From the IMG/VR virus record IMGVR_UViG_3300020042_006344, positions 1 to 28,217 of that record: a stretch of DNA of 28,217 nucleotides; one strand, given 5' to 3'. The position numbers and the translations under genes were made by a program. Below the pieces are notes generated by a model. It saw only the letters and a program-made list of their open reading frames with translations, was not told where the DNA came from and did not search any database. This document shows positions 1 to 28,217 of the stretch, in pieces. The stretch comes from a virus (taxonomy: Duplodnaviria; Caudoviricetes). Each line of letters opens with the position of its first letter. Within the stretch, counting starts at the first letter, position 1.

Positions 1-246
1 AAGCAGATTCGCAGAGTCGGCCAGTTCGACCCGAACCTGGTGCGCCAGGCGATCATCGCGAACGGCGGCGCTCCGACCGTCAAGGTGGCGCTGACTATGT
101 TCGACTACCTCTTTCCAGAGCTGCACGGCAAGAGCGAGGTGCAGCTGGACGAGGTTCAGAGGGCCTGCATTCAAGAGATCGAGGCGCAGATCGGTGCCTC
201 TGTCGGCCTGCTTGGTACCAGCCCGACGACGATGGCGTGGCTCTAA
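1..246 (+). CDS. purZ: 3' end of PurZ/PurZ0-type aminodeoxyadenylosuccinate synthetase (5' part lies outside the window)
   Basis: Frame 1 reads KQIRRVGQFDPNLVRQAIIANGGAPTVKVALTMFDYLFPE...LLGTSP, a PurA-family C-terminus; 33 of 38 aa are identical to the copy at 1969-2082 (-). Its stop TAA overlaps the next ATG (TAATG). Confidence 0.88.
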   Translation, partial: KQIRRVGQFDPNLVRQAIIANGGAPTVKVALTMFDYLFPELHGKSEVQLDEVQRACIQEIEAQIGASVGLLGTSPTTMAWL

Positions 247-650
247 TGGAACAGAACCCAAAGGAGAACCCGAACGACTGGCGCAACCTGGCCAGGCTTC
301 TGTCGGGCGAGGAGAATCCAAAGTGGGAGACCAGCACTGACGACCTTGTCGGCTGGTGGACACAGACCGCGAATGACGAACTCGGCGACGTCTTGCCAAA
401 GGCGATCGAGTACGGAAGCGCAGACTTGAAGATCATCGGCTTCGCCATGTCGCAGATGATCGGCAAGCCAACGAAAGTCACACACGAGGAGCTAGGCATC
501 GCCTTTTACTTGCTCGGCAAAGTCGCTCGGTTGATCGGTGCGTACGCAGACGGCCGCTCACCAAGTGACGACACATGGCACGATATTGCTATCTACACCA
601 AGATGGCACAGTTCGCCCGTAGCTTCGGGCAGTGGGGAGAGTTCAAATGA
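246..650 (+). CDS. MazG-like all-alpha nucleotide pyrophosphatase (DUF1599/Nmad1-like)
   Basis: Motif pattern K-x2-EYG...K-x2-R...DT-x2-D-x3-Y (PKAIEYG, GKVAR, DDTWHDIAIY) recalled for DUF1599; translationally coupled to purZ. Confidence 0.62.
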   Translation: MEQNPKENPNDWRNLARLLSGEENPKWETSTDDLVGWWTQTANDELGDVLPKAIEYGSADLKIIGFAMSQMIGKPTKVTHEELGIAFYLLGKVARLIGAYADGRSPSDDTWHDIAIYTKMAQFARSFGQWGEFK

Positions 651-1039
651 TCGTCTATTTAGCAGCACCGATCGACTTCGCAAAAGACGGGCTCATCGAG
701 AAGTACAAAGCAGAGGTCTACAGCTCGTTCAAAGAGTCTGCGTGGATCTACGACCCTTCGAGCGCTTGGACTGCGCCAGAAGATCTCGACCCAGATGGGG
801 TCATTCACCAAGCCAACCTCGCGGTCTTGCGAAAAGCAAACCTCGTGATCGCCGTCTTAGTGCGCGACACTCTGACGATCGGCACCGTGCTTGAGATTCA
901 AGACGCTGTCGATGCCAATATCCCAGTCTGCGTGCTTGGCAATATCGGGCAGAAGAGCGTCGCACTCGCAGAGCTTGAAGTGCCAGTCGTGGCTTCGATG
1001 AATGAGTTCGATGGAGACTGGAGTGACTGGCATGCGTGA
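647..1039 (+). CDS. nucleoside 2-deoxyribosyltransferase / nucleotide N-glycosidase family protein
   Basis: N-terminal IVYLAAP, a YDP motif, and GTVLEI (catalytic Glu motif) followed by A-x4-IPV; ATGA overlap with the upstream gene. Confidence 0.78.
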   Translation: MIVYLAAPIDFAKDGLIEKYKAEVYSSFKESAWIYDPSSAWTAPEDLDPDGVIHQANLAVLRKANLVIAVLVRDTLTIGTVLEIQDAVDANIPVCVLGNIGQKSVALAELEVPVVASMNEFDGDWSDWHA

Positions 1040-1463
1040 TCTCTTGTGGACCGCGCTGTCACCGACTGCGCAAGGGCCTGCAAAGGCTTATGATGACGAC
1101 GCTGGATACGACCTTTTCGTCGATCAAGACACGACTATCGAACCGAGCACCTTTGTGGATGTGCCGCTTGGCGTTGCGGTCAAGCTGCCAGAGGGCACTT
1201 GGGGCTTGCTGACTGGTCGCAGTTCGACTTTGCGCAAGCACGGGCTCATGGTGGCGCAGGGCGTTATTGATTGCGGCTACACAGGTCCTCTCTTTGCTGG
1301 CGTCTGGAACATGACAGACCAGCCAGTCCTCGTAACTCGCGGGATGCGCTTAGTTCAGTACATACTCATGCCGAATCGCTCCCTTGGCGTCTCTATTCAG
1401 CAGGTAGATCAGCTTCCCAAAACAGAGCGCGGTGCTTCTGGCTTTGGGAGCTCTGGTGTCTGA
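1032..1463 (+). CDS. dut: trimeric dUTPase-fold protein
   Basis: All five motifs are present: AGYDL, GRSS, GVIDCGYTG, RLVQ and RGASGFGSSG. Confidence 0.9.
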   Translation: MRDLLWTALSPTAQGPAKAYDDDAGYDLFVDQDTTIEPSTFVDVPLGVAVKLPEGTWGLLTGRSSTLRKHGLMVAQGVIDCGYTGPLFAGVWNMTDQPVLVTRGMRLVQYILMPNRSLGVSIQQVDQLPKTERGASGFGSSGV

Positions 1464-1968
1464 GCCCTTAGCCGAGATCGCTGTGAAAACGCTTGATCTG
1501 GTCGAGTGGTACTCTCGCCTTGGTGCGGCTATGCTGCCTGGCAGGTCTGGCCCGAGTGGGGCGCGCACCTTCCCAGGTCCTCGCATGCCGTTACGTGTTG
1601 GCGTGTTGGACACCAAGGTCAAGCTCGGCCGTGATACACTTAGGTGGGAAGACGCGCTGCGCACCGCAGATCAAGACGAGCCAACCCCAAACAGGAATCC
1701 CGCTCGATCGCTGGCTTGGTGCGCGGAGCGTCTTTCTAAATGGCCAGAAAGCAACAGGCCCGAATGGTTCGAGGAGATCGTGACTGAGATAAAAGGGCAT
1801 CATTCGCATATCGAGGTCGTCATAGGCAACAGGCCAGAGCCACTGCGCACTGGGCTTCGCTGCCCGTTCTGTGCCAGCCAGCTGATCATAAAGCTAGATC
1901 AGGGGCTTATCTTGTGCAGAGACCACGGCTGCAGATGCGCGGCCGAGGACTGCCCTTGCTTTAGGGGC
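1456..1968 (+). CDS. Cys-rich (zinc-ribbon) hypothetical protein, broken at the 1968/1969 junction
   Basis: GTG overlaps the end of dut; CPFC...CRDHGCRC...CPC cluster. Beyond about 1968 the frame is only the antisense of purZ. Confidence 0.6.
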
Positions 1969-2865
1969 AAAGAGATAGTCGAACATGGTCAGCGCGACCT
2001 TGACAGTTGGAGCACCGCCGTTCGCAACGACAGCCTGGCGCACGAGATCTGCGTCGAACTGACCGACTCTGCGAATCTTTTTGGTCACTGTGGTGCGTTC
2101 GGGTTCGATGCCAAGCGCTTCCCAGCTGGTCTCGCCTTCGAGTGGTCCAGAGTTCCCAGAGACGCGAATTGGGTAGGTGCGAGCTGTCACCCAGACAGTG
2201 AAGAGATCAACAGCGCGGTCCCAGGGGCTGATGCCCGCTTGACCCAAGAAGTCGATCGCTCTGCAGTCCTGAGAGGTGCAGAAAGGGTAGTAACCTGCGT
2301 GCAAGCCCAGACCGTAGCCCTGTGTGCCCTCGATCAAGGCGGTGCCGCCTCGGGCCAAGTGCTCGCGAATCAGGCGAGAGGTGTCAACCCCGCCACCGTA
2401 AAGATTCGCTTTGCGCATTAGGCGGTCAGCACGAGCGGCGCCGATTCCCTTGCTTGTGCTGCCGACTCGCTCTGTCATGCCGCCGTCGGCTTCAATGTCG
2501 TGGTGCCTAGGCTCCAAGATCGTAGCCTGATCGTCAATGATCAGACGAGCGCTGGCTTGATACCCACCTCGGTCTAGCTGCTCGAGTTCGTCGGTCAGCA
2601 CTTCCATGTCGATCTCTGAGCCTGCCGCGATGATCAGGTCTGACTCTGGTGCTGTGACTGCGTTGACTGGCACGGTGCGCAGTCGCCAGGCGAAGTTCGC
2701 CTCGCCGTCTGGTCCTTTGCCATGTACTGTGTGACCAGCGTTCGAACCCGCCACTCTGATGCCCATGAAAGGCACCTCGCTAGTCGCAGACAGATGCCCC
2801 GCGACTGCGCCTTTGCCCTCACTGCCGAACTGGCCGCCGACTACGGCGATTAGATGTCCTGCCAT
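1969..2865 (-). CDS. purZ: PurZ0-like aminodeoxyadenylosuccinate synthetase, lacking about 43 C-terminal residues (broken after ...MFDYLF)
   Basis: GGQFGSEGKG (Ser15 in place of the PurA catalytic Asp of GDEGKG), NAGHT, GSTSKGIG, EGTQG, YPFCTS, YPIRV, TTVTKKIRR, LTMFDY; upstream RBS AGGGGGG. Confidence 0.9.
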
Positions 2866-2876
2866 TATGTCCCCCC

Positions 2877-3197
2877 TTAAAAGGTTGCTTCGTTGGTTGT
2901 TGTTTTAGCCCAGTAGCTCGGGTGCACGGTTGCCGTCTGGACTGACCAACATTCGTGACGAGCCAAGATCAGCTCGTAGTTTCTTGCGATATTGCGCATC
3001 GATCTCTTTTCGAGGTAAAAACTCGGGAACCAGCGAACGAGACCGAAAGTATAGCGTCTCTTTAGGAAGCAGTCAACCTCGACACGCAGATCGATCGGTG
3101 TGACGTCAGCTTCCAGCTTGAAGCCACAATACTGAAAGAGCCAGGTCGCAGATCTGCACCGCCTGCACTCAGACTCGACCGCCTTTTTATCCAGCAT
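2877..3197 (-). CDS. hypothetical protein with N-terminal CxxC and C-terminal HxC (putative Zn-binding)
   Basis: CRRC...HEC; AAGGAG RBS; lies between the primase and purZ. Confidence 0.65.
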   Translation of the reverse strand: MLDKKAVESECRRCRSATWLFQYCGFKLEADVTPIDLRVEVDCFLKRRYTFGLVRWFPSFYLEKRSMRNIARNYELILARHECWSVQTATVHPSYWAKTTTNEATF

Positions 3198-3233
3198 CTT
3201 TTTCTCCTTGACCTGGGTCTAGCTCCGAGTAAC

Positions 3234-3343
3234 TCACCGACCGCCCCCCCTTATAGGGGGGGGCGAAGTCGGTGAATGTGCTCTCCGCGTGTGCCGTTAC
3301 CTGACCGACCCCTCGGCGGTGAATATCGGTCAATTCGGTGAAT
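3234..3343. repeat. palindrome plus iteron-like repeats; putative replication origin
   Basis: Inverted repeat TCACCGAC-CGC7-TTATA-G8CG-AA-GTCGGTGA (3234-3275), plus (T)CGGTSAAT repeats at 3269, 3317, 3326 and 3335, directly downstream of the primase/helicase. Confidence 0.6.
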
Positions 3344-3349
3344 CTGTTT

Positions 3350-5413
3350 TTACTCATCGAGCAACCCCTCGAAGCTCTGTAGCATGCCGACAGCGAAAGG
3401 CTTGCGATGCTTGAAATAGCGGCCGTTGCCCTGAGCGCGCAGTTCCAAGAAGCCTCGACCCTCGAGCCCTGCCAGCGCTTGCTTGATCTGATCTGAGCCC
3501 CCTTCGACCACTTGAATGATCTGGTTGGTGCTCATCTCTTGACCGTGCCCCGCCATGAACTCTGAGACTCGTTGCATCAGATGATCGCGTGCTGAAAACG
3601 CGGCTGTGCCGCCTGCTATTCCAATTTCGATCTTGTCGCCCTGTGAGATCAGTTCGGCGGTGCCGATGTAACTGGCCTCGAGCGCCATGCCACGAACGAA
3701 GCCTGGGCGGTCTTTTGTCACCTTCATGCGCAGCTTGCCGTTGGAGCCTCGACCGAAAGGCATCTCGACATCGACTGACATCGCCACGCCATCGATATCG
3801 GCTCTCTTGGCCTGCGCCCCGATCGCGTAGCTGCCTCGGTTGTCCTTGCTTTTGGTCACGTGATCGATGGTGAGCACCGCCGTACCCCACAGGCGCAGAG
3901 GTCGAAGCACGACCTGGCTGAACTGCGTGGCGTCTTTGTTCTTTTCGAGGTCTAGCCCGAGCAAGTTCATCGCCGCATTGACGCCGTCCATGACGAGCAG
4001 CGTCGGCTTCAGATCTCGAATCGATGGCAAAAGCGCCTGCTGTGCGTCAGCGTCATACGGCCCGTCTGGGTTAGAATAGTAAAAGTGCCCAAAGTGGCGC
4101 TCCTGAACACCAAGCGCCTTCAAGCGGTTGCGAATACCACGCCCTGAGTCTTCAAAGTCAACATAAAAAACCGCGTTGCCCTTGACGAGCTCTTGGCGCA
4201 CCGCTTCGAGTGCTATCCAAGTCTTTCCAGACTCTGACTCTCCAAATATCGCGTTGATCTTTCCAGCGTAGAGCAACGCCTTGCCGTCTGTCCTGAACAG
4301 GACGCTCGGCTCTGGCTCTTGGTCGTCTGCTGACCAGTCGAGTTTCTTTGGGTGCCAGCTGCTTGTCGGTTCGACTGCCTCTGGCGCCTCGAAGTCTGCC
4401 GCTGGCGCTTCGAGCATCTGCGAGACATCAACCAGCTGCAAGGTCGAGCTGCTGCTTGTGCCGAAGCCGAGATCTCGCAGGGCTCCAGCGGCCGCTTTGA
4501 AGTCGCCGCTGTGGTTGACCAGCGTGTAAACCGCGAACTTGCTATAAGCGCGCTCAGACTCGAACTGCGTGCTGGTGCTAAATACATAAAAAAAGTCTTG
4601 ACCGTCGAAGCCAGTGGTGGCCGAGATGCCGTCGTTCTTGCCTGGTCTGCGCCACGCGGTGGTCGGTCCCTTGGTGTAAACCTTTGACCAGCCCAAGGGC
4701 AGAAGCAGCTCGTCCCAGCTGGTCTTGTCGCCAAAGTCGTCACCTGGTAGCAGACCGTCGGTCGGCTTGACCGTCACCTCTGAAGCGACCACTGAGGCCT
4801 TTGGCAGCTGGTCGAAATACTTGAAAAGGCTGTGCAGTGAGTCGCGCTCGTCCTGCGTCAGAGTCGGAATCGTCTCGATCGAGCCTGAGATCAGCTGCCA
4901 CGCACGACCCGAAGGGTGACAAGCGCCGCCTGTCGGCGCGACCACGACATAACCACCTTCGCCGCGAGTCTCGACGAGGACATCGACCCCGTCGTTGTCA
5001 CCTGGTCGCCTAGCCAGTTTCGTGTTGCCTGGCACCTGCCCGTCTATGCGATAGAGCCAGTGCAGGCCGCCGCTTGGCGTGATCTCGCAATAGCCTGAGT
5101 TAATTCGCTCCCAGAGTTCTGCTAGACCGATCTGTTGTGCCATGTCTCTGGCCTGAGTGTGAAGTCCTGCGGCTACCGCTCGTCCTTCCAGCTCTAGCAT
5201 CTCGAGGTTGCCACTTATGCGACCAGTGATCAGACCGACGCCTTGCGCGGTTTCGAACCACTTGCGAAGGCTGTCCTCGGACGGCATTTCGCTCTGGTAG
5301 CGCTTCCAGCTGTCGAGTGCTGGTCTCTTGCTGCCATCGCTTGCCACTGGCACGACTGAGCAACCAGCGACCGCAAAGCGTAACGCTGCGCTGTAAACGG
5401 TTAGATCACTCAC
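3350..5413 (-). CDS. bifunctional DNA primase/polymerase (Prim-Pol) fused to an AAA/RecA-type helicase
   Basis: N-terminal Prim-Pol motifs (VVPV...KRP, GVGLITG, TPSGGLH, RGEGGYVVVAP); C-terminal Walker A GESESGKT, YVDFE, LLVMDG, IDH. Confidence 0.88.
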   Translation of the reverse strand: MSDLTVYSAALRFAVAGCSVVPVASDGSKRPALDSWKRYQSEMPSEDSLRKWFETAQGVGLITGRISGNLEMLELEGRAVAAGLHTQARDMAQQIGLAELWERINSGYCEITPSGGLHWLYRIDGQVPGNTKLARRPGDNDGVDVLVETRGEGGYVVVAPTGGACHPSGRAWQLISGSIETIPTLTQDERDSLHSLFKYFDQLPKASVVASEVTVKPTDGLLPGDDFGDKTSWDELLLPLGWSKVYTKGPTTAWRRPGKNDGISATTGFDGQDFFYVFSTSTQFESERAYSKFAVYTLVNHSGDFKAAAGALRDLGFGTSSSSTLQLVDVSQMLEAPAADFEAPEAVEPTSSWHPKKLDWSADDQEPEPSVLFRTDGKALLYAGKINAIFGESESGKTWIALEAVRQELVKGNAVFYVDFEDSGRGIRNRLKALGVQERHFGHFYYSNPDGPYDADAQQALLPSIRDLKPTLLVMDGVNAAMNLLGLDLEKNKDATQFSQVVLRPLRLWGTAVLTIDHVTKSKDNRGSYAIGAQAKRADIDGVAMSVDVEMPFGRGSNGKLRMKVTKDRPGFVRGMALEASYIGTAELISQGDKIEIGIAGGTAAFSARDHLMQRVSEFMAGHGQEMSTNQIIQVVEGGSDQIKQALAGLEGRGFLELRAQGNGRYFKHRKPFAVGMLQSFEGLLDE

Positions 5414-6953
5414 TCTCTACAATTCTCCCCAAGACCCACTCGGCCACTGGAACGGCTACTGCGTTGCCTGTCTGTTTGTAGCGCGAGCTGTCGGCTTGCG
5501 GTTTTCCGTCGCTTGTGATCGTCCAGTCATCTGGGAAGCCCTGCAGTCGCTCGCACTCGACTGGTGTCAAGCGGCGCACGACTGACTCGGCAAGCACGCC
5601 TGTGGACTGCTTGGTGCCAGCCCTGAGAGTGTGGTGCGTGTCGGCGAGGCTGTCGTTGAACTCATCGTAAGCCTGAACCGCGAGCCTTGATGCGTCGTAG
5701 CCACGAGCGCCCATAGCAGTCAGCGTCGGCACGAAGTCGCTCTCGATCGTGAGTGCCACAGCCTGAAGGCTGACCGTGTCGATGGTGTAGGCAGGGTCTC
5801 CCTCTAACCCAACGCCCATGCCGTTCTGTTTCTTTTCGCCTTCTCTTGCGTCTTGAATTGGTGTGGCTACCATCGGCACGTTATTGCCGCCAGTGCCCAT
5901 CATGGCGGTGAGCGTGCTCATGGTGTCGCCCTGAACGCGAGCGCCGTCTTCTTTGTGAGGGCTGAAAACGATCACATGTGGCGAAGTCGTGTCGATCGTG
6001 AACATCGGCCCGCCTTCGTCTGAGTGCCCTCGACCCTGCGGTCCCGATGTGTCTGCGCGACCGATGACTGTGTTCTGCACTGCGATCACCGTCGCCCGTG
6101 AGTCGCCGCCGTTGTCCATGAGGTTCAAAGTCGGCGCGGTTTCGCGCTCTGCCCAGACTTCAGCTGGCAGGTTGCCCTCGGCATCGCGCTCGCCAGATCT
6201 CACGATCTTGACATATGGCTCGACGACCAGATGTCCACTATTCACATCTTGATTAACTACCGTAGAGCGGTGATAGAGTTCGGCTGGCAGGCAGTTGGCT
6301 ACATTCGCACCGTTTGAGAGGCTGCTTCCAGCGCTTGTTGCAGCTTCGGCGGTAGGACTTTGCCCCTTCGCGTGGCTCTTCTGATGATACCCTCGGCGGC
6401 CTTCGCCGAGATCAAGTACTTCTGCAGATGCGCGCCAGTCGTCTCCAAGACAGCCGACAATGAAGACACGACGGCGTCGCTGCGCGACTCCAAAGTGCTG
6501 AGCGTCAAGAACCCTGTAAGCGAGCCCATACCCGAGTTCTGCCAGCGACCCGAGGACGATGCCCATGTCCCGTCCGTCGTTGGATGACAGCAGACCAGGG
6601 ACATTTTCGAGGACGAGCCACTTCGTTTTGGTTTCGGCTGCGAGTCTGTGAATCTCCCAGAAGAGTCCACTGCGCTCTCCTGCGAGTCCTGCCCTTCGAC
6701 CCGCAACGGACAGGTCTTGGCATGGAAACCCGCCAGTGATAATTCCGTGTTCTGGATTAAAGCCTGCACTGAGTAAGTCTCCACCTGTAACCCCCTTGAT
6801 GTCTGTGAATAAGTGAATGCCTGGGAACTGGTCGGCCAGCACCCCGCTTGCTTTTTTGTCGATCTCGACAGCGGCCACGGGTTTAATCCCTTGGCGCTCC
6901 ATAGCTAAGTCAAAGCCGCCAATTCCAGCGAACAATGAGACGCCTGTCAACAT
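5406..6953 (-). CDS. DNA (cytosine-5) methyltransferase with a long variable region
   Basis: Motifs I FAGIGG, IV GFPCQD, VI ENV, VIII QRRRR, IX RRLTPVECERLQGFP, X GNAV. Confidence 0.95.
   Translation of the reverse strand: MLTGVSLFAGIGGFDLAMERQGIKPVAAVEIDKKASGVLADQFPGIHLFTDIKGVTGGDLLSAGFNPEHGIITGGFPCQDLSVAGRRAGLAGERSGLFWEIHRLAAETKTKWLVLENVPGLLSSNDGRDMGIVLGSLAELGYGLAYRVLDAQHFGVAQRRRRVFIVGCLGDDWRASAEVLDLGEGRRGYHQKSHAKGQSPTAEAATSAGSSLSNGANVANCLPAELYHRSTVVNQDVNSGHLVVEPYVKIVRSGERDAEGNLPAEVWAERETAPTLNLMDNGGDSRATVIAVQNTVIGRADTSGPQGRGHSDEGGPMFTIDTTSPHVIVFSPHKEDGARVQGDTMSTLTAMMGTGGNNVPMVATPIQDAREGEKKQNGMGVGLEGDPAYTIDTVSLQAVALTIESDFVPTLTAMGARGYDASRLAVQAYDEFNDSLADTHHTLRAGTKQSTGVLAESVVRRLTPVECERLQGFPDDWTITSDGKPQADSSRYKQTGNAVAVPVAEWVLGRIVESE
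6299..6784 (-). CDS. nested alternative-frame ORF inside the methyltransferase (M.EcoHK31I beta-like arrangement)
   Basis: 161-codon same-strand ORF ending SLSAVLE...KYLISAKAAEGIIRRATRRGKVLP, a pattern recalled from overlapping ORFs in C5 MTase genes; start codon uncertain. Confidence 0.6.
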   Translation of the reverse strand: METYSVQALIQNTELSLAGFHAKTCPLRVEGQDSQESAVDSSGRFTDSQPKPKRSGSSSKMSLVCCHPTTDGTWASSSGRWQNSGMGSLTGFLTLSTLESRSDAVVSSLSAVLETTGAHLQKYLISAKAAEGIIRRATRRGKVLPPKLQQALEAASQTVRM

Positions 6954-6981
6954 GCTACCCCCCTAATTCGTTTGTCTTGCG

Positions 6982-7042
6982 TGCTGTGTCGAGAATCGAA
7001 CTCGAAGGCGGTCTTCCCCTTACCACCTAACCATTCACAGCG
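6982..7042 (-). ncRNA. short tRNA-like RNA (acceptor stem and canonical T-arm, no D-stem)
   Basis: C-GCTGTG-AATGGTT-AGGTGGT-AAGGGGAAG-ACCGCCT-TCGAG-TTCGATT-CTCGA-CACAGC-A; intergenic. Confidence 0.55.
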
Positions 7043-7048
7043 ACCCCC

Positions 7049-7072
7049 CTAGGCACGGAAGGTGTTGCCTAG
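7049..7072 (-). terminator. hairpin just after the SSB-like gene
   Basis: CTAGGCA...TGCCTAG inverted repeat; no clear U-tract. Confidence 0.35.
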
Positions 7073-7076
7073 AAAC

Positions 7077-7532
7077 CTACTTGGCGACGATCTGACCACC
7101 CAGCTGCGCAAGTAGCGCTGCGACTTCTGGTGGCACTGCGCCGTCGGCCACGACCGCCTTCGCTGCTGGGGCTTGTGGTCCCTTGGCGAGTGCAGCTTTG
7201 GCACGCTCGACATCAGCGGCGTCTGTTGTTGCGTCGATGAGAATCCATGGCGCATTCTTTCCAGGCTTGGCGACTCCTTGTGAGATACGGGCAAGGACTT
7301 TCTGTCCGATCTTTGGTCGCAAGGCGTTGCGAAGCGCGATGTTGAAAAACAGGACATCGTTGTGTGACTCGCCGCTGTCCAGATCGATCAGGTCAACCGA
7401 GATCGCGTCTGCGTCGCCGTTCACTGTCTGAATGCCCTCGCGGTAATCCTTTGGTGAGATGATGAGAAGGTGCCCCTGCAGATCTGCAGGTCTTGGTCCT
7501 TGTTCGTTTGTTGCTGGAGATGAAAACTCCAT
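7077..7532 (-). CDS. putative single-stranded DNA-binding protein
   Basis: Beta-rich core ending in GKNAPWIL, low-complexity tail, and position next to the Cas4-like nuclease, as in actinophage recombination modules. Confidence 0.55.
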   Translation of the reverse strand: MEFSSPATNEQGPRPADLQGHLLIISPKDYREGIQTVNGDADAISVDLIDLDSGESHNDVLFFNIALRNALRPKIGQKVLARISQGVAKPGKNAPWILIDATTDAADVERAKAALAKGPQAPAAKAVVADGAVPPEVAALLAQLGGQIVAK

Positions 7533-7545
7533 TTCGACCCCTTTG

Positions 7546-7671
7546 CTAGTTGGTTGGTGGTTGGGTATTGGCAGTCGGCCCGAGGCTCTCCGTCAATTCT
7601 TTGATCAGGTCGCTGATCGTCGGCGATGGCACTTGACAGCTGCAACCATCGCGGCACGGCTCGCAGGTCAT
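7546..7671 (-). CDS. small Cys-rich hypothetical protein (MTCEPCRDGCSC...)
   Basis: ATGA overlap with the Cas4-like gene; fills the gap before the SSB-like gene. Confidence 0.5.
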   Translation of the reverse strand: MTCEPCRDGCSCQVPSPTISDLIKELTESLGPTANTQPPTN

Positions 7672-8405
7672 GCGGTGTCACCTGGACAGCCGACGCTCGC
7701 GTCTTGTGAAAAAGGCTTGAAATAGGGGCACCAGTTGCAGAGGCGATCAGCCTTGGCGGGTATCTGGGCCCACATGGTAGGCGAGCGCTCGACATCAACA
7801 GCCGCGAGCAGCGCGTGCACGTTGTCCACTCGCTCCAGTGCTTTAAGTGCGACGCTCTCGTCATAGTCGTGCATCACGAGGTGCATATCGGCCAGCGAAC
7901 CGCCAGTCGGCAAGAAAGCCAGCGCGACCTTGTTGACAGTGACGCCTTGCAGCGCCTTGCCGTAGCCGTAGAGCTGGACCTGAACGATCTGCTGCTGGGT
8001 GGCGCCTTCGCGCCGATACTTGTCGAGTGAAGAGCCGCCTGTCGTTTTCCAGTCGAGCACGACCCCGCGCACGGTGTCGAACAAGTCGATCGTCCCGCCC
8101 AGCCCTGCCCGAATAGTGACTCGCTGCTCGACTTCGAAGCCGTCGATCTTGCCAAAGACCTCGGCGAGGTAGGCGTGTATTGCCGTCCCCACCTGAGCTG
8201 CCCAAGAGCCGCCACTCGTCTCGTTTGGCTTGTCCCAGTCGAGCAGCTTGTAAGCCAGTCGCCTCGTGCACTCGTGCCCCATCTCGCTCGGACCGATACT
8301 GACCTGCCGCGATCGAGGCGAGTAGATGCCTGCGTTTGAGATGATCTTCTGGAGATCTTGCGCGTACTGTGCTGGTGGCGTGTAAAGCGTCGCGAACTCG
8401 ATCAC
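7668..8405 (-). CDS. Cas4-like / PD-(D/E)xK exonuclease
   Basis: IGPSEMGHEC, GTAIH, GTIDL, DWKT, QxQLY, CNWCPY...C (4-Cys Fe-S pattern). Confidence 0.85.
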   Translation of the reverse strand: MIEFATLYTPPAQYAQDLQKIISNAGIYSPRSRQVSIGPSEMGHECTRRLAYKLLDWDKPNETSGGSWAAQVGTAIHAYLAEVFGKIDGFEVEQRVTIRAGLGGTIDLFDTVRGVVLDWKTTGGSSLDKYRREGATQQQIVQVQLYGYGKALQGVTVNKVALAFLPTGGSLADMHLVMHDYDESVALKALERVDNVHALLAAVDVERSPTMWAQIPAKADRLCNWCPYFKPFSQDASVGCPGDTA

Positions 8406-8497
8406 TCGTCGTCCTCGTCATCGTCCTCGAACGGGTCGAAGCCAGGCGGTGTCAGAGCTGGCACCTGTAGCGGTGTCATCGGTTGGACGATCGTCAT
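8402..8497 (-). CDS. small acidic hypothetical protein
   Basis: MTIVQPMTPLQVPALTPPGFDPFEDDEDDE; ATGA and GTGA overlaps at its two ends. Confidence 0.5.
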   Translation of the reverse strand: MTIVQPMTPLQVPALTPPGFDPFEDDDEDDE

Positions 8498-8799
8498 TCC
8501 TCGACCACCACCGTGAAGCGCCTGCTCGTGCTCTCTTTCGAGAGGTATGCGTAGATCGCTGGCGCAAGAATCTTCTTGGCCTCGCTCGTGTCGAAGCGGT
8601 TCGTGACCACCTTCGACCAGCGCACGACTGCCTTGCCGTTGAAAGTGCCGATCTCGGCGTCACCGAGCGCGTGCTCGATGTGAGTCCTGGCGTCTGCCGC
8701 TCGCTCCTCGAGCTGCTTGATCTCGGCTTGCAGCTTCTTGTAAAGATCGAGCCAAGCGATCACGCCGATCTCGAGTTCCTGCTTTGGTTTGTCTGTCAT
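8494..8799 (-). CDS. hypothetical coiled-coil protein (phage recombination region)
   Basis: GGGGGAAAG RBS; coiled coil followed by VVRW...RFD...RRF. Confidence 0.7.
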   Translation of the reverse strand: MTDKPKQELEIGVIAWLDLYKKLQAEIKQLEERAADARTHIEHALGDAEIGTFNGKAVVRWSKVVTNRFDTSEAKKILAPAIYAYLSKESTSRRFTVVVEE

Positions 8800-8808
8800 C
8801 TTTCCCCC

Positions 8809-9237
8809 CTAGTACCATCGTTTTTCTTGCCAGTGTGCCCAAGCGCCGCAAGGCCCTGCTGAGCCATAGCGCCTGCCGATGTAGGCCAGCGCTGCAACCG
8901 TCTGCGCCACAGGCGCGTCTGAGTGCTTCATTCCGATATTCTTGTAAGTCGAGTCGAGAAGCTGGCCGATACCGCGAGCGCTCGAGTTTGGATTCTTGGC
9001 AGCCGCATTCCAGGCCGACTCACGGCCAGCAAGACGGCTGAAGCAGACGAACTGCTCTGGTGTGAGCAGCTCCTTTGCGAGAGCCTTAGCGCTGACTTGG
9101 TCGATCGCGGGTCGGTCTTTGAAGACCACTGGGACTGCTTGTTCTGCTGTGAATGCTTGCACCAGCAAGACGCTGGTGACGACTGCTGCTGCGATGTTGA
9201 GTCCCCGTCTGAAAAGTCGTTCGAGTCTAGAGCACAT
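8809..9237 (-). CDS. lytic transglycosylase-like protein with N-terminal hydrophobic segment
   Basis: RESAWNAAAKNPNSSARGIGQLL...YIGRRYG...CGAWAHW; start uncertain. Confidence 0.8.
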   Translation of the reverse strand: MCSRLERLFRRGLNIAAAVVTSVLLVQAFTAEQAVPVVFKDRPAIDQVSAKALAKELLTPEQFVCFSRLAGRESAWNAAAKNPNSSARGIGQLLDSTYKNIGMKHSDAPVAQTVAALAYIGRRYGSAGPCGAWAHWQEKRWY

Positions 9238-9261
9238 GAAGCGCTCCCTTCTTGCCCAGGC

Positions 9262-9612
9262 TTAATCGAACTTTGGTCGGTCATAGCCTGCTGCTTTGAG
9301 TAAGTCGAGAAGTACCGAGAGCGGTACGATAGCTGGCCAGTCGTCGATGTGACTGGGCCCTTGGCCGTCGAGACGAAGCACTGCCACTGGCAGCAGCCCG
9401 TCTTGCTGGCGATCGCGTAACTGCTTCATCGCGGCACTGACTTGAATGCCTCGACGAGCTTTGACTTCGACATCCACACCGATCACGCCAGTGATGTCCG
9501 TCCCTGTTCTGCCCGAGCCAGCTGGCTGAGCGTATGGGAAGCCGTTCTCGCGAAAATACTCGGCGACGATTCGTTGAGATTCGTAGCCCCGAGCGATGCG
9601 TGAAGAGGTCAC
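9262..9612 (-). CDS. Holliday junction resolvase-like PD-(D/E)xK nuclease
   Basis: RG-x3-Q-x2-VA...GTDI...VEVKAR; GTG start at 9612 chosen. Confidence 0.78.
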   Translation of the reverse strand: MTSSRIARGYESQRIVAEYFRENGFPYAQPAGSGRTGTDITGVIGVDVEVKARRGIQVSAAMKQLRDRQQDGLLPVAVLRLDGQGPSHIDDWPAIVPLSVLLDLLKAAGYDRPKFD

Positions 9613-9735
9613 CCCAAGACCTTCCAGACCACGAGTGCGCCGATAACGACGCCAACGCTGATGCCTGGAAGTACGGAACGCCTTGGAGCGACTCCCCCCC
9701 TCATAGCCGAGCAAAACTTCACCCACGCGAGCTGC

Positions 9736-10011
9736 TCATTTAAGTCGAGCCGTTTCTTGTTCATTGAAGATCTCTCTCAGTTCGAGATCGATGTCATGCG
9801 GCGAATGGTAGTAAGCGCTGACTGATCGATCGCCAGAGACTAGCAGCAGGCACCAAAGGCTTGCTGGTAGCTGGATGCGGTACCACTGACCCAAGGATGT
9901 GATGCCTTTGAGCTCGAAGTGGTCTAGTAGGTCGCCCTGTGTTAGTCTTTTCTGGGCTTTGCTTTGGTTGGTATTCTCTTCAACCCTAACTGCGTATTTG
10001 TATGAGTACAT
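9736..10011 (-). CDS. hypothetical protein
   Basis: AGGGGGAAGG RBS before the ATG at 10011. Confidence 0.55.
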   Translation of the reverse strand: MYSYKYAVRVEENTNQSKAQKRLTQGDLLDHFELKGITSLGQWYRIQLPASLWCLLLVSGDRSVSAYYHSPHDIDLELREIFNEQETARLK

Positions 10012-10064
10012 CGAGGTCCTTCCCCCTGTTGTTGGATTAGCGTAACACGCCACCCGAGCGCCTG

Positions 10065-11303
10065 TCAAAGCGACACGCCGTCCTGAGCCGTCGCTGCCGC
10101 AAGCATCGCGCGCAGTCTGGCCAGAGCCTCGAATGTGTGGTTGATCTGTGGTGCTGGGCAGCTCTCGACTGCCCCGTTCTCCCGCGCCTTTTCGTAAGCC
10201 TGATCCCTCGACAGGCCTTCTCGGATTAAGCGGTTCATCTTGGTGGTGGTGCCTTGCTGTTTGATGTTCTGGTGCATGCCGACGTGGTTGATGTCGAGCC
10301 TGCTGACCAGATCTGAAGTCGCAAGGAGCACGTGCTCAGTGATCGCGCACAGATCTGGCAAAGCGATGCGCTCGACTGACGAGTGCGAGATGTCGCGTTC
10401 GTGCCAGAGTGCTATTCCCTCGGTGATCGGCATGACATAAGACCTTGCCAGGCGTGCCAGACCTGAGATCTTTTCAGCCGTGATCGGGTTGCGCTTGTGT
10501 GGCATTGAGGACGAACCTCGCTGCCCCTTGGCGGTGCCTTCAAAGATCTCGGCCACCTCGCTGCGCTGTCCGTGCCTGATCTCGAGCGCCAGGGCCTCGC
10601 ACACCGTGACGACATTAGCGAGGCTGTAAGCCCAAGCGCCGAGGCTGTCACGCATAAGAACCTGAGTCGAACTATCTGGCACATTGAGCCCGAGCGCCCC
10701 GCAGACTGCGATCTCGACATCTCTGGGCACGTGCACGTAGTTGCCTAGCGGTCCCGAGATATGGCCGACCCTGACCTGATCTGCCGAAGCCACAAAGCGA
10801 TCAAGAGACCTAGCCAGTGCGAGTGCGATGTCTGCGACTCTGTAGCCCCAGCTGGTCGGTTCTGCCGCTTGCCCGTGAGTGCGCCCTTGTCTGATCGTGC
10901 CTCGGTGCTCAGTGGCGTGTGCTATCAGTTCAGACAGAAGCGTGTAGCCAGCGTTGCCGATAAGCACATTCGCCTGAAGCAAGATCAGAGCCTGGGCGGT
11001 TTCGACGACATCAGAACTCGTCAGCCCGTAGTGCAACCAGCGATGGACGCCTTCGTGCTCAGTGTTCTCTTTCCAAGCGGCTAAAAAGGCCATGAGGTCA
11101 TGGCGCAGCGTCTCCTCTTGGGCACGCATCTGTTCAAGCGACGGCCTGAGCGTGAGCTCAAGGTGCATGTGCATATCGGGCGGCACGATCTCGAACTGCC
11201 CTTGCGCTTTCATCACCTCGATCTCGACGACCGCCCAGTGCAGGACTTTGTTAGCGTCGGACCAGACTAGGCGCATCTGGGGCGAGCAATAGCGCTCGAT
11301 CAT
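10065..11303 (-). CDS. purB: adenylosuccinate lyase
   Basis: MIERY start, HD, HYGLTSSD, GRTHGQ, the fumarase-superfamily signature GSSSMPHKRNP, and WHERDISHSSVER; ATGA-coupled to the upstream phage gene. Confidence 0.95.
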   Translation of the reverse strand: MIERYCSPQMRLVWSDANKVLHWAVVEIEVMKAQGQFEIVPPDMHMHLELTLRPSLEQMRAQEETLRHDLMAFLAAWKENTEHEGVHRWLHYGLTSSDVVETAQALILLQANVLIGNAGYTLLSELIAHATEHRGTIRQGRTHGQAAEPTSWGYRVADIALALARSLDRFVASADQVRVGHISGPLGNYVHVPRDVEIAVCGALGLNVPDSSTQVLMRDSLGAWAYSLANVVTVCEALALEIRHGQRSEVAEIFEGTAKGQRGSSSMPHKRNPITAEKISGLARLARSYVMPITEGIALWHERDISHSSVERIALPDLCAITEHVLLATSDLVSRLDINHVGMHQNIKQQGTTTKMNRLIREGLSRDQAYEKARENGAVESCPAPQINHTFEALARLRAMLAAATAQDGVSL

Positions 11304-11479
11304 TCGAGCCCCTTGACGATTCGAATGGCTCGATCGATGAGCGCGCTTTCGGCTAGGTTGTCGCACTGCTGGCAGACGCACAACGGCATCATCTTGCTCT
11401 CTAGATCTTTGGCGATCTGAGCCCTAGCGGTGGCTACCGCGATCGCTATGAACTCGTGCCCCTCTGGTGATGGGCTCAT
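11300..11479 (-). CDS. small hypothetical protein (CxCxxC)
   Basis: MSPSPEGHEF...LCVCQQC; ATGA overlaps at both ends. Confidence 0.6.
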   Translation of the reverse strand: MSPSPEGHEFIAIAVATARAQIAKDLESKMMPLCVCQQCDNLAESALIDRAIRIVKGLE

Positions 11480-11607
11480 TTCTTGGTGTAGTCTTTCAGC
11501 GCTTGGTTGATGACTTCGGAGACGCTTGTCTCCTCTCGCTCTGCCAGTTTGCGCGCTGCTTGCCATAGGTTGTCCGAGACTCGGACGCTTCTGATCGGTG
11601 TGCTCAT
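11476..11607 (-). CDS. ribbon-helix-helix DNA-binding protein
   Basis: MSTPIRSVRVSDNLWQAARKLAEREETSVSEVINQALKDY, a typical RHH pattern; absent from the ORF track (43 aa). Confidence 0.75.
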   Translation of the reverse strand: MSTPIRSVRVSDNLWQAARKLAEREETSVSEVINQALKDYTKK

Positions 11608-11757
11608 TTAGTTCCCTTCGATTAGGCACTCGACAGCCGAGCCCCAGCAATAGCCAGAGTCGGTCCACCAGATGTGCCCCATGATGTAAAAGGCGGCGAC
11701 GATCGCTGCCAATATTAAAAGGGCGCGAATGCGCCTCTGCTTTTTGTTCAGCCTCAT
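11608..11757 (-). CDS. small membrane protein
   Basis: MRLNKKQRRIRALLILAAIVAAFYIMGHIWWTDSGYCWGSAVEC: basic N-terminus followed by a TM helix. Confidence 0.65.
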   Translation of the reverse strand: MRLNKKQRRIRALLILAAIVAAFYIMGHIWWTDSGYCWGSAVECLIEGN

Positions 11758-11927
11758 TTGACCAGCCACCAGCCAGCGTTCAGCACGCCATTGACGAAGC
11801 GAGCCTGAGCCTCTTTAGGGCCGACGCCGCCGTAGAAAGTGACGGTCTCGAGCCAGCTGTCCTGGCCGTTTGTCACTAGTGCGGCCACCTGCCAGGCGCC
11901 GCTTGACTTGACGCGGAAGACGTTCAT
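11754..11927 (-). CDS. hypothetical protein
   Basis: MNVFRVKSSGAW...; ATGA overlaps at both ends. Confidence 0.6.
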   Translation of the reverse strand: MNVFRVKSSGAWQVAALVTNGQDSWLETVTFYGGVGPKEAQARFVNGVLNAGWWLVK

Positions 11928-12079
11928 GCCGATGCCCCGCTCTTTAGTAGTGAGTCGTGAAGGTACGCACAGCCACAGCAGACCTTCGCAAGTACCTGCT
12001 CGCCGTTGTCGTACTGGTACCAGCGCCCGACTAGCGCTCTGGTCTTGCCACACATCTCGCACTCGAAGTCTTTTGTCAT
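11924..12079 (-). CDS. small zinc-finger-like protein
   Basis: MTKDFECEMCG...VCCGC; TAATG overlap with the upstream gene. Confidence 0.55.
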   Translation of the reverse strand: MTKDFECEMCGKTRALVGRWYQYDNGEQVLAKVCCGCAYLHDSLLKSGASA

Positions 12080-12543
12080 TAGTTCGCCTTTCCTTCTGCC
12101 GCTATGTACTTCGCAATCAACGCCTGACGCTGTGGCTCGATCGCGTCGTTATCGCGGTGCCATATCGCTGAGCAGACCTCACGCGCTGCCTTGCACTCTG
12201 GCGTGTTGTAGACTTCGCTGTTGATCACTGCCACCAGTTCATAGCCTGCCTCGCGCACTGCGTCTGCTTGTTCGCGTAGCACCCTGATCTGATCTTCAAG
12301 TGCTGCCACCTTCTGGCGTGCTGTTGCCTCGATCGCGCTGATCTCACTTGCACGAGCAAGGCGAGCCTCGCGCACTACTGCGTCCTCTGCTTTGTTGGCT
12401 TCGCGCCAGTCAGCCGAGAAACGACTGTCTTCAAGGGCGCGAAGTGCGTTATGGAAAGCACGAGCGCGCTGTGCGCTTAGAGCCTGAGTCGCCCAAGCGT
12501 AGAGGCCCTGACCTTCTGCTGGAGCTGCTATCGCCTTCGTCAT
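12079..12543 (-). CDS. hypothetical coiled-coil protein
   Basis: 154-aa Ala/Glu/Arg-rich ORF coupled by TAATG. Confidence 0.7.
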   Translation of the reverse strand: MTKAIAAPAEGQGLYAWATQALSAQRARAFHNALRALEDSRFSADWREANKAEDAVVREARLARASEISAIEATARQKVAALEDQIRVLREQADAVREAGYELVAVINSEVYNTPECKAAREVCSAIWHRDNDAIEPQRQALIAKYIAAEGKAN

Positions 12544-12839
12544 TAGAGAAGTCCCTTGATGATCTGAGCCAAGAGCTCGACTGAGGTGTAACCGCTTACC
12601 GTGATCTTACTTGCCACTAGACCCTTACCTTCGAACTTGATGATCTGAATGGTCTCGTCATCAAGCCAAATACGCACGCCCTCTGCGAAATATCCTCGGC
12701 CTGCTGTCGTGTAGCCTGTCTGCTCTACCGTCCAGAGGTCTACGCCACCGAAGTCGTTGTACTGTGGCACTGCGCAGTCGCCCTCTGCGATCACTAGGAG
12801 AACTGCTTCGTCGATCTTTGTCGCTGTTGCTGTTGTCAT
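12543..12839 (-). CDS. hypothetical protein, first gene after promoter copy 1
   Basis: GGAAGG RBS before the ATG at 12839 (MTTATATK). Confidence 0.7.
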   Translation of the reverse strand: MTTATATKIDEAVLLVIAEGDCAVPQYNDFGGVDLWTVEQTGYTTAGRGYFAEGVRIWLDDETIQIIKFEGKGLVASKITVSGYTSVELLAQIIKGLL

Positions 12840-12886
12840 TGTCTTACCTTCCGTTTTTAGGGGCTTTTCCCCGTCCTTATGAGATA

Positions 12887-12945
12887 AGCGTACCATGCCG
12901 TCCATACGCTGTCAATACAAAAAGATGGCGCGTGTCGGCGTGTCG
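12887..12945 (-). promoter_or_regulatory. sigma70-type promoter, copy 1
   Basis: TTGACA (12915-12910), 17 nt spacer, TACGCT (12892-12887) with extended TG; upstream tandem CGACACGC. Confidence 0.8.
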
Positions 12946-13103
12946 TGTGTGAAGCTGGTCACATCGCTACGCGTGGCAGCTGCAGTCGCAGGGACGGCGA
13001 CGGCTCGGGAAAGCGCCCATATGGGCGACCCGAGTGCAACGCTCGTGCTGATCTGTGGCGCACTTGGCTGACTGAAAGGTCGCCAGATACTCGCGCACGC
13101 CCT

Positions 13104-13244
13104 TCACACGCCGTCCTTCTCTTCCAGGGTGTCAAAGTCTGACGAGGAGCACACGCGGCACCGCTGGTCTGTGCCGTTGTCACAGTCCTCGCAGATCTCG
13201 TCCAGACCCAGCGCGATATCGTCCTCGAGTCTAGGCTCGCTCAT
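13104..13244 (-). CDS. small Cys-rich hypothetical protein
   Basis: MSEPRLEDDIALGLDEICEDC...CRVC; ATGA overlap. Confidence 0.5.
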   Translation of the reverse strand: MSEPRLEDDIALGLDEICEDCDNGTDQRCRVCSSSDFDTLEEKDGV

Positions 13245-13489
13245 CGGTGCTCCCATGCTGCGCGTGGCGCGTAGGGCTCTGTGCGGTTGTCACACACCGC
13301 TATCCATAGGGCAGGCTCAGAGTCCTCGTCCTCGACATCGTCATCTCCCTCGATCACGACGACATTAGCGACAAAGCCAGCGAGTGGGTAGTTCTGCTGG
13401 TAACTGACATTGACTGGCTGGTCACCCAGCTCGGGATAGTCCTCTAGCATCTCTTGAAGCGTCTCGATGAGTTCGTTTAGCGTCGCCAT
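13241..13489 (-). CDS. acidic hypothetical protein
   Basis: MATLNELIETLQ...QQNYPL...YAPRAAW; TAATG overlap. Confidence 0.65.
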   Translation of the reverse strand: MATLNELIETLQEMLEDYPELGDQPVNVSYQQNYPLAGFVANVVVIEGDDDVEDEDSEPALWIAVCDNRTEPYAPRAAWEHR

Positions 13490-13608
13490 TAGCCCACCTG
13501 CATTAACTCGTTGCAGTCGGCGCACCAGTAGGCGTCGCCGAGAGTGCTGTCTTCATCGTACTCGTGAACCCAGTCTGGGTGCAAGCACTTCGTCGCTGTC
13601 TTTGCCAT
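13489..13608 (-). CDS. small zinc-ribbon-like protein
   Basis: MAKTATKCLH...YWCADCNELMQVG; TAATG overlaps at both ends. Confidence 0.55.
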   Translation of the reverse strand: MAKTATKCLHPDWVHEYDEDSTLGDAYWCADCNELMQVG

Positions 13609-13781
13609 TAGTTGGTCACCTGGTTGTACTCGGACAGCGCCTGAGATAACTGGCGAATCGAGTCGATCAAGACATCACGAATCTCGTCTGGGTCTTGGCG
13701 CTCCTCGGCTTCGATCAGTTGGTTGCCGACAGTGTACATCGCCGAAGCGATGCCTGTCCAGATCTCCTTGACGGCGCCCAT
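13608..13781 (-). CDS. hypothetical protein
   Basis: MGAVKEIW...; TAATG overlaps. Confidence 0.6.
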   Translation of the reverse strand: MGAVKEIWTGIASAMYTVGNQLIEAEERQDPDEIRDVLIDSIRQLSQALSEYNQVTN

Positions 13782-14011
13782 TATGCGACCACCTTCCATG
13801 TGTAGTTGTGGTCAAGTCTTTTGTGGGTTTCGACTAGATCGCGTACCCAAGAGCGAACGCCACCGCCTGTTTTTGTCTCCCAGCCGCATGAGCACTGGGC
13901 GTCGTAGCCCCAAGCTCCGCGCATCGACTTGGCGTGTGGCATCTTTTCTCCTGCTGACCAAACGAACCACTTTACTGTCACTTTCTGTTCTGTCGCTTCT
14001 AGCTTCTTCAT
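13781..14011 (-). CDS. hypothetical protein (CSCGW...H motif), first gene after promoter copy 2
   Basis: GGAAGG RBS; CSCGW and a C-terminal His. Confidence 0.7.
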   Translation of the reverse strand: MKKLEATEQKVTVKWFVWSAGEKMPHAKSMRGAWGYDAQCSCGWETKTGGGVRSWVRDLVETHKRLDHNYTWKVVA

Positions 14012-14054
14012 TTTCTTGCCTTCCGTTTTTGGGGCTTCCTGCCCTTATGAGATA

Positions 14055-14113
14055 AGAATACCATGCCGTCCATACGCTGTCAATACAAAAAGATGGCGCG
14101 TGTCGGCGTGTCG
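14055..14113 (-). promoter_or_regulatory. sigma70-type promoter, copy 2
   Basis: TTGACA (14083-14078), 17 nt spacer, TATTCT (14060-14055); 14059-14113 is identical to 12891-12945. Confidence 0.8.
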
Positions 14114-14149
14114 CATGTGAGGTTGCTCACACCTTCGAGACATAGATGA

Positions 14150-14181
14150 AGGCCCCCCCACCCGTGAGGGCGAGGGGGCCT
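14150..14181 (-). terminator. GC-rich hairpin ending the late/lysis operon
   Basis: AGGCCCCC...GGGGGCCT inverted repeat just after the holin stop. Confidence 0.6.
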
Positions 14182-14192
14182 GTTGTATCTGG

Positions 14193-14396
14193 TTACTTAG
14201 AGCCGAGTCCGAACTGCGTGGCCCGAGGGTCCAGCGCTTTCAGTAGGGGACCCGCGACCGCGGCGATGCCTGCGAGTGCGTAGTCCTTTAGTGGGCGTGT
14301 CTGATCGACGAGATACAAAGCTAGCGCGGCCGATGCCGCTGCTCGAAGGTAAGAGGTCACTACCGCGTCGAGCTTGATCTTGGTTTGCTTGGTCAT
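14193..14396 (-). CDS. putative holin
   Basis: Two hydrophobic segments and a C-terminal LDP-x4-FG; adjacent to the endolysin. Confidence 0.7.
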   Translation of the reverse strand: MTKQTKIKLDAVVTSYLRAAASAALALYLVDQTRPLKDYALAGIAAVAGPLLKALDPRATQFGLGSK

Positions 14397-14400
14397 GGTG

Positions 14401-14910
14401 CTACTCCTTGAAGGTTGGTCTGCCGAAACCGACGACAGAGACGGGCAGCGACTTTCTGATCTTGCTGCGGTTGTTGATCTTGTAGGCGCGAGTCTTTAGG
14501 CAGACCTCGCCGCCGTTGCGCTGGTCTCCTTTTTTGTCTGGGCTGGTGTTGCCTTCGACTGTGGCGACCGTGCCGTCGCCGTTGTTCCGAACGACGATTC
14601 CGACGTGCGAGATGCGATCGATTCCATCGCCAGGGAAGTCAAAAAACACGATATCGCCTGGCTCTGGTAGTGCGTCAGCCGCATCTTGCCACGCACCTTT
14701 CTTTTGGAAGGCTGCAGCGCCTGCAGCGGTTGAAACGCAGTTTGGGATCTTGAGCTTGACGCCGTTGGCGCACCACATCACGAACGAGCCGCACCAAGGC
14801 AGATACTGAGCCTTGGAAAAAGCGCCGTATTTGGTCTGGTTCTCTTTTGGTCCCTCGATCGTGCCAGCCTCTGCCAGCGCTGTCGCTATGAACTCGGTTT
14901 TCTGACTCAT
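14401..14910 (-). CDS. CHAP-domain endolysin
   Basis: PWCGSFV, PGDIVFF, SHVGIV, EGNT, GFGRP. Confidence 0.88.
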   Translation of the reverse strand: MSQKTEFIATALAEAGTIEGPKENQTKYGAFSKAQYLPWCGSFVMWCANGVKLKIPNCVSTAAGAAAFQKKGAWQDAADALPEPGDIVFFDFPGDGIDRISHVGIVVRNNGDGTVATVEGNTSPDKKGDQRNGGEVCLKTRAYKINNRSKIRKSLPVSVVGFGRPTFKE

Positions 14911-15110
14911 TTCGCCCCTCTTTCGATTAGAACTCGGTAGATCTCTTCAACCTGTCGCTCGAGCCTGGTAACTGAGTCGCTAAGACTCGAACCGCCGTTC
15001 GGCTTGAGTTCGCTCAGGTAGTGCTGCACCATGAAGCGAACCATCATCGCAAAGGAGCCGATCAGCGTCGCGAGTGCGACTGCTAGACCTGCCCAGTCAG
15101 TCGAGCTCAC
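14907..15110 (-). CDS. membrane protein of the lysis cassette (holin-like)
   Basis: TM helix, then ELKPNGGSSL and a coiled coil. Confidence 0.7.
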   Translation of the reverse strand: MSSTDWAGLAVALATLIGSFAMMVRFMVQHYLSELKPNGGSSLSDSVTRLERQVEEIYRVLIERGAK

Positions 15111-15153
15111 CTCTGAGTCTCCGTCTGTTTCATGTTCTCTCCTTGTGTTGTAG

Positions 15154-15245
15154 TGGTGGGGCTAGAGGTCTTTCACCTCATCGCGGTGCAGGCTTCAACC
15201 TCTGCATGGCGTCATCGCACGTCAAGCGTCCCTGCGTGCTGCCCC
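15154..15245 (-). ncRNA. candidate cloverleaf RNA ending in ACCA
   Basis: GGGGC...GCCCC-ACCA closing three hairpins (GCACG/CGTGC, TGCAG/CTGCA, GAGGT/ACCTC). Confidence 0.35.
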
Positions 15246-15328
15246 CTCAAATAATCGAGTGCTTCTGCCTCGTCGATCGCGTCGTCAATGTCGCGCACCA
15301 ACGGCACGAGATCAGTCAATAGGCTCAT
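15212..15328 (-). CDS. small hypothetical protein
   Basis: MSLLTDLVPLVRDIDDAIDEAEALDYL...; AAGG RBS. Confidence 0.45.
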   Translation of the reverse strand: MSLLTDLVPLVRDIDDAIDEAEALDYLRGQHAGTLDVR

Positions 15329-15545
15329 CTGGCACCTTGTTGATCACGGCTTTTGTTCCCTGCCAAGTGACCACGCCTTCACAGTAGAAGTAGTGGAGCT
15401 TGCCGAGAAAAGTCCTACATGGAACATTGACCTCTACATCAGAAGCCTGATCTTGTGTGATCAGCTGCGTGCGGTCGGCGCTTGTTACGGTCACAGCCCA
15501 GGGGCTTGTGGGGACTCTGCTATAGTGAATGTAGATGTGGGGCAT
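15312..15545 (-). CDS. hypothetical protein
   Basis: MPHIYIHYS...; TAATG overlap with the upstream gene. Confidence 0.6.
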   Translation of the reverse strand: MPHIYIHYSRVPTSPWAVTVTSADRTQLITQDQASDVEVNVPCRTFLGKLHYFYCEGVVTWQGTKAVINKVPDEPID

Positions 15546-15937
15546 TAAACGACTGATGCTGGGTCGTCGTTGATCTCTTCGGCGTCCCATGCCAGAGTTT
15601 CTTCGTTCCAGCTCCAAGAGAACTTTCCAGGCTCGTGATCTGGAATCGGCGTCGGCGCTTGCCAGTCGTAATTCGAGTCTAGCGACCAAGACGGGAAAGG
15701 CTGTGGCGCAACGAACAGATCTGCGATCTTGTTGTAGGTGTAGCCAGCGCTCGCGTACTGCTTTCGCATCTTGTTGTTGTAAGAAGTCTGTATCCAGCGG
15801 CCGCCGTAGTGCGCGACACAGAAGTCGATGCCTCTTTGCTCTGATTCGCTTTCTTCTCCGTCAAGCAGCTCGTTGTTGTGCACGACGATCACTCGAGTGA
15901 CCATGTCGTTCTCGTCTAGTTCTGCGAAGTGTGCCAT
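15545..15937 (-). CDS. tail-fibre-associated protein
   Basis: MAHFAELD...WIQTSYN...RKQYA...PFPSW, a family typically found after Gly-rich tail proteins; TAATG overlap. Confidence 0.7.
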   Translation of the reverse strand: MAHFAELDENDMVTRVIVVHNNELLDGEESESEQRGIDFCVAHYGGRWIQTSYNNKMRKQYASAGYTYNKIADLFVAPQPFPSWSLDSNYDWQAPTPIPDHEPGKFSWSWNEETLAWDAEEINDDPASVV

Positions 15938-16830
15938 TAGAAAGTGATGCTCCCGCTTCCTGTCCACTGGTAAATGCGATAGCCGCCCGATGTCGTGATC
16001 GTTGGCGAGCCTGTTGTTGATGTTGCGAGTGCGAAAGTATCAGCGTAGCGAATGCAGACGAAGCCCGAGGCGCCGTTTCCGCCTGTGCCTGCTGTGCCGC
16101 CGTTGTTTCCACCTGCGCCGCCGCCGCCCGAACCAGTGTTCGCCGTAGCGTTGCCGCCAGTTCTTGTCGGGGTGCCATCGTCACTGCCGCCATCGCCGCC
16201 GCCTGCCGTTCCAGTTCCAATACGAGAAGCGACGTCAGCGCCGCCGCCGCCGCCGCCTGCTCTTGTTACTGATGAGCCAGTGATCGATGACGCTGTTCCA
16301 GCGCCACCTGGCATCGAGCCACCCGTCTGTGAGCTGCCTGCGCCGCTTGAACCGCCGCCGCTACCGACACCACCGAACATCGCACTGCCGCCGCCGCCGT
16401 TAAACCCCTGCCCCGATGTCCCGAGTCCTCCGTTAATACTCCCGAAGTTCGCTGAGCCGCCGCCAGAGCCGCCGTTGTTGCCTGTTGCTGTGCTAGAGCC
16501 GCCGCCGCCGCCGCCGCCGCCTGTTGAACTGATAGAACTAAATGCTGAAGCACCGCCGTTGCTGCCTCTTGTATCGGGTCCAGCACCGCCGCCGCCGCCG
16601 CCGACTGTGACTGTCGTTGATACTCCAGCAGTTACGGCAAAGCCCGACGCAGTCAGGTAACCACCCGCGCCGCCGCCAGCACCGCTCGCAGTGCCGTTTG
16701 AATTGCCGCCGCCGCCGCCGCCTGCGCCTGCGATGACTAAATATTCAACCGTTGCGGGGCCGAGGTAAGGCGCTGCTCCTGCCCTGTATCCGCGCGCTGA
16801 TGCGCTTGCTAGTGCTCCGAGTATTGGCAC
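15937..16830 (-). CDS. glycine-rich tail/receptor-binding protein
   Basis: VEYLVIAGAGGGG, ANTGSGGGG, G-x-SG-x-V-x-IRY and YRIYQWTGSGSITF. Confidence 0.8.
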   Translation of the reverse strand: MPILGALASASARGYRAGAAPYLGPATVEYLVIAGAGGGGGGNSNGTASGAGGGAGGYLTASGFAVTAGVSTTVTVGGGGGGAGPDTRGSNGGASAFSSISSTGGGGGGGGSSTATGNNGGSGGGSANFGSINGGLGTSGQGFNGGGGSAMFGGVGSGGGSSGAGSSQTGGSMPGGAGTASSITGSSVTRAGGGGGGADVASRIGTGTAGGGDGGSDDGTPTRTGGNATANTGSGGGGAGGNNGGTAGTGGNGASGFVCIRYADTFALATSTTGSPTITTSGGYRIYQWTGSGSITF

Positions 16831-16839
16831 GATCTCCCC

Positions 16840-17880
16840 CTATGCGAACTTCGTTTGTGATTCGAGCACGACGTAGGTCGGTGTTGCCGCTGTCTTGATG
16901 ATCGTGAAAGTGTAGGCGTCGATCGCGCTGGCGTTGCCTGCGGCGATCGCAGCTGGGACTTTTGGTGTGACGGTAGTGCCGTCGATCTGGATGACGTTCG
17001 GGTAGTACGCAGTCGCGCCGTTTGTGTTAAGCCAGACTAAAGTGATCGCGTCGCCCACTGCAAGCTTGCTGCTGAGCGATGTGCCAGAGGCGTAGCGGAA
17101 GTTGAGAGTGTGGTTCGCAGTTGCGTTTGTCGTGTAGTACCAGACCGAGGCTGTTGACACGTCGAAGTTGATCGTTCCAGTCGCGGCTGCTGCCACTACG
17201 TTCACATCTTCCTCGAGGCCCTTGATCACGCCGTCGGTGAAAACCGCCTCGTTGATCGCTGGGGCTGTAAGAGTCTTGTTGGTCAGTGTGTCAGTAGTCG
17301 CACGGCCGACGAGTGTGTCGGTGCCTGTTGGCACGGTGACGGTGCCAGAGTTCGAGATCGAAGCGATCACTGGCGTGGTTAAAGTCTTGTTGGTCAGGGT
17401 CTGAGTGCCAGTCAAGGTCGCAACGGTCGAATCGATCGAGAGCGTGACCGTGCCCGAAGTGCCGCCACCCGAAAGGCCTGTGCCTGCTGTGACGCCTTCG
17501 ATGTCGCCCGAAGCTGGTGTCGCGAACTGGAAAAAGATCGCAGCGCTGGTGCTGGTGAAGTAAAGGACTCCACCTTGATATTGCGCGAGGACGAGCGAGC
17601 CCGATGTGTTGACCGTGGCCGTTCCAGCTGTTACCGTGCAGACTCCTGCACCGAGATTCTGAATCGTGACGATGTCGCCTGCAGCGAATAGAGCGGTGTT
17701 GACGGTGATCGTGGTCGAGCCAGCGTTTGACATCGCGACGGTCGTGCCAGCGTCTGCAGCCACCAGCGTGTAACTGGCCACTTTAGCGGTGGCACTGCCA
17801 CCAAGCATCGCGGTCTGTTGAAGCGATGTCATCTGCGCAGCACTGAGCACCTGCCCAGTCGTGAAGGTCTGCTTTGCCAT
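16840..17880 (-). CDS. tail fibre protein
   Basis: FTTGQVL N-terminus, GDIEGVTAGTGLSGGG and repeated TLTNKTLT; Thr/Ala-rich. Confidence 0.8.
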   Translation of the reverse strand: MAKQTFTTGQVLSAAQMTSLQQTAMLGGSATAKVASYTLVAADAGTTVAMSNAGSTTITVNTALFAAGDIVTIQNLGAGVCTVTAGTATVNTSGSLVLAQYQGGVLYFTSTSAAIFFQFATPASGDIEGVTAGTGLSGGGTSGTVTLSIDSTVATLTGTQTLTNKTLTTPVIASISNSGTVTVPTGTDTLVGRATTDTLTNKTLTAPAINEAVFTDGVIKGLEEDVNVVAAAATGTINFDVSTASVWYYTTNATANHTLNFRYASGTSLSSKLAVGDAITLVWLNTNGATAYYPNVIQIDGTTVTPKVPAAIAAGNASAIDAYTFTIIKTAATPTYVVLESQTKFA

Positions 17881-17892
17881 TTCGTCTCCTTG

Positions 17893-19143
17893 TTAGTAGG
17901 TAAGCGCGTCGGTGTCTAGAAGGCCCTGCGTGGCAGAGTCTAAGATGAAGGCCTGAATGATCGGCTCTGCGGTCAGCAGCGTAGCGCCGAAAGTCGAGCG
18001 CGTGATGTCGTATTGCACGCCCTGAACGAACAGCTCGCGAGTGACGGTGGTCGAGCCTGGCATCGCTTTGGTGACGTTGATCAGATCGAACAGTTCGACC
18101 TCGAGAGCGGCCAGAATGCGAGCGGTCTCAGCCTCGTCCACTAGGTTCAGACTCAGCGAGTCAATGCGCAGGGTCGTCTCTTTGCGAGCCAACAAGATAC
18201 TGCGAGCCATGTTCAGCGCTTCGTCGTCTGTCTGGACCAGAATATCGCTGCGGATGCCCGAATGTTGGAAGTAGGTGTCGATCGAAGGCTGATCAAAGAC
18301 GTTCTGTGCGGTGCCGCCAGATCTTTGAACCGTGACGTCGTTGACTAGCAGCGTGTCGTCGAAAGCGAAGTCGATGCCCTGGAAGGCGATGCCGACGCCT
18401 GTATCGCTGTAGATCGTTGCCGTGCCGTCTGCTTTTTGAGCGATCGAGTGGCGATCAAGAAAGACCGCATCTCCCTCGGCGTCCACAAAGAAGGCGCCGA
18501 ACTCTGACAGCTCGACGGTTTGCAGTGCGTCCAGCGAGGTCCTGCTAGTGCCAGGGTCGGCCTGTAGAGTCGAGATACCAGCATCGACTAATCGAGCCGA
18601 GCCTGGGAAAGCGACCAAGTCTAAGATGTCGGTGACGCGGTCGCCCGAGAGCTGACCTGCCGTCGCTCCAGGCACCGTCGTGATGTTGGCGCCTTGTAGA
18701 AGTCTGAAAGCATCGACACAAGACAGCGTCACCTTATCGACTCCGTCAACGCCACGCACGAAGCTGGTGTCGTAGCTGGTGATAAAACCGCTGAAAAGGA
18801 AATAGCGCACGCTGTTGTAGTCTGCGAATATGCGAATCTTGCGGAGCGGTACCAGCTTGCCGAAGTAGGGCCCTGCAGTGTTGCTCGGGTTGAAATCGCC
18901 GTTGTCGTCTCTGATCTCGACGATGGCGGTGCCAGCCTCGAACTTGTTGAGAATGCGGTTGCGACCTCGGCGAATCGAAGCGCGAAGCACCTCGTTAGTC
19001 ACGATGATCTCGTCGTCACCGTCTGCCAGTTCGCCCGTGCCGAGTTTGCCTTTGATCGGGTCGTCGAGTGTGAAGGCGATAACGACGAAAGAAGGACCGT
19101 TGGTGAAGTCGATCGAGACGCCAAGCTGTGGCAAGCCAGGCAC
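17893..19143 (-). CDS. minor tail protein
   Basis: Directly downstream of the tape measure gene; IRRGR, FSGFI motifs. Confidence 0.75.
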   Translation of the reverse strand: MPGLPQLGVSIDFTNGPSFVVIAFTLDDPIKGKLGTGELADGDDEIIVTNEVLRASIRRGRNRILNKFEAGTAIVEIRDDNGDFNPSNTAGPYFGKLVPLRKIRIFADYNSVRYFLFSGFITSYDTSFVRGVDGVDKVTLSCVDAFRLLQGANITTVPGATAGQLSGDRVTDILDLVAFPGSARLVDAGISTLQADPGTSRTSLDALQTVELSEFGAFFVDAEGDAVFLDRHSIAQKADGTATIYSDTGVGIAFQGIDFAFDDTLLVNDVTVQRSGGTAQNVFDQPSIDTYFQHSGIRSDILVQTDDEALNMARSILLARKETTLRIDSLSLNLVDEAETARILAALEVELFDLINVTKAMPGSTTVTRELFVQGVQYDITRSTFGATLLTAEPIIQAFILDSATQGLLDTDALTY

Positions 19144-21680
19144 TAGATCGAGACCGAGCTCTTAGTGATCGCCAGGCCGCTGTTCTGGCCCTGTAGAATC
19201 GCGTTTCTGATCTGCGCGACTAGGTCGCCCTCTGAGATCACAGAGCCTTGAATGTTGATAGTGATGCCGCCGCCGAAGCCGCTGCCCGATAGGGGCACGA
19301 CTGCTTCTGGTCCAGCTTCGCCGATCATCGCGATCGTCGGACTGGTGACAATGCCGCCCTTGCCGAGTTTCGGTATGCCGCCGTTGCCCGAGGTCATGCC
19401 GCTCATGCCGTAGCGACCTCTTATGTAGGTGTCGCCGCTGGCAGCGTCGGCGAACTGCGCGATGATCTTGGCGGCTGCCGCTTCCTCTGCCGCTTTTTTG
19501 TCTGCTGCGGCCTGCAAGCCGTTCAGATACTCGGCATAGGCTAGCTCTGTTGGTGTCGCTGGCGGGTTAAACTTTCGGTAAGTGTCGCTGGCGATCGCGT
19601 TTTTGTATGCCGTCGCCGCTGCGAGAGCCGCGTTCCAGCCTTTGGCTGCGATGTCGCCTGGGCCAAGCAAAGAAGTGTCCACGGTGATCGGCGTCGCTAT
19701 GAGTTTAGCGTAGGCCTCGGCGTTGCCGTAGGCAAGAAGCCAGGCGTCTTTGAGGTCCATTGGGCCGTCGAGGTTCGATGTGTTGAACCCGAAGTCCGAG
19801 GCGATCTTTTTGATGTAGTCAAGCGCAGCGTCATATGAAAGCCCCCACTTGGTGGCGAGCCCTTCGATCTCGGCTGTGGTCAGCTTGCCATCGTCTGCAG
19901 CGGCAAAAACAGCCGAGTAGTCGGTGACGGCTTTGCCAGTGAAGCCCCAAGTCGTCTGCAGGTTGGCGATCTCTTTCGACGAGAGCTTGCCGTCGTTGAG
20001 TGCGGCAAAGAAGTCGAGATAAAGGCTTGCCTGTTTTTGTGTGACGCCCCACTCAGTAGCCAGCTTCGCGATCTCTTCTGCGCTGATCACTTGGTCGTTG
20101 ATAGCGACGATCGTGGCGATGTAGAGGCGAGCGGCAGCTTCTGACATGCTCCACTTGGCAGCCAAGACCGCGACCTCGTCGCTGGTGATCTTAGAGTCTG
20201 CCAGTGCTTGCAAGATGTCTGCGTACTTCTGTGCTGCCCCGACGTTGGCCAGCATCTGGTTGTAAGACTCTACCAGTTTCCTGTAGCCCTCGTCTTGTGC
20301 AAGGTTGCCCTGCTTGACTAGGTTGATGCGAGCCGCTTCGAGTTGAAGAGGGTCGGTCTCAGTCGTCGGCTTGACACCGAGCTTCTTAAGCGCGGCCAGA
20401 GTCGTTTGCGTCTGAACCAGCTTGAGCTGTTCTGCAGTCAGTTTGCCAGTGGCTGTCGCGCCATTCTTTAGGTCGATCTTCATGCCTTTGAGCGATGCTA
20501 AAAAGTCTGTGGTCGTCTTGTCTAAGCCGTCGAATGAGAACTCCAGACCGTCGGCAGCCTCGGCCGCTTTGTCCATGACTTTGTTCGCTTTGTTCACAGC
20601 GTAGTACAGGCCGCCAACCGTAACAGCGAACGCGGCAATACCAGCGGCGGCTGCTGTCAATGAAAGACCGCCTGTGGCTGCTGCTTGTGCTCCTGTTGCT
20701 GCTATCGCTGCAGCTCTGATCGCTTGATACGCTTTGACCAGCGCTTGAATCGCTGTCACGAACGCGATCACCTTGCTTGCTACGAATGTCGCGGTGAAGA
20801 TGATACCGAGCGCGACAAAGAGGTCCTTGTTTCTGGCAACAAAGTCGAAAGTCTTGTACAGAACCATCGCGAAGCCGAAGATCGCCTTGATCGCTGTCTG
20901 GAAAGCCGCGACTAGCTTGTCGCCGTTCTCTTCGATGAACTTCTGAACTGCTGGTATGACCTTCTGGGTCAGCAGCTGGAAAAAGGACTCGATCGTCGGC
21001 ATCAATGCGATACCGAGTGACTCTTTTGCTTCGTCGAATGCGATGCCGACTCGCTTCATTCGATACTCGAATGTCTCGGCTCTGGTCGAGGCTGCACCAC
21101 TGAAAGTCTTGGCTGCGGCCTTTAATGCCGCGTCTACGTCCTTGGTCTTGATGGTGGTGGCGTCGATCTGTACGCCCAGGCCACGAAGGGCTTTGAAGTT
21201 GCCCTGTGTTGCTTTGATGACTGCGTTGGTAGCGGCGGCCATGTCAACAGAGGCGCCAGCCGAAATGTCCATCGCGATGCCGAGCAGACCTTGGGCGTGG
21301 CCGACGTTGCCTGTGATGCCTGCGAGTTTCGCGAAGGCTGGACGAAGCTCGTCGTCTGTGATGCCGAGTGCGCGCTGTGCCGAGTCGATGTACTTCTCTA
21401 CTGAAGCGATGACCTCGTTATTGGCGCCCGTTGTGTTGCGTAAAGAGTTAGCCAGCAGCGCCTGAGACTTCTCGTCTGAGATCGCGGCTTTGACTGAGTC
21501 CACACCGATCTTGACTGCGAAGGCAGCACCAGCAGCGGCAGCGAGGCCGAATGCTTTGGCTGACTTCTTGGCCATGCGGTCAAAGCCCTTGGATAGGCTG
21601 AGCAGATCTTTCTTGGCGGCTTTAGTGCCTGCGCCGTTGTACTGCGAGAGGATTCGTGCGACTATCGCGCCAGTGGCCAT
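19143..21680 (-). CDS. tail tape measure protein
   Basis: 845 aa, Ala-rich and helical, with DDELRPA and C-terminal GGIVT-x-PT-x3-IGEAGPEAVVPL. Confidence 0.88.
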   Translation of the reverse strand: MATGAIVARILSQYNGAGTKAAKKDLLSLSKGFDRMAKKSAKAFGLAAAAGAAFAVKIGVDSVKAAISDEKSQALLANSLRNTTGANNEVIASVEKYIDSAQRALGITDDELRPAFAKLAGITGNVGHAQGLLGIAMDISAGASVDMAAATNAVIKATQGNFKALRGLGVQIDATTIKTKDVDAALKAAAKTFSGAASTRAETFEYRMKRVGIAFDEAKESLGIALMPTIESFFQLLTQKVIPAVQKFIEENGDKLVAAFQTAIKAIFGFAMVLYKTFDFVARNKDLFVALGIIFTATFVASKVIAFVTAIQALVKAYQAIRAAAIAATGAQAAATGGLSLTAAAAGIAAFAVTVGGLYYAVNKANKVMDKAAEAADGLEFSFDGLDKTTTDFLASLKGMKIDLKNGATATGKLTAEQLKLVQTQTTLAALKKLGVKPTTETDPLQLEAARINLVKQGNLAQDEGYRKLVESYNQMLANVGAAQKYADILQALADSKITSDEVAVLAAKWSMSEAAARLYIATIVAINDQVISAEEIAKLATEWGVTQKQASLYLDFFAALNDGKLSSKEIANLQTTWGFTGKAVTDYSAVFAAADDGKLTTAEIEGLATKWGLSYDAALDYIKKIASDFGFNTSNLDGPMDLKDAWLLAYGNAEAYAKLIATPITVDTSLLGPGDIAAKGWNAALAAATAYKNAIASDTYRKFNPPATPTELAYAEYLNGLQAAADKKAAEEAAAAKIIAQFADAASGDTYIRGRYGMSGMTSGNGGIPKLGKGGIVTSPTIAMIGEAGPEAVVPLSGSGFGGGITINIQGSVISEGDLVAQIRNAILQGQNSGLAITKSSVSI

Positions 21681-21683
21681 CGT

Positions 21684-22223
21684 CTATCCCTTTCGCTTGT
21701 TGAGGTTCGTCTGTAGCTCGCGCTTTGCGTCTTCAAGCGCTGCAGCGATTCGAATGCGAATCTCGGGCCCGATCTTGTCCACTGCGCGCCAGATAGCACG
21801 AGAGGCCAAGATGCCGCCGTTGAGGTTGTAGGTGAACTGGTTCACGCTTCCAGATCTGCGACCTGCAATTTCAAAGATCGCACCAGAGGCGTCCTCTTGA
21901 ATGAGTGCGCCTGCGCTGACCGTGTAGTCATCTCGCACCTTGCCAGTCCTGCGCGTCTTTTTGATGCCGTCTCTGGCCTTCTGGCTATCCCACGCTGGCC
22001 AGCCTGCGCCACCACGAACCGTCTTAGTCGGGTTCTTGGCAGGCACAGTGCGCCAGCCGCGCATCGGTGGGTCTTTGGGTATGAAGCCCTTTGCAAGGCT
22101 CTCTGCCCTAAGCAGTTCCGAGGTGATGACGCGGTTGAAGCTGCGAACCGCGTCCTTGTCGAACTCTTTCAGAGCGTCCAGCGTTTCCTTCATACCTGTC
22201 AAGATGATAGGCTGATCAGCCAC
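21684..22223 (-). CDS. tail completion / HK97 gp10-like protein
   Basis: I-x-LTG-x-KETL-x-ALK N-terminus; basic; position in the tail module. Confidence 0.55.
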   Translation of the reverse strand: MADQPIILTGMKETLDALKEFDKDAVRSFNRVITSELLRAESLAKGFIPKDPPMRGWRTVPAKNPTKTVRGGAGWPAWDSQKARDGIKKTRRTGKVRDDYTVSAGALIQEDASGAIFEIAGRRSGSVNQFTYNLNGGILASRAIWRAVDKIGPEIRIRIAAALEDAKRELQTNLNKRKG

Positions 22224-22368
22224 GCTGCTTACTCCTTTGCTTCATGTAGATGCCGATGGCTTCAAGAATGCCATCTGGTGCGTCTAGCAGATCGACTGGT
22301 GATATCCCTGTTTCCACAGAGATAGCCGCTACGGTGTAGGTCAGGCTATCTCTGTGGATTCGAAAGAA
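22216..22368 (-). CDS. tail assembly chaperone, -1 frameshift extension (gpT-like)
   Basis: The -1 frame is open (FRIHRDSLTYTVAAISVETGISPVDLLDAP...YMKQRSKQRG) with no obvious start of its own and fills the gap to the next gene. Confidence 0.6.
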   Translation of the reverse strand, partial: FFRIHRDSLTYTVAAISVETGISPVDLLDAPDGILEAIGIYMKQRSKQRG

Positions 22369-22619
22369 GCGTCGCTTACTAGCTCCACCGCCTCGAGGGT
22401 ATCTAAGAACTCTGGACCAAAGAGCTTCACTACGAGTCCGTTGTTGCGCATTGACTCCCAGGCTAGCCAGTAGATGTGCTCTAGTTTCTGGTCCTCACTG
22501 AACAGCTTCGCTAGCCCTTTGCCGAACTTCTGTTCGAAGGCGACGATGGTGCGAGGTCGGAGCTGAAAGAGATGCTCTGCCCCGTCTGTGGTCTTGATCT
22601 TGATGCCGAGTCCGTCCAT
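22341..22619 (-). CDS. tail assembly chaperone (gpG-like)
   Basis: Follows the tail tube genes; AFEQKFGKG...IYWLAW. Confidence 0.75.
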   Translation of the reverse strand: MDGLGIKIKTTDGAEHLFQLRPRTIVAFEQKFGKGLAKLFSEDQKLEHIYWLAWESMRNNGLVVKLFGPEFLDTLEAVELVSDASFESTEIA

Positions 22620-22645
22620 GTTTTTCCCCCTTTGGGATTAGTTGA

Positions 22646-23059
22646 TTACGGTGTTACTGACTTGGTGATAGCGCCCGATATCGGCCAAGTGACCGATGCA
22701 GTGGCTAACTCGCCGACAGACCCATTGAGCGGGGTCCACTCGGTGACAAGCGCGGAGCCCGTGTACTTCGGGTTCGTTGCTCCGACGGTTGTGTTGACAG
22801 GGCGCACCTCGAAAGCGACTGCTGTACCCAGAAGCGGGTAGATGATCGATTCGATGCTCGAAGCCGCGTAGTCTTGGTGGAGCTCTAGCGTTATCGAGTT
22901 GTCCACAAGGCCAGCAACCCTCTTCTTGGCGCTGTCGCCAAAGCTCGTGGTCTCGACGACATCGAAGCTGCTGGAAAGAGTGATCGAAGCGACGTGATCT
23001 GAGATATCGCTTGAAACACCGAGAAGGATATACGCGTTGTTAAGGACGAGGCGTGCCAC
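22646..23059 (-). CDS. major tail (tube) protein, paralogue 2
   Basis: ISDHVASITL...VETTSFG...VAGL...LHQD...GSVGELATASVTWP. Confidence 0.8.
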   Translation of the reverse strand: MARLVLNNAYILLGVSSDISDHVASITLSSSFDVVETTSFGDSAKKRVAGLVDNSITLELHQDYAASSIESIIYPLLGTAVAFEVRPVNTTVGATNPKYTGSALVTEWTPLNGSVGELATASVTWPISGAITKSVTP

Positions 23060-23481
23060 TACGCGACCGCCTTAGTGATCGCACCAGTGATCGGCCATGT
23101 AACCGACGCTGTGGCTAACTCGCCGACAGACCCATTGATCGGGGTCCACTCGGAGCAGAGCGCTGTAAAGGTGTATGATGGGTTTGTAGCACTGACAGCG
23201 CTTGAAGTCGGCAATACCACGATCGTCGTGGTCGTGCCGATCAAAGAAGAGCCGATCGTGTTGAGGGTCGCTTCGACGTTTGACGCTGCGAAGTCTTGAT
23301 GGAACTCGAGTGTAACTGAGTTGTCCACAAGGCCCGCGACGCGAGTCTTGGCTGCTGCTGAGCCAAATGCAGTCGTCTCGACTACATCAAAGCTCGTGCT
23401 GATGGTGACTGACGCGATGTGATCGCTCAGGTTCACCGAGTTGATCGTGACCTTGGCGTCGTTTAGAACTATACGGGCCAT
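23059..23481 (-). CDS. major tail (tube) protein, paralogue 1
   Basis: Same motifs as paralogue 2 along its whole length. Confidence 0.8.
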   Translation of the reverse strand: MARIVLNDAKVTINSVNLSDHIASVTISTSFDVVETTAFGSAAAKTRVAGLVDNSVTLEFHQDFAASNVEATLNTIGSSLIGTTTTIVVLPTSSAVSATNPSYTFTALCSEWTPINGSVGELATASVTWPITGAITKAVA

Positions 23482-23660
23482 TAGATATCTCCTTCTTTGG
23501 TTGCTGGTTTAAACGGCGCTGGTGCAGTGCTGTCTTTGATGTGACCTGCTGCTACGAGGGCGTCGATGTCGGCGCCTGCAGCTTCCAGGTCTTTTGCGGT
23601 GAGGTTGTCACCTTTGATCTTGCCACAGACCTCTAGGTCCGAGGTAACGGTGTAGCTCAT
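23481..23660 (-). CDS. small virion-module protein
   Basis: MSYTVTSDLEVCGK...IDALVAAGHIK; AAGGAG RBS and TAATG overlap. Confidence 0.7.
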   Translation of the reverse strand: MSYTVTSDLEVCGKIKGDNLTAKDLEAAGADIDALVAAGHIKDSTAPAPFKPATKEGDI

Positions 23661-23671
23661 CTTGTCTCCTT

Positions 23672-24070
23672 TTATCCGTAGATGGTCAAGCGGTAGCGAT
23701 ATGCGAGGAACAGGGTCCCCGCAGACTCATATTCGCCAGGCGATGCTGAAATGACTCGCAAGGTCTGAACTGCGCCCCCAAGAGTGCGGTCTCCTTCAAT
23801 GGCTGTCTTGATCGAGCCTGCGCCCGTGCCAGCTAGGAATGCGTCGAGCTTGTTCTGCCCAGCGCGCTCCGACATTCGCTGCACGATGACCAAGATGTCC
23901 AGGTTCGCCTGATCTAGGCCGCGAGCGTTGTCGATGTCGAAGGTTAGGTCGAGGTTGCCGATCACCGCGCAGGGCGGTGTCACAGCATCTGGAAGAGTGT
24001 CGTAGCAGCGAAGTCCTGCGATGGTTTGAAGTCTGGTAACGAGCCCGTCACGCACCGCGCTAGGCAGCAT
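23672..24070 (-). CDS. tail terminator / head-tail completion protein
   Basis: Position and size; VRDGL...IAGLR...PP...IEGDRTLGG. Confidence 0.65.
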   Translation of the reverse strand: MLPSAVRDGLVTRLQTIAGLRCYDTLPDAVTPPCAVIGNLDLTFDIDNARGLDQANLDILVIVQRMSERAGQNKLDAFLAGTGAGSIKTAIEGDRTLGGAVQTLRVISASPGEYESAGTLFLAYRYRLTIYG

Positions 24071-24678
24071 CAGATCGCCACGCCATCTAGCTTGCGGAAT
24101 GGGCGCAGTAGCGCTTCAACGTCTGCGTCGAGTCTGGCAGAAAGGCGAACAGTGCCAAGATCTGGAGAACCTGCGATGCCGAAAGGCGACTGCCGACGAC
24201 TAAAGATTCGAGAGGCTTGCATCTGAGTGGCGGCTTGCACCTCGTAAGGCACCGCGCTCCAGCCCCAGACGCCCTTGACTCGGACTGACTGTGGTAAGTT
24301 GCTTGGAAAGATGTAGGCGCCGATCGCAAGAAGTCTGCTGAACGGCCAGCCTCTGCGCGGGTTGTTGATCGGCTCTTTAAAAAAGTCGCTGGCCGAAAAG
24401 ACCGTGCCGTAGGTCTGGCCTAGGTCCTCGTCGATCGCGACCTCGGTGACTGTGACAATGTCGTCGATCGCCAGCAAGAACGGGTCGATCGGTGTGAAAT
24501 AACGAGAGACTGGCACCTGCGAGGTGCCGTCCTGATAAAAAAAGCGGCCTGTGTAGTCGTCGATCATTCGACTAGCTGCGTGAATCGCGGCTTCGAGTGG
24601 AACGTCGTCGATCGAGTCAGTGATGGCAAGCGCCGCCTTGACTTCGGCTAGCGTGCAGTAGGCGTTTGTCAGTGCCAT
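24070..24678 (-). CDS. head-to-tail adaptor (gp6/gp15-like)
   Basis: YCTLAEVK...AASRMID-x-YTGR-x-F...WGW-x2-VP...DADV-x2-LL-x-PF. Confidence 0.8.
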   Translation of the reverse strand: MALTNAYCTLAEVKAALAITDSIDDVPLEAAIHAASRMIDDYTGRFFYQDGTSQVPVSRYFTPIDPFLLAIDDIVTVTEVAIDEDLGQTYGTVFSASDFFKEPINNPRRGWPFSRLLAIGAYIFPSNLPQSVRVKGVWGWSAVPYEVQAATQMQASRIFSRRQSPFGIAGSPDLGTVRLSARLDADVEALLRPFRKLDGVAI

Positions 24679-24703
24679 ATTCGACCCTTCTGTTTGTTAG
24701 TGG

Positions 24704-24741
24704 GGCCAGCAGCTGAGTCGGGGGAAACCCAGCTGCTGGCC
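24704..24741. terminator. 12-bp hairpin downstream of the capsid gene
   Basis: GGCCAGCAGCTG...CAGCTGCTGGCC; no U-tract on the - strand. Confidence 0.55.
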
Positions 24742-24760
24742 TTTGAACTAGATCATTCGA

Positions 24761-26059
24761 TTAGAATGAAGGTGCTACCAAGCCAGTGCCTGCGATCGCA
24801 GAGACTGCCGTTGGGTAACGCCCTGCTGAGAATGCTGCGTAGCCGTAAACTACCGACTTCACAGTCAAGTTACCAGCGCCAGTCGCGTCAAAGTTCAACG
24901 CGAACGGTGAGCCAGGTTGCTCCCAGAGGTGCATTTCTGGTGCTGCCACACAGAAGATCTTGTCCTGGTTTGTGCTAGCGCCGCCGTCTGTGGCGATGCT
25001 TGCGTCTGTCACGATAGGGAGACCCATCAGTGAATAGCCAGAGTTGCCGTATGATGACACACCCGTGCCTACTGCGACTGCATTCATTGGACCGTAGCCG
25101 TTTGGAACTACCAAAGGACGATCTGAAGAATCCACTCCTGCCAACAAGTACGCGAGGCGTCTTGGGTGCATTAGCCAGTGAGTTGGGTTGATGAAGGCGT
25201 TAGTCTGAACCTGTTGTACAGCGTCAGCTAGCTTTGGGTACAGAAGCTTAATCGTTGGAGATGCGCTTGTGTAAGTGACGGCGTTGATGCCTGTAGTCGA
25301 TGCGATGCCCAAGATGGTGCCTGAAGTACCAGCGCCGTTGATGCATTGGCTGTCGAGGTTTGTGTGCCACGCACGAATGAGGTCAGCCACGATGAATGCG
25401 TCGATGCCTGTGCCACGTTCGATCGCTTGGCGCGAGATGTCTTGCTGTCCTGCGATAGTGCGCACGTTGATCGTGAGCAGTGTATCGTCGGCGTCTGTCT
25501 CTTGAACAGCTGCGTTTTCAGTTGCCTGAATCGCAGTCGCTGTGCCAGTCGTCATTCTGGATATGTTGATCGTCATGCCGCTGGTCGGAAGTGTGTGCTT
25601 GTTTGTTGCAGCGTCCAAGAATGGACGTCCTGCGCGAGCTAGCGGTGCAGCTAGGTCTGTGAGATATTGAGGTACTACGAGGCCCTCGAATGCTCCAGTG
25701 CCGACATCGCGACGTTCGATCGCTTCTTCACGCATGTGGCGCGCTAGACGCTCATTTGCAGCAAAGTCGTTTCTGAACTGTGAGTTGAAGGCGTCCTTCA
25801 CGAATGAAGCCTCTGCCTGTGGTGTGTAAGTGCGTGCTTCACGTGTTACAGTGGCGCCGCCTACCTTTGGCATCGCAACGTCCGCAACAGCAGCGCGTGC
25901 TTCTGCGAGCTTAGCGTCAGAAGCTGCTTGCTCCTGTAGCTTTGTGATCTTTGAATCTAGTGAGCGTGCTTCCTCTGCGAGGGTTTCAACCTTCGCGGAT
26001 TCGTCATCTGTGAGGTCAGTACGGTCTTCGGCTGCGACTGCTTCAAGAATCGCGTCCAT
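24761..26059 (-). CDS. HK97-fold major capsid protein (probably clipped at its extreme 5' end by the junction)
   Basis: Coiled-coil delta domain, GLVVPQYL, QDISRQAIER, WLMHPRR, GLPIVTD; the frame continues upstream as RREEVKAE to about 26085. Confidence 0.9.
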   Translation of the reverse strand: MDAILEAVAAEDRTDLTDDESAKVETLAEEARSLDSKITKLQEQAASDAKLAEARAAVADVAMPKVGGATVTREARTYTPQAEASFVKDAFNSQFRNDFAANERLARHMREEAIERRDVGTGAFEGLVVPQYLTDLAAPLARAGRPFLDAATNKHTLPTSGMTINISRMTTGTATAIQATENAAVQETDADDTLLTINVRTIAGQQDISRQAIERGTGIDAFIVADLIRAWHTNLDSQCINGAGTSGTILGIASTTGINAVTYTSASPTIKLLYPKLADAVQQVQTNAFINPTHWLMHPRRLAYLLAGVDSSDRPLVVPNGYGPMNAVAVGTGVSSYGNSGYSLMGLPIVTDASIATDGGASTNQDKIFCVAAPEMHLWEQPGSPFALNFDATGAGNLTVKSVVYGYAAFSAGRYPTAVSAIAGTGLVAPSF

Positions 26060-26111
26060 CTCGGCCTTTACCTCTTCGCGGCGCGTACAGGTTTAGGACT
26101 TTAGGAGAGAC

Positions 26112-26561
26112 ATGGCAGGCAAAGGCCCAGCGCCGAAACCAGCAAGTGAACGCAGGCGTCGCAACGCTGACCCAGTGCCGACTCAGGTCGTTACTGCCGA
26201 CGGCGCCGTTCGCGGTCCAGAGCTGCCAAAAGGCTACGAGTGGCACATGCAGACGATCAAGTGGTGGCAGACTTGGCGCGTCTCACCGATGGCCTCGACC
26301 TTCACTCAGACCGACTGGGACTTTCTACTTGACACTGCGATCTTGCACTCTGCTCACTGGAACGGCGAAAACACAGCCGCCGAACTGCGCATCCGAGTAG
26401 CAAAGTTCGGCGCCACACCCGAGGACAGACTGCGTCTGCGCCTACAAGTGGACACCGCGCAAGACGCGAGCAAGACGACAAGCAAGACTTTGACAGATCA
26501 GCGGCGTACTCGCCTATTGAAGGTCGTGGGGGACAATGACCAAGAAAGCACAGCAGTCTAG
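26112..26561 (+). CDS. terminase small subunit
   Basis: GKGPAPKP...RRRRN, WW-x2-W, TDW-x2-L, ELR-x4-FGATP-x-DR-x-RL; AGGAG RBS; precedes TerL. Confidence 0.85.
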   Translation: MAGKGPAPKPASERRRRNADPVPTQVVTADGAVRGPELPKGYEWHMQTIKWWQTWRVSPMASTFTQTDWDFLLDTAILHSAHWNGENTAAELRIRVAKFGATPEDRLRLRLQVDTAQDASKTTSKTLTDQRRTRLLKVVGDNDQESTAV

Positions 26562-28092
26562 CTTCAAGTCGCTCGGTTGGGTGGCCATTGACTGGATAGA
26601 GACTTACTTGGTCCACGGGCCAGGCGATGTGCAGGGCGAGCCGATCGTTTTGGACGACGAGCAGGCCACCTTCATACTCAGAGCCTACGAGATCGACAAA
26701 AACGGCAAACGCACGACACGACGCGCCTTCTTCTCGCGTTCAAAGGGCAGAGCCAAAAGCGAACTCGCTGGAATGATCGTCTGCTTTGAAGCACTCGGCC
26801 CAGCGCGTTTTGACCACTTTCTGGCTGACGGCACACCCGTCGGTCGTCCAGTGCAGTACCCTTTCATTCGGTGCCTCGCCACAGAAGAAAGCCAGTCTGG
26901 AAACACCTACGACAACGTGCGCTACATGCTCGAGCACGTCAAAACGAACTTCGGCAGCGACTACCCAGGCATTGATATCGGCTTGACTCGCACCATCTTG
27001 CGAGGTGGCGGCGAGATCATTCCATCGACAGCGGCGTCAGCCTCGAAAGACGGCGGCAAGGAGTCCTTCGCCGTTGCAGACGAGACGCACCTGTACTCGT
27101 CGCCTGAACTCAAACGAATGCACGAGACCGTGCGACGCAACCTAGCAAAGCGCAAAGCCGCAGACCCTTGGATGCTCGAGACTTCAACGATGTACGCAGT
27201 CGGCGAGGACTCGATCGCAGAACAGACGCACAGGCTCTGGGTGGCGATGCAAGAAGGCAGAGCAAAAAACCCTGGCCTCTTGTTCGATCACATACAAGCG
27301 CCAGAAGTTCCAGATCTGCAGAACACCGAGCAGCTGAAAAAAGCGCTCGCAGTCGCCTATGGTCCAGCATTCGCTTGGCTCGACATCGACAGACTCGTCA
27401 ACGAGATACAGGACCCGATGACCAAGGGCTCAGACGCAAGACGCTACTTTTTGAACCAGCCTTCCACTGACACCGACAAATACATGGACTCGATCGCGTG
27501 GAACAAGGCAGCAGAACCAGAGCAGCTGGCAGACGGCACGACCGTCGTGCTCGGCTATGACGGCAGTCGCAAAGACGACGCCACCGCTTTAATCGCTTGT
27601 CGGGTCGAGGACGGCAAGATCTTTCAGATCGCCTGCTGGGAACGACCACCTGGCCCAGCTGGATACGGCTGGGAAGTGCCACGCATCGAAGTCGATGAGG
27701 TGGTGCGCGAGACTTTCGAGAAGTACGACGTTCGTTCGATCTGGGCAGACCCTTCGGGCTGGCAGTCGTACCTCGATGCTTGGAACACGACCTTCGTCGA
27801 TCGAGTGGTTGCGGTCTATCCAGCCAGCCAGCGCAAGCTCATGGCTCAGGGTTTAGACCGCTTTCTTGAAGACACACTCGAAGGCAGACTTAAGCACGAC
27901 GGCTCGCCAGAGCTGACTCGGCACGTATTGAACGCGATACCAGCTCGCTACGGGCAGGTATCCAAACCATCGCAAACGCACAAGATCGACGGCTTGATCG
28001 CTGCAGTCCTGGCCTACCTTGGCAGAACAGACGCGCAGCTTAACCAGCCAGAAGTCAAAAACGCGACGCAGTTCTTTGCGTTCGAGGTCTAG
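26536..28092 (+). CDS. terminase large subunit
   Basis: Walker A RSKGRAKS, Walker B VADE, nuclease motifs LGYDGS-x2-DD and KIDG. Confidence 0.93.
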   Translation: MTKKAQQSSFKSLGWVAIDWIETYLVHGPGDVQGEPIVLDDEQATFILRAYEIDKNGKRTTRRAFFSRSKGRAKSELAGMIVCFEALGPARFDHFLADGTPVGRPVQYPFIRCLATEESQSGNTYDNVRYMLEHVKTNFGSDYPGIDIGLTRTILRGGGEIIPSTAASASKDGGKESFAVADETHLYSSPELKRMHETVRRNLAKRKAADPWMLETSTMYAVGEDSIAEQTHRLWVAMQEGRAKNPGLLFDHIQAPEVPDLQNTEQLKKALAVAYGPAFAWLDIDRLVNEIQDPMTKGSDARRYFLNQPSTDTDKYMDSIAWNKAAEPEQLADGTTVVLGYDGSRKDDATALIACRVEDGKIFQIACWERPPGPAGYGWEVPRIEVDEVVRETFEKYDVRSIWADPSGWQSYLDAWNTTFVDRVVAVYPASQRKLMAQGLDRFLEDTLEGRLKHDGSPELTRHVLNAIPARYGQVSKPSQTHKIDGLIAAVLAYLGRTDAQLNQPEVKNATQFFAFEV

Positions 28093-28099
28093 GAGATCA

Positions 28100-28217
28100 A
28101 TGAAAACGAAACTCAACTGGTCAGTGGTGATCGAGGTTAGCGGCTTAGCTGCTGCAACCTGTGGCCTTGCCATGCTGTCAGTGCCAGTCGCACTCATCGC
28201 GCTCGGCTCATTCCTTG
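28100..28217 (+). CDS. small membrane protein (partial), typical of the position between TerL and portal
   Basis: AGGAG RBS; MKTKLNWSVVIEVSGLAAATCGLAMLSVPVALIALGSFL runs off the window. Confidence 0.65.
   Translation, partial: MKTKLNWSVVIEVSGLAAATCGLAMLSVPVALIALGSFL

Follow-up and report, generated by a model that had tools for sequence, protein, structure and literature searches.

A freshwater phage purB gene belongs to an old phage lineage that travels with PurZ0 and very likely serves the lyase step of Z synthesis

Some phages carry genes for replacing the adenine of their DNA with 2-aminoadenine (Z). Open-access accounts still give the second step of Z synthesis, the lyase reaction that yields dZMP, to the host. 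A phage gene for adenylosuccinate lyase (PurB) on the same DNA as a purZ-type synthetase gene raises the question of whether some phages bring this enzyme themselves and, if they do, what they gain from it. We analyzed such a locus in a virus record of 28,217 nt (IMGVR_UViG_3300020042_006344; hereafter, the window), which is tailed phage sequence from freshwater runs. Part of the purB region is present in 20 of the 21 listed runs (16 studies). An earlier note on this DNA had proposed that the gene encodes a dedicated lyase that completes the Z pathway. Phage PurB proved to be common among PurZ0 phages and is apparently unstudied, which leaves a gap in a much-studied pathway.

The purB ORF begins with ATG, ends with TGA, and contains no internal stop (Table 1). 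Its product matches the TIGR00928 (purB) equivalog model over the whole protein with 334.7 bits (cut-off 326.2) and Pfam Lyase_1 with an E value of 7e-33; pcaB, argH, XcbD, and other fumarase-superfamily models score far below their own cut-offs on it. Among solved structures, it is closest to those of short-type PurBs, including 2PFM, 2X75, and 1F1O. As catalytic features we looked for His (141), the Ser loop SSxMPxKxNxxxxE, His68, His89, and Gln212, and the phage protein has the signature SSSMPHKRNP..E at residues 263-277 together with His143, Ser264/265, Lys270, Asn272, Glu277, His68, His91, and Gln214. Its start codon overlaps the stop of the upstream ORF (ATGA, 11300-11303), and its stop codon overlaps the start of the downstream ORF (TTGA, 10065-10068). 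This downstream 110-aa ORF, which has no Pfam, NCBIfam, or PHROG match, comes after purB in 25 of the 26 relatives, and the other one ends within purB. Upstream of purB, a 94-nt repeat is present in two copies (12870-12963 and 14038-14131; 90% identical), each carrying TTGACA-17-TA(T/C)(T/G)CT directed toward purB. The earlier note had described an intact gene with the full signature, translationally coupled to its neighbors and lying downstream of duplicated promoters, and all of this stood. So did its view of the protein as divergent with a shortened C-terminal region, as the phage PurB has 412 residues, compared with 431-436 in cellular short-type PurB, and its last helices are replaced.

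A 43-aa ORF for a putative ribbon-helix-helix protein lies directly before purB in L001 and L002; in the window (11300-11479 and 11476-11607, minus strand), an extra 59-aa ORF stands between the 43-aa ORF and purB. Contigs from RNA libraries match only short pieces of purB (163 nt with 0 mismatches, one run), which are too short for a call on transcription.

Table 1. Positions of purB, its expression signals, and the Z-pathway and replication genes in the window
Feature	Positions	Strand	Basis
purB (412 aa), adenylosuccinate lyase of the short, B. subtilis-like class with a remodelled domain 3	10065..11303	-	
Shine-Dalgarno-like AAGGGG	11309..11314	-	sequence; 5 nt before purB start
110-aa ORF, TTG start overlapping purB stop	9736..10068	-	
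sigma70-like promoter copy 1, TTGACA-17-TATTCT	14055..14083	-	
sigma70-like promoter copy 2, TTGACA-17-TACGCT	12887..12915	-	
purZ0 codons 1-299 (GGQFGSEGKG, KIRRVGQFD), cut by mis-join at 1969	1969..2865	-	
purZ0 3' end on inverted, mis-joined segment	1..246	+	
134-aa ORF, no family match, directly after purZ0	246..650	+	
DmtZ-like nucleoside deoxyribosyltransferase (dAMP hydrolase/transferase)	647..1039	+	PF05014
DutZ-like trimeric dUTPase homologue (dATP/dGTP pyrophosphatase)	1032..1463	+	PF00692
Prim-Pol + AAA_25 helicase, sole polymerase-like gene seen	3350..5413	-	

The partner synthetase gene starts at 2865, 7.2 kb from purB on the same strand, and so the distance of about 7 kb given in the earlier note was right, but the type of the gene had to be corrected from purZ to purZ0. 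PurZ0 was reportedly described by Tong in 2023 in phage Archimedes. The window protein matches NF038379 with a score of 327.5 (cut-off 300), has Ser at the position of PurA Asp13 and the KIRRVGQFD pocket as in Archimedes PurZ0, and finds its best PDB match in 7VF6 (E 7e-86). By these motifs and matches it is of the PurZ0 type.

The window copy of purZ0 ends abnormally, and its 3' end is found on the opposite strand. In G010, which is 99.6-99.9% identical to the window over most of its length, purZ0 is whole and colinear; contigs from two independent runs join position 148 to position 1969 on opposite strands, and the first ~110 nt of the inverted segment derive from a second strain. A broken purZ0 gene was therefore rejected: purZ0 looks broken because of an assembly mis-join at 1969. 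Compared with G010, positions 1-1972 and 26076-28217 of the window are inverted, which is an assembly artefact. The second join, near 26080, leaves the terminase genes flipped, and the capsid gene lacks its first codons. The window also lacks ~3 kb that holds the portal and protease genes in relatives; of the two junctions, the first was compared with other runs. In or near the stretch that is absent from the window, between terminase and portal, relatives carry a putative 365-aa glycosyltransferase-like ORF, a label taken from sequence (L396:14194-15291 in G356; also G011).

In the relatives, the gene order is purB, orf110, resolvase, transglycosylase, orf101, Cas4-like nuclease, a 151-aa ORF, an optional methyltransferase, Prim-Pol/helicase, orf106, purZ0, orf134, dmtZ, and dutZ. 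The methyltransferase, a C5-cytosine enzyme of 515 aa with a long insert (window 5406-6953, minus strand), is present in L001, L007, L014-L017, L024, and L025 and absent from others; a 161-aa ORF at 6299-6784 overlaps its gene in another frame. Just downstream of the Prim-Pol gene lies a GC-rich inverted repeat (CCCCCCCTTATAGGGGGGG, 3233-3275) at which many foreign contigs end, and which is possibly an origin or terminator common to related phages. Two contigs labelled provirus have no recognizable host genes in their mapped parts.

Next to purZ0 are dmtZ and dutZ, whose family membership is assigned by similarity to the Ghobes proteins. The DmtZ-like protein is 41% identical over 69 aa to Ghobes gp53, including its Asn77 and Glu103, the roles of which are described in the accessible part of PMC12884076, and the DutZ-like protein is 49% identical to Ghobes gp55. 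A homologue of the 134-aa ORF follows purZ0 in Archimedes and other PurZ0 phages. We saw no kinase gene among the window ORFs scanned, and the earlier statement that purB completes the pathway was therefore too strong. Besides purB and purZ0, no further purine-synthesis genes were seen in the window.

We then asked how closely purB is tied to purZ0. Searching viral sequences with the PurB query gave 69 loci, of which 26 form a close clade (59-99% identity). All 15 close relatives with a contig long enough to cover the purZ0 position have the gene; the remaining 11 of the 26 contigs end before it. In the reverse test, 43 PurZ0 records, including Hiyaa and Archimedes, were searched from the best 80 of 273 PurZ0 loci, a sample chosen by likeness to the clade's PurZ0, so that co-occurrence is biased toward relatives. 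A PurB homologue was found in 23 of the 43, and in 13 of the 18 that are at least 90% complete; in one of the five near-complete misses, the record breaks off in the gene that lies immediately downstream of purB, at the point where purB would start. Among GenBank phage records, 35 match PurB, and 11 of these represent eight PurZ0 phages in which a PurB-like gene is already labelled: the Streptomyces phages Hiyaa (gp76), Galactica (gp75), Spocter, and Keanu, and the Gordonia phages Ghobes (gp36), Archimedes (gp38), Frizzle, and Sapo. The premise that described Z phages rely on host PurB thus does not hold for these eight. Of the 24 matches outside the PurZ0 phages, the one inspected, MaAM05, has its purB among bacterial housekeeping genes. 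On every contig that allowed a check, members of the phage PurB clade occurred together with PurZ0.

The gene is also conserved. dN/dS is about 0.08 for purB, ranging from 0.045 to 0.126 (9 pairs), compared with 0.057-0.076 for purZ0 (3 pairs), which indicates equally strong purifying selection on the two genes. Each catalytic residue is retained in 70 or 71 of 71 clade proteins.

The nearest cellular proteins are PurBs of 434-436 aa from Actinomadura, Parafrankia, and related actinomycetes, with 42-50% identity. In a mixture-model tree of 40 rows, the 15 phage rows, with Hiyaa, Galactica, Ghobes, and Archimedes among them, group in a single clade (support 98/97) that is sister to the cellular short-type PurB of actinomycetes (100/98; joint 100/100). 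Sixteen further short-type copies from PurZ0 records joined this clade in a quick tree (26 rows), in which all 19 short-type copies grouped with the window PurB (SH-aLRT 98). The exact place of the Gordonia pair is unsure because of its very long branch. Four rows in the clade (P0066, P0073, P0075, and P0089) are of unverified gene context; a scan of viral sequences with P0066 gave no match. P0074, which joins an alphaproteobacterial-like front half to a clade-like back half and is probably a chimeric assembly, was dropped after the first tree.

Since the phage proteins form a separate clade with at most about 50% identity to cellular ones, these sequence comparisons exclude a recent host capture, and the window gene is not nested among such captures. 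The simplest reading is one ancient capture inherited with purZ0, and we place the window purB in an old lineage that is restricted to phages and accompanies PurZ0. The tie to the Z pathway that the earlier note proposed thus passes both the tree and the co-occurrence tests. We conclude that purB is a real, well-conserved gene whose product very likely (about 85%) performs the lyase step of dZMP synthesis. Its location counts against this reading, as purB lies 7 kb from purZ0 and outside the purZ0 cluster, and so do the absence of DpoZ from this clade, the avoidance of A-containing palindromes in many clade sequences, and the PurZ0 phages of other hosts that have no purB match, all described below.

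By the route that we infer, DutZ would convert dGTP to dGMP and dATP to dAMP, and PurZ0 would succinylate dGMP with GTP and aspartate; the chemistry of PurZ0, DutZ, and DmtZ is taken from the accessible parts of PMC12884076 and bioRxiv 2025.10.22.683976. During infection, the phage PurB would then cleave N6-succinyl-2-amino-dAMP to dZMP and fumarate, with fumarate removed by the usual His143/Ser264-265 beta-elimination. Host kinases would produce dZTP, and DmtZ would destroy dAMP and salvage Z.

Why a phage should keep its own lyase may depend on the host. The long-type PurB of some hosts may handle the 2-amino substrate poorly, so that PurZ0 phages bring a lyase, and phages of hosts with an E. 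coli-type PurB can lose it. This explanation, which is compatible with the pathway role proposed above, is plausible, but we would give it somewhat less than an even chance. Actinomycete PurB comprises three classes: the short class, found in 88 of 301 sampled actinomycete genomes at E 1.5e-81 or better (6 of the 88 are unpublished genomes, on which no other count depends); the long mycobacterial class of Streptomyces, Nocardia, Tsukamurella, Mycolicibacterium, and Nanopelagicaceae; and the E. coli class of Arthrobacter, Microbacterium, and Agromyces. The long type is present in 80 of 81 genomes in the Nocardia/Mycolicibacterium family sample and in 40 of 41 in the Streptomyces family sample, and the E. 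coli type in 51 of 51 in the Microbacterium family sample and in 40 of 41 in the Arthrobacter family sample. Gordonia, itself unnamed in the sample, is presumably a member of the Nocardia/Mycolicibacterium family of GTDB.

Among cultured PurZ0 phage records, all six from Gordonia and all five from Streptomyces have purB, and it is absent from those from Arthrobacter (105) and Microbacterium (18) and from one Curtobacterium phage. purB is thus dispensable for the pathway in Arthrobacter and Microbacterium hosts. A divergent purB hidden in these phages was rejected, as four queries gave no match. However, the Micrococcales phages fall on a single PurZ0 branch with weak support (87), and their lack of purB may go back to one loss; three other near-complete records without purB carry no host label. 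For the window phage, habitat makes freshwater Nanopelagicaceae a plausible host group, and these have the long type, but the E. coli type is found in the Microbacterium family, including its small genomes from freshwater.

A candidate cause of poor handling lies in the pocket. In S. aureus PurB, Thr95 bonds adenine N1 (PMC2917274, accessible part). Beside adenine N1, the short type carries Thr/Ser, whereas Arg occupies this position in the long type at all 48 genome loci and in all 91 full-length matches; the long type also has Gly in place of Arg301. The position of the Arg relative to C2 comes from alignment rather than from a liganded structure. Four of the 23 purB-bearing PurZ0 records have taken a long-class gene. 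One is full length (L374:1501-2964, plus strand, in the 94 kb record G387, which has PurZ0), and in it the host Arg is replaced by Ala. The other three encode mini-PurBs, in which domain 3 is missing along with the Ser loop and the His hairpin. Arg is retained in one of them, in G375, and replaced by Ala in the other two. The wider mini-PurB family has Ala in 29 of 29 proteins, although it was gathered with an Ala-bearing query. Few independent events underlie the pattern.

The mini-PurB family (L387:1000-1845 on the minus strand, L388, L389, L408, and L413; P0325-P0414, 29 proteins) consists of long-class derivatives of ~240-285 aa that keep the nucleotide-pocket motifs and have lost both catalytic loops and domain 3. 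Such a protein could donate its pocket to the host tetramer or inhibit it. A metagenome scan for mini-PurB found mostly cellular long-type genes, with one mini among 80 loci, and a mini-PurB profile, in a search without a positive control, had no match in five PurZ0 records without purB. L409 (44% complete, with no PurZ0 match) carries a full-length long-class PurB in which the host Arg is replaced by Ser.

These observations suggest a broader reading, which we offer tentatively and rate as rather less probable than its negation: the lyase step would be a host-range barrier for Z genomes. The long-type PurB of Streptomyces, Mycobacteriaceae, and freshwater Nanopelagicales would exclude the 2-amino substrate through one Arg, and PurZ0 phages of these hosts would have found three solutions, namely, an anciently captured short-type PurB (as in the window), a captured long-type PurB with Arg replaced by Ala, and a mini-PurB that is itself incomplete as a catalyst but would supply the host tetramer with a pocket containing Ala; the window phage would do so without DpoZ. 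The link between phage purB and host PurB class is new here. If true, the pattern would tell which bacteria support Z DNA unaided and which lyase suits the building of Z DNA in actinomycetes.

Alternatively, the phage gene may serve dose only, the host PurB being capable but rate-limiting, inhibited, or poorly expressed, so that a phage copy raises the flux to dZTP. The effect would be greatest for a phage without a Z-selective polymerase, and the window clade appears to be of this kind. DpoZ (family A polymerase, PF00476) was not found in any of four relatives that are 96-100% complete, two of them with terminal repeats; the relatives G011, G054, G006, and G009 are PurZ0 phages of 32-35 kb with a Prim-Pol/AAA_25 gene in place of a family A polymerase, and the long ORFs of G011 include no other polymerase-sized ORF. 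Together with the lack of DpoZ, the early-gene position of purB behind two strong consensus promoters and the unchanged generalist pocket argue for dose. Mycobacterial PurB is reportedly slow, as found by Banerjee in 2014. Many purB-bearing PurZ0 phages have Pol A, however (no Pol A match was found in 6 of 18 near-complete PurZ0 records), and dose explains neither the capture of purB from a class other than the hosts' own nor the Arg-to-Ala change in long-type copies. We regard dose as the sole explanation as somewhat doubtful.

The lack of DpoZ also means that Z substitution may be partial. Of the 22 clade sequences, 20 avoid CCGG (window, 0 observed and 71 expected), which would suit a site that Z cannot shield. 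GATC, CATG, AATT, or TTAA is avoided in 14 of 22 clade sequences in a strain-specific manner, the window itself not being among them; full Z substitution might make avoidance of such A-containing palindromes unnecessary. AGCT is also avoided in 3 of 27 Pol-bearing loci. According to the accessible part of PMC12944874, dZ mostly blocks an AATT cutter, and 47% of 147 enzymes still cut dZ DNA. Palindrome avoidance across the whole window and L001-L025 may point to host restriction systems together with partial Z substitution.

A further possibility builds on the specialization for the 2-amino-deoxy substrate that the earlier note raised: the phage enzyme would have become specialized in this way and would no longer act on adenylosuccinate or SAICAR. 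Its long stem and its low identity to the nearest cellular enzymes would fit such a change, as would the clade-specific residues, which include Gln145, His181, and Lys278, and loss of AMP-forming activity would suit an adenine-depleting phage. We compared the residues with the ligand contacts of S. aureus PurB given in the accessible part of PMC2917274. The nucleotide-binding residues Arg4, Tyr5, Asp69, Thr/Ser95, Arg301, Ser306, and Arg310 are all present, and two phosphate contacts are substituted: Asn276 is replaced by Lys278 (the actinomycete sister clade has Arg at this position), and Arg326 is lost. We found no pocket residue that sets all PurZ0-phage PurBs apart from the cellular enzymes, which argues against specialization, and the proposal was thus not borne out. 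In S. aureus PurB, the contact to the substrate 2'-OH is a backbone carbonyl (PMC2917274, accessible part), and so a preference for deoxy substrates would leave no side-chain mark.

The remodelled domain 3 could also be taken as a sign of specialization. The predicted structure has the PurB fold (mean pLDDT 86.5), with domains 1 and 2 intact and a domain 3 that is modelled as two helices, a linker, and one long helix rather than the complete five helices. In the part of PMC2917274 that is accessible, no active-site residue is named in the replaced part, and domain 3 is trimmed differently among phage lineages (365-469 aa). The shortened domain 3 thus probably reflects relaxed constraint rather than specialization. 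We consider specialization unlikely; the phage enzyme is probably an ordinary broad-pocket short-type PurB, as judged from its residues, and not re-engineered.

The weakest alternative is that purB is a general purine-boosting auxiliary gene unrelated to Z. Jumbo phages with canonical purA and purB offer precedents: L045, L066, and L068 carry Asp-type PurA together with PurB, and PurB without a synthetase match is present in two jumbo records that are at least 90% complete. The PurBs of those viruses lie in other branches, however, and the window phage (32-35 kb) combines a Ser-type synthetase with enzymes that remove adenine. The tree and the co-occurrence largely refute this very improbable reading. 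Other viruses with purB carry either canonical Asp-type PurA or other Ser-type synthetases. In the jumbo and mid-size viruses L060, L051, and L032 (records of 257-427 kb), and L030, L034, L053, L058, and L069, purB occurs with Ser-type homologues of PurA that do not belong to the PurZ0 group. Since the PurBs of these viruses are in other branches, purB has been paired with Z-type synthetases more than once.

The pairing of purB with Z genes is already annotated in cultured phages, and the window gene adds to a lineage that is unstudied. We found no study or enzyme assay of a phage PurB in the open-access literature consulted. In the accessible main text of PMC12884076, PurB is never named, and a legend in its supplement attributes PurB, Gmk, and Ndk to hosts "or uncharacterized phage proteins." The accessible parts of bioRxiv 2025.10.22.683976 and PMC12783734 term PurB host-encoded, and those of PMC8342488 and PMC8065100 do not mention it.

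The closest known counterparts are the PurB-like genes of the eight cultured phages, which have the same PurZ0 partner and also lie 4-8 kb from purZ0 rather than adjoining it. Those of Hiyaa, Galactica, Ghobes, and Archimedes fall in the same phage clade as the window PurB. The annotated proteins are 32-41% identical to the window PurB, and their domain 3 is remodelled differently, giving lengths of 457-461 and 365-377 aa. These phages have DNA polymerase I (DpoZ), whereas the window clade, a widespread group of freshwater PurZ0 phages, does not. Compared with cellular short-type PurB (the B. subtilis/S. aureus class, TIGR00928), the window enzyme has all catalytic residues in common but has a linker and one helix instead of the last three helices of domain 3, and no ADSL_C domain is listed for its clade. 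The PurZ0/DutZ/DmtZ pathway of Ghobes, Wayne, and Archimedes (PMC12884076, accessible part; PDB 7VF6) shares its PurZ0 motifs with the window, and Ghobes has separate DmtZ and DutZ genes, as the window does; the window clade differs in having no DpoZ and an optional C5-methyltransferase, and the scheme in that part of PMC12884076 leaves the lyase to the host or to uncharacterized phage proteins. Cyanophage S-2L, as described in accessible accounts, resembles the window phage in having a primase-polymerase and no family A polymerase (DpoZ). S-2L combines an ATP-type PurZ with DatZ and MazZ and uses host enzymes for the later steps, whereas the window phage has PurZ0, DutZ, DmtZ, and its own PurB.
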